The notes under the pieces are model-generated. The model was not told where the DNA came from and searched no databases. It was given only the letters and a program-made list of their open reading frames with translations. A stretch of DNA of 64,000 bases from Syntrophales bacterium. Its GTDB lineage: Bacteria; Desulfobacterota; Syntrophia; Syntrophales; UBA6807. Position 1 is the stretch's first letter, and each line of letters opens with the position of its first letter. Made by a program: the position numbers and the translations under genes. Positions 1-64,000 of this stretch are shown in pieces. The stretch is taken from assembly GCA_040767195.1 (NCBI GenBank), contig JAXGPA010000003.1:128001-192000 (forward strand), given 5' to 3'.

Positions 1-1
1 C

Positions 2-622
2 ATGAGCAAGGCCCTGGGGGAACCGGGAAAGGGGAAGGTTGTCGGCGTCATCGGCGATTCCACGTTCATCCACTCGGGGATCACGCCCCTTCTGAACACG
101 GCCTACAACCGGAGCGATGTGGTCATCGTCATCTGCGACAACCGGACCACGGCAATGACGGGAATGCAGCATCACCCGGCAACGGGATACACGCTCCAGG
201 GGGCGAGGACCCGGGAACTGGATCTTCCCGCCCTGGGCAGGGCGCTGGGCATCGAGAATGTCCGGGTCATCAACCCTCTCGATCTCAAGGAAACCCGGGC
301 GGTCATGAAGGAGGAACTGGAACGGGAAGGCCCGTCCCTGGTGGTCGCCCAGTCGCCCTGTGCCCTTCTGCTCAGGAAAAAAGGCGGCGAGGAAAAGGCG
401 TTCCAGGTGGACATGGATGTCTGCACGGGCTGCAAGGTGTGCCTGGGATTGGGCTGCCCCGCCATTTCCTGGAGAAAATTCGACGGGGAACTGGAAAAGA
501 AAATCACGAAAAAGACGAAAAAACAGGAGGGAATATCCGTCATCGACCAGGATCTGTGCAACGGCTGCACGCTGTGCAGCCAGGTCTGCAAAATCGGCGC
601 GATCAAGGAGGTGATCTCATGA
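2..622 (+). CDS. iorA: Indolepyruvate:ferredoxin oxidoreductase alpha subunit, C-terminal part (truncated by window edge)
   Basis: TPP motif GDSTFIHSG...DNRTTAMTG and two C-terminal CxxCxxCxxxCP-type ferredoxin motifs; followed by iorB. Confidence 0.9.
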   Translation: MSKALGEPGKGKVVGVIGDSTFIHSGITPLLNTAYNRSDVVIVICDNRTTAMTGMQHHPATGYTLQGARTRELDLPALGRALGIENVRVINPLDLKETRAVMKEELEREGPSLVVAQSPCALLLRKKGGEEKAFQVDMDVCTGCKVCLGLGCPAISWRKFDGELEKKITKKTKKQEGISVIDQDLCNGCTLCSQVCKIGAIKEVIS

Positions 623-1209
623 CGGACCGGATCCGAAGCATCCTGATCGCCGGCGTGGGCGGGCAGGGCGTCCTGAAGGCGAGCGATATCCTGTCCGCGG
701 TCATCATAGAGGCGGGACTCGATGTCAAGAAGAGCGAGGTCCATGGAATGGCCCAGCGGGGCGGGTGTGTAACCAGCCACGTCCGCTACGGGAAGCGGGT
801 TTTTTCACCGTTGGCCCGAAAGGGGGATGTGGATGTCCTTCTCTCCTTCGAGAAGCTGGAAACCCTCCGTTACCTGGATTACCTGAAGGAAGAGGGGAGG
901 GTGATCATCAACGACCTGGAAGTCTATCCGCCTTCCGTGAACATGGGCGAGGCGGAATACCCGGAAAACGTCATCGACCTGGTGAGGGACAGGGTACATG
1001 CCGTGGAGGTCCTCAATGCCTCCGACACGGCCTCGAAGCTGGGGGATGCCCGAATGGTCAACACCGTCCTTCTGGGTGTCCTTTCCCGTTACATGGAAAT
1101 CCCCGGGGAAATATGGGAAAAGGTGCTTCGGGAAACCTTTTCCCCCAAGGTCGTGGAAAAAAACATCGAGGCCTTTCGCACGGGCCGTGAAAAAAAGGAC
1201 CGTTCTTAA
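619..1209 (+). CDS. iorB: Indolepyruvate:ferredoxin oxidoreductase beta subunit
   Basis: AGVGGQG and SEVHGMAQRGG motifs; ATG overlaps iorA stop (ATGA) after GGAGG. Confidence 0.92.
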   Translation: MTDRIRSILIAGVGGQGVLKASDILSAVIIEAGLDVKKSEVHGMAQRGGCVTSHVRYGKRVFSPLARKGDVDVLLSFEKLETLRYLDYLKEEGRVIINDLEVYPPSVNMGEAEYPENVIDLVRDRVHAVEVLNASDTASKLGDARMVNTVLLGVLSRYMEIPGEIWEKVLRETFSPKVVEKNIEAFRTGREKKDRS

Positions 1210-1233
1210 ATAAGGCGTGTCTCGGGTTTATTC

Positions 1234-2208
1234 ATGAAAGGATCGGAAAAAAGGAAACAGCGGCCAGGGGGTCTGTCCCGGGGGGCAGATTTATCCTTGT
1301 TATTTCTAGCTGTTATCCTTCTTCTCCTGTTTTTTCCATTTCATTCGGTCCCGGCCCAGGACGTTTCACCAGCGGAAAGACAGTTTGCCTTTGCCGAAAG
1401 CCTTTTCGAAGAGAAGGACTATTTCCGGGCCATTACGGAATACAAGAGATTTCTATTTCTTTATCCCGAGGATGAAGGCCGGGTGGAACTTTCACGGTTC
1501 CGAATCGGTGAATGTTACATGAGGGCGGAACGGTGGGAGGAAGCCGTTGCGTCTTTCAATTTTTTTCTCAGACACTATCCGGAAAGCCCCCGGGTGGACG
1601 AGGCGCTCCTCTTCCGCGGCACGGCGGAGAAGAAGCTGAAGCGATTCGATGAAGCCCTGTCCTCTTTTAACGCCGTCGTCGACAGGGATACCCGGAAATA
1701 CCGGGACAGGGGGCTTTATGAAGGGGCCCTGCTTCTCCTGGAGCAGGGGGACTGGCCCCGGGCCCGGGAGCGTTTTCTCGAAGTCAGCGTCGTAAGTCCT
1801 CTTTACAGACCCGCAGGCGTTTACGCCGAAGGACTGGCGAGGGAAGGCGACATTCCCTCTAAATCGCCGGCCGTGGCGGGAACCCTGGCCGCCTTCCTTC
1901 CCGGCGCCGGTCATGTGTATACGGGGCGCCCCAAGGATGGTCTCGTCGCTTTTCTCCTGAACGGCGCGTTTATCTGGGCGGCCATCGAACTGTTCGATGA
2001 CGGAAATGAGGTCGCGGGCGGCGTGGTTACCTTTTTTGAGCTGGGCTGGTACACGGGAAACATCTACAGCGCCGTGAGCAGCGCCCACAAGTACAACCGC
2101 AGAACGAGAGAGGATTTCCTTAAAATTCTCGAGGAAAAAGCCCTCCTGTCAAAGCGTTACGAACATGAAACACATCCTTTGGGCTACGCGCTCGTCATTC
2201 CGTTTTAA
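1234..2208 (+). CDS. Exported TPR-repeat protein (BamD/YfiO-like N-terminal repeats, C-terminal membrane segment)
   Basis: Hydrophobic signal, YFRAITEY/YPES TPR-like repeats, LPGAGHVY motif. Confidence 0.7.
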   Translation: MKGSEKRKQRPGGLSRGADLSLLFLAVILLLLFFPFHSVPAQDVSPAERQFAFAESLFEEKDYFRAITEYKRFLFLYPEDEGRVELSRFRIGECYMRAERWEEAVASFNFFLRHYPESPRVDEALLFRGTAEKKLKRFDEALSSFNAVVDRDTRKYRDRGLYEGALLLLEQGDWPRARERFLEVSVVSPLYRPAGVYAEGLAREGDIPSKSPAVAGTLAAFLPGAGHVYTGRPKDGLVAFLLNGAFIWAAIELFDDGNEVAGGVVTFFELGWYTGNIYSAVSSAHKYNRRTREDFLKILEEKALLSKRYEHETHPLGYALVIPF

Positions 2209-2641
2209 GTCGATTTTCGTCGCCGCCTGGGTCCTTTGCCTCCTGCTGAACCCACTGCAGGGGATCGCCCGGGCGGAAGGGGGCTTCACGCCCTGGGATT
2301 TCAAGGGCCCGACGGTTTCCGGACAAGAACCTGAAAAGGAAAAAGAACCGGCCGGTTTTTCAGCGAAAATACTCCTTGCGGGGGTATCTTTTTTCACGGA
2401 TCACATCTCCCGCGTCGACGGAGACCGGTGTCCCATGATGCCCACCTGTTCCGCCTACAGTAAGCTGGCTATCCAAAAGCACGGTTTTTTTGTCGGAATC
2501 ATGATGACCGCAGACCGGCTCATACACGAGGCGAACGAGATGGAACAGGCCCCCCTGGTGAGGGTCGGAGACAAAATCCGCTTCTATGACCCCGTGGAAA
2601 ACAACGACTTCTGGTGGACGAGCCCCTCTGCGAAGAAATAA
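2165..2641 (+). CDS. YidD-like (membrane protein insertion efficiency factor domain) protein
   Basis: CPMMPTCSAYSKLAIQKHG...DRL motif of the YidD family, with N-terminal signal extension. Confidence 0.7.
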   Translation: MKHILWATRSSFRFKSIFVAAWVLCLLLNPLQGIARAEGGFTPWDFKGPTVSGQEPEKEKEPAGFSAKILLAGVSFFTDHISRVDGDRCPMMPTCSAYSKLAIQKHGFFVGIMMTADRLIHEANEMEQAPLVRVGDKIRFYDPVENNDFWWTSPSAKK

Positions 2642-2756
2642 GAAAATAAACAAGACATATTAGTAGTCTATTCAATATGATATAATATTATGTATAAAGT
2701 ATATTCTAGCTATTTGCGCTCGGGTTTTCAGGGGAACCGGCGACACCTTTCAGGAT

Positions 2757-3692
2757 GTGTCCATCATGTCCGATGACTACTACCGGATTCTCGGCGTGGA
2801 AAAAAACGCCGGCCCGGACGAGATCAAGAAAGCCTACCGGAAACTGGCGCTCCGCTACCATCCCGACAAGAATCCCGGAAACCGGGAAGCGGAAGAAAAG
2901 TTCAAAAAAATTAATGAGGCCTACGCCGTTCTGAGCGATCCGGAAAAACGCGACCAATACAACCGGTTCGGGTCAGAGGCCTTCAGCCGCCGCTTCAGCC
3001 AGCAGGATATCTTCAGAAACTTCGACCTGAACAGGGTCTTCTCGGAAATGGGCCTCGGCGGGTTCGGCCGCCGGTTTTCCACGAGGCGGGGGGCCGGGCA
3101 TGCGGATCCCTTCGGCGACCTTTTTTCCGATTTCATGGGTGGCGGCCCGGGCCACTCCCGGGTGCCTTCCAAGGGGGCGGACCTGACCCATGTCCTCCCC
3201 GTATCACTCGAAGAAGCTTACAGGGGAACAGAGAAGACCGTTCTCGTATCCCGTGGATCGCAACGGGAAGAGATCCGGGTGAAAATCCCAGCCGGCGTGA
3301 CGCCTGGGCAGAAATTGCGGGTGGCCGGCAAGGGGCGGCCCCACCAGGGCGGCGGGCGGTCGGGAGATCTGATCATCCGCGTCGAAATGAAGCCTCACGA
3401 TCTTTTTTCCCGTGTTGAAGATGACGTGTACATCGGTAAGACCATATCCTTTTCCCAGGCCGCCCTGGGTACCGTCGTGCCCGTCGAGACCCTGGAAGGT
3501 GAAACGAAGCGCGTCCGAATCCCCCCGGGCACCCAGGGAAGCACCAAGATCCGAATCAAGGGATACGGCTTCCCAAAGCGTGACAAGTCAGGCCGGGGAG
3601 ACCAGTATATCCGTATTGCCATCGAAATCCCTAAAAAACCAACCCCGGAGCAGGTCGAGCTGATCCGAAAGCTTTCGGAATCCGGATTGTAA
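2757..3692 (+). CDS. cbpA: DnaJ-class chaperone, CbpA type (no zinc finger)
   Basis: J domain with HPD, G/F-rich linker, C-terminal DnaJ domain, no CxxCxGxG repeats. Confidence 0.85.
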
Positions 3693-3741
3693 AACATTCC
3701 GGCAACATGCCTCTTACCCCTCGAAACAGCCTGAAAATATA

Positions 3742-3769
3742 TCGTCTGATAAGATATCTTATGTAAACT
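3742..3769 (+). other. Putative XerCD dif site
   Basis: TCGTCTGATAA-GATATC-TTATGTAAACT: 11-6-11 layout with ATAA/TTAT inner arms and XerD-like arm; genes converge on it. Confidence 0.75.
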
Positions 3770-3959
3770 TTTATTTCGTTTCCAGGGATGTGTTATTTTA
3801 TCTTATCTTAGAAGAGCGCCCCCTCTCCCCCCGAAGACGATCCAATTTTTCGAACCCACATTCTCACAAGTTGTCTTCTTGAAACGGATCTCATTGAAAA
3901 AACATCGGGGAACAAGATGATAGCGTTAATGTTTCATAAGACGGCACGATCTTCCGGTG

Positions 3960-3992
3960 CTTGACTTGGTCCGACCCCGGTTAGAGCCAGCG
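3960..3992. repeat. Truncated copy of HUH-element end plus 14 nt of captured flank (direct repeat of 4301-4343)
   Basis: CTTGACTTGGTCCGACCCCGGTTAGAGCCAGCG is identical to 4301-4343 apart from a 10-nt duplication there. Confidence 0.85.
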
Positions 3993-4224
3993 CAGAAGTT
4001 GCTGCAGACGACAATATCTTCCGGCTTCATGGCCGTGTCATGTGGGTCCCCGTCCCCTTTTTTATGAAATGAACGGAGGGATACTATGAGACCTTACAGT
4101 TATAGAAAGGAATCGAAAAAGGAATTTTGGGCCTCTTCCGCTCGTTCAAGAAGCATAGGGAGGTCAGACCCTGGCTTAAAGGAGGGTTTAAGGGGTTAAA
4201 AAGGAAAACGACTCTTAAAAGAGG

Positions 4225-4319
4225 GTTTTGGGGGTCAAAAAAGGCCTTCTAAGGCCAAAAAAGAGCAGAAAAAAGGCGTTATCGTAAAATAAAACAGATA
4301 CTTGACTTGGTCCGACCCC
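4225..4319. mobile_element. Solo right end of RAYT-like element
   Basis: TCAAAAAAGGCCTTCTAAGGCC...CTTGGTCCGACCCC, matching 60114-60198 with the same 64-nt box spacing. Confidence 0.8.
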
Positions 4320-4331
4320 GGTTAGACCCGG

Positions 4332-5135
4332 TTAGAGCCAGCGTTTGCGGCGCTTGTAGGACTTGACGGTGTCGTAGGATTTCCGTTCGCCGTCGGCCTT
4401 GGTGCCCAGGTAGAACTCGCGGATGTCCGGGTTTTCGCGAAGGTCCTCCGCCCTCCCCTCCATGACGATCTTGCCGTTTTCCATGACATAGCCGAAATGG
4501 GCGATCTGGAGGGCCATCCGGGCGTTCTGCTCCACCAGGATGATGGTCGTTCCCTGCTCCTCGTTGATCCGCCGGATGATGCCGAAGATTTCCTTCACCA
4601 CCAGGGGGGCGAGCCCCAGGGAGGGCTCGTCGAGAAGAAGGAGCGCCGGCCTGGCCATGAGGGCCCGGCCGATGACCATCATCTGGAGTTCGCCGCCGCT
4701 GCAGTAACCGGCCAGGGCCTTCCGCCGCTTCACCAGGGCGGGAAAATAATCGTAGATCATGTCGAGGGTCTCGGCGCCCGGCTTTTTTCGGAGGGCCGCC
4801 GTCCCGACCCGGAGGTTTTCCTCCACCGTCAGGTACTTGAAGGGCTGCCGGCCTTCCAGGACCTGGATGATCCCCTTCCGGGTGATGTCCTCCGGCATGG
4901 CGTTGGCGATGTTCACACCCTCGAAATGTATGGTGCCGTCGGTCACCTTCCCGTTTTCCGGCTTCAGAAGCCCCGAGACGGCCTTCAGGGTCGTTGTCTT
5001 GCCCGACCCGTTGCTCCCCAGGAGGGAAACGATCCGGTTTTTCTCGACGGACAGGGAAACCCCCTTCAGCACCTGGACCACGTCGGAGTAGACGACGCTG
5101 ATGTTGTTCACTTTGAGGAGAACCTGGTCGTTCAT
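4332..5135 (-). CDS. LivF-type ABC transporter ATP-binding protein
   Basis: Walker A GSNGSGKT, CSGGE signature, LLLLDEPSLGLAP. Confidence 0.9.
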   Translation of the reverse strand: MNDQVLLKVNNISVVYSDVVQVLKGVSLSVEKNRIVSLLGSNGSGKTTTLKAVSGLLKPENGKVTDGTIHFEGVNIANAMPEDITRKGIIQVLEGRQPFKYLTVEENLRVGTAALRKKPGAETLDMIYDYFPALVKRRKALAGYCSGGELQMMVIGRALMARPALLLLDEPSLGLAPLVVKEIFGIIRRINEEQGTTIILVEQNARMALQIAHFGYVMENGKIVMEGRAEDLRENPDIREFYLGTKADGERKSYDTVKSYKRRKRWL

Positions 5136-5145
5136 GGAAGAAACC

Positions 5146-6216
5146 TCAATAGGAGAAAGGCCACAGCCGGAAACTGGACCGGATCACCCGCCAGACCTCG
5201 GCGAGACCCTTGGGCTCGAAAAGGATGAAAAGGACGATGGCGAGCCCGAAGACGAACTGGCGAAGGGCCGCCGGGTTGAGATCCAGGCCCTGGAGGGCCG
5301 GAAGATTGGTCAGAATGTCCGAGAGGGACCGTAGGATTTCGTTCAGGCCGGAGATGAAGACAGCCCCGAAAATCGAACCGGTAACGCTTCCCAGCCCGCC
5401 GATGATCACCATGGCGATGTATTCGATGGAAAGATCGAGGTTGAACGGTTCGGGGGTGATGCTCATGGTGTAGTAGGCCCACAGGGCCCCGGCGATGCCG
5501 GCATAGAAGGAGCTGATACCGAAAGCGAGAAGCTTGTAGGGAAAGATGGGGATCCCCATCCCCTCGGCGGCCCGGTCGTTATCGCGGATCGCCATGAAGG
5601 CCCGGCCGGAACGGGTCCGGAAAAGATTTTTCGCCATCCACGTCATGAGGACGACGAGACCGAAAATAAGGAAGAAAAAGGCCCGGTCTCCCGATATGGA
5701 AAGACCGAAAAGGGACGGCTCGGGAAGGACGATTCCCTGGGTGCCCTGGGTGAGCCCCTCCCACTGGATGAGAACGTATTCGATGATGAATTGGCCCGCC
5801 AGGGTGGCGATGGCCAGGTAAAGCCCCTTCAGGCGGACCGACGGGACCCCGAAAATCATTCCCACGGCAGCGGTAAGGATGCCCGCCATGGGAAGAGAAA
5901 CGAAGAGGGGAAGATTCCAGGAGGTGGCCAGGATGGCCGCCCCGTAGGCCCCGACGCCGATGAAGGCTCCGTGGCCCAGGGAAATCTGGCCCGTAAACCC
6001 GATGAGAATATTCAGTCCCAGAGCCCCGATGGCGGTGATCCCGGTGAGGTTGATCACGTAAAGAAGGTAGGGGGAAGACACGAAGGGCACGACAAGAAAA
6101 AGAAGAGCGAAGCCGCAGAGCATGGCCGCCCGGCCGAAGTCGGTTTCGAAGATCCGTAGCTCTTCCCCGTAAGATTCCCGGTAATTGCCGCAGGGATGAA
6201 ACCGCAACCGTCTCAT
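5146..6216 (-). CDS. LivM-type ABC permease
   Basis: GQISLGHGAF, GRAFMAIRDND motifs; start set at MRRLRFH. Confidence 0.88.
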   Translation of the reverse strand: MRRLRFHPCGNYRESYGEELRIFETDFGRAAMLCGFALLFLVVPFVSSPYLLYVINLTGITAIGALGLNILIGFTGQISLGHGAFIGVGAYGAAILATSWNLPLFVSLPMAGILTAAVGMIFGVPSVRLKGLYLAIATLAGQFIIEYVLIQWEGLTQGTQGIVLPEPSLFGLSISGDRAFFFLIFGLVVLMTWMAKNLFRTRSGRAFMAIRDNDRAAEGMGIPIFPYKLLAFGISSFYAGIAGALWAYYTMSITPEPFNLDLSIEYIAMVIIGGLGSVTGSIFGAVFISGLNEILRSLSDILTNLPALQGLDLNPAALRQFVFGLAIVLFILFEPKGLAEVWRVIRSSFRLWPFSY

Positions 6217-6220
6217 GGGC

Positions 6221-7105
6221 TCACACCCTTTCAATTTCGACGAGGCCGAAGAGCCCGTAAGGCCTGACCAGAAGGATGAAAACGAGAACGCCGTACGGGA
6301 CGACATCTTTCAGGGATGGCGAAAGATACCCCCCCGTAAAGGCCTCCAGAAGGCCGATGATGAGGCCGCCCAGGATGGCCCCGCCGATACTTTCAAGGCC
6401 CCCTAAAATCACGACGGGAAAGACCTTGAGGCCGATGGAGGCGAGATCGTGAACGTTGATCCCGTTGATGATTCCCAGGACGACACCGCTCATGGCCGCC
6501 ACCAGGGCGGCGATGGCCCAGGACAGGGCGAAGACCCGGCGGACATTGACGCCCAGGGAGAGGGCCGCCGGCTGGTTGTCCGCCACGGACCGCATGTAGA
6601 TCCCCTGGGAGGAATACTTGAAAAAGAGCCCGAAAAGAACGAGAAAGACGAGGCCGACGGCGGTGGACAGGATGTACACGGGGGGAATGGTGATCCCCGC
6701 CCACTGAAGGGACAGCCAGGACGGAAGAAATTCCGGAAACATGTAGAGGTTGCCGCCGAAGATGAAGAGCATGATCCCCTTGAACATGGCCGCCAGCCCC
6801 ACGGTGAGCATGATGACGAAGATGAGGGATTCCCCGATGAGGGGCCGGAGGAAGACCCTCTCGATGACGAACCCCAGGGCGAAACTGCCCGCGAGGGTCA
6901 GGGGGAAGGCCAGGAGGACGGGGACTTTCGCCCAGGACACGAGGGTCAGAAAAAGGAAGGCGCCGATGGCCACCAGTTCGCCGTGGGCGAAATTCAGGAC
7001 GCTGGAGGACTTGAAGATCATGACAAACCCAAGGGCCGCCAGGCCGTACAGGAAACCGATGCTGATGCCGCTGATGAGAAGCTGAAGAAAGAATTCCATG
7101 GTCAT
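6221..7105 (-). CDS. LivH-type ABC permease
   Basis: VLNFAHGE, RPYGLFG motifs. Confidence 0.9.
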   Translation of the reverse strand: MTMEFFLQLLISGISIGFLYGLAALGFVMIFKSSSVLNFAHGELVAIGAFLFLTLVSWAKVPVLLAFPLTLAGSFALGFVIERVFLRPLIGESLIFVIMLTVGLAAMFKGIMLFIFGGNLYMFPEFLPSWLSLQWAGITIPPVYILSTAVGLVFLVLFGLFFKYSSQGIYMRSVADNQPAALSLGVNVRRVFALSWAIAALVAAMSGVVLGIINGINVHDLASIGLKVFPVVILGGLESIGGAILGGLIIGLLEAFTGGYLSPSLKDVVPYGVLVFILLVRPYGLFGLVEIERV

Positions 7106-9060
7106 TCCTCCACATCGTGGATCCGGACGGTCGTCTCGATGACCCCTGTCCGGCCGTCGCGGTAGCGGACCTTGCCCTTGACGGCGATTTCCCGCTTTCC
7201 GGCGTACATGGCCTCGATGATGTCGACGTAAAGCCCGTAGACAAACCGCCTCCTCACCTTCCCCGTTCGTGTCAGTTCCTCGTCGTCGGCGTCGAGGAGC
7301 TTATAGAGAAGGACGAGTTTCCGGATCTTCATGGGACCCGGGAGTTCCCGGTTCACCCGGCGGACCTCCCCGAGTATGAGCGTTTCAACTTCCTCCTGCT
7401 GGGACAGGTCCGTGTAGGTCGTGTAGGGGATCATCCGGTCCTCCGCCCAGTTACCCACGTTGCCCATGTCGATGTTGATGAAGGCGGTGAGATAAGGCCG
7501 GCCCTCGCCGAAGATGACCGCCTCCTGGATGTAGGGGCTGAACTTGAGGCGGGTCTCGATGAAATCGGGGGAAAAGACATTTCCCGCTTTGTCCCGGATG
7601 ACCTCCGCCTTTCTCCCGATAATGACCAGGTGTCCGTCCTCGTTGAGGACACCGGCATCCCCGGTCCGGAGCCAGCCGTTTGAAAAGGCCTCTTCCGTCG
7701 CCTGATAATCCCTCAAGTATCCCTTGAAGACTGTCTCACTTTTTACAAGAACTTCGCTATCTTCCGATATCATGACCTCACTTCCCGGAAGGCTCAGGCC
7801 CACCGTGTCGAGTTTCGGCGAGTGGTCCGGCTGGGCCTGGAAAATCCCCCCCGACTCGGTGAGCCCGTAGCACTGCTTCAGGTTGAGGCCCATGGCGCGG
7901 AAGAAAAAGATGACATCGGGGCTGATGGGGTGACCCCCGGTATAGGCGCTCTGGATCCGTGAACATCCCACCCGGTCGAGGAGCGGCCGGAAAACGGTCT
8001 TGTCCGCCAGAAACAGGGGAAGGCTCCAGGAACGGGGTACCCTCCCCTCTTCCATCCGGACCTTCTCCACCCGCCGTCCCGTCCGTTCCGCCCAGTGGAA
8101 GGCTTTTTTCTTGAGCCACCCCGCGTCGGCCATGCGGACCCGGATCCGGGAGGCCAGATCCTCCCAGAACCGGGAGGAGGTGATCATCACCGACGGGCCG
8201 ATTTCCCGGAGATCCTCGGGGATGGTTTCCGCCGTTTCGGGGAAGTTCATGGTGAACCCGCCGACGAGGGAGACCCCCAGGCCCCACATCTGGTCGACGA
8301 TCCAGGCCGGCGGCGACAACGACACCCAGTCGATGTTTTCCGAGGGGGGGAGGGTGTCGAGCCACTGGAGGCCCATGTGGACGAAGTTCCCATGGGAGAG
8401 CATGGCGAGCTTGGACAGGCCCGTGGTGCCCGAGGTGAGCATCATGACGGCGATGTCGTCCTGCCGGCCCCGCATCACCTCTTTTTCAAAGACCCCGGGA
8501 TGGCTTTCCCCATACTGTTCCCCCAGGGACAGAAGGTCCCGGAAACTGATGAGCCAGGGATCGTCCCGGTAGCCGTCCATGCCCGTGGGGTCCACGTAGA
8601 TTACTTTCTGGACCAGGGGAATCCTGTCCCGGACCTCCAGGAGCTTGTCCACCTGTTCCTGGTCCTGGACGAATACATGGGAGGCCTGGATGCGCTGCAG
8701 GGTCTGGGAGAGTTCCGTCGCCACGGCGGAGGTGAAGAGGTTGACCGTCACACCGCCCAGGGCCTGGACGGCCAGTTCCGAGAAGAGCCACTCGGGGCCG
8801 TTGTCCACGATGAGCCCCGCCGTGTCCTTTCTCCGGAAGCCCAGGGATTTGAGTCCCAGGGCGACTTTTTCGACATAATCCCGGTAGCTTTTCCAGTCAA
8901 CGGCCTGCCAGACACCCCAGGCCTTCTCCCGGATCGCCGGCGGCCCTCCCCTTCCGAGGGCTTCGGCCTGCTTGAGAAGAATCTGGGGAAGGGTGCAGTT
9001 CCTGAGAAAAGACGCCGTTTCTTCGTTCGTTCTGCTTTCTCTGTGAAACAGCCTTCCCAT
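7102..9060 (-). CDS. AMP-forming acyl-CoA synthetase embedded in ABC operon
   Basis: LTSGTTGLSK, YGLTE, TGDAG, ELTRTGKVRR; start set at MGRLFH. Confidence 0.88.
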   Translation of the reverse strand: MGRLFHRESRTNEETASFLRNCTLPQILLKQAEALGRGGPPAIREKAWGVWQAVDWKSYRDYVEKVALGLKSLGFRRKDTAGLIVDNGPEWLFSELAVQALGGVTVNLFTSAVATELSQTLQRIQASHVFVQDQEQVDKLLEVRDRIPLVQKVIYVDPTGMDGYRDDPWLISFRDLLSLGEQYGESHPGVFEKEVMRGRQDDIAVMMLTSGTTGLSKLAMLSHGNFVHMGLQWLDTLPPSENIDWVSLSPPAWIVDQMWGLGVSLVGGFTMNFPETAETIPEDLREIGPSVMITSSRFWEDLASRIRVRMADAGWLKKKAFHWAERTGRRVEKVRMEEGRVPRSWSLPLFLADKTVFRPLLDRVGCSRIQSAYTGGHPISPDVIFFFRAMGLNLKQCYGLTESGGIFQAQPDHSPKLDTVGLSLPGSEVMISEDSEVLVKSETVFKGYLRDYQATEEAFSNGWLRTGDAGVLNEDGHLVIIGRKAEVIRDKAGNVFSPDFIETRLKFSPYIQEAVIFGEGRPYLTAFINIDMGNVGNWAEDRMIPYTTYTDLSQQEEVETLILGEVRRVNRELPGPMKIRKLVLLYKLLDADDEELTRTGKVRRRFVYGLYVDIIEAMYAGKREIAVKGKVRYRDGRTGVIETTVRIHDVEE

Positions 9061-9062
9061 GT

Positions 9063-9890
9063 TCAGGCCTCCTCCGCCGGCCCCAGGTAGGCCCGGGTCA
9101 CCTCGGGGTTGCCCTGGATCTCCGCCGGGGTCCCCTCGGCGAGCTTTTCCCCGAAATTGAGAACGGCGATCCGCTCGGAAAGGCTCATGACGATGGACAT
9201 GTCGTGTTCCACGAGAACGATGGTCCTCTTCCACACCCCGTGAAGCTCCCGGAGAAACCGAACCATGTCCTCCTTCTCTTCCAGGTTCATCCCCGCAAAG
9301 GGTTCATCCAGGATCAGGAGCTTCGGTTCCAGGGCGAGGGCCCGGCCCAGTTCCACCCGTTTCCGGAGGCCGTAGGGCAGCGATCCTACGAGACGGTGCC
9401 GGATGGACTGCATTTCGAGAAAATCGATGATCTCCTCCACGATCCGCCGGTGGCGCACTTCTTCCCTCCGAACCGACGGAAGGAAGAAGGCGGCGGACAG
9501 GAAATTGTACCCGTAGTGGATGTGCCGGGCCAGGAGAAGATTGGAAAGGACGGACAGGCCCGGGAAAAGCTCGATGTTCTGAAAGGTTCTTCCGATACCC
9601 ACCCGGACGAGTTCATGAGGCGGGTGCCGGGTGACGTTTTTCCCGTTGAAGGAAATGATGCCCTCCTGGGGCCGGTAATAACCGGTGACGCAGTTGAGGA
9701 GGCTTGTCTTGCCCGCCCCGTTGGGACCGATGACGGAGAGGAACTCCCCGGTGCGTACATCGAGGGTCACGTCGTGAACCGCCACGACGCCGCCGAACCG
9801 CAGGGTGAGCCCCTCGATCCGCAGGTCCGCCCGGTCCCGGTCCCGGGAGGTCAATCGGAAGATTTCCGGATCGGCCCGGAACGCTTTCAT
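9063..9890 (-). CDS. LivG-type ABC transporter ATP-binding protein
   Basis: GPNGAGKT, LPYG signature, VEHDM. Confidence 0.9.
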   Translation of the reverse strand: MKAFRADPEIFRLTSRDRDRADLRIEGLTLRFGGVVAVHDVTLDVRTGEFLSVIGPNGAGKTSLLNCVTGYYRPQEGIISFNGKNVTRHPPHELVRVGIGRTFQNIELFPGLSVLSNLLLARHIHYGYNFLSAAFFLPSVRREEVRHRRIVEEIIDFLEMQSIRHRLVGSLPYGLRKRVELGRALALEPKLLILDEPFAGMNLEEKEDMVRFLRELHGVWKRTIVLVEHDMSIVMSLSERIAVLNFGEKLAEGTPAEIQGNPEVTRAYLGPAEEA

Positions 9891-11116
9891 TATTTTCCTG
9901 CCTCCTGGAGGAGAACGATCGGTTCCTTCCCGGGTGTGAAGAAATTGGAGAGGGGAACGAACCGGCCGTCTTCGTGGACCCGGACAATCCGGGCCTTGAA
10001 GGAGCCCTCATGGTTATCCTTCGAGTAGGATACGTCGGGAACCAGGCCGCCCATGGACTCGCCCCGGAAAGATTCCAGGGCCTCGTTGATGGTCTCTCTC
10101 GTGACCTTTCCGGAGCGCTCCGCCGCTCTTTGGACGGCTCTTTCCATGATCATGGCGACAGCCACACCCTCCCAGTAGGAAGCATCGAAGGATTCTATGG
10201 TCTTGTAACGCTTCACGAGTTCTTCAAACACCTTGATCCCCGGGGTCCCGTCGGAGGGAAGCCCGCCGGGGAACTGGATGACGAGGCGGTCACCCAGAAG
10301 CCCCTGCCCCATCCTGAAGAAATCGGGGTCCGTGGACGTCCAGGTGCCCAGGAACTGGGGCCGGTACTCGATCCGGTCGGCGCTCTTGAGGGTGGTGATA
10401 ATCGCCGCCGGCAGCATCTGGAGAACCACGTAGTCGGCGCCGCTTTTCTTGAGCCTCAGAAGTTCCGTGGTGAGGTCCACCGTCTTGGCGGGAAACTCCT
10501 CGACGGCCACGATGTCGATCCCGATCTTTTCCGCGTATTCCCGGCTCGGTTTGTGGATGGACCGCCCGTAGGCGTTGTTGTACGTCAGGAGCCCCACCCT
10601 GGCCGGTTCTTTTCCCTGGTGCACCGCCTTGATGTAGTCGAAGATGGCGTAACAGTCAAGCTTGTAGCTCCCGAAGGGCAGATAGATGTAATCGACAGGC
10701 GGTTCGAGAATCTCCCAGCCCGTGGAGAAATTGATCGTGGGAATGCCGTACCGTTGAAGGATCGGCTTCGCCGCCAGGCCTTCGCCGGTGCTCCATGTGG
10801 CCATCATGTCCACGTTTTCCTGGGTGGCGAACTTTCGAACCGCCGCCAGGGCCTCGGGCACCTTGTAGGCCGTATCCACGAGGATCCAGTCGATTCGGCG
10901 GCCCGCGACGCCCCCTTTTACCTCGTTGACATAGGTGAGATAGTCCTGGAATCCCTTGGCGTGATACTGGCCGAAGGTGGAGGCCGGGCCGGTGAGATTG
11001 ATCGCCGCCCCGATCTTCACGGGTTTGGCCTCCTCCGCCCCGGCGGCGACCGCCGACGCGACCAGGAGAATGAGGGAAAGAAGCACGACTCTTTTCATGA
11101 CGTTCCATCCTTTCAT
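9890..11116 (-). CDS. LIV-family periplasmic substrate-binding protein
   Basis: Signal peptide, KIGAAINLTGP, GGVAGR..DTAYK. Confidence 0.88.
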   Translation of the reverse strand: MKGWNVMKRVVLLSLILLVASAVAAGAEEAKPVKIGAAINLTGPASTFGQYHAKGFQDYLTYVNEVKGGVAGRRIDWILVDTAYKVPEALAAVRKFATQENVDMMATWSTGEGLAAKPILQRYGIPTINFSTGWEILEPPVDYIYLPFGSYKLDCYAIFDYIKAVHQGKEPARVGLLTYNNAYGRSIHKPSREYAEKIGIDIVAVEEFPAKTVDLTTELLRLKKSGADYVVLQMLPAAIITTLKSADRIEYRPQFLGTWTSTDPDFFRMGQGLLGDRLVIQFPGGLPSDGTPGIKVFEELVKRYKTIESFDASYWEGVAVAMIMERAVQRAAERSGKVTRETINEALESFRGESMGGLVPDVSYSKDNHEGSFKARIVRVHEDGRFVPLSNFFTPGKEPIVLLQEAGK

Positions 11117-11137
11117 GACTGTCCTCCTTCGTTGATG

Positions 11138-11167
11138 AAAAAAGCCGTGGGGCTGGCCACGGCTTTT
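11138..11167 (-). terminator. Second hairpin/U-tract in ABC operon leader
   Basis: Minus strand AAAAGCCGTGG-CCAGCC-CCACGGCTTTTTT. Confidence 0.65.
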
Positions 11168-11207
11168 AAAAATAAAAACCGCGGGCGGCTTGGGGTCCGC
11201 CCGCGGC
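11168..11207 (-). terminator. Attenuator-type intrinsic terminator
   Basis: Minus strand GCCGCGGGCGG-loop-CCGCCCGCGGT followed by TTTTATTTT. Confidence 0.75.
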
Positions 11208-11238
11208 TCTCGATTCCTTTTACGGGACTACGAGCCTG

Positions 11239-11304
11239 TCAGGCAGACCTCCTTCTAAAGCTGAAAAAAAAGCAAAAGATGCCAGACAGTCTCGAACGTT
11301 TCAT
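11239..11304 (-). promoter_or_regulatory. Phe-rich leader peptide MKRSRLSGIFCFFFSFRRRSA* (candidate attenuator peptide)
   Basis: 21-aa ORF with 5 Phe in 7 consecutive codons, upstream AAGGGAG, terminator stem ~30 nt after stop. Confidence 0.72.
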
Positions 11305-11394
11305 GTGAGATGACTCACTCCCTTTTATGGTTTCTCCCCTATCGGAAGAAAGAGGAAATGTCAACGGAAAAATGACATTCCCCCGCCGGCGGCG

Positions 11395-12267
11395 CTATTT
11401 TCCCGCTTTTCCCGTTTTGCTGCCGAGGTGCCGGAAGAAGGCGTCCTCCGGGCTGACCACCAGGGTGGTGTCCGTTTTCATGGATTTCCGGTAGGCTTCC
11501 AGGCTCCGGATGAATTCGTAAAACTCCGGTTCCTGCCCGTAGGCTTCGGCGTAGATCCGGATCGACTCGCTGTCGCCCTCCCCTTTCATCTTCTCCGCCT
11601 CTTCATAGGCCTTCGCGAGAATGATTTCCCGGTCCCGGTCGGCGGCGGCCTTGATCTTCAGGGACTCTTCCTCTCCCTCGGACCGATACTGCTTGGCCTG
11701 CCGTTCCCGTTCCGCCCGCATCCGCTCGAAAACGGACTTTTCGTTCTGTTCCGGCAGGTCGGCCCGCTTGATCCGGACATCCACCACGTCGATACCGTAG
11801 CTCTTGGCCAGCTCATCGGATTTTTTCGTCACGATGGTCATGATGTCGTTTCGGGTCGTGGAAACGATGTCTTCCATGGTATGCCGGCCCAGTTCCACCC
11901 GGAGCTGGGCGTAGACGATGTCGTCGAGCCGAAGCTGGGCCCCCGTTTCGTTCCGCACCGTCTTGTAGAAAGTAAGAGGCTCCCGGATCCGCCACTTGGC
12001 GTAGTTGTCCACCAGGAGGTTCTTCTTGTCCTTGGTCAGGATTTCCGTCGGTTCCGCGTCGTAAAGAAGGATTCGCTTCTCGAACCTGATGACCTCCTGG
12101 ATGATGGGGATCTTGAAATGGATGCCCGGTCCGTAGGTCCCTTCCAGGGGTTTCCCGAGCTGGATGACGATGGCCTGCTCGGTCTGGTCGACGGTGAAGA
12201 GCGACTGGGAGAGGACGAGGGCCCCGATAAAAAGCAGAACGGTTATGAAAAACGACTTTCCTTTCAT
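11395..12267 (-). CDS. hflC: FtsH modulator HflC
   Basis: SPFH domain, RMRAERER, FYEFIRSLEAY. Confidence 0.93.
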   Translation of the reverse strand: MKGKSFFITVLLFIGALVLSQSLFTVDQTEQAIVIQLGKPLEGTYGPGIHFKIPIIQEVIRFEKRILLYDAEPTEILTKDKKNLLVDNYAKWRIREPLTFYKTVRNETGAQLRLDDIVYAQLRVELGRHTMEDIVSTTRNDIMTIVTKKSDELAKSYGIDVVDVRIKRADLPEQNEKSVFERMRAERERQAKQYRSEGEEESLKIKAAADRDREIILAKAYEEAEKMKGEGDSESIRIYAEAYGQEPEFYEFIRSLEAYRKSMKTDTTLVVSPEDAFFRHLGSKTGKAGK

Positions 12268-12277
12268 GGGGTCCTCC

Positions 12278-13324
12278 TTACGGTTTTTCCGGCGCCTTCG
12301 GATTGACGAGAGGCACGTGGGGTAAAATGTTCCGTCCCAGGCCGGGGTCCATGACGATCTTGTTGATCCCCGGGAGGATCTCCTCCATGGTTTCGATATA
12401 GAGCCGTTTCCGCGTCACGTCCCGGGCCTGCCGGTACTCGGCGAGCATCTGGGTAAAACGGCTGGCGTCCCCGTTGGCCCGGATGATCTTAGCCTGCTTG
12501 TACGCCATGGCCTCATTCACGATCTGGGAGGCCCTTCCCTTGGCCCGGGGAATCAGCTCATTCTGATATCCCTGGGCCTCGTTGATCATCCTGGCCCTGT
12601 CTTCCTTGGCGCTGGCCACGTCCTTGAAGGCCGCCATGACCTGGTCCGGGGGGTGGACGTCCTGAAGCTGCACGGCCACCACCTGGATTCCCGATTCATA
12701 GCCGTCGAGAATTCTCTGGAGACTTACTTTCGTGTCCTGCTGAATCTTGAACTTTTCCGTCGTCAGGATATCGTCGATGTCGTTCTCCCCCACGGTTTCC
12801 CGCATGGCCGCTTCGGCGGCGTCCTTGACGGTTACGTCGGGAAATTTCACGTTGAACAGGAATTTCATGGCATCATTGATCTTGTATTGGACAATGAAGC
12901 CGAGGTTAACGATGTTCTCCCCCTTGGTGAGCATAAGGCTCTCGTCGGGAACGACCCGGCTTCTGCCCGTGGCGCCCTCCCCGATGGTCCTGAAACCGAT
13001 TTCGTATCGCCTCACCTGGGTCACTTTCGGTTTCAGAACCGTTTCGATGGGATAAGGGGCGTGATAGTGAGGCCCCGGAAGGGTGGTCCGAACGGCCTCG
13101 CCGAAGCGCTTGACCACGCCGACTTCATCGGGGGCGACGAAATAAATCCCCGAAAGAAGCCACAGAATGACGATGATGGCGAGGAGCGCCGGAAAGGCGC
13201 CGAATTTCCCCGCCAGGGGCAGGCTGTGAATGGGAAAAGCCTGTTTCAGCTTCCTCAATGTTTCCTCGATATCGGGACGGTTCCGCCCGCCCCAGGGGTT
13301 TCCTTGATCTCCATGCCATGCCAT
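12278..13324 (-). CDS. hflK: FtsH modulator HflK
   Basis: MAW..NPWG start, SPFH domain, VTRKRLYIETME. Confidence 0.93.
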   Translation of the reverse strand: MAWHGDQGNPWGGRNRPDIEETLRKLKQAFPIHSLPLAGKFGAFPALLAIIVILWLLSGIYFVAPDEVGVVKRFGEAVRTTLPGPHYHAPYPIETVLKPKVTQVRRYEIGFRTIGEGATGRSRVVPDESLMLTKGENIVNLGFIVQYKINDAMKFLFNVKFPDVTVKDAAEAAMRETVGENDIDDILTTEKFKIQQDTKVSLQRILDGYESGIQVVAVQLQDVHPPDQVMAAFKDVASAKEDRARMINEAQGYQNELIPRAKGRASQIVNEAMAYKQAKIIRANGDASRFTQMLAEYRQARDVTRKRLYIETMEEILPGINKIVMDPGLGRNILPHVPLVNPKAPEKP

Positions 13325-13576
13325 GGCTTTTTTCCTCCGGAAGATTTCTAATTGTCGCCTGTCGCCTTGTGAAACGGCGAGAGGTAAGGCGTTTCGTAAC
13401 ACGGGCGCCCCGCCGTGTCAATGCACCCTGTCTGCGACCTTGAAAAAACGACGGGATCATGCTATTTTCATGACGATTCTGAAGATATCTCCCCGACAGT
13501 TTACGGCACGCCGCTTCCATGAACGGCAGGGGACTGGACGGCCGTTCCTGTCCGCCAGAAAGAGAGGGGTTCCGTC

Positions 13577-14947
13577 ATGTTCAACATATCCCAGAAGCAT
13601 ACCAGGGTTACCACGTTCTACGTTCTGTCCCGGGAAACGAAGGACCTCGCGCCGAAACTCAAACTGAGTTCCCGGCGGAAGAAGACGGTCCTCGTCATAC
13701 CGACCCTGGCGACGGAATTCACCCTGGAGGAAAATCGCCCTGTTTTTCTGAATATCCTCAAGCACATCAGCCGCTTGACCTATCTTTCCAACATCATATT
13801 CGGCCTTGACAGGGCCACCGACCAAGAGGCCCTGGAACTCGCCATCCTGTGCAAACGCCACGGTATCCGCAATTTTGTCATCCAGCACAACGAGGGCGCG
13901 GACTTCCGGCGGCTTTATGACCAACTGAACGAAGCGGGCTTCGATCTGACCCTTCCCGGGAAAGGCAAGAACATGTTCATGTCCTTCGGCGTGGCCCAGG
14001 CGCTGGGGGCCCGGTGTGTCGGCGTGGTCGACGCCGACATCCGGACCTTTCACCGCCGCCAGGTGGACCGCCTCTTCTATCCCGTTCTGGCCCTGGATTA
14101 CCAGTTTTCAAAGGCTTTTTACGCCAGGATCGGGGACAATCGCATGTACGGCCGTGTCAAGCGCCTCCTGGTGGACCCTCTGCTGCTCGCCTTCAAGCGA
14201 AAATTCTCCGAATCAGGAGAGGAAAAGTTTCTCCGGATCATCGACTACCTGCTCATGTTCAACTACCAGCTCTCCGGCGAGGTGGCCTTCGACATCGGGC
14301 TTCTCAAGAAGATGCATTTCGCCATGAACTGGGGCGTGGAGATCTTCACGCTCATCGAGGTTTTCAGAAAAGCGAGCAGCATCGCCCAGATCCAGTTTTC
14401 CACACACCCCTTCGATCACAAGCACCAGAGCGTGTCCATGGACGACAAGGACAAGGGGCTCCACAAGATGGCCATCGACATCGTGACCACCATTCTGTCC
14501 GCCCTGGTTATCGAGGAAGGCCTCGAGATATCCGACTATTTCATGCAGGACCTGACGCTCACCTATATGAACGTGGCCGATGAACTGATCAAGAAATACG
14601 CCGACAACTCCTCCTTTTCAGACCTTCACTACGACCGGAACGCCGAGGAGGCCATCGTGCGGCGGATATTCAAGGACGCCATCCTGGCGGCGGGGGATTA
14701 CCTGACGACCCCCCAGCGGTCGACGGAACGGTTTCTCCGGGTGCTGTCGAGCCACGAGCGGTTCCGGAAATACCTGGAGGCGGGAATATCCGAGGATCTC
14801 ATAGCCTACGAGAAGGAAAACCGGACCCAGCTTTTTGAAACGCCCCAGACCGTTTCCTGGGAACGGATCATCATGAAACTTCCGAGAATCCTATACGATA
14901 TCGGCGATGTGGTGGAAAAGCAGAGATCCTTCTACGCCAAGGCCTGA
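13577..14947 (+). CDS. Glucosyl/mannosyl-3-phosphoglycerate synthase-like glycosyltransferase
   Basis: GKGKN, DADI, KAFYAR...GRVKRL, YQLSGE, WGVEI, DHKHQ motifs. Confidence 0.7.
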   Translation: MFNISQKHTRVTTFYVLSRETKDLAPKLKLSSRRKKTVLVIPTLATEFTLEENRPVFLNILKHISRLTYLSNIIFGLDRATDQEALELAILCKRHGIRNFVIQHNEGADFRRLYDQLNEAGFDLTLPGKGKNMFMSFGVAQALGARCVGVVDADIRTFHRRQVDRLFYPVLALDYQFSKAFYARIGDNRMYGRVKRLLVDPLLLAFKRKFSESGEEKFLRIIDYLLMFNYQLSGEVAFDIGLLKKMHFAMNWGVEIFTLIEVFRKASSIAQIQFSTHPFDHKHQSVSMDDKDKGLHKMAIDIVTTILSALVIEEGLEISDYFMQDLTLTYMNVADELIKKYADNSSFSDLHYDRNAEEAIVRRIFKDAILAAGDYLTTPQRSTERFLRVLSSHERFRKYLEAGISEDLIAYEKENRTQLFETPQTVSWERIIMKLPRILYDIGDVVEKQRSFYAKA

Positions 14948-15089
14948 CAGCCCCGCGAAAAAGCCCCGACCGGTGCGCCGCCCCCTGCGGGCCGTCATGG
15001 CGGCACAACGCCGTGCTTCCTTCTCGCATTTCTGAAACCGGTCGCCTTGTCTCCGGCGGTTTTTTCAAGCCGCCCGCCAGGGTCTCCTT

Positions 15090-16418
15090 TCAGGGGACGA
15101 TGACGATTCGGAGGTCCATGACGTTCGTCATCGTCGGTCCCGTTTTCACGAGATCCCCCAAGGCCTCGAAGAAATGATAGGAATCATTGTCTGCCAGGTA
15201 CCTTGCCGCTGAAAGGCCCTGCTCTTCCGCCCGGGCCAGGGTTTTTCCGTCTGCCACGGCGCCGGCGGCGTCGGTGGGGCCGTCGGTCCCGTCGGTCCCG
15301 GCGCTGAAAACGACAACCTGGGGAAGCCCGCCGATTTCCATCGCCGCCGCCAGGACGAATTCCGTGTTCCTGCCGCCCAGGCCTTTTCCGCGGAGGGTCA
15401 CCGTGGTTTCGCCGCCTGAAATGACACACCCGGGTCGGCTCACGGGCTGGCCCGTTTTCAGGATTTCCTTGCCGATGGCGGCGTGAACCCGGGCCACATC
15501 CCGTGTCTCACCTTCGATCATGGACGACAGGACAAGGGTGTTGTAACCCCTGCGGCGGGCCTCCTCCCTCGCTGCGGTCAAGGACATGCCCGCGCTCCCC
15601 ACGATGACGGCCTGGGTCTTCTCGAAAACCGGGTCTCCCGCCTTGGGCGTTTCGGCCTCGTCGCCCCTGGTACCCCTCCTGAAACGAGCCAGGACGCTTT
15701 CGGGGACCCGTTCCTTCAGGTTGTATTTATCCAGGATCTCGAGGCACTCCCGGAAGGTCGAACGGTCCGGTACGGTGGGGCCGGAGGCGATAGTGTCCAG
15801 ATCGTCGCCGATGACATCGGAGAGGATGAGAGAAACGAGGGTTCCCGGCCAGACGGCTTTCGCCAGGCCACCCCCCTTGATGGCCGACAGGTGTTTTCGT
15901 ATGGCGTTGATTTCGTGTATCGTCGCGCCGCTGGCGAGAAGCTCCCGGGTGGTGGCCTGTTTTTCCGGGAGCGTGATGCCCGGGGCCGGCAGGGGAAGAA
16001 GCGCCGACCCACCGCCGGACAGAAGGCAGAAAACGAGGTCTTCCTCCGTCACGTCTTCCAGGAGGGACAGGATGTCCCGGGCCCCCTTCTCCCCTGCCTC
16101 GTCGGGAACGGGATGGGCGGCCTCCCGGAGCTGTACGGTTTCGAGGGGCATGTCATGGCCGTATTTGGTGACGACGAGTCCCTTGGCGATGCGGGAACCG
16201 AACCGGTCCTCGAGGGCACGGGCCATGGGGGAGGCGGCCTTGCCGCCCCCGATGACGAGGATGCGCCTGTAGCGCCCGGCGTCGTAAGACCTTTCGGCTA
16301 CCGTAATGCGGTTCTCTTTCACCTGAAGGGTTCTTTCCACGGCGGCGAACGGGTCGGCCGCCTTCAGTCCCTCTTGAAAGATGGCCAGGGCGTCTTTTCG
16401 TGGATCTTTCATGGTCAC
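15090..16418 (-). CDS. Glycerate 2-kinase (MOFRL family)
   Basis: GGGKAA, SGGGSAL, GGETTV, GGRNTE, GTDGTDG, TMTNVMD. Confidence 0.9.
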   Translation of the reverse strand: MTMKDPRKDALAIFQEGLKAADPFAAVERTLQVKENRITVAERSYDAGRYRRILVIGGGKAASPMARALEDRFGSRIAKGLVVTKYGHDMPLETVQLREAAHPVPDEAGEKGARDILSLLEDVTEEDLVFCLLSGGGSALLPLPAPGITLPEKQATTRELLASGATIHEINAIRKHLSAIKGGGLAKAVWPGTLVSLILSDVIGDDLDTIASGPTVPDRSTFRECLEILDKYNLKERVPESVLARFRRGTRGDEAETPKAGDPVFEKTQAVIVGSAGMSLTAAREEARRRGYNTLVLSSMIEGETRDVARVHAAIGKEILKTGQPVSRPGCVISGGETTVTLRGKGLGGRNTEFVLAAAMEIGGLPQVVVFSAGTDGTDGPTDAAGAVADGKTLARAEEQGLSAARYLADNDSYHFFEALGDLVKTGPTMTNVMDLRIVIVP

Positions 16419-16442
16419 CCTCCTCCGTCTTCGGCGCCCGGC

Positions 16443-16805
<363 letters not shown>

Positions 16806-16875
16806 TTATTTAAGTCAGGTTTGCAAAGCCCCACCGGGCGCATCACCGTTAAGGGAAGCGAGAAAATTTGTCCCC

Positions 16876-17358
16876 ATGAAACGTAGAGGCAACCCCAAGG
16901 ATCCTCTCCTTCCCGTCGGTGAGGTTCTCCGCAAGTGGTTCAACAAGCGAAAATTCAGGGTCCACTTCCTGGACCGGGCCGTTGTCGACGGGTGGAAGAA
17001 GGCCGTCGGCCCCCAGATCTCCGGCAACACCCGCCCTTTCATGCTAAAAGATCGCGTCCTCTTTGTAAAGGTGTCCAGTTCCGTCTGGATGCATCAGCTC
17101 CAGTTCATGAAAGGCGACATTGTTGAAAAGCTGAACGAGCGCCTCGGGGGAAAAACGCCCGTCGTAAATCTTTTCTTTTCAATCGACACTTTCGATAAGC
17201 CCGTTGAAAAGGTTTCCCGCCCCCATCCTCTCTCGGACAGGGACCGGAAATGGATCGACTCCCAGGTGTCCGGCCTTCGCGACGAGGAACTCAGAGAAAT
17301 CCTGAAAAAAACAATGGCCAGGTCGCTTACGTCGGGCAAGGAACGGAACAGGCGCTGA
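16876..17358 (+). CDS. DUF721/DciA family protein
   Basis: WKKAVGPQI...LFVKVSSSVWMHQLQF pattern. Confidence 0.75.
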   Translation: MKRRGNPKDPLLPVGEVLRKWFNKRKFRVHFLDRAVVDGWKKAVGPQISGNTRPFMLKDRVLFVKVSSSVWMHQLQFMKGDIVEKLNERLGGKTPVVNLFFSIDTFDKPVEKVSRPHPLSDRDRKWIDSQVSGLRDEELREILKKTMARSLTSGKERNRR

Positions 17359-18085
17359 TGTTCCTGAAAAGGGCTTCCGCCTCCGGGGAGTAGCGGCCGT
17401 CGTCGCCGTAAAGGAAAAGCGGGGGCAGGATTTTCAGTTCCTCTCCCCCGTTTTTGACCCCCCGGGCCAGGATGAGGTCCCCCCGGGAGCCTTTTCGCGA
17501 ATGAACCACCCGGACGGTCTTGGGTTCCAGGGCTGTTTCCCGCATGCGGTGAAAAAGCTCCACCGCCCGGGCGGCGGGATAGACGAGATAAACATCGCCG
17601 CCGTCCTTGAGTCCCTTGAAAGCGGCTTGAAGAAACAGGGCCAGGGACCCGCGGACTTCATGGCGGGCCACCGTTTTTTCCGGGCTTGCATTGGTCCGGC
17701 CCGTCCTGTTTTTGCGATAGGGTGGGTTGAAAACGACGACATCGAAATGCCGGGGGGAGAAAAGCGTTTCCATGTCAGCGGCGTCTCCCGTGAGAATCCG
17801 GACGGTGTTCCCGAGGCCGTTCAGAACCACGGTACGACGGGCCATGTCGGCCAGGGTTTCCTGGATTTCAATCCCAACGATTTCCCTGGGTTGAAAACGG
17901 ACGGCGAGGAGGACGCTTAGGATGCCGCTTCCCGTTCCCAGGTCGAGGACCCGGTCCTTTTTCCGCAGGTTGACAAATCCGGCGAGGAGAAGGGAGTCGA
18001 CGGAAAAGCGGTATCCCCGGGCTTTCTGAAGGACGGTCAGTTTCCCGCCGCACAGGATGTCGGCCGTTTCATCGTCGTTAATCAT
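17327..18085 (-). CDS. tRNA1(Val) adenine-N6-methyltransferase-like
   Basis: GYRFSVDSLLL, LDLGTGSG, NPPY, ARHE. Confidence 0.82.
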   Translation of the reverse strand: MINDDETADILCGGKLTVLQKARGYRFSVDSLLLAGFVNLRKKDRVLDLGTGSGILSVLLAVRFQPREIVGIEIQETLADMARRTVVLNGLGNTVRILTGDAADMETLFSPRHFDVVVFNPPYRKNRTGRTNASPEKTVARHEVRGSLALFLQAAFKGLKDGGDVYLVYPAARAVELFHRMRETALEPKTVRVVHSRKGSRGDLILARGVKNGGEELKILPPLFLYGDDGRYSPEAEALFRNISACSVPCPT

Positions 18086-18092
18086 GTCTTTC

Positions 18093-18222
18093 GGGGTCGG
18101 ACCAAGTTATCCTACTGATATCTAATAATAATCGCTCAAAAAAGAGGCGTTTTTAAGCCTTAGAACGGCTATTTCAAGTGTAAAATTGACCCTCTAAAGT
18201 AAACCTGCACGGCATTCACTAC
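18093..18222 (-). mobile_element. Truncated MITE-like derivative (left end) of RAYT-like element
   Basis: GGGGTCGGACCAAGTTATCC...GCCTTAG at +64; closely aligns with 21922-22050. Confidence 0.85.
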
Positions 18223-18231
18223 CCCCCCTCT

Positions 18232-19572
18232 TCATTCGACAACCCGGGCGATTTGGTCCCTGACCGGTATGTTTTCCGAGTGAAGACCGGGGGTCTGCCC
18301 GTGCAGATCGAATTTCAGGTTGACCCCCGGCCTGAAAACGAGGCAGTGAGTTGACCCGCCAAAGTGGAACATTCCCAGCTGATCCCCTTTTTTCACGTGC
18401 TGTCCCTCGCGGACGGTGATTTCATTGGACGACACTTCGGCCATGCCGACAAAGACGGCGCACATGAGACCGATGGCCGGATTGTCGGCTTCGATGAAGA
18501 TTAGTGCCCGCGACGCCACCTGGGTGATGTAACCCTGAGAATCGTTAGGACCCGCCGGGTCGAACCCTTCGGACAGGGCTTCGGCATAATAGGAGCCATC
18601 GATCACGCGGGTCTTGACAATCTTTCCGCTGACGGGACTGTGCCATCGGTGATAGCTCAAGGCACTCAGAAACGCCTGATAAACCGTGCCGCCCGCAAAC
18701 TGCCCGGCGAGAGGGTCCATCGCCATCATATGCTGCAGCGAATACGGTTGTGCCTTTATCCAGAACCGGTCAAGGAGCTTTACGTTTCTGGCGATCCTGT
18801 AAGGGGCGGACTCACAGGCGTTCGCTATGACCGAATTGTCATCGGGACTTGCCACCGGGCGGCGGCCCGCCCGGAAGGTCCTCGTGAAAAAATCATCCCA
18901 GGAGGAAAACCCGTGGTAGGGCAAGGAGGGATCACAAACAAAATCCTCCACGAAAGATGGCATCGCCGCCCTGGCGTCCCTTCCGAACCACCCGCTTTCG
19001 GGATCATCGTTCAACACGTAGCGGGATTCGGGAGAACCCAGGAAGCGGGCCCACTGGTTGAGAATTTTTTTCAACTGGCGGTTAACTTTTTCATTCAGGA
19101 AAACGGACGTCCCCGCGGGGGTGCCCATGGGCCAGGCGAGAATGGCGTTGATGGGGAACCCGACGAGGCCTGTTTTGTTGAATGCGGGGGACATGGTCAA
19201 AATCCGGCTCATGACCTGAAGCATCTGGTCGTAGTTCCGGAGCCGGAGGTTTCCCGTGGGGTCTTTCCTGAAGGACGCGCTGTCGGGGACCTGCTCGAAC
19301 ATCTGGTTGAAGAGCATGTACAGTTGCGGGTCTTCTTCAATCAACACCTTGAATTCCTGAATGACGGGCGCCAGGGGTTCATCCACCGATTTGTTGCCCG
19401 CGATCAGGTTTTCCATCCACTGATCAAAAAAAGCCTGATCCGACGGCAGCCACTTCCCGGCGAAATAAGGCGCCGGCTTTTCGGGGGATCCGGCGACGCC
19501 TTCCTGTCCGGAAAAAAGGCTGAAGAAAGCCAGTGTCAACAGGGAAATGAAGATGAAGACTCGTTTTGTCAT
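18232..19572 (-). CDS. Exported phosphatidylserine decarboxylase-related pyruvoyl decarboxylase (PsiD-like group)
   Basis: FFTR, YHRWHSP, GMFHFGGST self-cleavage motif, GFPINAIL; signal peptide from MTKRVF. Confidence 0.8.
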   Translation of the reverse strand: MTKRVFIFISLLTLAFFSLFSGQEGVAGSPEKPAPYFAGKWLPSDQAFFDQWMENLIAGNKSVDEPLAPVIQEFKVLIEEDPQLYMLFNQMFEQVPDSASFRKDPTGNLRLRNYDQMLQVMSRILTMSPAFNKTGLVGFPINAILAWPMGTPAGTSVFLNEKVNRQLKKILNQWARFLGSPESRYVLNDDPESGWFGRDARAAMPSFVEDFVCDPSLPYHGFSSWDDFFTRTFRAGRRPVASPDDNSVIANACESAPYRIARNVKLLDRFWIKAQPYSLQHMMAMDPLAGQFAGGTVYQAFLSALSYHRWHSPVSGKIVKTRVIDGSYYAEALSEGFDPAGPNDSQGYITQVASRALIFIEADNPAIGLMCAVFVGMAEVSSNEITVREGQHVKKGDQLGMFHFGGSTHCLVFRPGVNLKFDLHGQTPGLHSENIPVRDQIARVVE

Positions 19573-19669
19573 GACTTTTTGCTTCTCCACGGTTTCGGTT
19601 TGATGCAGGATTTCTCCCGATAAATTATCAATCGTCATGGTTTCGGGGAGGCAACCCTTCCCCTTTCCG

Positions 19670-20116
19670 CTAATCGTAGGAAAGACGCGTTTCTTCATCG
19701 GCCAGTGTCGGTGCGATGATGTCTTTCCACCGGGGAGCATCCCACGTGCCGAGCCGGTCGTGCATGTCCAGGTATTTTTGAGGTATCGGGTGGGTGCCGT
19801 ACACGACCTCGAGGCCGTATTTCGTTTTTATGAAGTCATGGAAGTAGGCTAAGTGCGGGCATGGGGGGTAGCCGACCACGAGCCCCGTGGCGAAGTGTAT
19901 GACCTCCGCCCCGTTTCTTTTCATCTCATCCACCGCATATTCGATATTGCCGCCGGGGCACCCGTCGCAGCTGGTGTAACCGACAACCTCGACTTCCGTG
20001 TTCCCGTAGCGGCTGAAAGCCCCTTCCCTGTTGCGCAGTGACCTGAAGCATTTCCCACCTGCGCACCGGCGGTAACGGTCGCAGATGATGATCCCGATCT
20101 TCGTTTTCTCTTCCAT
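19670..20116 (-). CDS. CGGC-domain metal-binding protein
   Basis: IIICDRY..CAGGKC, SCDGCPG, YGTH. Confidence 0.8.
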   Translation of the reverse strand: MEEKTKIGIIICDRYRRCAGGKCFRSLRNREGAFSRYGNTEVEVVGYTSCDGCPGGNIEYAVDEMKRNGAEVIHFATGLVVGYPPCPHLAYFHDFIKTKYGLEVVYGTHPIPQKYLDMHDRLGTWDAPRWKDIIAPTLADEETRLSYD

Positions 20117-20199
20117 CTCGTCTCCTCCGGACATTGGTTTTCGTGGTTCCCTTACGCTGGTCCAAGTTATTGTCACCGAAAGCAGGATTTTAATCAACA

Positions 20200-20288
20200 G
20201 CCTGACGGTACCCCCTTCAGACACGCTGCCGGCGGCCGCCTTCTAGAGAATGATCCCGACTGTCGCCGTCACTGACTTTGTTATAAGC
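20200..20288 (-). other. Degenerate attC-like site
   Basis: Minus strand CTTATAAC...GTCAGGC shortly after hydrolase stop; internal pairing poor. Confidence 0.35.
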
Positions 20289-20311
20289 CGATAAGGTGCT
20301 TTTCCCGGGCT

Positions 20312-21433
20312 TCAATTTTTCGGCGTAATGTCCTCGATGTCCTGTTCCCCTTTAGGTTCAAGGGCCAGGCGGACAAGACCGTCGCCGGTCTTTGAAAAAT
20401 CAAGTTCCGTCAAATGCAGGGCCCGGACACGCCGGTTGTGCTGCGTGTGATAATAAAGAACCTTTTCGGAAAGGTCCCACGCCGTCGTCCATATGGTGGA
20501 ACTGCGCATGCCTTGCGTTCCGGCGGAGCCGTCGGACCCTTCGGCGGAGCCGAGAGGTATGTTGAAATTATCGAGGATCCTGAAAACCTCGTACACCGTT
20601 TCAGAAGATGTCGCCGTAGGGCGTGCCGTCTGTGTCCAGGCGACGGCGCGGACAAACCGGGAAGGAGGCGTGTTGTCACCGGGCAACCCGATCATTCCGC
20701 TGCCTCCCCCCAGGGGTTCGAAATCGAGATTTTCAATTTTCTTGTCCGGCAGGGCGACGGGCGAAAGATTCAAATAATTCCTCAAATTGGTCATGTGCCA
20801 GTCGTAAGTCGGCCCGTTCGTGATGACCCCGAGGGGATTGTCAAATATCTTCATCCCGCCGTCCTTGAACTCGATGACGACGGATTTTCCCTCGGGGCCT
20901 GTGATCATCCAGTGCGCGTAAACGGGGATTCCGATGGCGTCTTCCACGACGGGAACGACCCTGACTTCTCTCAAGCCTGCGAGAGCCTCATCCACCGTTG
21001 CAAACCGCGTGAGAATGAAGTTCGTCACATCGAGGGCCGTGATGGACTTAGCCGCCTTGTTCCTTTCGTATTCCGGGTAATCGGCGAATCCCATGTGGTA
21101 GAAAAGTCCCGCGGCCAGCCCCTTCTCGTTCATGCCGTCGGCGACGTAATTTTTCCCGAGCATATCCAGCCCGACGACGCCATATTTTGCTTTCCAGGTC
21201 ATGCCGTTCATTCCCTCCGGGGTCAGTCCGGTCAGGGAAAAGCCACGGGGAATGATCATGACACGGGATTGGAGGTCAAATTTACCCCACTCCATAGTAC
21301 GGCCGTAAACGACCCCCCCATCGGCGGCCGTCAACCGGATTCCGGTGCAGGCCCGGCCCGAGTTCACGGAAATTGCGAGGAGAAACAGGAGAAGCAGGAG
21401 CCCCGGAATGAACATGGTTCTGTTCAGCTTCAT
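20312..21433 (-). CDS. Ntn-hydrolase, choloylglycine hydrolase/penicillin V acylase family
   Basis: Signal peptide then CTG nucleophile, GRTME, DGMNEKGL, TNGP, LPGD..SRFVR. Confidence 0.88.
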   Translation of the reverse strand: MKLNRTMFIPGLLLLLFLLAISVNSGRACTGIRLTAADGGVVYGRTMEWGKFDLQSRVMIIPRGFSLTGLTPEGMNGMTWKAKYGVVGLDMLGKNYVADGMNEKGLAAGLFYHMGFADYPEYERNKAAKSITALDVTNFILTRFATVDEALAGLREVRVVPVVEDAIGIPVYAHWMITGPEGKSVVIEFKDGGMKIFDNPLGVITNGPTYDWHMTNLRNYLNLSPVALPDKKIENLDFEPLGGGSGMIGLPGDNTPPSRFVRAVAWTQTARPTATSSETVYEVFRILDNFNIPLGSAEGSDGSAGTQGMRSSTIWTTAWDLSEKVLYYHTQHNRRVRALHLTELDFSKTGDGLVRLALEPKGEQDIEDITPKN

Positions 21434-21503
21434 TTTGCCTCCTTTTGCATGACGGATTTGCACCTATGACAGCTCTCATCCACCGGCCGGGAATCCTCGC
21501 AGT

Positions 21504-21872
21504 TCATTTCCCGTATTCCGCATCCAGAAAAGCCTCCAGACGCTCCATGGTTTGTTCGGCCACCTTTTTTTCTTTGGTAAAATAGCGCCGCAATCGCTCA
21601 ACAAGGAGCCTTTGTTTCGTTCTGTCATCAGAATAATATTCATGCTTCAACAACTTTTCCACCCAGGCCAGATTCGATCCCACTTCTTCAGGAATGCGTT
21701 CCCCGTCATGACGGACGGCGTCGCTCGGGCAGATGTCGTGACAGACCCCGCATCGTATGCACTCGTCTTCATTGATGAAAGCAACGTCTTCCTTCATAGA
21801 AATAGCGCCGACGTAACATTCATCGACGCAGATCCCGCATCCGTTACAAAGTTCTTTTTTGATCCAGGGCAT
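21504..21872 (-). CDS. 2x[4Fe-4S] dicluster protein
   Basis: CNGCGICVDEC and CIRCGVCHDICP. Confidence 0.85.
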   Translation of the reverse strand: MPWIKKELCNGCGICVDECYVGAISMKEDVAFINEDECIRCGVCHDICPSDAVRHDGERIPEEVGSNLAWVEKLLKHEYYSDDRTKQRLLVERLRRYFTKEKKVAEQTMERLEAFLDAEYGK

Positions 21873-21921
21873 CTCGATGTCTCTCCTCCTTAAATATTTT
21901 AGGGTTTAGGGGTCGGGTTTA

Positions 21922-22220
21922 GGGGTCGGACCAAGTTATCCTATTGATATCGAAAAGTAATCGCTCAAAAAACAGGCGTTTTTGAGCCTTAGAACGGCAA
22001 TTTCAATGGTAAAATCGATCCTGTAAAGAAAACCAACCCATCATTCATTGATGACACATCACACATATCCGAAGATGCGAGGTCTATTTACCCATGGCAT
22101 TGTATGACTCGAATCTTAAAAAGCCATTTTTAACGTTAAAAATGCTGGTTTAAGCCAAAAAATCAGAGAAAATTTGTCTACTATTGGAATAATATTAAAT
22201 TGTTATCTTGGTCCGACCCC
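21922..22220 (-). mobile_element. 299-bp MITE-like internally deleted derivative of RAYT-like element
   Basis: Inverted ends GGGGTCGGACCAAG / CTTGGTCCGACCCC, both 64-nt boxes, decayed transposase start and C-terminus. Confidence 0.88.
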
Positions 22221-22274
22221 AGTGATCCCAATAATCGTGACTCCCGCGAGCTAAAGGGCGTTTTTCATTACAAA

Positions 22275-23462
22275 TCAATCCGGGGCCAAACCCTTATCCT
22301 CCGCTGAAACAAATTGCCGGTACAGGTATTCGATGACCTCCCGGTCCAGCGGGAATTGGCCCGGCCATTCACGGATCTTTGCCTGTCCTTTTGAGAGTTC
22401 CCCGCGGGGAACGACAACACGAACGCCGAAGGGAGTCTGCACCTCTAAGGCGTTCTTTTCGGCCACCTGATGGGAACCGTCCAGTTTCAGGGCAACGGTG
22501 CCTGAACGGGTAATGAGCTTTTGGTTGGCAAGCCTTTCATCCCGGCAAGGCGCACAGACACTGCGACAAAAGCCGCATACCGTATAGTAGAACCAGTCAG
22601 GATCGAAAACGGCCTTCCGATAGTTGGAGAAGTAGCTTCCGGCGTCCTGCATCTGGGGATCTGACTTCTGCAGACTGATACACAGCGCGTCAAGCTCCCT
22701 CTTGTCTTCGGGTATCGATCGACCAAGGCGGTAGGGACTCCAGTTCGACCATGCACCTGAGGCGGCAGTCCCCTCATATCCGGTGCAGCCTATCCAGCAG
22801 CAGGTATTGGGCCGCTTGCGTGATATGGTTTCGGTGATGCCGGCGACGGTGACTTGGGTCGACGTCTTGGGGTGAATCATTCCCACAGGGCAGACGAGGC
22901 TGCACATTTTGCACTTGTCACAGGGGTGTTTTTTGTCCGGGATCGGTACGTCAGGCGTTAAAATGGCGGAGGTCAGGACACTCCCAAGCTCAACCAGCGC
23001 ACCGTATTCCCTGGTCAGCAAATTGCCGCTCCAGCCTAACCGCCCTATTCCAGCTGCAACAGCTCCGTAACGGTGAGAAAAAACCGGGTGAAACTCGGTC
23101 ATCTCAGTGATGTCTGCGGCGTTTTTCTCAGGCCGAAAATTGTTGTTGAGGTCAACATTGACAGCTTCGAAGCCTTCCGATCGCAGTTGCCCGGCAAGCC
23201 GGTCGCCGATTTTATAGAGTTTCCGCGCAACGTCTTTTCTGTTTTCGCAGTGAGGACGCCATTTTTTCTTACTGATAAAATCGTTTGCCGTTTCCCTGTC
23301 CAGTGAGACCGCGAAAGAAATAACCGAGTTTGCCGACGGCAAAAGATAGCGTGGATCGGCGGAGGGCGGCCCGTCAGCCATAACGCGCCTCGACGTGATG
23401 CCAATCAGATCGGCACCACAATTCCTGGCCAGGGATTTCAGTTTCGTTTCAGCATGTCCCAT
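22275..23462 (-). CDS. Epoxyqueuosine reductase/reductive dehalogenase-like Fe-S protein
   Basis: GADLIGI, FSHRYGAVAAGIGRLGWSG, CDKCKMCSLVCP, CGFCRSVC. Confidence 0.7.
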   Translation of the reverse strand: MGHAETKLKSLARNCGADLIGITSRRVMADGPPSADPRYLLPSANSVISFAVSLDRETANDFISKKKWRPHCENRKDVARKLYKIGDRLAGQLRSEGFEAVNVDLNNNFRPEKNAADITEMTEFHPVFSHRYGAVAAGIGRLGWSGNLLTREYGALVELGSVLTSAILTPDVPIPDKKHPCDKCKMCSLVCPVGMIHPKTSTQVTVAGITETISRKRPNTCCWIGCTGYEGTAASGAWSNWSPYRLGRSIPEDKRELDALCISLQKSDPQMQDAGSYFSNYRKAVFDPDWFYYTVCGFCRSVCAPCRDERLANQKLITRSGTVALKLDGSHQVAEKNALEVQTPFGVRVVVPRGELSKGQAKIREWPGQFPLDREVIEYLYRQFVSAEDKGLAPD

Positions 23463-23490
23463 CGCTTTAGTTCATCGCTCCTATGCTTTT

Positions 23491-23564
23491 GTCCAATGTC
23501 GCCATCACCTTTTGAGTGAAGTGCAGCGGTACTCATTCACGTGCTTGTATTTGTCGGTTAGCCA
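23491..23564 (-). other. attC-like site
   Basis: Minus strand TGGCTAAC...(A)TTGGAC, 5 nt after the upstream stop codon; imperfect inverted repeat. Confidence 0.55.
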
Positions 23565-23569
23565 TCATC

Positions 23570-23935
23570 CTAGCTCGATAACCAGGCTTCTGCCTCTGCC
23601 TTTTGATCCCTATCAAAAGCTCTAATTTTCAGACCTGGAAACAACGCCCCTTCGAATTCACTCACTTTCTTCAACCAGGTTCTGTCAGTCAACACCGCCG
23701 CTCGGTCAAACTTCTTCATGAGACCAACCATTGAAGGAAAGCGCGAAAACTCAATTGCAATTGCACCAAGCGATGGCAGATGAAAGTCTTCAATTTCATA
23801 CAACATTCTTCCATTTTCGATATTCTTCGACTTGTTGATTAGTTCATCTAGAGCAATTTTCATTGCTTCAGTGTCCAACTTCCCACTCAACCAAATATTT
23901 AAACGATTCATACCATGTCGTTCTACTTTAAACAT
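23570..23935 (-). CDS. SpoIIAA-like (STAS/SEC14) protein
   Basis: SGKLD, FDRAAVLTD..W, IRAFD...EAEAWL. Confidence 0.8.
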   Translation of the reverse strand: MFKVERHGMNRLNIWLSGKLDTEAMKIALDELINKSKNIENGRMLYEIEDFHLPSLGAIAIEFSRFPSMVGLMKKFDRAAVLTDRTWLKKVSEFEGALFPGLKIRAFDRDQKAEAEAWLSS

Positions 23936-23948
23936 GAATTTCCACTTT

Positions 23949-24256
23949 CAGGTCAGACCAGGTTATCCGAGTTATCTTATTGGTATCCAAAAATAATCGC
24001 TCATAATAACTAGAGTTATGAAGCCTTAAAATGCCAATTTCAGACGCAAAATTGAGTTTGTAAAAAAACAACCCTGCATTCACTGATGACAGGTCAAACG
24101 CATCAAAAGAGGTAACCTCCATTTACCCCATGGCATTATATGAATCAAAGCTTAAACCGACATTTTTAACGTTAAAAATGTCGGTTTAAGCCAAATAATC
24201 AGAGAAAATATGTCTATTATTGAAGTTATATTAAACCGTTACCTTGGTCCGACCCC
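23949..24256 (-). mobile_element. ~308-bp MITE-like derivative of RAYT-like element
   Basis: Degenerate left end GGTCAGACCAGG with 9-nt internal duplication, intact right end; collinear with 21922-22220. Confidence 0.85.
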
Positions 24257-25959
24257 GAGGACCCAGGAAATTCGAAGACGAATCGGGAATGAGACCTGTC
24301 CTGCTGTTCCTGGAAGTCCCCGCCGTGGTTCTGCATGGTACGCTGAATGATGCGCAGTTGTCGTCCTTCCAGAGGAGCGGTTTCCGGTGATGTCGCGGCC
24401 GAGATGCGGAGCCACGATTTCCCGCGAGTCTCTCCATAAACGAGCTCGATGTGCTCGAATCCCCTAACGGCAAGCCGCTCGAAGAGGATCAGGAGAAGAT
24501 CCTGAAATACGGCCCTGTCCATCCGAACCTGCGCCGCTTGACGGCATGAGGGGTCCAGATCAAACCGGACCCCTTCAAAGAGCGGATGCTCGGCGATCCG
24601 GGAAGCAAGCGCCTTGAGGAAGGTCCCGCCCGCTCCTGTAGCCTCCAGGACGGCCTCGTCGCTGAACAGGGGTTCGCGCGCCTTGCTCACCACCTCCTCC
24701 ACGGCCTCGGACAGGTCGAATCCTTCTTCCGGAAGAACGAACCGGAAACCATAAGTCGCGTGGTAAAACTCGGAGAAAAGGGTCTTTATCCGTCGCAGCA
24801 GAAGGGGGTTCATCAAATAGGAAACGCTCTCCGGGGAGAACGTCTTGTCGAACCGGGCCATGAAGTGAAGCGCCCGAACCAGGATGACATTCTTGAGTTC
24901 CTTACCCTTGAAGTCCTCCACGAAGTAGTGAAAATCATCGATCAGGCGTTCCACGGCCGGCAGATCGATGGCATTCTGAAGGTTGCCCGCCTCCTCCTTT
25001 TCGTCCAGGATTTCAAGCCAGTGTGCTGTCTTGAGGAGCCGTGCGGACACCACGGCGAAGAGGACGCTGATCTCATCCAGGACAATGCCCGCATAGTCCA
25101 GAAGATCAAGCAATCGCTGACGGTTCAGGGGGATCAGGTCCGAGAGCGTCTTAAGCTGCCGTTCCTGGCGATGAATGATCTTCTCGAACTGGTCAAATGA
25201 AAACGGCTTTCCATGCCCCGGAACGACCCACTCGATCTCCCGATTCCGGCCCAACCAGCGCAGCAGGCTCAGCGTTTCGTCGAGCGCTTCCGGATCCCAC
25301 CCCACGGCACCGGCCACGCCGATGTCGGTCGCAAAAGGAAGGTCTCCCACAAAGAGGCACTTTCCCACAAGGAAACTGACACCGTCCGGACTGTGTCCGG
25401 GCGTCTGAAAGATTTCCATCCGGTCGTGACCGTTGACGGCCACCTGAACCGTGGGGACAGAAGATCCCGCCTGAATCTCCACCCGTTCCGGCTGAAACAT
25501 TTCCTCGAAGGGGTGGTAAGCCGGAGGGCCCGCCTCAACGGGTTCCTCGGCTCCGAAAATACCGGCCCACACGTCGCAGGCCGGTACGTCGAGCGCGTGC
25601 AGGTCGGACACCGTCACCGCACGATCCCGCCTGCTCAATAGCCGGGCCCCCTCGGCATGGCAGATCAACCGCGCCCCCAAAGCTCCTTCAAGCAGGAATG
25701 GCACCGCGAAAAAATGATCGATGTGGCAATGACTCAGGTAGACAAACACCGGTTTCGAAGCTTCCGCCAGGAGGGACGTCAGAATCTTCCCGATCTCGGC
25801 GATCTGAAGGGTGTCGGCCCCTGGATCCATGACGATGATCTGAGAGGACGTGGCCAGAACGAAGCTGTTCGAGCAGAGAATGCTGGGCTGTCGGATCAGC
25901 GGATAAATCTGCACCTCCCGTGTCCCTGGAACCTGAGTCCATTTTCCGTTTTCAATCAA
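24226..25959 (-). CDS. MBL-fold metallohydrolase with large helical/kinase-like C-terminal region
   Basis: SHCHIDH, TPGHS, FVGD, VPGHG; stop codon lies inside the MITE. Confidence 0.75.
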   Translation of the reverse strand: MIENGKWTQVPGTREVQIYPLIRQPSILCSNSFVLATSSQIIVMDPGADTLQIAEIGKILTSLLAEASKPVFVYLSHCHIDHFFAVPFLLEGALGARLICHAEGARLLSRRDRAVTVSDLHALDVPACDVWAGIFGAEEPVEAGPPAYHPFEEMFQPERVEIQAGSSVPTVQVAVNGHDRMEIFQTPGHSPDGVSFLVGKCLFVGDLPFATDIGVAGAVGWDPEALDETLSLLRWLGRNREIEWVVPGHGKPFSFDQFEKIIHRQERQLKTLSDLIPLNRQRLLDLLDYAGIVLDEISVLFAVVSARLLKTAHWLEILDEKEEAGNLQNAIDLPAVERLIDDFHYFVEDFKGKELKNVILVRALHFMARFDKTFSPESVSYLMNPLLLRRIKTLFSEFYHATYGFRFVLPEEGFDLSEAVEEVVSKAREPLFSDEAVLEATGAGGTFLKALASRIAEHPLFEGVRFDLDPSCRQAAQVRMDRAVFQDLLLILFERLAVRGFEHIELVYGETRGKSWLRISAATSPETAPLEGRQLRIIQRTMQNHGGDFQEQQDRSHSRFVFEFPGSSGSDQGNGLI

Positions 25960-26096
25960 GGGATTCTCCTTTCCCCCCGAATTCGGGGCTACCGACGGGA
26001 AATGTCACCCATCGCCTATCATGCGCTTAACGATCCTGCAGGTTTCACATCGAGTCGGCACGATATCTCGTGCTTAAAGTGACTTATTGTTTGGTG

Positions 26097-26159
26097 GTGC
26101 TGACGTTCCGGTTCAGCGGCGGCGCGCCGGCAACGTCCGCTGGAACCGGTTGTTATGGC
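26097..26159 (-). other. attC site
   Basis: Minus strand GCCATAAC-AACCGGTTCCAGCGG...CCGCTGAACCGGAAC-GTCAGCAC: R''/L''/L'/R' with extra C in L''. Confidence 0.8.
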
Positions 26160-26194
26160 GTATTCCAGGAGCTGCGTTTTTTCGCTCTGGAACG

Positions 26195-26764
26195 TCACAA
26201 GCCGGCCCGTCCCAACCAATACAGTAACAAAAGAATCAGCCCCGCCACGAAAACAACGACGAACCAATCGTGGACCTTAAACAGCTGCGGCAGGGTCAGG
26301 TCGCCGAAATCGCCTTTCTTCAGAATACCCTGATTGAGTCGGGGATAGAGTGCGGCGAAAAGACTGGTGCCGATCAGAATGCCCGCCAGCCCTCCCACCG
26401 CCGCGTCCAGGTAGCCATTCCCGATGGCGCCCGCGATGGTTCCAGGACAATAGCCCAACACCGCAAATCCGATCCCGAAAATCAGCCCGCCAATGATGTT
26501 CATGCCCGCCGAACCGGTTTTGGGATTCAGTTGTACCCAGCCCAACGATTTCATGGCATAGATCCCGATCATTCCGGTCAGGACGGCGGATAGCATGATT
26601 TTCAGGACAGTGAAATCAGTAAGCAGAAGTTGTCCGAGGATCACGTCGTACTTTGTCGCGCCTCCTTTCTGCAGCAGAAAGCCGAACACGATGCCAAACA
26701 CCAATCCCCAAAGCAAAGTGGGTTTGTCTTCAAATCGTGCTGTTCCCGGATTCTTTGCATGCAT
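26195..26764 (-). CDS. YeeE/YedE family sulfur transporter half
   Basis: FGFLLQK, GYCPGT conserved Cys. Confidence 0.82.
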   Translation of the reverse strand: MHAKNPGTARFEDKPTLLWGLVFGIVFGFLLQKGGATKYDVILGQLLLTDFTVLKIMLSAVLTGMIGIYAMKSLGWVQLNPKTGSAGMNIIGGLIFGIGFAVLGYCPGTIAGAIGNGYLDAAVGGLAGILIGTSLFAALYPRLNQGILKKGDFGDLTLPQLFKVHDWFVVVFVAGLILLLLYWLGRAGL

Positions 26765-26775
26765 GTGTCTCTCCG

Positions 26776-27309
26776 CTAACCGATCAATCTGAAAATCAGA
26801 TGCGCCGTCAGGATCCCGCCGATGAAAAAGCAAGCAGCAGAGATCCAGCTCGAAACAGCCAGTTGCAGCGTGCCGCTGATGCCATGCCCGCTGGTACATC
26901 CGTCGGCCCACCGGCTGCCGAAACCGATGATAACACCGCCCAGCAGCGCCGTACCAACTCGCAGCAAGGGCGCGCTGCCAAATCCGCTTTCCCAGGTTGA
27001 AGGGACCCATTGCCAGCGAAAATCACCGGACAGCAGCGCTGAAAACAACGAGCCGATGACAATGCCCAGAACCAGCATCATCTGCCAATCCACAACAAGC
27101 TGTAACTTTTTATAGTAAGGCTTCTGCTCCACTTTATCACCTCGAAAGAGCATTTCGATCATGCCGCCCAGCTTGGCAAATGTGGTCGAGCAGGCGATGG
27201 GTCTTTTGGAGATGAAAAAGGTGAGCCAACTGAGGATGCCGATACTGATCCCAACCCCGTAGGGAGACCAGCGGACTTGAGTGAAAAGATCCATCATGTT
27301 TAACCCCAA
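26776..27309 (-). CDS. YeeE/YedE family sulfur transporter half
   Basis: WSPY, ADGCTSGHGISG. Confidence 0.82.
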   Translation of the reverse strand: MGLNMMDLFTQVRWSPYGVGISIGILSWLTFFISKRPIACSTTFAKLGGMIEMLFRGDKVEQKPYYKKLQLVVDWQMMLVLGIVIGSLFSALLSGDFRWQWVPSTWESGFGSAPLLRVGTALLGGVIIGFGSRWADGCTSGHGISGTLQLAVSSWISAACFFIGGILTAHLIFRLIG

Positions 27310-27312
27310 TTC

Positions 27313-28764
27313 TTATGCCGCATCCCAATGTCGTTTGACTTCGCTTAAATTCGTGAAGAACCTGGAACCGTGTGGATTGACACAAGCCCGGCAATCCCGG
27401 GTATAACCGGCTGCGCTGTAGCCTGTCATTCCACCGGCAATATTGTACACATCCTTGAATCCATGCTGTTCGAGGAGGCTGGCGCCGAGACTGGAACGAT
27501 TGCCTGTGCTGCAGATAAGGACGGTCGTTTTGTCCCTGTTCAACTCGTTGTAACGGGTGCGCAGGTCGGCCACCGGGATGTTGATGGCGCCCTCGATATG
27601 GTTGTCTTCATATTCCAGTGGAGCGCGCACATCGAGCAGCACAAAGTCAAAATCGCCGGCGATCATATCTTGCAGATCTTCTGCGGAGAGCAGTTTGATG
27701 CTGCGGGTCTTGAGGCCAGCCAACGCCCAGGCCACCATGCCGCTGTCCAGGTAGCCCACGATGCGATCTACCCCAACCCGTCGGGCCCAGGTGATGGCTT
27801 CCAGCGCTGTGCTGTAATCATCCGCCACCAGCAACACATCTTTGTCGGTGGGCAGGACCCAGCCGGCAAAGGTGGGAAAATTGCCGTTGAGATCGAGATG
27901 CCAGGCGCCGGGAATGTGCTGGCCGGCATAAGCATGGTAGCTGCGGGTATCCAGCACCAACACCCCGGGATCGCTCATACGCTCTTTGAATTGGCTTGTA
28001 CTCAACTCTTCGACAGCAAGGAGTTCATCAAGCCTTGCCGGGCCGTGCCGGTTGATGTCGCTGCAGCGGCTGAAATGATCAGGCGCGGGCGGCATGTTCT
28101 CGGTAAGCGACTTGACGAACGCGGACTTGTCTTTAATTTGCAGGGTCGTGTTGAATTTGCGCTCGTAGCCGATGGTGCTGGTCCATTTAGCGCCCATGGC
28201 GCGGCCGCACAGGGACCCGGCCCCATGGGCCGGGTAGACCTCAACATAATCGGGCAACTGCAGCAACTTGTCATGCAGGCTGTGGTAGAGTTGCCCGGCC
28301 AGCTCCCGGGCGATGTCGGGAAACAGGTCCGGTCGGCCCACATCCCCCACAAAGAGCGTATCACCCACGAACACGCCGATCGGGCTGTCGGAGCGGGATT
28401 TATCGATCACGACATAACTGAGATGTTCCGGGGTGTGGCCCGGCGTTTCCAGGACCTTGAGAACCATGTCCTCCAGCTCGATGGTATCGCCTTCCGACAG
28501 GGCAACATGGTTGAAAGTGCATTGTGCTGATTGCGCCACATAGATCTTGGCCCCGGTCTTCTGCGCCAGATCCATGTGCCCCGAAATGAAATCGGCATGA
28601 AGATGGGTTTGTAGAATGTGGGTGATATCAACCCCCAGGGCGCGGGCCTCCGTGATGTAGAGATCCACATCACGCTGGGGGTCGATCACGGCACAGCTGT
28701 TCTTGCCGGCGAGGATGTAAGAGCTGTGTGCGATTTTACCGGTGAAGAAGTGCTTGAGTAACAT
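27313..28764 (-). CDS. MBL-fold persulfide dioxygenase-like protein with two rhodanese domains
   Basis: THLHADFISG, TPGHTPEH, GDVGRPDL, HGAGSLCG, CSTGNRS. Confidence 0.85.
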   Translation of the reverse strand: MLLKHFFTGKIAHSSYILAGKNSCAVIDPQRDVDLYITEARALGVDITHILQTHLHADFISGHMDLAQKTGAKIYVAQSAQCTFNHVALSEGDTIELEDMVLKVLETPGHTPEHLSYVVIDKSRSDSPIGVFVGDTLFVGDVGRPDLFPDIARELAGQLYHSLHDKLLQLPDYVEVYPAHGAGSLCGRAMGAKWTSTIGYERKFNTTLQIKDKSAFVKSLTENMPPAPDHFSRCSDINRHGPARLDELLAVEELSTSQFKERMSDPGVLVLDTRSYHAYAGQHIPGAWHLDLNGNFPTFAGWVLPTDKDVLLVADDYSTALEAITWARRVGVDRIVGYLDSGMVAWALAGLKTRSIKLLSAEDLQDMIAGDFDFVLLDVRAPLEYEDNHIEGAINIPVADLRTRYNELNRDKTTVLICSTGNRSSLGASLLEQHGFKDVYNIAGGMTGYSAAGYTRDCRACVNPHGSRFFTNLSEVKRHWDAA

Positions 28765-28949
28765 GAGGTTTCTCCTATGCGCTTTGGGTTACAGGTAAAA
28801 AGGACAGAATACAGTTACTGCCACAAGCAAGAAAAAAAAGGTCATCCGCTGCCAGCCTTAATGCAGTCCGCGTTGCGATGGCCGCCTGTGGACATCTGCA
28901 GCTTCAATAGTCAGATTCCCTCTTTCGCGGGAACGAAACATTGGACAGC

Positions 28950-29327
28950 TTAATAATTTTTTGCGAGACCATCAAATTTAATATGCAGGCTGTCAGCTAC
29001 TTGTTCCAGTTTCTTGTCAAGTGTCCAAAATGGAATGCCCGTTAATAGAGCGGATGCAATCAGTTGAACATCCACATAACCGATACCTTTTCCCATTAAA
29101 CGGTTATTCTCAATAAAAGACAGTACTTCTTCATGTTCGGCTTCAATGCTCATTGGTAATAGTCGGAGAAAGGAAAGTATAACGTCTCTGTCCTTGAGAT
29201 TCCCGCAAGCCAGTTCTCCAACAATTAATGGATGGCATATTACCCTGCCGTTATGAAGCAAATCTGCCAATTCAGCATTCCCATCTCGTAAATGCGAGAC
29301 CCAGACAGACGTGTCCGCCAGAACCAT
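28950..29327 (-). CDS. vapC: VapC PIN-domain toxin
   Basis: VLADTSVW, GELACG, GYVD, WTLDKKL. Confidence 0.9.
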   Translation of the reverse strand: MVLADTSVWVSHLRDGNAELADLLHNGRVICHPLIVGELACGNLKDRDVILSFLRLLPMSIEAEHEEVLSFIENNRLMGKGIGYVDVQLIASALLTGIPFWTLDKKLEQVADSLHIKFDGLAKNY

Positions 29328-29333
29328 GAGCTG

Positions 29334-29525
29334 TTATGCTCCCTTTCTTCTTGGTATTTCCTGAAGTTTTTTTTGAGTTCCACCCAGCTTCGCAAGCCTC
29401 CGGGCGCTTTCCTTCTCAATCAGCGCTTCCAGGCCCAGTTTGACGAGTGTTGTTTTCTCTTTAATTCCGGTAATTTTAATTGCTTTATCGAGTAAATTAT
29501 CTTCGATATTCAACGTTGTTCTCAT
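29334..29525 (-). CDS. vapB: VapB antitoxin
   Basis: MRTTLNIED..L, upstream of vapC. Confidence 0.88.
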   Translation of the reverse strand: MRTTLNIEDNLLDKAIKITGIKEKTTLVKLGLEALIEKESARRLAKLGGTQKKLQEIPRRKGA

Positions 29526-29552
29526 GCGATCACCTCATACAAATGTGATGCT

Positions 29553-29570
29553 ATAATATGTACATATTAT
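29553..29570. promoter_or_regulatory. Probable vapBC autorepression operator
   Basis: Perfect 18-bp palindrome ATAATATGTACATATTAT 27 nt upstream of vapB. Confidence 0.6.
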
Positions 29571-29592
29571 GCATATATGTCAAGGATATTTT

Positions 29593-29650
29593 ATGATAAC
29601 GTGCTGGTCACCGCAGCTGAAAGCCGTCCGCTTGTGTAGCTGGTTATGAG
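29593..29650 (-). other. attC site
   Basis: Minus strand CTCATAAC (contains GNAT stop)...GTTATCAT; R'' is the exact complement of the cassette's leading GTTATGAG. Confidence 0.75.
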
Positions 29651-30087
29651 TTGTACTCCATTAATATTTCCATATGACCTGTATGCTTGTCGACTTTTTC
29701 CTCGATGATTAAAAATCCACATTTTCTATAAAAATCAACGCTCCTGGGATTCTCTTGGTACACAGTGAGATACAATTTCTTTCTCAAAGATTTTGCCTTC
29801 TTCATCAATTGCTGTCCAATGCCTTTACCCTGGGCATCTGGAGAAACGAACATTGCCGCTAACGACTCTCCATTGAGCGAGATGAAACCCTTAACAGTTC
29901 CGTTCTCCGAAAAGACGTACGTATCCGAAGCTGGAATATATGTTTCACGCATGTCGCAAACTCTTGATTCCCAGAACTCTTTTCCAACAAAGCCATGCGC
30001 CCTGATTGTGGCTTCCAGCCAAATATTCAAGACATCATTCATATCCGATGATTCAAAAGTGCGTATCATGTCAGTCCTCAGACTCAT
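29644..30087 (-). CDS. GNAT acetyltransferase (YiaC/YjaB-like), gene cassette
   Basis: AHGF...W, QGKGIG, FYRKCGF; start may be the next ATG (30069). Confidence 0.85.
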   Translation of the reverse strand: MSLRTDMIRTFESSDMNDVLNIWLEATIRAHGFVGKEFWESRVCDMRETYIPASDTYVFSENGTVKGFISLNGESLAAMFVSPDAQGKGIGQQLMKKAKSLRKKLYLTVYQENPRSVDFYRKCGFLIIEEKVDKHTGHMEILMEYNS

Positions 30088-30144
30088 AACGAATTAAATC
30101 AACGGGGCGGTTTTGCCGCATTTGCTGGATCTGCTTGTCAGCGT
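30083..30144 (-). other. attC-like site
   Basis: Minus strand CGCTGAC-AAGCAGATCCAGC...TTGATTTAATTC-GTTATGAG with GCGG/CCGC inner stem. Confidence 0.65.
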
Positions 30145-30630
30145 CTTCGACATTTCCACACATGCCATTTGCCTTCCCGTTGGTAACTGGAAAAAACCTT
30201 CAAGGAGTTGGGTGTATCCGTGTTTCTGATAAAACGTCTTAGCATTCAGAGACGAATCCAGTTTAAGTTTTGCATGGCCTTTTTGAAGGGCAATTTTCTC
30301 AAGTTCCTGAAGCAGCCTCTTGCCAATGCCCCGTCCAGTAAACGCCGCCTTCACATAAATCGCCCCTATACGCTCTTGATATAAATCGAGTATGCCAAAT
30401 CCTGCAGGTTCATCGTTTAAGTAACCAATCAGCCCGACAGAATGGCTTTCAGCCATCTTCTGCTTGAGGTCACGGATTCGCTGCTTTGTCACCGGCGGAG
30501 ACCAGTCATTTAATATCTCTTGTCCGTAAAATTGCCGAGCTTCCCCTTGATGGACGGCGTCGTGGTGGATACGAACAACCGTTTCTACAATCTCTGATTC
30601 AGCAGATTCTGTTTTGAACAATTTCATCAT
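30094..30630 (-). CDS. GNAT acetyltransferase (YafP-like), gene cassette
   Basis: TGRGIG, DSSLNA..FY..HGY. Confidence 0.85.
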   Translation of the reverse strand: MMKLFKTESAESEIVETVVRIHHDAVHQGEARQFYGQEILNDWSPPVTKQRIRDLKQKMAESHSVGLIGYLNDEPAGFGILDLYQERIGAIYVKAAFTGRGIGKRLLQELEKIALQKGHAKLKLDSSLNAKTFYQKHGYTQLLEGFFQLPTGRQMACVEMSKTLTSRSSKCGKTAPLI

Positions 30631-30632
30631 GT

Positions 30633-30655
30633 GTGCTAACGGCGGAGCTAAGCGG
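30633..30655 (-). other. Half attC (L'/R' only) at head of array
   Basis: Minus strand CCGCTTAGCTCCGCC-GTTAGCAC, 2 nt before the GNAT ATG. Confidence 0.55.
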
Positions 30656-30739
30656 AGAAAACGATCAATATACGATTATACCTCTTATACCAGCTTCAGG
30701 AAAAATGCGTCATTGAAATTGGATGAATTTTCAAATCCT

Positions 30740-30850
30740 TTTAAAAATCAAATAATTATTATTGAAGAATGAACGTAAAATGTGTTTAAAAATCAAATAA
30801 TTGTTATTGAAGGAAAACGTAAAATGTGTCTATTATCAGCACGTAAAATG
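30740..30850. repeat. AT-rich 45/44-bp tandem repeat with a third ACGTAAAATG copy
   Basis: TTTAAAAATCAAATAATT(A/G)TTATTGAAG...ACGTAAAATGTG twice, plus 30841-30850. Confidence 0.85.
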
Positions 30851-31093
30851 GATAATCAGAAACATTCGGCACGTCATATTGAGAATGTGTGGTTCGTATT
30901 ATCGGGAACGGTGCTGAGCGGATCAAGGAAACCACCCCCGAGCGATCACGGTGAAACATGAATGGGAAAAAAACCGAATCAATCAATTACGTACAGCACG
31001 TCAAAAACCATAAAAAACCGATTGGGAAACTCCCGTCAAAATCGACTTCAATCCCGAATTCCACCGTGCCGTCTGAATCCCGAACTGGAACTC

Positions 31094-32608
31094 ATGGAGA
31101 AGACGGACAGGCACGTCTTCGTCACGGGCCGGGCGGGCACGGGAAAATCGACGCTCCTTCAATATTTCCGCAGCCGCACGGGCAAGAACGCCGTGATCCT
31201 GGCGCCGACGGGCGTGGCCGCCGTCAACGTGGGCGGGCAGACCATCCACTCCTTTTTCCATTTCAAGCCGAACGTGACGCCGGCGTCCATCCGCAAGAAG
31301 CGGCGTGCGGAACAGGGCAAGCCGACGATTTACAAGAAGCTGACCACGATTGTGATCGACGAAGTCTCCATGGTGCGGGCCGACCTGCTGGACTGCGTGG
31401 ACAGGTTCCTGCGGCTCAACGGTCCCGATCCGAAAAAACCCTTCGGCGGCGTGCAGATGATCCTCATCGGCGATCTGTATCAATTGCCCCCCGTCGTCTC
31501 CGGCCGGGAAAAGGAGATTTTCCGCGGGCATTATGAAAGCCCGTACTTCTTCAGCGCCGCCGTCTTCGATCAAATGAACCTGGAATTCGTCGAACTCGAA
31601 AAAGTGTATCGCCAGAAGGACGACGAGTTCGTCCGCCTGCTCAACGCCATCCGCAACCGCACGGTGACCGATGACGACCTGGCGCTCCTGAACCGGCGCT
31701 GCGATCCCGCCTTTGAAGCCCCTGCCGAAGCCTTTTACATATCTCTGACCAGTGTCAACAAGACGGCCGATCGGGTCAACGAGGAGCAGCTGGCCCGGCT
31801 GCCAGGCCGGATATGGAAAGCCCACGGTCTTATGGAAGGGGAATTCGACCGGGACTATCTTCCGACGGCCACGGAACTGAAACTCAAGAAGGGCGCCCAG
31901 ATCATGCTCCTGAACAATGACTCTTACGGGCGCTGGATCAACGGCACCATCGGGAAAGTCAAGGGCTTCAAGAAAGACAGGGAGGGCGAGGACGTTATCA
32001 CGGCCTCACTGGATAACGGCAAAACCGTTGAAATCGGCGTTTACACCTGGGAAATCTACCGTTTCTTCCTGAAGGACGGGGAGCTTGTCTCCGAGGCCGT
32101 CGGTTCCTTCAGCCAGTACCCGGTGCGGCTGGCCTTTGCCGTCACCATCCACAAGAGCCAGGGGAAAACCTTTGAACGGGCCGTCATCGACGTGGGCCGG
32201 GGCACCTTCGCCCATGGGCAGATGTACGTGGCGCTCTCGCGGTGCGTATCCCTGGACGGGATCGTTCTGAGGCAGCCGCTCAAGAAAAGCCATATCCTCA
32301 TGGACTGGCGGATTGTCCGGTTCCTGACGGGCCTCCAATACGACAGGGCGGAACAGAAGTGTTCCCAGTCGGACAAGCTGGCGATGATCCGTTCGGCTAT
32401 CGAGGAAAAGAGAACCCTGGACATCCTCTACCTGAAGGCGAAGGACGTGAAATCCCGTCGCACGATCCGGCCCCTTTCCGTGGGAGACATGGAATACAAC
32501 GGGCATCCCTATGTGGGGATGAATGCTTATTGCCTGATGCGCAGGGAAAAACGGGTTTTCAACGTGGACCGGATCCTGGAAATCGGCTGGTCGGAAAAAG
32601 ACGGGTGA
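31094..32608 (+). CDS. PIF1-like SF1B helicase with C-terminal WYL domain
   Basis: TGRAGTGKST, APTGVAA, DEVSMV, GDLYQLPP, TIHKSQG, YVALSR; tail RTIRP...AYCLMRREKRVFNVDRI; frame open from 30962. Confidence 0.85.
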   Translation: MEKTDRHVFVTGRAGTGKSTLLQYFRSRTGKNAVILAPTGVAAVNVGGQTIHSFFHFKPNVTPASIRKKRRAEQGKPTIYKKLTTIVIDEVSMVRADLLDCVDRFLRLNGPDPKKPFGGVQMILIGDLYQLPPVVSGREKEIFRGHYESPYFFSAAVFDQMNLEFVELEKVYRQKDDEFVRLLNAIRNRTVTDDDLALLNRRCDPAFEAPAEAFYISLTSVNKTADRVNEEQLARLPGRIWKAHGLMEGEFDRDYLPTATELKLKKGAQIMLLNNDSYGRWINGTIGKVKGFKKDREGEDVITASLDNGKTVEIGVYTWEIYRFFLKDGELVSEAVGSFSQYPVRLAFAVTIHKSQGKTFERAVIDVGRGTFAHGQMYVALSRCVSLDGIVLRQPLKKSHILMDWRIVRFLTGLQYDRAEQKCSQSDKLAMIRSAIEEKRTLDILYLKAKDVKSRRTIRPLSVGDMEYNGHPYVGMNAYCLMRREKRVFNVDRILEIGWSEKDG

Positions 32609-32655
32609 GGCAGGCCGTCGACGGCCTCCCCCGGAAGACGTGGAAGGAAAAAGAA

Positions 32656-32694
32656 AAAGGGGCTGACGGTCATACGCCGGCCCCTTGTTTTATT
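32656..32694. terminator. Bidirectional terminator between helicase and tRNA-His
   Basis: AAAAGGGGCTG...CCGGCCCCTTGTTT. Confidence 0.55.
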
Positions 32695-32696
32695 TA

Positions 32697-32773
32697 TGGG
32701 GTGAGTGATGGGACTTGAACCCACAGCCTCCGGGGCCACAACCCGGCACTCTAACCTTTGAGCTACACCCACC
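32697..32773 (-). tRNA. tRNA-His(GTG)
   Basis: Cloverleaf, anticodon loop TTGTGGC, GTTCAAGTC, G-1:C73, encoded CCA. Confidence 0.95.
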
Positions 32774-33076
32774 ACAGGGCTTTTCCGGGATTATCCTTTA
32801 AAAAAAGAACTCTCCCTCTGAAAGAGCCGATTTCTATCACAAGACAGGGGGTTCGTCAAGAATCGTTTCCGCCGTCCTGGCGCGGATACCGGTCCACCGC
32901 CATGGAAGGAAACTCGTCCTGCTGAAACGCCAGGCGGAGGAAGTGTTATGCAAAAGAGACTCTCCATGCAAAAGACCCTGAAGGGCCGGTCTGCGTCTTC
33001 TGTTTTCCGCTGAGACTCCGGCCCGGAGGTCCCGGGTTACCCGTTTCCCAGGTCCTCCCGGAGAGAGCCTGAAGGT

Positions 33077-34720
33077 TTATCTCCCGAAGACCCTCCGGAT
33101 CATTTCCGTCGCCGCCTCCTGGATGTCGTTGAGATGGGCCCTCCCCCTGAAGCTCTCCGCATAAATCTTGTAGATGTTCTCTGTCCCGGAAGGACGGGCG
33201 GCGAACCAGCCGTTTTCGGAAACGACCTTGAGCCCGCCGATGGGCGCCCCGTTGCCCGGCGCCTCGGTCAGGATGGCCAGGACAGGTTCTCCGGCGAGGG
33301 TTTCTTCCCGGACGTCCCGCGATGACAGCCGGGAGAGCCGTTCTTTTTCCTCCGCCGTCGCCGGGATGTCCCGGCGCTCGTAGAGAGGTTCCCCGAACCG
33401 ATCGGCCAGGTCTTTGTAGTGTTCCCCGGGATCCCGCCCGGTGACGGCGAGGATTTCCGCCGCCAGGAGATCCATGAGGATGCCGTCCTTGTCCGTCGTC
33501 CAGACCGTCCCGTCTTTCCGGAGGAAGGACGCGCCCGCGCTCTCCTCGCCGGAAAACCCGCACCGCCCCGATCTGAGGTCCTCCACGAACCACTTGAATC
33601 CCACGGGGACTTCCACGACGTTTCTTCCAAGATGGGCCGCCACCCGGTCGATCAGGGTGCTGCTCACCAGGGTCTTCCCCACGGTCACCTCCGGTCCCCA
33701 GAGGGGGCGATGCTGAAAGAGATACCACACGGACACGGCCAGGTAGTGGTTCGGGTTCATGAGCCCTCCGTGGCGGCACACGATGCCGTGACGGTCGCTG
33801 TCCGGGTCGTTTCCGAAGGCGATGTCATAGCCGCGGCTCAGGTCGATGAGGCTCGCCATGGCGTAAGGGGATGAGCAGTCCATCCGGATTTTCCCGTCGT
33901 GGTCCAGGGTCATGAAACGGAAGGCGGCGTCGACGGTCTTGTTCACGACGGTGAGATCGAGCCCGTATTTTTCGGCGAGAGGTTCCCAGAAAGGGAGAGA
34001 GGCCCCTCCCAGGGGATCCACGGCCATCCGGATGCCCGAAGCCCTGACGGCTTCCAGGTCGACGGCCGTGGAAATGTCGTCGACATAGGGGCCGACGAAA
34101 TCGTGAAACCGCACGTTTTCGCTTTTCAGGGCCTTTTCGTAGCTGACCCTCTTGACGCCCCGGTTGCCGTCGGCCAGATAGCGGTTCGCCTTCTTTTCGA
34201 TGGCGCCCGTCGTTCCTGTCGGTGCCGGCCCGCCGTCGGGGGGGTTGTATTTGAATCCGCCGTCCTCGGGGGGGTTGTGAGACGGGGTGATGACGATGCC
34301 GTCCGCCGGGGCGTCCGGGTCGCGCCGGTTGTGGGTCAGGATGGCATGGGAGATGACCGGCGTCGGGGTGTACCCGGAATCTTTCTGGATGCGCACGGCG
34401 ACGCCGTTCGCCCCGAGGACCTCGAGGGCCGTCCTGTGGCTCGGCTCGGACAGGGCGTGGGTGTCCATGCCCAGAAAGAGAGGACCGCTGATCCCTTCTT
34501 CCCGGCGGTAGTCGCATATGGCCTGAGTGACGGCGACAATGTGGTCTTCGTTGAAAGACCCCGTGAATGACGATCCCCGGTGTCCCGACGTCCCGAAAGC
34601 GATCCGCTGTGCTCTGTCGTCAGGGTCGGGACGCTCCGTGTAGTAGGCCGTTACCAGTCTTGGAATATTGACGAGCATGGAGGGGGGAACGGGTTTCCCC
34701 GCCAGAGGGTGGGTCTTCAT
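33077..34720 (-). CDS. pgm: Phosphoglucomutase
   Basis: [32 protein letters not shown]. Confidence 0.95.
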
Positions 34721-34911
34721 GGGGTCCTCCTTCAATGTCTGTCCTCTTCACAGGCTTCGTAGCATTTTAACAGCAAATCCCGTCCCTGAAAACGAAAATC
34801 CTTTGATTCTCCTGAAAAACACTTGACAAAAAGGTGAGGCCCGTCTATGTAATCCTTCACTTTCGAAATCGCCGCCGGCGGATCGCGAGAAATTCAACGG
34901 GTCGTTCTTCC

Positions 34912-35154
34912 ATGACTAAAAAAGGCAAAAAGGGGCGAATCACCGTCGACCGGGAGTTTTGCAAAGGCTGTTATCTCTGCATTGCCGTCTGCCCCACCGA
35001 ATCTATCGGCATTTCCAGCGAGCTGAACCAGAAAGGGTATTACCCGGCGGAATTCCTCGACGGGAAAACGCCTGGACAGGAAATCCGCTGCACCGGCTGT
35101 GCCACCTGCGCCCTTGTCTGCCCGGATGTGGCCATCGAGGTTTATCGTGAATGA
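34912..35154 (+). CDS. 2-oxoacid:ferredoxin oxidoreductase delta (4Fe-4S) subunit
   Basis: CKGCYLCIAVCP, CTGCATCALVCPD. Confidence 0.88.
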   Translation: MTKKGKKGRITVDREFCKGCYLCIAVCPTESIGISSELNQKGYYPAEFLDGKTPGQEIRCTGCATCALVCPDVAIEVYRE

Positions 35155-36229
35155 AAAGGTCCTGATGCGGGGGAGCCACGTGATCGCCGAGTCGGCGATC
35201 CGGGCGGGATGCCGGTTCTATGCCGGGTATCCCATCACACCACAGAACGAATTTACGGAATACATGGCCGGCGCCATGGCGAAACTGGACGGGGGAACCT
35301 TTATCCAGGCCGAGAGCGAGATCGCGGCCATCAACATGGTCATCGGCGCGTCCATGGCCGGGGCCCGGGCCATGACGAGTTCCTCCAGCCCCGGCGTGAG
35401 CCTCAAGCAGGAAGGGATCTCTTTTCTCGCCTCCCAGGAACTTCCCGCGGTCATCGTCAACACCATGCGCGGCGGCCCGGGAATGGGCAACATCGCCCCG
35501 TCCCAGGGGGATTACTTCCAGGCGACCCGCGGGGGCGGTCACGGCGATTACCGGACCATCGTTCTCGCGCCGGGCGGCGGGCAGGAACTGGCGGACCTGA
35601 CGACGAAGGCCTTTGACTACGCCGACCAGTATCGAACGCCCGTGGTCATCCTCGCCGACGGCATGATGGGCCAGATGATGGAACCGGTGGTGCTTCACAG
35701 GCCGGTGGAGCTTTCCGAACTCCCCCCCAAGCCTTGGAAACTGGACGGTGCCGCCGGGAGACCGAGCCACTTCATCCGTTCCCTTCTTCTCAACGTCTCC
35801 CAGGAAGAGGAACTCAACTGGAAACTTGCCCGTAAATACGACAATATCTCCCGGGAAATCCCCCGGGCCGAATCCTACCTCACCGACGACGCCCGGTTCG
35901 TCGTGGTGGCCTACGGCACGGCGGCGCGGATCGCCAAGGGGGCCATCAAGCGGGTTCGGGAAATCGGGCTCAAGGTGGGTCTTTTCAGGCCCATCACCCT
36001 GTGGCCCTACCCGAAACGGGTCCTTTATGAAATGAGCCGTTTCGCCCGGGAGTTCCTGGTTTTCGAGATGAACACCGGCCAGATGGTGGAAGACGTGAAG
36101 CTGTCCCTCGAGGGCCGGGGCAACGTACACTTCTATGGCCGGCCCGGCGGCAGCATCGCCACGCCCGACGAGGTCGCCAAGGTCATCAACAGCCTCTATC
36201 ACCGTCAGCACCTGGAAGAGGAACCCTGA
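35147..36229 (+). CDS. vorB: 2-oxoisovalerate-type 2-oxoacid:ferredoxin oxidoreductase alpha subunit
   Basis: GYPITPQ, QAESE, SSSPG, RGGPG, EMNTGQM. Confidence 0.82.
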   Translation: MNEKVLMRGSHVIAESAIRAGCRFYAGYPITPQNEFTEYMAGAMAKLDGGTFIQAESEIAAINMVIGASMAGARAMTSSSSPGVSLKQEGISFLASQELPAVIVNTMRGGPGMGNIAPSQGDYFQATRGGGHGDYRTIVLAPGGGQELADLTTKAFDYADQYRTPVVILADGMMGQMMEPVVLHRPVELSELPPKPWKLDGAAGRPSHFIRSLLLNVSQEEELNWKLARKYDNISREIPRAESYLTDDARFVVVAYGTAARIAKGAIKRVREIGLKVGLFRPITLWPYPKRVLYEMSRFAREFLVFEMNTGQMVEDVKLSLEGRGNVHFYGRPGGSIATPDEVAKVINSLYHRQHLEEEP

Positions 36230-36984
36230 TGGAAAAAAAGGTGTTTCAGAGACCGCGATACCTGAAGAAGGTGTCGAACCACTACTGTCCCGGATGCGGC
36301 CACAGCATCATTCATCGCCTCGTGGCCGAGGTCATCGAGGAACTGGGCATCCGCGACCGGACCATCGGCGTTCCCCCGGCGGGCTGTGCCGTTCTGGCCT
36401 ATGACTACATCGACGTGGACATGGGCGAGTCCCCTCACGGAAGAGGCGTGGCCCTCGCCACGGGGATCAAGAGGGTCCTGCCGGACCGGATCGTTTTTTC
36501 CTACCAGGGAGATGGAGACATCGCCGCCATCGGCACCGCCGAGACGATCCACGGGGCGAACCGGGGTGAACGGATCACCGCGATTTTCGTCAACAACGGC
36601 TGTTACGGGATGACGGGCGGCCAGATGGCCCCGACAACGATCGTGGGCCAGTCCTCGACGACCACCCCGGGCGGGCGCCATGCCCTGAGAGACGGCCATC
36701 CCGTGGACCTGAGCGAGATGCTCGCCGTGGCGAAGGGAAGCGTCTACATCGAGCGGACGGCCGTCAACTCGCCGAAGAACATCCTCCGGACCAAGCGGGC
36801 CCTGACCAAGGCCTTCAAGACGCAGATGTCCGGACTCGGTTTTTCTCTCGTCGAAGTCCTGTCCCCCTGCCCCACCAACTGGAAACTCAGCCCCGTGGAG
36901 GCCAACCGCTGGGTGGAGGAAACGATGACGAAGATATTTCCCCTCAAGGTGATCAAGGACGAAACGGGGAAAGAGGAACAGTAA
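36229..36984 (+). CDS. 2-oxoacid:ferredoxin oxidoreductase beta (TPP-binding) subunit
   Basis: YCPGCGH, QGDGD, YGMTGGQ, SPCPT. Confidence 0.9.
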   Translation: MEKKVFQRPRYLKKVSNHYCPGCGHSIIHRLVAEVIEELGIRDRTIGVPPAGCAVLAYDYIDVDMGESPHGRGVALATGIKRVLPDRIVFSYQGDGDIAAIGTAETIHGANRGERITAIFVNNGCYGMTGGQMAPTTIVGQSSTTTPGGRHALRDGHPVDLSEMLAVAKGSVYIERTAVNSPKNILRTKRALTKAFKTQMSGLGFSLVEVLSPCPTNWKLSPVEANRWVEETMTKIFPLKVIKDETGKEEQ

Positions 36985-37004
36985 ACCAGCGACAGGAATT
37001 CCTG

Positions 37005-37559
37005 ATGAAAAAAACGATTTTTGCCGGGTTCGGCGGCCAGGGCGTTCTCATGATGGGCTACGCCTTCGCCGTGGCCTCCATGCTGGACGGGAAACACGTC
37101 ACCTACCTCCCCTCCTACGGTGCGGAAATGCGCGGAGGAACGGCCAACTGCACCGTGGCGGTGTCGGACGAGGAAATCTTCTCTCCCGTGGCATCCTCTC
37201 CCGACTACGGCGTCATCATGAACAAGCCGTCCATGATCCGTTACGAAAGCGCCATGAAACCGGGCGGAACCATTCTTCTCAATTCAAATCTCGTTGACAT
37301 GGAGCCCTCGCGGCGGGACATCGAGATCTTCAAGGTTCCCGCCAACGACCTGGTCAGGAAGGCCGGAAGCGATCAGACGGCAAACATGATCATGCTCGGC
37401 GCCTTCACGACCCTGACGGGGATGACCTCCCTCGATTCCATCCTGCGGGGCCTGGAAGAAATCACCCGGGGAAAGAAGGCCGCCCTGATGAAACTGAACA
37501 GGGCCTGCCTCGACCTGGGTGCCGAATACGTGAAAAACAGCCTTGCCCAGGGCGGCTGA
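37005..37559 (+). CDS. 2-oxoacid:ferredoxin oxidoreductase gamma subunit
   Basis: AGFGGQG, PSYGAEMRGG. Confidence 0.9.
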   Translation: MKKTIFAGFGGQGVLMMGYAFAVASMLDGKHVTYLPSYGAEMRGGTANCTVAVSDEEIFSPVASSPDYGVIMNKPSMIRYESAMKPGGTILLNSNLVDMEPSRRDIEIFKVPANDLVRKAGSDQTANMIMLGAFTTLTGMTSLDSILRGLEEITRGKKAALMKLNRACLDLGAEYVKNSLAQGG

Positions 37560-37590
37560 AACCTTTTATGATGCAGCGAGGAGTGCTTTC

Positions 37591-38019
37591 ATGAAAACGG
37601 TTAAACAGATCGATCTCTCCGTGGAAAACGTTCCCGGATCCCTTTCCCGGGTCAGCGATCTTTTGAGCGAGTATCGGATCAACGTCATCGCCTGTTATGC
37701 CACGGCCCAGGAGCAGGAGTTCAATTTTCACTTCATCGCCAACGACCCCGACAAGGCCATCAATGTCCTTAGCACGGCGGGATACCGCTTCGATGTCCGT
37801 GAGGTCATCGCCTGCGAGATCCCCCATCACCCCGGCGGCCTGAACGCCATCCTGAAGCCCCTGAAGAAAGCGAACATCAACGTGGATTTCATGTATCCCT
37901 GCATCGCCACGGGAGACATCGCCGTCCTCATCGTGGGTCTTCAGGCGCTGCGGGAAGCCCTGAAAATTTTTGAGGACAACTGGATCCGGATCCTCGGAAA
38001 CGAGCTCTACCACATCTGA
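37591..38019 (+). CDS. Double ACT-domain protein
   Basis: Q.S..EN.PG.L, HPGGL..IL, INVDFMY. Confidence 0.8.
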   Translation: MKTVKQIDLSVENVPGSLSRVSDLLSEYRINVIACYATAQEQEFNFHFIANDPDKAINVLSTAGYRFDVREVIACEIPHHPGGLNAILKPLKKANINVDFMYPCIATGDIAVLIVGLQALREALKIFEDNWIRILGNELYHI

Positions 38020-39228
38020 TCACGTCAAAGGAAGGTCTTCCCCGTCCGGCGGCTCCTCGTCGGGCAGATTCTTTGCCTTTCTCATTTCCTCGATCTTCAG
38101 GAGAGACCGCTCCAGCTGGTTTCTCCTGACCGAAACGAGGGCCTCGTATTCCCTCTGGGCCTCTTCGATTTTTTTCCCCATCCGCTCCATGGTTCCCACA
38201 AAACCGTTCCATTGCCTGTAGAAAGAGGAAAAGAGCGTGAGAATCCGGGAGGCCGTCTTTTCAAGGTGGAAGTTCTCCACGCCCCGCCGGATCACCGCGA
38301 GAACGGCATAGAGGGTGACGGGCGAACACAGGACCACCTGCCGGGCCATGGCTTCATCCATGATGGTGGTGTCGCACTCGTGGATGAAGGCGAAAACCTG
38401 TTCATTGGGGATGAAAACAATGAGACAATCCACGGTCTGGTCCTCCGGCCGGACGTATTCGCGGGTCGACACGTCCCGGATCCGTAGACGGACGTCCCGG
38501 AGAAACTGGGTTTTGCAGCGCTCCCTTTCCTCGTCACCTTCCGCCTCCACGAAACGGAGATAGTTGTCCAGGGGAAATTTGACGTCCATGTGAACCTTCT
38601 TTCCCCCGGGGAGGAAAAAAGTGTAATCGGGTCGTTTTCCCGTAGACTCCTGGGTTTCCTGTTTCACGTAATTGACGCCTTCGACGAGGCCCGAAGCCCG
38701 GAGCACGTCTTCCGCCATCCGCTCCCCCCACTGTCCCCGTATTTTCGTGTTCGTCAGGGCCGAACGGAGCCCTTCGGCGGTCTCACGAAGCATCCGGGTC
38801 TGTTCCGCCGCGTGACCCATCTGGAATTTAAGTTCCCCGAATTTCTGTTCCCGGTCTTTTTCGAATGTCGTAATAAGTTCCTGGACCTTCAGGAGATCGC
38901 CCTTCATGCCTCCGAGAACCTGGTCGATGAGGGCTTTTTTGCTCTCCAGTTCCCTTCCCCCCATCTCCATCTGGTTTCCCAGGGTTTCCCGGGCCATTTT
39001 CAGGAATTCCTCCGAATTCCGGTACAGGGCCTGGAGGGACAGGGCCCCGAAGGAATCCTTCATGTGGTTGCTCAGGCGGTCGAACTCGGCGGAGCGGTGA
39101 CGGTCCGTTTCATCGAGGATGCTCCGGGCCAGCCCTTCCGCGTTCTGCCAGCGGACGGAGACGAAAACGAGAGCGCCGGTGGCCCCCATAACCATGCCTG
39201 CCATGAAGTAGAAAATCGAGGAATCCAT
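38020..39228 (-). CDS. rmuC: DNA recombination protein RmuC
   Basis: RGQWGE, RPD, DVKFP, FIPNE. Confidence 0.9.
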   Translation of the reverse strand: MDSSIFYFMAGMVMGATGALVFVSVRWQNAEGLARSILDETDRHRSAEFDRLSNHMKDSFGALSLQALYRNSEEFLKMARETLGNQMEMGGRELESKKALIDQVLGGMKGDLLKVQELITTFEKDREQKFGELKFQMGHAAEQTRMLRETAEGLRSALTNTKIRGQWGERMAEDVLRASGLVEGVNYVKQETQESTGKRPDYTFFLPGGKKVHMDVKFPLDNYLRFVEAEGDEERERCKTQFLRDVRLRIRDVSTREYVRPEDQTVDCLIVFIPNEQVFAFIHECDTTIMDEAMARQVVLCSPVTLYAVLAVIRRGVENFHLEKTASRILTLFSSFYRQWNGFVGTMERMGKKIEEAQREYEALVSVRRNQLERSLLKIEEMRKAKNLPDEEPPDGEDLPLT

Positions 39229-39446
39229 TCATTTCTCCTGAAATATGATCTGTTTGCAGCGGCCTCAAAAACGCGGATCGACCCGGGTGGCGAGTCGTTC
39301 AAAAACCGGAGGTCTCCTGCCCTGCTTGAAGGTTGGCGGATTTGTTAAAATTGCATTGATCCTCCCAGGGGTTATATGTTATGCAATTAAATGATGATTT
39401 TTCTCCACGGATACCATGAAAAACATTCCTTTTGGGGGGAAAGGCA

Positions 39447-40670
39447 ATGAAGAAATTCGAAAACCTCATCAGTCTGGCCGTCAAGTCCGAATTTTCCGAC
39501 GTTCACATTGCCGGCGGGTATCCCGTCGTGTTTCGCCATCACGGCACGATCCGGGCCGAACCGGACCTCATCTGGACCCACGAGGAAATCGACCGGCTCG
39601 TCTACGATCTTCTCGATAAAAGACAACTCCAGATGCTCCGGTCCCGGCATTCCGTTGACTTCGCGAAAACCGTTCATTTCACGAGACTCCGGATCAACGT
39701 CTTCAACTCCGTGCGGGGTCTCGCCCTCGCCGTCCGCCTCCTTCCAGGGAAGGTCCCCACCTTTGAAGACCTCAACCTCCATCCCTCCCTCGAGGAGATA
39801 ACCAAGCTCCCTTCGGGCCTCGTTCTCATCTGCGGGCCGACAGGCCAGGGAAAAACCACGACCATCGCGGCCCTCATCGAACGGATCAACCAGACCCGGT
39901 CCGTTCACATCATCACCCTCGAGGACCCCATCGAATACCGCTATTACTCAAAAAGAGCCTTCGTGGAACAGCGGGAGCTGGGAGCCCACATGGTAACCTT
40001 CGAGCAGGGCCTTCTCGACGCCCTCCGGCAGGACCCCGACGTCGTCGTCGTGGGCGAGCTCCGTGAAAGAGGGACCATGCGCCTCACCCTGAACGCGGCG
40101 GAAGGGGGAAACCTCGTCATCGCGACCCTCCACGCCACGACCCCCGAAGACGCCATCTACCGCATCTGCAACGCCTTCCCCCTGGAGGGGCAGGACGAGG
40201 TCCGGTTCCAGATGGCCTCGACGCTCCGGTGGATCATCGTCCAGAACCTCGTCTACCAGGAGGGACTTCGCTACAGGCTTCCCGTTCTTGCTATTCTCAA
40301 GAACACCAGCCCCGTCCGGGGGATCATCAGGGACAACAAGCTCTACCAGCTGGAGAGCACGATCCAGATGGGAAAAGCCGACGGCATGTTCACCAAGGAA
40401 CGGTACCTGAAGGAATTCCTTGAAACCCGTAACGATTTCACACCCCCCGTGAAGGTGTTTCAGCCCTCCGAGGAAGTCAGCCGGGAAAGAATTTACGAGT
40501 CCCCCGTGATGGACGAGGACACGGCGGTCCCGGCGCCCGCCATGAGGGCGATGCGGACGATCGCCGAGACAAAAATGACGGAGGAAACCCTGTCCATCAG
40601 CGCCGACGACGAACCCCTGGTGATCAGTGACAGCCCGCCGCTCCAGGATATCATCGATCGGCTGAAATAG
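39447..40670 (+). CDS. PilT/PilU-family ATPase
   Basis: GPTGQGKTTT, TLEDPIEY, ALRQDPDVVVVGELR. Confidence 0.85.
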   Translation: MKKFENLISLAVKSEFSDVHIAGGYPVVFRHHGTIRAEPDLIWTHEEIDRLVYDLLDKRQLQMLRSRHSVDFAKTVHFTRLRINVFNSVRGLALAVRLLPGKVPTFEDLNLHPSLEEITKLPSGLVLICGPTGQGKTTTIAALIERINQTRSVHIITLEDPIEYRYYSKRAFVEQRELGAHMVTFEQGLLDALRQDPDVVVVGELRERGTMRLTLNAAEGGNLVIATLHATTPEDAIYRICNAFPLEGQDEVRFQMASTLRWIIVQNLVYQEGLRYRLPVLAILKNTSPVRGIIRDNKLYQLESTIQMGKADGMFTKERYLKEFLETRNDFTPPVKVFQPSEEVSRERIYESPVMDEDTAVPAPAMRAMRTIAETKMTEETLSISADDEPLVISDSPPLQDIIDRLK

Positions 40671-40689
40671 GGCGCCGGAAACGCCCCGG

Positions 40690-41685
40690 TCAGAAGGCGA
40701 ACCGGAGATTCGCCGTCAGAAAGGGACCATCCCCGAGGTCAAGGCGGTTCCTGTCCCGGTCACCGTAGTCCTCCCCCTCGAAATAGAACCGGTCGAAGGC
40801 ATAGCCCCCGGTGATTTCGAGGAATACGCGCTTTTTGTAATCAGCGACGATACCGGCGCTGACGCGCTTCTCGTAGTAAAACAGCCGGTCGTCCTCTTCC
40901 CTGCGATCGGCCCTGAAATAGGCGTCGTTCCGCCAGTCAAAACCCATTTTTACCGTGACATGATCGGCCGCCTTCACTCCCAGGGAAGCGCTCACCGTCC
41001 GAACGGGATAATAGAGGAAGGAGAGGGTTACCCGATCGAGGGGGCGCCAGGAGAGGTACGCCATGGGAATGCCCGCCACGGCCAGAAACCGTTCATTGGG
41101 GGAATACCAGTAGAGGAGCCCCGGCAGGGGGATGTTGTTCAGGAACTCGCGGTTGCTCGAATAGAAGACGGAAGCGACCCATCCGTTTCTTTCTCCCCGG
41201 GGAAACCGGATAAAAGCGATTCCGTTGACCACCGATTCGGCTTCTCCTCGAAAGGGCCTGTCGCTGGCGGAGCCCACGGACAGGAGCCCCCCGGCGATCC
41301 GTCCGCCGCTGAGACGCTGCCGGTAAACGCCTCCCAGGTTCAGGTCCCAGAGTGTCCCGGGAAATTCGTCCTTCGTGTCGGGAAAGCGGACATCCGTGTC
41401 GACCTGCACGACACCGGCGTCAGCGACGGCGACGATCTGTCTTTTTTCGTCCTGGAAGCAGGGCGCCGCCACGGAAAGGACCTGCCGGGTTTCCTGAAAT
41501 TTCTCGTTCGTTTGTTTGGTTTCCACTTCCTTCGAATAGTGACCGTGGTACCGAATCTGGAATTCCTGTTTCTCCATGTCGGGACCGATCCACTGAAGGA
41601 GGCCCGATGACTGGGCGAACAGGACACCGGGGAAGAAGATCAAAAAAAAGGCGGAAATGACAGGACCTGTCACAAAAGATTTCAT
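40690..41685 (-). CDS. Putative outer-membrane beta-barrel protein
   Basis: Signal peptide, alternating beta pattern, C-terminal Phe. Confidence 0.6.
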   Translation of the reverse strand: MKSFVTGPVISAFFLIFFPGVLFAQSSGLLQWIGPDMEKQEFQIRYHGHYSKEVETKQTNEKFQETRQVLSVAAPCFQDEKRQIVAVADAGVVQVDTDVRFPDTKDEFPGTLWDLNLGGVYRQRLSGGRIAGGLLSVGSASDRPFRGEAESVVNGIAFIRFPRGERNGWVASVFYSSNREFLNNIPLPGLLYWYSPNERFLAVAGIPMAYLSWRPLDRVTLSFLYYPVRTVSASLGVKAADHVTVKMGFDWRNDAYFRADRREEDDRLFYYEKRVSAGIVADYKKRVFLEITGGYAFDRFYFEGEDYGDRDRNRLDLGDGPFLTANLRFAF

Positions 41686-41722
41686 GATGCCTCTCCTTTT
41701 TAACGGCGAGCGGAAAGAATCG

Positions 41723-42349
41723 TCAACGTTCCTCCGCCGGCCGGATCAATAGGCCGCTCGTGGAAATCCACAGGACCAGTTCTTCTTCAACGCCGGCGGG
41801 CACAAAGGTTGCCGACCCGTACCGGGCGTCGACAAACCATTTCAGAAAAGAGCAGCGGCGGCGCAGATCGAAAAGGTCGATACCCTGCCTTTCCGAAAGG
41901 GCGTAAACCGTCCGTGGTTTTCGTCTTTCCTCTTCCAGGCTGCGGTAACGCCCCGAAACCCTGTCAAGCTCGTAGAGCGTGTGGAGACCGAGAAGATTTC
42001 CCACGGGGGTCCACTTGAGAACATGGGCGTCCACGTAAAGCTCATCGCCTAAAAGTTCGAATGTTTTGACGGCACCGTCTGGAAACTCGAACAAAACGGT
42101 AAAACGCTCTTCCCCGGCGGGATGAACGGACATCCGGGCGACCGCTTCTTCCCGGGTGAACGCCTCATACCCCCGAATCCCAAGGGCCGTCATGGCAAAG
42201 AACCCGGTCATGGCGAGAAGCAGAAGGCATTGAGCCGTCTTTCCGGCGCCCTTGAGCCATTTTCTTTCTTTCACGGTCACGGCCAGCGTGATCAGGGAGA
42301 GAAGGAAAAAAACGGCGAAAAGGATAAAGAGAACGAGGAGAAGGTGCAT
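41723..42349 (-). CDS. Membrane protein of unknown function
   Basis: Two TM segments, LDRVSGRY, ARYGSATF. Confidence 0.6.
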   Translation of the reverse strand: MHLLLVLFILFAVFFLLSLITLAVTVKERKWLKGAGKTAQCLLLLAMTGFFAMTALGIRGYEAFTREEAVARMSVHPAGEERFTVLFEFPDGAVKTFELLGDELYVDAHVLKWTPVGNLLGLHTLYELDRVSGRYRSLEEERRKPRTVYALSERQGIDLFDLRRRCSFLKWFVDARYGSATFVPAGVEEELVLWISTSGLLIRPAEER

Positions 42350-42354
42350 GATTC

Positions 42355-43032
42355 TCACTCCATGCAGCAATTCTTGTATTTCTTTCCGCTCCCGCAAGGA
42401 CAGGGGTCGTTTCGCCCCACCGGAACGCCGGCCTCTTTTTCCCTGCGGCGGTTAAAAAATGTATACGCACCGAGGGAAAGAAAAATGGCCACCAGGGAAA
42501 GGAACTGTTTCCCGCCGTTGTTCAGGACGTGTCCCCAGAACTGGATGAGACCCGCTGACAGTGTCTCGAGAGGAATCCCGTTTTCCACCTTCCACAGGAT
42601 GTGAAGGGGAATGTCGAGAAGTTCGGCGGCGAGAATGAAGGGGAGCGACAGGATGACAAGGGTTCCCTTTTTTTTCCAGGGCACCGTCGGCCAGGCGAGA
42701 AGGGCGGAAAGGACGAGGATAGGGTGAATGGCGACGTTGCTTGCGGGAAGGCGCCCCTCTTTCACGATCCCTTCCTGCCGTTTCCCCGCTTCATCCCTCC
42801 AGACGAAAGGAATGGCTATTTTGTAAGCGATCCTGGCCGGCTCCCCATAGGAAAGGGCGATGTCGTAGTGCGGCCTTATGATACGCATTTCCGTTTCCAT
42901 GACGGGAATAAACCCTCGGGAAATCAAAGGGCCCGCGAGGAAGAATAGAAAAAGAAAAAGCGGGAAAAAAACGAGAAGCCGGCCCAGGAAGCGGCTGAAA
43001 GAAAAGCGAGAGATGTCAGTGGCCTTTTTCAT
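42355..43032 (-). CDS. Exosortase-associated membrane protein with C-terminal SEC-C motif
   Basis: Multiple TM segments, GRNDPCPCGSGKKYKNCC. Confidence 0.7.
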   Translation of the reverse strand: MKKATDISRFSFSRFLGRLLVFFPLFLFLFFLAGPLISRGFIPVMETEMRIIRPHYDIALSYGEPARIAYKIAIPFVWRDEAGKRQEGIVKEGRLPASNVAIHPILVLSALLAWPTVPWKKKGTLVILSLPFILAAELLDIPLHILWKVENGIPLETLSAGLIQFWGHVLNNGGKQFLSLVAIFLSLGAYTFFNRRREKEAGVPVGRNDPCPCGSGKKYKNCCME

Positions 43033-43543
43033 GGGTTCCCGAAAAAGCGCTGATCCAGAAAAGGAAAAAGAGAAGGCCGATGACGATGATAAACGTCTGG
43101 CCTACGAAGATGTGCATGAAATCGAAAAGGCCCGGGCGGTATTTCAGGACATAGTAGAGGGAGATGATCCGGAGGATGTTGGCCCCGTAAATGACGAGGA
43201 ATCCCGCCAGGATCCCCAGGATTTTTTCCCGCAGGCCCATGGCGAAGGCGAGTATGGCCGAGGCGATAAGGAGAATCCCCTCAATCCCCTCGCATCCCTG
43301 GGCGACATTGAGCCGGAACGTCCCCGAAACGATGACGTTCCCGTCAAGGCTTGTTTTTTCCCAGGGCGTTACGGCGTTGATGATTTTTGAACTGACGCCG
43401 GCGTTCAGGAAATTGACGAGGAAGGGCGCCGTATAGGATCGGGTGGCGTAGTGAATCCCCTGCCCCAGGAAAAAAAACAGCACGAAAAGGAGGAGGAAAC
43501 GGAGTTCCCGCCGGTAACTTTTCAAGAAGACCTTCACGTTCAT
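43016..43543 (-). CDS. Short exosortase/archaeosortase-family protein (XrtH/XrtM-like)
   Basis: Cys-Arg-His triad: GCEG, NILRI, FMH. Confidence 0.78.
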   Translation of the reverse strand: MNVKVFLKSYRRELRFLLLFVLFFFLGQGIHYATRSYTAPFLVNFLNAGVSSKIINAVTPWEKTSLDGNVIVSGTFRLNVAQGCEGIEGILLIASAILAFAMGLREKILGILAGFLVIYGANILRIISLYYVLKYRPGLFDFMHIFVGQTFIIVIGLLFFLFWISAFSGTHEKGH

Positions 43544-44079
43544 GAACCCTCGTCCCCACCTTGTCCGGAAAACCCTGTTTCAGGGCCTTCAACGTACCAG
43601 ATACATGAACCATTTTCAAGGTTTCCTGCAGGTTGCCAATGGCCTCACATCAAATGTAGCCAAAGGGAGAAGATTTTCAAGGGTTGGCTTAACCGACCGC
43701 TGAAAAAATTTTCGCCCGCTTTTTCAATTTACCTTATCATGATGATACAAGGATAAGGCCTTTTTCGATGGAAAAATCAATCCTGTAAATGGCAGAGGAA
43801 TCCCCATGCGGCGATTCTTGTTAATGAATCTGTTCCGGTCTCTTACATGCGCGTCGTTTTGCCGGGACAAAACATACAAATATGTTCTGTCCGGGCGGCT
43901 TCTCCACCGGTGCGCTCCAGGAAAGATGAACCTTCGCAGCCTTTTAACGGTATTTCCAGGTCTTTCGGTCCCCCGCGGGGACGCGGCACGGAACTTGTAA
44001 ACTTAACCTTTGAAGATTATTTATAGCCCGGGAGTTGCCTGTCCTGGAGACGAAAACGGCCATTTTTTGAGGTGATGAT

Positions 44080-46689
44080 GTGATGCCCCTATTCGCGAAA
44101 GTGAGCACGGGAATTCCGAGCCTCGACGAAATCATCGATTTTCTTCGCATGGGAGACAACGTCGTCTGGCAGGCGGACAGCGTAGAGGATTACCGGCGCT
44201 TCGTCGTCCCCTACGTCCGAAGAGCCCTCGCCGACAAACGGCGGGTCGTCTACATGCGGTTCGCCCATCACGAGGCCCTTCTGGCACCCGATGACGGGAT
44301 CGCCGTCTATCGCCTGGAAGCTGACGCGGGCTTCGAGTCCTTCTCGAGCCAGGTTCACAATATCATCACCCGGGAAGGCCGGGATGTCTTCTATGTCTTT
44401 GACAGCCTGTCCGATCTCCTCATGGCCTGGGCCACCGACCTCATGATCGGAAATTTTTTCGCCATCACCTGCCCCTATCTTTTCGAGCTCAACACGGTCG
44501 CCTATTTCGCCCTGCTGCGGGGGCGCCATTCCTTCAAGACCATTGCCCGGATCCGGGAAACGACCCAGGTTCTCCTCGACATACACAACAACGACGGTCG
44601 TCTTTACGTGCACCCGCTGAAGGTCTGGCAGCGGTACTCCCCAACCATGTTTCTCCCTCACCTCCAGGAAGGGGACGCCCTGACGCCCATCATCAACAGC
44701 ATCGAGGCGACGACGCTCTTCTCCATGCTGGCCGCCAGGCGCGAGACCGTAGCGGAACGCAAGCTGGATTTCTGGGACCGCATTTTCCTCCAGGCCAAGG
44801 ACATGCTGTCCCGCCCGGAGACGGCCGACGAGCGGCGGGCCATGGTGGATCAGTTGAGCCGGATTCTCCTGGGGCGGGAAAAAAGGATGCTCGGCCTCGT
44901 CATGGCCTATTTTTCCCTGGAAGACCTTCTGAACATCAAGGAACATCTCATCGGGACCGGTTTCATCGGCGGGAAATCGGTGGGAATGCTCCTGGCGAGA
45001 AACATACTGGCCCGGGACCCCGACTTCGACTGGGGGCGTCATCTCGAACTTCACGACTCCTACTACGTCGGCTCCGATGTTTTTTATTCGTACATCGTCC
45101 AGAACGGGTGGTGGAAACTCCTCATGAAACAGCGGACCCGGGAAGGATATTTCACGGCGGCCGAGGAACTTCGCGGCAAAATGCTTCAGGGCGCCTTCCC
45201 CGACGAGGTCAGGGAGCAGTTCCAGCTCATGCTTGAGTACTTCGGCCAGTCGCCCATCATCGTCCGTTCGAGCAGCCTCCTGGAGGACGCCTTCGGAAAC
45301 GCCTTCGCCGGTAAATACGAGAGCTACTTCTGTGTCAACCAGGGCTCACCGGGGGAGCGCTATGCCTATTTCGAAGACTGTGTCCGGCGGATTTTCGCCA
45401 GCACCATGAACGAGGACGCCTTGAATTACCGCCGGCAGAGGGGTCTTGACGAGCAGGACGAACAGATGGCGCTCCTGGTTCAGCGTGTCTCGGGAACCTA
45501 CCGGAATCACTTTTTCTTTCCAGTTCTGGCGGGTGTGGGCCTGTCTTACAACCCCTTTGTCTGGAAACCCGGCCTGGACGCCCGGGCGGGAATGCTCCGG
45601 CTTGTCCTCGGCATGGGGACCCGGGCGGTGATGCGGGTCGAAAACGATTATCCGAGAATCGTCGCCCTCGATTCGCCTCTCCTGAAGGCGCATGCCGGGC
45701 TGGAGGACACGCGCCGCTTTTCCCAGCACTACGTGGACACCCTGGACCTGGAGGAAAACCGCATGAAAAGCGTTTCTCTCCGTGATCTGACCCGGAAAGA
45801 CATGGGCTTTGACTGGCCGCTTTTCGCCGTGAGGGATCGTGAAACGGAGTCGAGGCTCCGTGACCTGGGAAAGTCGGATGAGGACATCTGGGTGTTGACC
45901 TTTGACGACCTGATGACAAAAACCGATTTCCCCGCCCTCATGGGCCGGATGCTGAAACGGATAGAATCGGTTTATCGCTACCCGGTGGATATCGAATTCA
46001 CCGTGAATTTCGACCAACAGGGACGCCCCCAGATCAATCTTCTCCAGTGCCGTCCCTTTCAGAGCCGGGACATCCAGGTTCGCATGGACCTGCCCGAAGA
46101 AGCGGATGACGAAGACATTCTTCTTCGCATGGAAGGGAATTTCATGGGCGGAAGTGTTTCCAGGAAGATCGACCGGATCATCTACGTGGACCCGCAACGT
46201 TACGCCGGTCTCTCCCGGTCGCAGCGGTACGACATTGCCCGGGCGGTGGGCAGGCTGAACAGGCAGATCCGGGAACGGGACAACCCGGCCACCATGCTGC
46301 TTGGGCCGGGACGGTGGGGAACGACGACCCCCACCATGGGTGTTCCCGTTCGTTTCTCCGAGATCAACAACATCGCCGTTCTGGGAGAAATCGCCTATCA
46401 GGAGGGGAGTCTCATTCCCGATCTTTCCTTCGGGACCCACTTTTTCCAGGACCTGGTGGAAGCGGAAATATTTTATCTGGCCATCTATCCAGAAAGACAG
46501 GCGGTGCGGTTCAACCGGTCATGGTGGGACGATTCTCCGAATCTCCTCGGTAACCTCTCTCCGGGGGACCGAAATCATGAAGACACCCTCAAGGTCTTTG
46601 ACGTCGGGGACAGGAATTTGAGGCTTATTTCCGACGTGGTTTCCCAGAAAGTCGTCTGCCTGAGTCTTCCAAAAAACCGGGAATCATAA
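44080..46689 (+). CDS. PEP/pyruvate-binding (PPDK/PEP-synthase N-domain) family protein
   Basis: IGGKS, VRSSSLLED..FAGKYES, GMGTRAV, VDIEF, LQCRP, SFGTHFF. Confidence 0.8.
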   Translation: MMPLFAKVSTGIPSLDEIIDFLRMGDNVVWQADSVEDYRRFVVPYVRRALADKRRVVYMRFAHHEALLAPDDGIAVYRLEADAGFESFSSQVHNIITREGRDVFYVFDSLSDLLMAWATDLMIGNFFAITCPYLFELNTVAYFALLRGRHSFKTIARIRETTQVLLDIHNNDGRLYVHPLKVWQRYSPTMFLPHLQEGDALTPIINSIEATTLFSMLAARRETVAERKLDFWDRIFLQAKDMLSRPETADERRAMVDQLSRILLGREKRMLGLVMAYFSLEDLLNIKEHLIGTGFIGGKSVGMLLARNILARDPDFDWGRHLELHDSYYVGSDVFYSYIVQNGWWKLLMKQRTREGYFTAAEELRGKMLQGAFPDEVREQFQLMLEYFGQSPIIVRSSSLLEDAFGNAFAGKYESYFCVNQGSPGERYAYFEDCVRRIFASTMNEDALNYRRQRGLDEQDEQMALLVQRVSGTYRNHFFFPVLAGVGLSYNPFVWKPGLDARAGMLRLVLGMGTRAVMRVENDYPRIVALDSPLLKAHAGLEDTRRFSQHYVDTLDLEENRMKSVSLRDLTRKDMGFDWPLFAVRDRETESRLRDLGKSDEDIWVLTFDDLMTKTDFPALMGRMLKRIESVYRYPVDIEFTVNFDQQGRPQINLLQCRPFQSRDIQVRMDLPEEADDEDILLRMEGNFMGGSVSRKIDRIIYVDPQRYAGLSRSQRYDIARAVGRLNRQIRERDNPATMLLGPGRWGTTTPTMGVPVRFSEINNIAVLGEIAYQEGSLIPDLSFGTHFFQDLVEAEIFYLAIYPERQAVRFNRSWWDDSPNLLGNLSPGDRNHEDTLKVFDVGDRNLRLISDVVSQKVVCLSLPKNRES

Positions 46690-46751
46690 ATAAAAAAGGC
46701 CGTCCGGCCCGGGAGATGGGGACCGGCCGGCCTCTGAAAGCGATCGGATCT

Positions 46752-48209
<1,458 letters not shown>

Positions 48210-48466
48210 TCAACAAAAAATGATCTTGAAAAATCAGAAAATTAAGCGTATAGGTCGTCCGGTGTTCCGGCAAAAAAAGCCGGGATGAATGTGTCATTTT
48301 TGCCGGATAATTTTCAGAGAGGCACGGTTCGTGATTTCAAAAGCCCAATATGAAAAGAAAACCCGTTTCAGCCACCCCTTCCATAGGCCGGGTGCCTTGA
48401 AACCTGATCCGGCAATATTGCCACAAGCGGATAATCGAAAGTCAAAACCCCCCTGGAGGAGGACCC

Positions 48467-49468
48467 GTGGAAAAAACTGAAAAAAACCGCCTGGCCATTT
48501 TGAGGATACTCGAGGTGTCCGACGGGCCCTTGAGCAGTGCGTCCATCGCGGAACAGCTTCATGCCCGGGGCCACGACATGAGCGAACGGACGGTCCGCTT
48601 TTATCTTCTCCGGGCGGACCGGGAAGGACTGACGGAAAACCTGGGCAGGCGGGGACGGGTCATCACGGAAAAGGGTAAAAAGGAACTCACCGAGGGACGG
48701 GCCTATGACAAGGTCGGCCTCATCGCCGCCAAGATCGAGGAAAAAACCTACGGCATGAAATTTGACCTGGAAACCCGCACGGGAAATGTGGTGATGAATG
48801 TCAGCCTTATTGATCTCGAGGACCTGCCCAGGGCCGTCCCGCTTATTCAGCGCGTCTTTTCCGCCGGGTATGCCATGGGAAAGCTCATGAATCTCTACCC
48901 TCCGGGACGAAAGTTCGACAGCCTCAGGATCCCCGACGGATTCGTCGGGATCGGTACGGTGTGTTCCGTCACGCTGAACGGCGTCCTTCTGTCCTCCGGA
49001 ATCCCGTCCAATTCCCGCTTCGGCGGCCTTCTCGAAATCAGAAATAAAAAGGCCCTGAGATTCGTCGAGCTCATTCACTACGAAGGGACGACCCTGGACC
49101 CCCTGGAAATTTTCATCAAGAGCGGCATGACCGATTACAGCGGCGCGACCACGACAGGAAACGGCCTCATCGGGGCGGGGTTTCGGGAGCTCCCGGCGGG
49201 AAGCCGCGGAAGGGTCGAGGAAATCGCCGGGGAACTTGAAAAAATCGGGCTCGGCGGGTTCATGGCCATCGGCTGGCCCGGCCAGCCCCTGCTGGAGATT
49301 CCCGTGAGTGAGGGGCGGTTCGGTGCCGTCGTCATCGGCGGGCTCAACCCCGTGGCCATTTTAGAGGAACGGGGAATCCGGACCCAGTCGAGAGCCCTGG
49401 CCGCTTTCGATGATTTTTCATCTCTTTTTCACTACGAGGAGCTTGACGAGAGAATCAGGAAAACGTAA
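48467..49468 (+). CDS. nrpR: NrpR-family nitrogen regulator (wHTH plus one NRD/DUF128 domain)
   Basis: SERTVRFYL, GRVIT..G, TVCSVTLNG, GTTLDPLEIF, GGLNP. Confidence 0.85.
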   Translation: MEKTEKNRLAILRILEVSDGPLSSASIAEQLHARGHDMSERTVRFYLLRADREGLTENLGRRGRVITEKGKKELTEGRAYDKVGLIAAKIEEKTYGMKFDLETRTGNVVMNVSLIDLEDLPRAVPLIQRVFSAGYAMGKLMNLYPPGRKFDSLRIPDGFVGIGTVCSVTLNGVLLSSGIPSNSRFGGLLEIRNKKALRFVELIHYEGTTLDPLEIFIKSGMTDYSGATTTGNGLIGAGFRELPAGSRGRVEEIAGELEKIGLGGFMAIGWPGQPLLEIPVSEGRFGAVVIGGLNPVAILEERGIRTQSRALAAFDDFSSLFHYEELDERIRKT

Positions 49469-49517
49469 GCGGGATCGGGCAACCGTTTTTTCCTGTCTCA
49501 GCCTCCAGGAGGCCCTT

Positions 49518-49823
49518 TCAATTGACCGCGAGCCTGTCCCTGTTCGCTTCGAAGACCTTGGGCCCTATCCCCTGGACCTTCAGGAGGTCTTCCGTTTTCG
49601 AAAACCCGCCGTTTTCTCCCCTGTACGCTATGATCCGCTCGGCCAGGCCGGAGCCGATCCCATCGAGGGTGACCAGCTGTTCCATCGTGGCCGTGTTGAG
49701 GTTCACCTTGCCGGCCGCCTCCTCCGCCAGGGGGATAGCGGTCCAACCAAAAAGAATGAGCAGCGTTAAAAACCCGATGATGATTTTTCGTACCTTCATG
49801 CCTGTCCCTCCTGTGTCTGTCAT
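49518..49823 (-). CDS. ComEA-like helix-hairpin-helix protein
   Basis: VNLNTA, LDGIG...A.RII.YR, VQGIG. Confidence 0.85.
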   Translation of the reverse strand: MTDTGGTGMKVRKIIIGFLTLLILFGWTAIPLAEEAAGKVNLNTATMEQLVTLDGIGSGLAERIIAYRGENGGFSKTEDLLKVQGIGPKVFEANRDRLAVN

Positions 49824-50032
49824 GGTATTTTTTTTGTGGTAATTTTCCTCACCCGCTTACGTCCCGACCGGGCATGGGGAATCCCTGTCGGGGCCGCAGA
49901 CTACCGGCGTTGGAAAGCCGTTTCAACCCAATGGTGACCATCCCGGCAAAGAATGTGATGAAACAGCTTCGTGCCGGTTTCAGGAGCGTACCTTGCTCGG
50001 TTTGGCCCTCGTAATCTTTCTCATAATCTTTC

Positions 50033-50061
50033 TTGACACAGTCCGACAGCCTCTCTATACT
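50033..50061 (+). promoter_or_regulatory. Sigma70-type promoter
   Basis: TTGACA-17 nt-TATACT upstream of lipoprotein-pqi operon. Confidence 0.6.
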
Positions 50062-50179
50062 TCGGGCAGTCCGTTGAAAACTCTTTCAAATTTCTAAAAA
50101 AACAGGATTAAATGCAAAGGCGGCCGAGGGTGCTCAAGGGCTTTGAAAAAAACATCATTGAGAAACGGGGGGTAACGTT

Positions 50180-50869
50180 ATGAAGCGCTTGTTTTCCGTA
50201 ATCCTGTCATCTTTCTTTCTCCTCGGCTGTGCGGCATCCCTCACGGCGGAGAAGGATAACCGGTTTTCAGGGTTTTTGGGCGATCCCTCGGTTTATGAGC
50301 GGCTTGTTCCCGGGCCGGAGGGCGGGGTCGCTCTGCGCTGGGTAAAGGAGGGACAGGCTTCGAAAACATATGACAAGTTCATGGTGGACAGTGTCATTTT
50401 CTTCCTCGCCGACCAGGCGGACTACAAGGGCATCGACCCCCAGGAGATGAAGGAACTGGCCGACGGGTTCAACCAGGAGATCGTGGCGGCTTTCAGGGAC
50501 AGGTACCCCATCGTGGCGGAGGCTGGTCCCGGGGTGGCCCGAATCCGCATCGCCATCACGAAAATCGAACCGAGCAACCCGGGAAGGAGCGCCATTACAA
50601 CAATTATTCCCGTCGGACTGGGCGTCAGTCTCGTGAAGAAAGGCACAACGGGCGGCTGGACCGGGAGCGGTGAAACGGGCATGGAACTCATGGCTCTCGA
50701 CAGCGTGACCGGGGAAATACTGGCCCTCGCCGTGGACCGGCAGAAGGCCGCCTTCGAATCGCGGTTCTCCAAGTGGGGCGCCGCCGGCGACGCCTTCAAG
50801 TTCTGGTCGATAAGGATCGTGTCGTTCCTCGACGGCGTCAGGGGCGCGGGACAGGAACCCGGTGGATAG
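50180..50869 (+). CDS. DUF3313-like lipoprotein
   Basis: LLGC lipobox, SGFLGD, DSVTGEILA..VD. Confidence 0.72.
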   Translation: MKRLFSVILSSFFLLGCAASLTAEKDNRFSGFLGDPSVYERLVPGPEGGVALRWVKEGQASKTYDKFMVDSVIFFLADQADYKGIDPQEMKELADGFNQEIVAAFRDRYPIVAEAGPGVARIRIAITKIEPSNPGRSAITTIIPVGLGVSLVKKGTTGGWTGSGETGMELMALDSVTGEILALAVDRQKAAFESRFSKWGAAGDAFKFWSIRIVSFLDGVRGAGQEPGG

Positions 50870-50969
50870 AAGCCGTTCCACCCCGTTCAGCTTTCTCCAA
50901 TGAACTGGAACCCGCCTCGTCGTGAAGGGAACGACGGGGCGCTCCGTCACCGTGTTTCCGAGAGGTTAT

Positions 50970-52283
50970 ATGGTCTCTTCTTCCCAGGAGGTCATCGCCT
51001 GCGGCGATTGTGACCTGTTGCAGCGTCTTGCCCCCCCTCCCCCCGGCGCCGCGGCCCGGTGTCGCCGCTGCGGCCACACCATTGCCCTCAACAGGCCCGA
51101 TTCTCTGAACAGAACGCTGGCCCTGGCGATTGCCGCGTGCATCGTTCTCATCGTGGCCAACCTGTCACCCCTGATGGTGCTTTCCGTGTCCGGGCGCCAG
51201 GCAAGTACGACCATTCTGGGGGGCGCCAGGGAGATGTGGTTCACGGGACAGGCAATTACGGCCATTCTCGTTGTGTTCTGCACGGTCATCGCTCCCGCCG
51301 TCCATATCGGGATCATGTCCACCGTCCTCATTGCCGTGCGGCGGCCCCCGGCGCCGCAGTGGGTGGGAACACTGCTGCGCTGGTCCGAGTGGCACCAGTC
51401 CTGGGCCATGGTCGAGGTGATGATGCTTGGTATCCTGGTGGCGCTGATCAAAATTGCCGACCTCGCGACGGTGATTCCCGGGATCGGTATGTTTGCGGCT
51501 GGCGCCCTGGTAATACTCGTAGCGGCCATGACCGTCAGCTTCGACCCCCGCGAGGTGTGGCAGCGGGTAGCGTGGGCCGGCGGCGCCGCCCCCTCTTCGT
51601 CACCGTTCAGGACATCAACGGTTCCCGCGAAAAGGAAATCCCCCTGTGCTCGCTTCCTGACAGCGATCGATGCTGGGCTTGTCTCCTGCGAGGTCTGCGG
51701 TCTTTTGTCAAGACCTGCGGACATTCACAAACCCGGACGATGCCCCCGTTGCAACGGGACGCTCAACTTCCGGCACCACACCGCGATACAGCGGACCTGG
51801 GCGCTCATCATCGCGGCCCTGATCTGCTATATTCCCGCGAACCTGCTGCCTGTGATGGTCACAAACACTCTGGTTTATTCGGAAAAAGATACCATTATGA
51901 GCGGCGTCGTCATGTTTTACAAAACCGGGTCGTGGCATCTGGCGATCATCATATTGATCGCCAGCGTGGTGATCCCCCTCGCCAAAATTATGGCGCTGGC
52001 CTATCTGCTCGTAACGGTCCAGCGCCGTTCCGAGAGAGGACAGAACGAGAGGCTCCGGCTTTACCGGCTGGTCACGTTTGTGGGGCGGTGGTCCATGGTC
52101 GATGTATTCGTCGTCACGTTCACCGTTGCCCTGATTCAAATGCGGCCGCTCATGTCGATTCAGCCCGGGGCCGGTATCCTGTTTTTCGCGGCCGTGGTCG
52201 TCCTGACCATGATCGCCTCCGAAAACTTCGACCCCCGTCTGATCTGGGATTGCACGAACGCACAAAGAGGTCCAAATGACTGA
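50970..52283 (+). CDS. pqiA: Paraquat-inducible protein A
   Basis: Two CxxC...CxRC zinc ribbons, WAMVEV, GRWSMVDVF, FDPRLIWD. Confidence 0.9.
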   Translation: MVSSSQEVIACGDCDLLQRLAPPPPGAAARCRRCGHTIALNRPDSLNRTLALAIAACIVLIVANLSPLMVLSVSGRQASTTILGGAREMWFTGQAITAILVVFCTVIAPAVHIGIMSTVLIAVRRPPAPQWVGTLLRWSEWHQSWAMVEVMMLGILVALIKIADLATVIPGIGMFAAGALVILVAAMTVSFDPREVWQRVAWAGGAAPSSSPFRTSTVPAKRKSPCARFLTAIDAGLVSCEVCGLLSRPADIHKPGRCPRCNGTLNFRHHTAIQRTWALIIAALICYIPANLLPVMVTNTLVYSEKDTIMSGVVMFYKTGSWHLAIIILIASVVIPLAKIMALAYLLVTVQRRSERGQNERLRLYRLVTFVGRWSMVDVFVVTFTVALIQMRPLMSIQPGAGILFFAAVVVLTMIASENFDPRLIWDCTNAQRGPND

Positions 52284-53901
52284 AAACATCGATCTCGAGG
52301 ATGTCCCCGAGACCACCGTCGTACCGAGGAAGAAACTGAAGGTTTCCGTGGTGTGGATCATTCCGCTCATCGCCGCAATCGTCGCCATCGGAATCGCGGT
52401 CCAGCGTATTCTCATGGAGGGGCCGACAATTACGATCGTCTTTAAAAAAGCCGAAGGCATTGAAGCGGGGAAAACCTTCATCAAATACAAGGAGGTGAAT
52501 GTCGGCCAGGTAACGGAAGTAAAGCTTTCCGAGGATTTTCGCCAGGTTGTCATAACGGCGAAAATCGACAGGAGCGCGGCGGGACTCCTCGTCGAGGACG
52601 CGTGCTTTTGGATCGAACAACCCCGTGCCACCTTGAGCGGAATAACCGGCATAAGCACGCTTCTTTCTGGAAACTACATCGGTCTCGAGCCCGGCGAATC
52701 GAAGGTGGAACGGCGGGCCTTTACCGGCCTGGAAGAGCCGCCGGCAATTACTTTCGATGAACCGGGACGCCGCTTCATCCTTCGAACGGAAAGCCTCGGG
52801 TCGGTCGGTAGCGGCTCCCCGCTTTATTATCGGAGCTTGAACGTGGGACAGGTCATCGGCTATGATCTCTCGGAAGATGGCGAATCCGTGAGAATCCAGG
52901 TTTTCGTTCGGGCCCCTTACGACAGGTATGTCACCGTTCGCACCCGCTTCTGGCAAGCCAGCGGTATCGATGTGTCCGCCGGGACGGAAGGTTTTTCGGT
53001 ACGCACCGAGTCGTTTCTCTCCATGCTGATCGGCGGGATCGCCTTCGAACACCCCCCTTCGGAAAAAAACCCGAAACCCGCCGGGGAGAACAGCGTCTTT
53101 ATCCTCTTCGGCAGCCGCGCCGAGGCGCTGGCGAACCCCGAAACGATTGCAAGTCCTTACGTCCTCTATTTCAACGAAACCTTGAGAGGGCTCAGCGCCG
53201 GCGCGCCGGTCACGTACCTGGGGTTGACGACGGGCGAGGTCACCGATGTGGGGTTCGACCAAGACGACCGGACAAACCTGATCCGGCCCCGCGTGGACAT
53301 CGTGCTGTATCCCGAAAGGTTCATGGCGTATGCCAAACCATTACCGGGTCAGGATGCCGTGGTCCCGAGCGTTACGGATCGCCGCGCGTTCATGGAGCGC
53401 GCCGTCAACCTGGGGCTCCGGGCCCAGTTGAAGAGCGGGAATCTCTTAACCGGGCAGCGGTTTGTCTCCCTGGACATTTTTCCCGACGCGCCCGACGTGG
53501 AAATCGACTGGAGGAAGGTTCCCACAGAACTGCCTGTCGTGCCCAGCGGCCTCCAGGATATGGAGACGAAGATCCACAACCTGCTGGCCAAGCTGGAAAA
53601 AATGCCCCTGGACGGTCTGGCTGCGGATCTGAAAAAAACACTCGTCACCGTTGACAAACTTCTCAAGCGCATAGACGAGGAAATACTGCCCGACGGGAAA
53701 GCAACACTGGCGAAACTGAAGCAGAGTCTTGAAAACATCGATGCCACCCTTATCGGCAAAGACGCGGCGGCACAGCAGCAACTACGGGAAGCGCTACAGG
53801 AAATCGCCAGGGCGGCCCAAGGTGTCAGCCGCCTCACCGAGTATCTCGAGAGAAACCCCGAAGCCCTCATCAGGGGCAAGGCACAGGAGAATCGACGATG
53901 A
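52276..53901 (+). CDS. pqiB: MCE-domain protein PqiB
   Basis: VWIIPL, three MCE repeats, GLRAQL..GNLLTG, LER.PEALIRG. Confidence 0.9.
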   Translation: MTENIDLEDVPETTVVPRKKLKVSVVWIIPLIAAIVAIGIAVQRILMEGPTITIVFKKAEGIEAGKTFIKYKEVNVGQVTEVKLSEDFRQVVITAKIDRSAAGLLVEDACFWIEQPRATLSGITGISTLLSGNYIGLEPGESKVERRAFTGLEEPPAITFDEPGRRFILRTESLGSVGSGSPLYYRSLNVGQVIGYDLSEDGESVRIQVFVRAPYDRYVTVRTRFWQASGIDVSAGTEGFSVRTESFLSMLIGGIAFEHPPSEKNPKPAGENSVFILFGSRAEALANPETIASPYVLYFNETLRGLSAGAPVTYLGLTTGEVTDVGFDQDDRTNLIRPRVDIVLYPERFMAYAKPLPGQDAVVPSVTDRRAFMERAVNLGLRAQLKSGNLLTGQRFVSLDIFPDAPDVEIDWRKVPTELPVVPSGLQDMETKIHNLLAKLEKMPLDGLAADLKKTLVTVDKLLKRIDEEILPDGKATLAKLKQSLENIDATLIGKDAAAQQQLREALQEIARAAQGVSRLTEYLERNPEALIRGKAQENRR

Positions 53902-54491
53902 GAAAATTCATGTATGGCCTGGTTTTCCTCACTTTTTTTACTTTTATTACGGGGTGTGCGTCATCGTCACCATCTCATTTTTATACACTGACTCCGGTAT
54001 CTGTTCCGGCTTTGACGACCGGGGCGGACTACGCCGTGTCGGTCGGTCCCGTTGTGGTGCCCGCCATGGTCGACAGACCCCAGATCGTTCTTCGGACAGG
54101 TCCTAACAGGGTGTTCATCGACGAATTTGATCGCTGGGCGTCGTCACTCAAGGACAACATTCAGCAGGTCGTTGTGGAGAACCTCATTTCCATGCTCGGG
54201 ACGACCCGGGTCACCATGTTTCCCAAATTCACGGCGGCTGACGCGTCCTATAGAACCCTCATCGAAGTTCTGCATTTCGATTCGGAGCTGGGGAAAAAGG
54301 CCACACTCGACGCGCTCTGGGAGGTCAAGGCCTTGAAAAAGGAACTCTCCCATCGAGGGCGCACGACCCTTTCAGAACCGGTGAGCGGAGAAGATTATGA
54401 AGCCCTCGTCGCGGCGCACAGCCGCGCTCTGGCCAAATTGAGCGCGGACATCGCCGAGGCGATCCGGGCGTTTGAAAAAGGAACCCCTTGA
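53898..54491 (+). CDS. pqiC: PqiC lipoprotein
   Basis: ITGC lipobox, FYTL, DRPQIV, RWA. Confidence 0.85.
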   Translation: MRKFMYGLVFLTFFTFITGCASSSPSHFYTLTPVSVPALTTGADYAVSVGPVVVPAMVDRPQIVLRTGPNRVFIDEFDRWASSLKDNIQQVVVENLISMLGTTRVTMFPKFTAADASYRTLIEVLHFDSELGKKATLDALWEVKALKKELSHRGRTTLSEPVSGEDYEALVAAHSRALAKLSADIAEAIRAFEKGTP

Positions 54492-54557
54492 TCCGGGCCG
54501 GTGCCTGCAGAGTGACGCCCGTGGCAAGGGCGGCGAATTTCATCGGGGGCCATCTTC

Positions 54558-55097
54558 ATGAATAACGTGTTCATCATTCCCACGGGCCAGGAATCTTTAG
54601 GCAAACCTTCCCTTGCCCGGTCGGCCGTGTGCGATATGGAAATGCTCCTCACGTTCATACCCCCTGGACGGTTCGCCGAGGATTTGAAAGGACTCTGCCC
54701 CGACGGGGTCTGCTACATCCGGGGGGTGCGGGAACGAAGGGGCGACAACGAGGGGATATGGGAAACGATGACCCAGGGCGACCTCATCCTCGAATACAGG
54801 GATGGCACCATTCTCTCAGCGTCCTTTCTTGTCGCGAAAAAAAACGACCCTCTCCTGGCGGAAAAACTGTGGAACGGAGACGGGCCTTTCGGGCTTTTGT
54901 GCTTCACCGACAAACCGCGGGTGGGTGACGTCCCTATCCTTCCCCAGATGCGGCGGTATCTTGACGGGGAATACGGGGATTTCACAAAACTCGACGCCGA
55001 CAAGGTCGCAAACATCGTGGCCGATTACGGGTCCCTGGAAACGTTCGTCAACCTGTGTCTCAGGTACGATTTTCCATTCAGCTTCCGCCATTCGTGA
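54558..55097 (+). CDS. Hypothetical protein
   Basis: 179-aa ORF filling the gap with host-like codon usage. Confidence 0.5.
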   Translation: MNNVFIIPTGQESLGKPSLARSAVCDMEMLLTFIPPGRFAEDLKGLCPDGVCYIRGVRERRGDNEGIWETMTQGDLILEYRDGTILSASFLVAKKNDPLLAEKLWNGDGPFGLLCFTDKPRVGDVPILPQMRRYLDGEYGDFTKLDADKVANIVADYGSLETFVNLCLRYDFPFSFRHS

Positions 55098-55406
55098 CGG
55101 GAACGCGGGAAGCCTTATAAAGCAACACGTCAAGCTCACGGTAAAAAACCCTCTCGTGCGAGTCAAAAAAGACACCGCCACGGCGAACTAAATGCTTGAC
55201 ATCAACGCAAATGCCTATTATACGAAGTGAAAGAGTTTCCAAGCTTCACGAGTCAAAAAACGGTAAGAAAAGGGGGTGGGTAACGAATAATACAGTGATT
55301 TTAAGATCTATCCGGAAAAGTTGTAGAAAGTGAATGGCATCATTCGAGTTGGAGTCTGCCAGTCAGATTCGGGCTAATATCAGGTATTGATTTAGGAGGG
55401 TAAGAA

Positions 55407-56951
55407 ATGGCGCAAGAGAAAATCAAGGAACCGTTGAAAATCAGGATGACCCCACCCACCCAGCAGAAGCTCAGGGACAAGACGATCACGGCGAAACAGT
55501 GGGCCGACATGGTAAAGCCCGGCGACTGGATCAACCGCGGCGGTCCCGGCGCTGACTCGCTTCCCAGCATGGAAGCCCTGGCGGCGCGTTTTCATGACGG
55601 CCCCGGCGGCCTGCATAACATCGAGATCTGGAACCAGGCCATCATGCTCGGTCACAATTTCTTTTTTGCCGCCGACCCCGAGGGGAAATACCATGTGAAC
55701 CACGAGGCCTTCCTTCTGCCGACCCTTCGCGGCATCCTGAAAAAGGGATACAAGGCGTTCGACTGGAAGCACTGGGGATGGGCCATCGGCATGGACGCCG
55801 AATACGCCCGCTTCTACCGGAAGGATAAATCCAAGAGGGCCATGGACTGGAGCGTTCAGGCCATCGCGGTACCCGAGGGCGGTTACGTCAACGCCAGTTA
55901 CGGCGTCAACAACTTCCTGCAGGTCGCCAAGTCCAGCAAGAAGGTAGTCTGCGAGATCCGTTCCGACTACGCCTGGTGCGAAGCCGGGCGGAGCATGATG
56001 CTTCCCATCGACGAGGTCGATTACTTCATCGAAGTCGATGTGAACGACCCGAAATACCAGTGGATGTACATTCCTGAAAAAGACATCAAGCCCAAAGATG
56101 TGGAAATGGCCATCGCCAATCACTGCCTCGAGATCATGCGGGACGGCGACTGCATCCAGGTCGGCATCGGCGGCCTTCCCACGGCCGTGGTCATCGCCCT
56201 GGCGGGGTCCAACCTGAGGCACCTGGGCGTGCACAGCGAAATGATCGGCGAATACGCCTTCACCCTGACGGAACGGGGCGTCGTGGACAACTCGCGGAAG
56301 ACCATCGACCCGGGTCGGTGCGGCTGGGCCTACATCATGCCCGTCGACACGCCGAGGTACTACGAGTGGATGCACCGGAACCCCTATTTCGCCGGGTTCG
56401 ACATCGGCTACACGAACAATATCCAGACCCTCTCACAGCTGGACAACATGGTGACGGTGAACAACTTCGCCGCCATGGACCTCCGTGGCCAGGACTGTGC
56501 CGGTAACGTCGGCGGGAAGGTCATCTCCAGCACGGGCGGCCAGTTCCAGTTCACCATCGGCGCTTCCATGGCCAGGGGCGGCCGGGCGATCATCGCCGCG
56601 ACGTCTCGGGATGCCGCGGGCCGGTCCCGCTTCTTCCCCAAGCTGCCTATGGGAAGCGTCATCACCGTTCCCGACCAGCTGGTCACCTGGGTGTGCACGG
56701 AATACGGCATCGTCAACCTCATGGGCTGCACCGATGCTGAAAAAGCGAAGAAGATCATCAGCATCGCCCATCCCGATGACCGGGAGCTTCTGGAAAAAGG
56801 CGCCGCGGAAATGGGCATCATGGAGAAACACTGGATGTTCGACTCCGCACCGGATCGCCGTTTCCCCACATCCTTCGACCTGGTCGACCACAAGTACGGT
56901 TATGCGCAGGTTCAGACAGCCCCCGCTCCCATTGCCAAGCTGTTTGATTAA
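55407..56951 (+). CDS. Acetyl-CoA hydrolase/CoA-transferase family protein
   Basis: DGDCIQVGIGG, GVHSEM, TGGQ, TEYG, SIAHPD; strong AGGAGG RBS. Confidence 0.88.
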   Translation: MAQEKIKEPLKIRMTPPTQQKLRDKTITAKQWADMVKPGDWINRGGPGADSLPSMEALAARFHDGPGGLHNIEIWNQAIMLGHNFFFAADPEGKYHVNHEAFLLPTLRGILKKGYKAFDWKHWGWAIGMDAEYARFYRKDKSKRAMDWSVQAIAVPEGGYVNASYGVNNFLQVAKSSKKVVCEIRSDYAWCEAGRSMMLPIDEVDYFIEVDVNDPKYQWMYIPEKDIKPKDVEMAIANHCLEIMRDGDCIQVGIGGLPTAVVIALAGSNLRHLGVHSEMIGEYAFTLTERGVVDNSRKTIDPGRCGWAYIMPVDTPRYYEWMHRNPYFAGFDIGYTNNIQTLSQLDNMVTVNNFAAMDLRGQDCAGNVGGKVISSTGGQFQFTIGASMARGGRAIIAATSRDAAGRSRFFPKLPMGSVITVPDQLVTWVCTEYGIVNLMGCTDAEKAKKIISIAHPDDRELLEKGAAEMGIMEKHWMFDSAPDRRFPTSFDLVDHKYGYAQVQTAPAPIAKLFD

Positions 56952-56975
56952 AAGAATCGAAACAAACCTTTGAGG

Positions 56976-57017
56976 AAAAAGGGCAGGGTTTTTCACAAAC
57001 CCTGCCCTTTTCTTTTT
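56976..57017. terminator. Bidirectional intrinsic terminator
   Basis: AAAAAGGGCAGGGTTT-loop-AAACCCTGCCCTTTTCTTTT. Confidence 0.8.
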
Positions 57018-58810
57018 CAGTCTCGTTCAATTACCTTGAGATTCAGCCGGGCGGCCTCGAGCCCGGGGTCGCAGGACAGGGCACGCCGGAAACTTTCGGC
57101 CGCTTCACCTCTTCTCCCCTCCTTCATGTAGACAACACCGAGGAGGTTGTGCGCTTCGGCATAACCGGCGTTGATCTCGAGGGCCTCCCGAAGCAACTGG
57201 GCGGCCTTTTCATTTTCCCCCCGGCTGACGAAGATCATGGCCATGTTGAACAGCATCCCCTCCTTCACGGGACCGTGCTTCAGCGCCTCGAGCAGATGCG
57301 CCTCCGCCCCCTCGAGATTGCCCTGGCGAAGAAGAACAACGCCCAGGTTGTTGTGGGCGGCGGTGTAGCCGGGATTGAAGCGGATGGCCTCGCGGTAGTG
57401 GAACACAGCCTGGTCCCCGCGCCCCAGGGCCACCAGGTGGTTGGCCAGGTTGAAATGGGCGCTGAAGTGACGGGGATTGACCCGGATGGCCTCCTGGAAG
57501 TGGTTGACAGCCGCTTCCCGTTCACCGTCATCGGCCAGGGCTACGGCGAGGTTGTTGTGGGCGAGAGCGTTGTTCTCTGTCACCTCGAGGGCGTGCGTGA
57601 AGAGGCTTCGGCTGTTCTTCCAGTGAGACAGTTGAAACCATGTCGTCGAGGAAAGTCCCGCCAGGAGTATCAGGACAAGGGAAGCCGAAGCGAAAACGGG
57701 AAATCGCCGACGGGAAAGGGTCTCATCGACAGCCCAGGTCAGGGCGATGAAAAGACCGATGAGAGGGATATAGGTGTACCGGTCGGCCATGCTCTGGGGG
57801 CCCACCTGGACGATACCGATGACAGGGAAAAGGGAAATGAGGTACCAGAGCCACCCGGTGAAGAACCAGGGCCGGCGGGCCTTTTCCCGGAAAACGAACA
57901 CGGTGATGAGAACCAGGAGGGCCGCCGCTCCCAGAACCTTCCAGAAAGGAATGGCCGCCGGGTAGGGGTAAAAGACGGACAAGCCGGCTGGCCAGAACAT
58001 CTTGCCCATGTATGTAACGGCGGAAACCAGGGCATTGGCGGCCCGATCCGCCAGGGGGATGGCCTCGAGGCTTCTCATGGCTCCCCCGGAAGCCTGGGCG
58101 TAGAGCGTTATCCCGGAAGACAGGACGGCAAGAGCGAAAAAGGGGATTTTTTCCATTTTTGAAGGTGGCCTGTCGGGAACAGGCCGGCGCCGCAAGGGCC
58201 ACACATCGAGAAGGAGCAGAAGGAAGGGTGCGCTGACGAGCATGGGCTTGGCCATGAGTCCGAGAGCGAAGAACACCAGGGCGATTCCGTATTTCCAGCG
58301 GCCCGGTCTCTCCACGTAAAGGGCGTAGGCCCCCAGCATGAGGAAAAGAAAAAAGGTGCTGAGGACGTCTTTTCGTTCCGCCACCCAGGCCACCGATTCC
58401 ACGTGCAGGGGATGAAAAGCGAAGAGTGCGGCCACGATGCCGCTTTTGCCCGGGGCGCCGGTCATCCGGGTCAGGATGAGAAAGAGGAGGACCGTGTTCA
58501 GGATGTGAAAAAAGAGGTTTGTCCCGTGGTGGCCCCCGGGATCGAGACCGTAGATCTCGACATCGATCATGTGGGAAAGCCAGGTCAGGGGATGCCAGTT
58601 GCTGGCGTGAAAAGAGGTGAACGCCCAGCCCAGGCCGCGAAGGGTCACCCCGGCGGTGACCTCCCGGTTGTTCAATACATACTGCCAGTCGTCCAGGTTG
58701 ATAAAATCGTGGTTAACGACGGGATGATACAGAAAAAGAGTCATCCCCGCCAAAAAAACAGAGACGGCCCAGAGCGTTTTCTTGAGGTCCGTCCGCGGCA
58801 ACGGGTTCAC
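57017..58810 (-). CDS. TMTC-like membrane glycosyltransferase with TPR repeats
   Basis: DD..Y, NWHPLTWLS, HPLHVESVAWVAERK, ADRYTY, C-terminal TPRs. Confidence 0.8.
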   Translation of the reverse strand: MNPLPRTDLKKTLWAVSVFLAGMTLFLYHPVVNHDFINLDDWQYVLNNREVTAGVTLRGLGWAFTSFHASNWHPLTWLSHMIDVEIYGLDPGGHHGTNLFFHILNTVLLFLILTRMTGAPGKSGIVAALFAFHPLHVESVAWVAERKDVLSTFFLFLMLGAYALYVERPGRWKYGIALVFFALGLMAKPMLVSAPFLLLLLDVWPLRRRPVPDRPPSKMEKIPFFALAVLSSGITLYAQASGGAMRSLEAIPLADRAANALVSAVTYMGKMFWPAGLSVFYPYPAAIPFWKVLGAAALLVLITVFVFREKARRPWFFTGWLWYLISLFPVIGIVQVGPQSMADRYTYIPLIGLFIALTWAVDETLSRRRFPVFASASLVLILLAGLSSTTWFQLSHWKNSRSLFTHALEVTENNALAHNNLAVALADDGEREAAVNHFQEAIRVNPRHFSAHFNLANHLVALGRGDQAVFHYREAIRFNPGYTAAHNNLGVVLLRQGNLEGAEAHLLEALKHGPVKEGMLFNMAMIFVSRGENEKAAQLLREALEINAGYAEAHNLLGVVYMKEGRRGEAAESFRRALSCDPGLEAARLNLKVIERD

Positions 58811-59250
58811 CGGTCCGGCAACGCCATGCCGCCTGTTTCATGCTTGACGGTGATGGGTTCGCCCCTGATACCGGCATAGAAAACAATTATTTCCGCCGTT
58901 TCATTGCCGTCGTTTTTCCCGTAGTGCCAGGTGTTCACAACCTCGACAATGGCCTCACCGGCTTTCAGGTTCAGTGTCCTGCCGCTTTTGGTGACGACCG
59001 TCAGTTCCCCTCGCAACAAAACACCCGCGTTAATAACAGGATGCCTGTGGAGCGGTAAAATCGCACCGGGGGGGATGGTGATCCTCAGGATGGTTATTTC
59101 AGGGTTTCCTTCCGGGTAATCAGGCAGAAGGTTTCCGTCCCAGCTGGAACCGGTTCTCGAAAGGGTTTCGACGTGAACGCCGCTTTCGTCCGCCGCCGCG
59201 ACATGCACCGACAGCAGTATCGCCAGCCCTACAAACAAAATCCTTTTCAC
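58807..59250 (-). CDS. Exported cupin-domain protein
   Basis: H.HP..G, EVVNTWHYG; GTG start directly abuts element terminus. Confidence 0.78.
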   Translation of the reverse strand: MKRILFVGLAILLSVHVAAADESGVHVETLSRTGSSWDGNLLPDYPEGNPEITILRITIPPGAILPLHRHPVINAGVLLRGELTVVTKSGRTLNLKAGEAIVEVVNTWHYGKNDGNETAEIIVFYAGIRGEPITVKHETGGMALPDR

Positions 59251-60198
59251 GGGGTCGGACCAAGATAACATGTTGATTAATCGGGATATACTTCCCAAAA
59301 TAGGCTGTTTTTATGCCTTAAAAGGGCATTTTCGGGCCGGAAAACACTGTTGTAAGATTCATCAGGGTCTTTAAGAATATACAAATTCTCCGTCTTCAAA
59401 GAACGAACATCTCGCCCTGATCCTTGAAGTCCAAGATTTACTTTCACTCGGCTCACATAATCCCGGCTGCCCACGGCAACGCTATTTGACCAGAAGGCCT
59501 GTTTTACGGAACCTGCGGCAATGGCCTTCTGAATCCACTCTTCGTAGACATTATTAAAATTTTCATTCACAGCTACCAGTTCATTGAGTCTTTCCCTGGC
59601 GATGATTCGATATCGTTTTGGAGGGTTCATTAATTCGTGATAACCGCAATGCCTCCACTTTCCAGGATGATTGACGACTCCGGCACGAACCATATTCAGA
59701 TCTATGTAAAGGAGGCATCGAATCAAGTGTTCTTCCGTATCGATGGCTGTGGCATGATAACGATCCTCCCAAAAAGCACCGTTCCGTTTTTTCCGCCGGT
59801 TATATGCCTGGGCCGTTCTACCGGCGACAAGTTGAACAGATTTTGGAATAACCTCTCTGTCTTTCCCCCCGTATACCATGAGGTGAATGTGATTTGAGGT
59901 TATCGCGTAATTCAAGACCTCGAGGCCATACCGTTTTTTCGCCTCGAAAAGCCAACGGACCCAGGTACTGCGGTCAATTGAAAACTTAAGGAGAAAAGAG
60001 CTTTTATGGCAGCGGTGCGTTATGTGCCACACATTGTCCGGTAGGAAGTGTCTGTTCGCTCTGGGCATGTTCAAATATCAAGGAGCGTTTTTTTTAAACA
60101 AGCTTTTTTGACATCAAAAAGGGCCTTTTAAGGCCGATAATCGCAACAAATAAGATTGTTTAGGAAACTATTTCAAATAGTTAACTTGGTCCGACCCC
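59251..60198 (-). mobile_element. 948-bp RAYT-like HUH element with bipartite inverted ends
   Basis: GGGGTCGGACCAAG at 59251 and its inverse ending 60198; GCCTTAAAAGG boxes 64 nt inside each end. Confidence 0.85.
59277..60068 (-). CDS. REP-associated-type tyrosine (Y1/HUH) transposase
   Basis: HITHRC, NHIH (HUH), FWEDRYH, YIDLNMVRAG (catalytic Tyr). Confidence 0.9.
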   Translation of the reverse strand: MPRANRHFLPDNVWHITHRCHKSSFLLKFSIDRSTWVRWLFEAKKRYGLEVLNYAITSNHIHLMVYGGKDREVIPKSVQLVAGRTAQAYNRRKKRNGAFWEDRYHATAIDTEEHLIRCLLYIDLNMVRAGVVNHPGKWRHCGYHELMNPPKRYRIIARERLNELVAVNENFNNVYEEWIQKAIAAGSVKQAFWSNSVAVGSRDYVSRVKVNLGLQGSGRDVRSLKTENLYILKDPDESYNSVFRPENALLRHKNSLFWEVYPD

Positions 60199-60214
60199 GG
60201 ATTCCCGGATTCCA

Positions 60215-60302
60215 TGGTGCCTGGGGCGGGAATCGAACCCGCACAGCCTCGAGGACCGAGGGATTTTAAGTCCCTTGCGTCTACCAGTTCCGCCACCCAG
60301 GC
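60215..60302 (-). tRNA. tRNA-Leu(TAA)
   Basis: Cloverleaf with long variable arm, anticodon loop CTTAAAA, GTTCGATTC, CCA. Confidence 0.95.
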
Positions 60303-60389
60303 ACGAAAAATCACTTTAGCTATAGCCTCTCGAACAAGCGCTGTCAAGGATTACGTCCGGTTTCATGGGCCTCCTTACACCGTGGCGGA

Positions 60390-61301
60390 CTATCCTCTGG
60401 GATGGTATTTCCGGTGTGTCTCCCGCAGGCGCTCCCGGGTCACATGGGTGTAAACCTGGGTCGTTGAAATGTCGGCATGGCCGAGCATGATCTGGACTGA
60501 CCGGAGGTCCGCTCCCCCCTCGAGAAGGTGGGTGGCGAAAGAGTGGCGGAACACGTGGGGGTGTATGCGCTTCTGCAGTCCGGCAAGGCGGGCGCAGGCC
60601 CGGACAATCTTCCAGAACCCCTGGCGGGTGAGCCCCTTTCCCGAACGGTTCAGGAAGAGGACATCCGTCCGCGAGCCTTTCAGAAGCTTCGGCCGCACCT
60701 CCCCCAGGTACTGACGGATGTAGTTCTGGGCGGAACGCCCCACGGGAACGATCCGCTCCTTGTCGCCCTTCCCGCGGATGAGAACAAAACCCACCTGCCA
60801 GTTGAGCTGACCCAGGGTCGTCGATATGAGCTCCGTCACCCGGACCCCCGTGGCATACATGAATTCCATCATGGCCCGGTTGCGAAGCCCCAGGGGTGTC
60901 GTCACATCGGGCTGCTCGAGAAGACGGTCCATCTCCTCCCGGGAAAGCGTGTGGGGAAGGTGAACCCACTCCTTTCCAGAAACGATGTCCGAAATGGGGT
61001 TTTCGTCGATGAGTTCTTCTCTCAAAAGATATCGGAACAACCCCCGAATGGCGGCAATGGCCCGGTTGACGGACCGGCTGTTCAAACCATGAGAACGGAG
61101 ATGCCCGATGTGGGCGATGACATGGTCCGAGTTGACATGAAGAAAATCGCTTGCGGCTCCCGTTTCCTCGAGACAGGCGATGAACCGGCTGAGATCACGG
61201 CCGTAAGCCTCGAGGGTGTTCCGGGACACCCCCTTTTCGACGGCCATGAAATCCAGGTACGCATCCACCTGGTCATGAAGAGAAAGGGCCGGGCGTTTCA
61301 C
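60390..61301 (-). CDS. xerD: Site-specific tyrosine recombinase XerD
   Basis: YATGVRVTE, GKGDKER, TRQGFW, HVFRHSFATH, LGHADISTTQVYTH. Confidence 0.9.
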   Translation of the reverse strand: MKRPALSLHDQVDAYLDFMAVEKGVSRNTLEAYGRDLSRFIACLEETGAASDFLHVNSDHVIAHIGHLRSHGLNSRSVNRAIAAIRGLFRYLLREELIDENPISDIVSGKEWVHLPHTLSREEMDRLLEQPDVTTPLGLRNRAMMEFMYATGVRVTELISTTLGQLNWQVGFVLIRGKGDKERIVPVGRSAQNYIRQYLGEVRPKLLKGSRTDVLFLNRSGKGLTRQGFWKIVRACARLAGLQKRIHPHVFRHSFATHLLEGGADLRSVQIMLGHADISTTQVYTHVTRERLRETHRKYHPRG

Positions 61302-61315
61302 CGTCGGTCACCCCC

Positions 61316-62434
61316 CTATTCAGCAAGCCACTTTTTGTGACCTTTCAGTTCTTCCGTCTCCCACCGGGGGGACAGTCGAAGCGACAGGAAGTGGTCAAAA
61401 AGCTTTTCCACGGTTCCCAGAAGGGTTTCCACAAGCTGGATTCGCTCCAGGAGACGGCCTTCCCGGCTTTCTTCCTCGTCGGAAAAATCAACTGTCACGG
61501 GAAGCCTGAGGGTCTGGTAACGGAACGTTTCCGCCTTGAGGGTGAATTCCCACTGCTCAGAACCCAGGTCAACCCGAATACGGGCCTCCCGGATCTTCTT
61601 CCCTTCCCGGAGAGCCGCCTTCCCTTCCCGCAGGTCCGCGTGCATCCCCTGACAGGTCACCGTTTCGGCATACTCGCCTTCCCCGGACGAGAGAACCATT
61701 TTCCGTACAAAGATGAGCCCCATGTCTCCCATGCCCGGCAGAAGGATCGTGCCACCCCGCTCCTCGCTCTTATACCAGAGCCAGGAAAGAAATTCCTTGC
61801 CCAGGAAGGCGAAGTTCCTGTCCCCTTCCCTGTTGGACGGCGCCGCCGTCTCCCCGGGAAGGGCCCGCATTTTATCCACCGTCGCCCCGTCTCGGTCCTG
61901 GGGGTCCCAGGGGAACCAGGGCCTGAGTTTCATTTCAAAGGTCCTCCTGAAAAGGTCCTCGAAGTCTTCCAGGGTTTTCTTCCCCGATCCGCCGAAAAGA
62001 AGCCTCCCCTCCGAAAGGTTCCAGCAGATTTCGGAAAAAGACGGTGTGGGAGGAGTCTGTGAAAGGCAGGAAAGAAAAACGGCATCGCGAATGTCCTCCC
62101 GCTCGTTTTTGTAAAGTTTCTTCCGCCTGCTTTCCTCGAGGACCTTTTTTTCCCGTTCAAGGGTCCGGATCCTGAGCAGAGCCGGTGGGACGAGCCGGCG
62201 GTCGACCCGGAGCAGAAAGGTGAAATAATCCGCCACGGCATAGGAAAGGTAGGAAAAGGCCGTGTCCAGAGGGTTTTCCAGGCTTGTCCAGCCGAGCGAT
62301 TTTTCACCGGTCGGCATAAGTTCCTGAAAGGCGAAGCGCTTCAACTGCCTGTCGGCGAAGTCCCTGAATCCGACGGGGAGGTCCCCGTCGACCCGGTATA
62401 TGACGAAAGAAAGAGTTCCCTTCAGAAGACCCAT
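61316..62434 (-). CDS. RdgC-like recombination-associated protein
   Basis: MGLLKG, GW, LRVDRR.VP, F..LF..TF plus LGKEFLSWLW second module. Confidence 0.65.
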   Translation of the reverse strand: MGLLKGTLSFVIYRVDGDLPVGFRDFADRQLKRFAFQELMPTGEKSLGWTSLENPLDTAFSYLSYAVADYFTFLLRVDRRLVPPALLRIRTLEREKKVLEESRRKKLYKNEREDIRDAVFLSCLSQTPPTPSFSEICWNLSEGRLLFGGSGKKTLEDFEDLFRRTFEMKLRPWFPWDPQDRDGATVDKMRALPGETAAPSNREGDRNFAFLGKEFLSWLWYKSEERGGTILLPGMGDMGLIFVRKMVLSSGEGEYAETVTCQGMHADLREGKAALREGKKIREARIRVDLGSEQWEFTLKAETFRYQTLRLPVTVDFSDEEESREGRLLERIQLVETLLGTVEKLFDHFLSLRLSPRWETEELKGHKKWLAE

Positions 62435-62641
62435 GAATACCCCTGTTCCCGATCTGGATTGAGACGAACCTTACGCAGTTTCGGGAGGGCTGTCAAGGCG
62501 ATTTCATCTTGGCCGGTCCCTTTCGCATGGACAGGAAATCCGTTTTTGTGATAGTCATAGAAAGCAAGTGGTCAATGGGAGCTTGAGCTTTTTCAAGACC
62601 CGTTTAAACCGCAACACCCCTTTCAGGAATCTTTTCAAACA

Positions 62642-63511
62642 ATGGCCAAGACATTGGAAAAAATCGGCATTATCGCCAACACGGACAAGAAGGACGCCGT
62701 CCGATGCACCCTCGAACTCCTTGAGTGGCTGGAAGAAAGAAACGTCGAAGTCCTGCTGGAAAGGGAAATCGCCGCAAAAACGGGGAAAGGCCCCGGAACG
62801 GAGAGGACCCTCCTTCCCGCCGCGGTGGACCTCATGGTGGTTTTCGGGGGGGACGGGACACTCCTGTCCGCCGCCCGAACGACGGCCGGTCACGAAGTGC
62901 CCGTCGTCGGGATCAATCTCGGCGGATTCGGCTTCATGACGGTGGTGAACCTGAACGAAATGCTCCCCACTATGGAACTTATCCTCGAAGGCCGGTTCAG
63001 GACATCGAAACGGATGATGCTGGACGTCACGTTGCCGGGCGAAGAAAAGGACGTCCCTTTCGAGACCGTTCTGAACGATGTCGTCATCAACCGGGGAAAC
63101 CTGTCCCGGATGATTCACCTGGAAACCTTCGTGGACGACTCTTATCTCAACACCTTCAAGGCGGACGGCCTCATCATCGCCACGCCCACGGGCTCCACCG
63201 CTTATTCCCTGTCGGCGGGCGGCCCGATCGTTTTCCCGGAGCTTCAGTCCATCATCGTCAACCCCATCTGTCCCCACACCCTGACGAACCGGCCCGTCAT
63301 GCTTCCACCGGACGCCACGATCCGGGTCATTCTGTGGACCAAGGAGGAATGCGCCACCCTGACCCTGGACGGGCAGATTTCCAGGGTCATCCGATCCGGA
63401 GAGGCCTTCGAGGTTCGGAGGTCGAATACCCTCATCCATCTTGTCGACTCGCCCTACCACAACTACCTGGAGATTGTCCGCAACAAGCTCGGCTGGGGGG
63501 GGCTGCCCTGA
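62642..63511 (+). CDS. nadK: NAD kinase
   Basis: GGDGT, LND, ADG...TPTGSTAYSLSAGGP. Confidence 0.93.
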   Translation: MAKTLEKIGIIANTDKKDAVRCTLELLEWLEERNVEVLLEREIAAKTGKGPGTERTLLPAAVDLMVVFGGDGTLLSAARTTAGHEVPVVGINLGGFGFMTVVNLNEMLPTMELILEGRFRTSKRMMLDVTLPGEEKDVPFETVLNDVVINRGNLSRMIHLETFVDDSYLNTFKADGLIIATPTGSTAYSLSAGGPIVFPELQSIIVNPICPHTLTNRPVMLPPDATIRVILWTKEECATLTLDGQISRVIRSGEAFEVRRSNTLIHLVDSPYHNYLEIVRNKLGWGGLP

Positions 63512-63517
63512 ACGGAC

Positions 63518-64000
63518 ATGCTGAAAGAGCTCAACATCCGGAACCTTGCCATCATAGACGACCTGAGGGTTTCCTTTGCCGACGGGCTCACCGTCATCTC
63601 CGGGGAGACCGGCGCGGGAAAGTCCATCATCATGGAAGCCGTCGGCCTTCTTCAGGGGGACCGGGCGACAACGGACTGGATCCGCTCATCGGAAGACGCC
63701 GCCGTGGTGGAGGCTTTATTTGACATCGGCAGCCGCCCCGGACTTCAGGAAAAACTCGAATCCCTGGGTTTTGAACGCCAGGACGAGATCGTCATAAGGC
63801 GCATCATCTCCAGGACGGGAAAGAACCGGGCCTATGTGAACGGGTCCCTGGCGACGCTGTCGGCCCTTTCCCTGCTCGGCGAGTCCCTGGTGAACATCTG
63901 CAGCCAGCACGAGCACCAGAGCATCCTGAACCCGGAACACCATCGGGCGATCCTCGACCGGTTCGGAAACCTGGAGGACCCGGTAGAGGGCTACGGGCGT
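63518..64000 (+). CDS. recN: DNA repair protein RecN, N-terminal part (runs off window)
   Basis: MLKELNIRNLAII, SGETGAGKSII, NICSQHEHQ; follows nadK. Confidence 0.9.
   Translation, partial: MLKELNIRNLAIIDDLRVSFADGLTVISGETGAGKSIIMEAVGLLQGDRATTDWIRSSEDAAVVEALFDIGSRPGLQEKLESLGFERQDEIVIRRIISRTGKNRAYVNGSLATLSALSLLGESLVNICSQHEHQSILNPEHHRAILDRFGNLEDPVEGYGR

Follow-up and report, generated by a model that had tools for sequence, protein, structure and literature searches.

A TIRYT-like transposase gene between long inverted ends of fixed spacing, with a suggested functional boundary about 6 nt outside the ends

The window, a 64,000-nt stretch of DNA (G000:C7:128001-192000), contains a HUH/Y1 transposase gene lying between spaced inverted ends. 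This observation of the original prediction was confirmed, and the interpretation first attached to it was partly supported. The sequence itself displays the anatomy of the ends, their fixed spacing, a tip of about 6 nt that travels with them, duplications that begin at them, and the lack of target duplication. The reading to which we lean, derived from sequence comparisons, is that the enzyme would nick at a set distance from the end, that the 3'-OH of the flank would be extended, and that the tyrosine-linked 5' end would be captured by a 3'-OH, with either inverted end able to act. The long end, a boundary lying 6 nt outside the repeat, and the covariation of a protein residue with a base of the end all appear to be new.

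The transposase gene (59277..60068, minus strand) encodes a protein of 263 amino acids that matches Pfam Y1_Tnp (PF01797) with E 1.3e-8, and the element is located immediately past the 3' end of a tRNA-Leu gene, with a GC content of 44.5% versus 58.7% for its contig. The protein carries the motifs NHIH, with H60 and H62, FWE, and Y121 within YIDLNM. Residues H60, H62, Y121, and N125 are invariant in an alignment of 70 proteins, composed of the query and 69 of 80 related loci after short, truncated, and duplicate ORFs had been dropped, and M126 is found in at least 90% of these rows, making the motif YIDLNM and not Y---NP. The HuH-to-Tyr distance (H62 to Y121) is 59, which fits the range of 58-67 aa of subclass 2.1. 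An AlphaFold model (pLDDT 88.5) gave E. coli TnpA-REP (4ER8) as the top structural match, with Z 16.1 and an rmsd of 2.4 over 155 residues. The scores against the NCBIfam models REP_Tyr_transpos (NF047646; 67.4 bits, cut-off 80) and IS200/IS605 (NF033573; 21.7 bits, cut-off 55) fell below the cut-offs, and the Y---Q motif is absent. The Pfam scan returned only Y1_Tnp matches and no HTH domain (Bac_DnaA_C, HTH_23, HTH_28), and the C-terminal domain gave no informative match in the Atlas search.

As predicted, the left end overlaps the end of the gene, with the stop codon and the last 26 or so codons sitting within the downstream end at 59251. Since the last ~26 residues (window 59277-59356) are encoded by the end, are modelled with low confidence, and are absent from several relatives, they may be constrained as DNA only. 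The genome contains one intact transposase gene plus a few remnants. Another RAYT-like gene, at G000:C1:462135-462520 (L155), is decayed and interrupted by in-frame stops; it begins just inside a GGGGACAG-type repeat, which has an IHF-like match of 8/9 and no dyad.

Each end, read inward over about 106 bp, consists of an outer box (positions 1-14), an IHF-like site, phased A/T tracts, and a 40-bp dyad. The outer box, GGGGTCGGACCAAG, is present as identical inverted 14-mers at 59251..59264 (plus strand, downstream or 3' end) and 60185..60198 (minus strand, upstream or 5' end). The predicted palindrome GGTC-N-GACC does occur in the 14-mers, but it is dispensable, because a GGGCC variant is found at both ends in 4/54 elements. 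Positions 16-28 (59266..59278, plus strand, and 60171..60183, minus strand) form a site which we take to be IHF-like from its agreement with the reverse complement of the IHF consensus and which is presumably bound by IHF. Matches of at least 8/9 occur at offset 16 in 90/199 ends, while 14 other offsets gave 0-2 and shuffled sequences 0.3; three HU/IHF-family genes are present in the genome, and the site could instead be one for the transposase. The A/T tracts recur with a period of 10.7 bp. The dyad occupies positions 67-106 (59317..59356, plus strand; 60093..60132, minus strand), with the consensus NYTANA-N6-WTTTY-N6-RAAAW-N6-TNTARN, and its first arm includes the second box of the original prediction, which is therefore not a separate element. 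The proposed two-box recognition thus holds insofar as the ends are bipartite, spacing-constrained, and matched by covariation of residue 5 with the outer box, while the number of parts is at least four.

The spacing itself was borne out. The motif G(C/G)CTTA begins at offset 64 in all seven ends originally named, and the exception at 23949 lies at offset 74, with the 9-nt duplication plus 1 nt in place. Across the whole genome (2.39 Mb), a single spacing accounts for 21 occurrences of the box followed by SCTTA; one more lies at +1, and 28 other spacings that were tried gave none. The strict outer boxes number 24, of which 21 are accompanied by the second box at its usual position, one is truncated at a contig end, and two are partial or rearranged. 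The claim of invariance is exact in this genome and holds to ±1 family-wide: in a free dyad search over offsets 35-110, 196/211 strong-dyad ends fell at 66-68, 178 of them at 67, and 11 of the remaining 15 are upstream partial box duplicates. These full ends were picked by a purpose-designed dyad score, and 105/316 boxes are without a strong dyad. Ends were located at 136 of 160 possible positions in the 80 related loci, and fixed positions are conserved across these 136 ends, contrary to the idea that the spacer diverges freely.

The outer arms of the dyad covary (T-A in 92 and C-G in 19 of 129 ends), and covariation is seen at its positions 2/39 and 5/36. Its 6-nt spacers can pair in about a quarter to a half of the ends, mostly near chance, and in this genome not above chance, and the single-strand fold is weak (mean -5.6 kcal/mol, mean z -2.1, z < -2 in 47% of 120 folds). 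The dyad as a true hairpin was mostly rejected on the near-chance spacer pairing, the weak single-strand fold notwithstanding, and no transposase residue tracks the dyad variant beyond clade effects. The sister TIRYTs have short repeats with a dyad in 0/31 boxes, so the ~106-bp architecture is clade-specific among those examined. GTAG-footed REP hairpins were not noticed by eye around the window element. The motif GGGGWSAS, which is reported for some but not all TIRYT TIRs in the part of PMC3733652 available to us, is matched at 7/8 positions in the window element and fully in the end at C10:80222. That end belongs to a 177-bp unit (G000:C10:80222-80398) inside a transposase remnant, in which two opposed boxes have a common dyad at offsets 67 and 72. 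The L148 locus (G242:C3) contains a variant whose box is fully palindromic and whose ORF is longer; it is found in one array with GGGCC-type ends, and in this array repeated pairs of lysozyme and DUF1353 genes lie between ends.

Non-autonomous copies are present, as predicted, and near-identical copies occupy different sites in relatives. In the window, one copy of 299 bp (21922..22220, unstranded) has a stutter at its left junction, and a related copy (23949..24256, unstranded) has a degenerate left end whose dyad is shifted by +10 nt. Two solo full ends were found. One (18093..18198, plus strand) has the ATG of a methyltransferase gene (18085) starting 8 nt beyond its box; at the other (4214..4319, minus strand), an ABC ATPase gene has its stop codon within the outer copy of a stutter. 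A partial ninth end of 19 nt (3960..3978, minus strand) has no inner box or dyad and has 14 nt of flank in common with the 4319 end. The 33-nt piece at 3960-3992 (14 nt of flank and 19 nt of end) is copied 341 nt inward of the 4319 end, in the reverse of the usual stutter order.

At the upstream junction of the element, the stretch that separates the box from the 3' end of tRNA-Leu (60199..60212, minus strand) contains a repeated unit, a 6-nt tip followed by GG. Such tandem stutters, consisting of flank and the start of the end, occur at 65/169 ends, whereas 50 random-flank controls gave 3.2±1.5 with a maximum of 7; in a larger set they occur at 97/270 ends. The flank part of the repeated unit is 5, 6, or 7 nt long in 21, 43, and 29 of 129 copies, respectively, and the inner edge varies from 0 to 32 nt. 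Sister TIRYTs stutter at 10/31 boxes despite lacking the dyad. A second line of evidence comes from 16 pairs of ends at different sites that are identical at 100 or more of 106 positions; same-site pairs were dropped, and the pairs are not independent. Positions -1 to -6 match in 14, 15, 14, 15, 14, and 11 of these pairs, and positions -7 to -15 in only 3-7. These patterns suggest a functional boundary about 6 nt beyond the outer box, so that the break would lie in neither box, contrary to the cleavage box that had been proposed. Inverted copying of flanks between the two ends left little trace, with only position -3 standing out among 12 tested.

At the downstream end the corresponding tip is 59245..59250 (plus strand), and the putative nick would lie on the outer side of this tip. 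Inside the tip is the GTG at which a cupin gene apparently starts; this GTG is absent in L187, and in the X3 allele it falls in frame with a TPR gene. Several observations disagree with a single fixed nick and suggest that a tip is sometimes exchanged, through nearer nicks or filler. Close pairs in the G242, G299, and G202 regions match in only 16-18/29 at -1 to -5, compared with 4-13 beyond -6. At the orthologous tRNA-Leu-side junction, both tip and stutter differ in L187, a strain locus of 95% identity, and the tip at 4319 takes in a host stop codon. Upstream box copies fall into two groups, with 28 sharing at least 5 flank bases, 38 sharing 0-1 (about 19 expected by chance), and none sharing 2-4.

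Larger events also begin at the ends. Partial tandem duplications, 196, 288, 864, and 892 bp long, have a tip as their starting point, and either end type initiates them; the duplication seen in L023 and L116/L133 is one and the same and was counted once. The joints contain the donor's tip, which is unlike the native continuation, and 0-9 nt of unexplained filler. The idea that the tip is picked by a match to the target was rejected, as five duplication joints fail it; L054 shows a 4/5 match. Whole miniature copies bear both tips (L105, L072), and target duplications of 2-9 nt at five offsets were found in none of 53 paired elements.

The empty orthologous sites that the original prediction would have led one to expect were sought in runs, strain loci, and a same-genus genome and were not found. 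Four runs contained no empty site and no joint skipping the element, and in the same-genus genome xerD and tRNA-Leu are kept with unrelated DNA beyond them. Both L186 and L187 contain the element, its site being unchanged in strains 95-98% identical, and the box was found in 0/78 more distant cupin loci. At this locus the evidence is therefore stronger for junction remodelling than for recent jumps. A contig from run X3 joins 58790 to 59244 (-7 of the window's box) through 4 filler letters, without the cupin gene; this strain polymorphism breaks at the suggested boundary. The contig has a depth of 11.4 and 121 letters on its short side, and another contig carries the window's allele. This joint stems from a related strain at 90% likeness and is mute on which allele is older. 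In L187:1-465, the DNA ahead of the 3' part of tRNA-Leu is unrelated, which would fit the integration of another element in this tRNA.

In some genomes the ends form arrays. In G299, 37/46 pattern hits lie within 71 kb, where miniatures of like orientation are placed between small genes, toxin-antitoxin pairs, and the transposase itself; at L146:15507-16319 of the same genome, a transposase without its own ends lies cassette-like between two miniature copies. In G242, 23/24 full ends lie in 55 kb on one strand and bound duplicated segments, several of which start at -6 to -8. On these patterns, the arrays can be explained by local hopping plus selection. An integron check identified 0/56 ORFs from two array stretches as an integrase, and a loosely defined attC-like pattern was matched 0-6 times per 15-20 kb of array, a count without a control.

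Base 9 of the outer box is identical at both ends in 54/54 elements and covaries with residue 5 of the transposase. Lys5 is found in 21/21 gene rows with G at base 9, versus 5/91 rows with A only, and four of the five Lys5/A rows are a single divergent element type seen repeatedly. On a FastTree tree, the Lys/G combination appears in three places, with one nested Asn/A row. The comparison gives fair support for residue 5 tracking base 9, and is best taken as a lead, because the rows include partial genes and genome repeats and some tree nodes are weak.

These observations can be assembled into a model in which each inverted end of about 106 bp would start events on double-stranded DNA much as a rolling-circle initiation site does. 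The outer box would be read by the transposase, partly via its N-terminal arm (residue 5), and the host protein IHF would bind just inside it. Phased A/T tracts and the dyad would bend or wrap the end, which would account for the fixed spacing. The enzyme would then nick the strand on which GGGG reads inward, in most cases 5-7 nt beyond the box and irrespective of sequence. Cleavage by HUH enzymes yields a 5'-phosphotyrosine together with a free 3'-OH (PMC3333891, Fig 7 legend); here the tyrosine would remain on the element-side 5' end and the flank would gain the 3'-OH. If this 3'-OH were extended into the element and then attacked the phosphotyrosine, a tandem repeat would result with a fixed outer edge and an inner edge varying from a few to ~900 bp. 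Attack by another 3'-OH would join the end to a new site. Use of one end would produce solo ends, adjacent rearrangements, and same-orientation arrays, and use of both ends a new full or miniature copy without target duplication.

A more ambitious version of this scheme, which we put forward only tentatively, describes a HUH/Y1 transposon acting on duplex DNA within an IHF-shaped end complex, in which both strands' 5' ends, with ~6 nt of flank, would be joined onto pre-existing 3'-OH ends. This would be the mirror image of the strand transfer of Mu and Tn3, with donor flanks as primers, and would build arrays of end-bounded cassettes. It seems improbable that the enzyme instead makes a staggered double-strand cut with an overhang of ~6 nt, for which the coupling sequences of Tn916 offer a parallel, and moves by cut-and-paste or circle intermediates, with fill-in and religation giving rise to the stutters and junction remodelling subsequently removing the target duplications. 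Such a cut yields an identical stutter product and would account for tip replacement, but the 53 elements have no target duplication, both tips move together in whole miniature copies, and duplications of 200-900 bp demand long strand displacement or a far second cut; moreover, the left tips of the G299 array are, by eye, unlike swapped right tips.

A single-strand route like that of IS200/IS605 or REP elements, in which the enzyme would bind the dyad as an imperfect subterminal hairpin on lagging-strand DNA and cleave at a measured distance, appears slightly less probable again. The near-chance pairing of the dyad spacers, which in this genome does not exceed chance, weighs against it, and so do the stutters of the dyad-less sister TIRYTs, while the 10.7-bp phasing, the ±1 spacing, and the IHF-like site fit duplex DNA better; nevertheless, the fold is nearest to TnpA-REP, the dyad covaries at the two position pairs given above, and nearly half of its folds reach z < -2. 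We consider it very unlikely that the gene is domesticated and non-mobile, with the stutters due to host replication slippage at G-runs and the ends being passive repeats or regulatory sites. That explanation draws on the single intact copy, on the one locus kept across strains, on the empty plasmid search described below, and on the mostly vertical inheritance of RAYTs stated in the part of PMC5581495 available to us. Slippage, on the other hand, gives neither a fixed outer edge at -6 nor identical ends at new sites with ~6 common flank bases, and the covariation of protein and box and the patchy distribution, with relatives in several phyla, also speak against domestication.

A genome scan yielded at least 594 confirmed relatives in several phyla, of which 80, at 48-59% identity, were kept; some of these loci are probably one genome seen twice. 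At E 1e-60 the family profile matched 18/301 genomes of the phylum, and a plasmid collection gave no match at E 1e-30. TIR-flanked Y..NP relatives scored E 1e-23 to 3e-32 with this profile, and 17 other RAYT-like proteins 1e-5 to 6e-13. One full element with typical ends (L004) is in a record titled as a methanogenic archaeon, which may reflect transfer or bin contamination.

The inverted ends are puzzling, since the Y1 enzymes in the literature examined need single-stranded DNA. Subclass 2.1 is given as the second largest Y1 protein group, present in 14.9% of species, in the available part of PMC6006769. For the clade described here, the substrate (106 bp plus tip) is defined, the strand and position of the cut are predicted, a host factor can be named as a candidate, and a single-residue change is predicted to swap specificity, so the proposed mechanism is directly testable. 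If true, it would represent an additional route of transposition and one way in which genes are shuffled locally in anaerobic bacteria.

The element is a variant of the TIRYT/TIRtron, with a RAYT-like HUH/Tyr protein and terminal inverted repeats. TIRYTs were named by Di Nocera et al. 2013 (PMC3733652), and most were put in TnpA-Y1 subclass 2.1 by Quentin et al. 2018 (PMC6006769), who, in the part available to us, called for further analysis. Because YIDLNM departs from the Y---NP signature, we place the element beside subclass 2.1 and not in it. TIRYTs, subclass 2.1, and RAYT Group 1 share with it a RAYT-like HUH/Y1 gene flanked by inverted repeats that begin with GGGG-W-S, dispersed repeats that form a small family, and a His-to-Tyr distance of 59, and it is of a type common in delta-proteobacteria. 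It differs from TIRYTs and subclass 2.1 in its ~106-bp ends with IHF-like site, phasing, and dyad, in its YIDLNM motif, and in giving no HTH match in Pfam. RAYT Group 1 has the highest RAYT duplication rate, 6.2%, in the passages available from Bertels et al. 2017 (PMC5581495), and the available parts of these three papers describe no cut site, tip, stutter, or mechanism. Nor was a mechanism for TIRYTs or subclass 2.1, or a ~106-bp end, found in the accessible portions of the wider literature, most subscription journals and ISfinder aside; Figure 9 or the supplements of PMC3733652 may show such an end.

Among better-known systems, E. coli TnpA-REP and its REPtron are close in fold, and the nick, extend, and rejoin route proposed for BIME amplification by TnpA-REP (Ton-Hoang 2012, PMC3333891, Fig 7B legend) matches the stutter product. 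The window ends are unlike theirs in that no GTAG-footed REP hairpins were noticed by eye, and the break seems to be set by distance and not by a CT dinucleotide. With IS91/ISCR, the element has in common HUH chemistry, the lack of target duplication, and one-ended events that take neighboring DNA. In IS91 the two ends differ in function and the target is a tetranucleotide, as stated in the available part of PMC13181058, whereas the ends of the present family are alike, inverted, and of one architecture, both appear to initiate, and the sequence of the tip is variable. The Y1 fold and the lack of target duplication are also features of IS200/IS605 TnpA elements; these, however, have same-strand hairpin ends and a Y---Q motif, in contrast to the inverted ends and YIDLNM motif described here.
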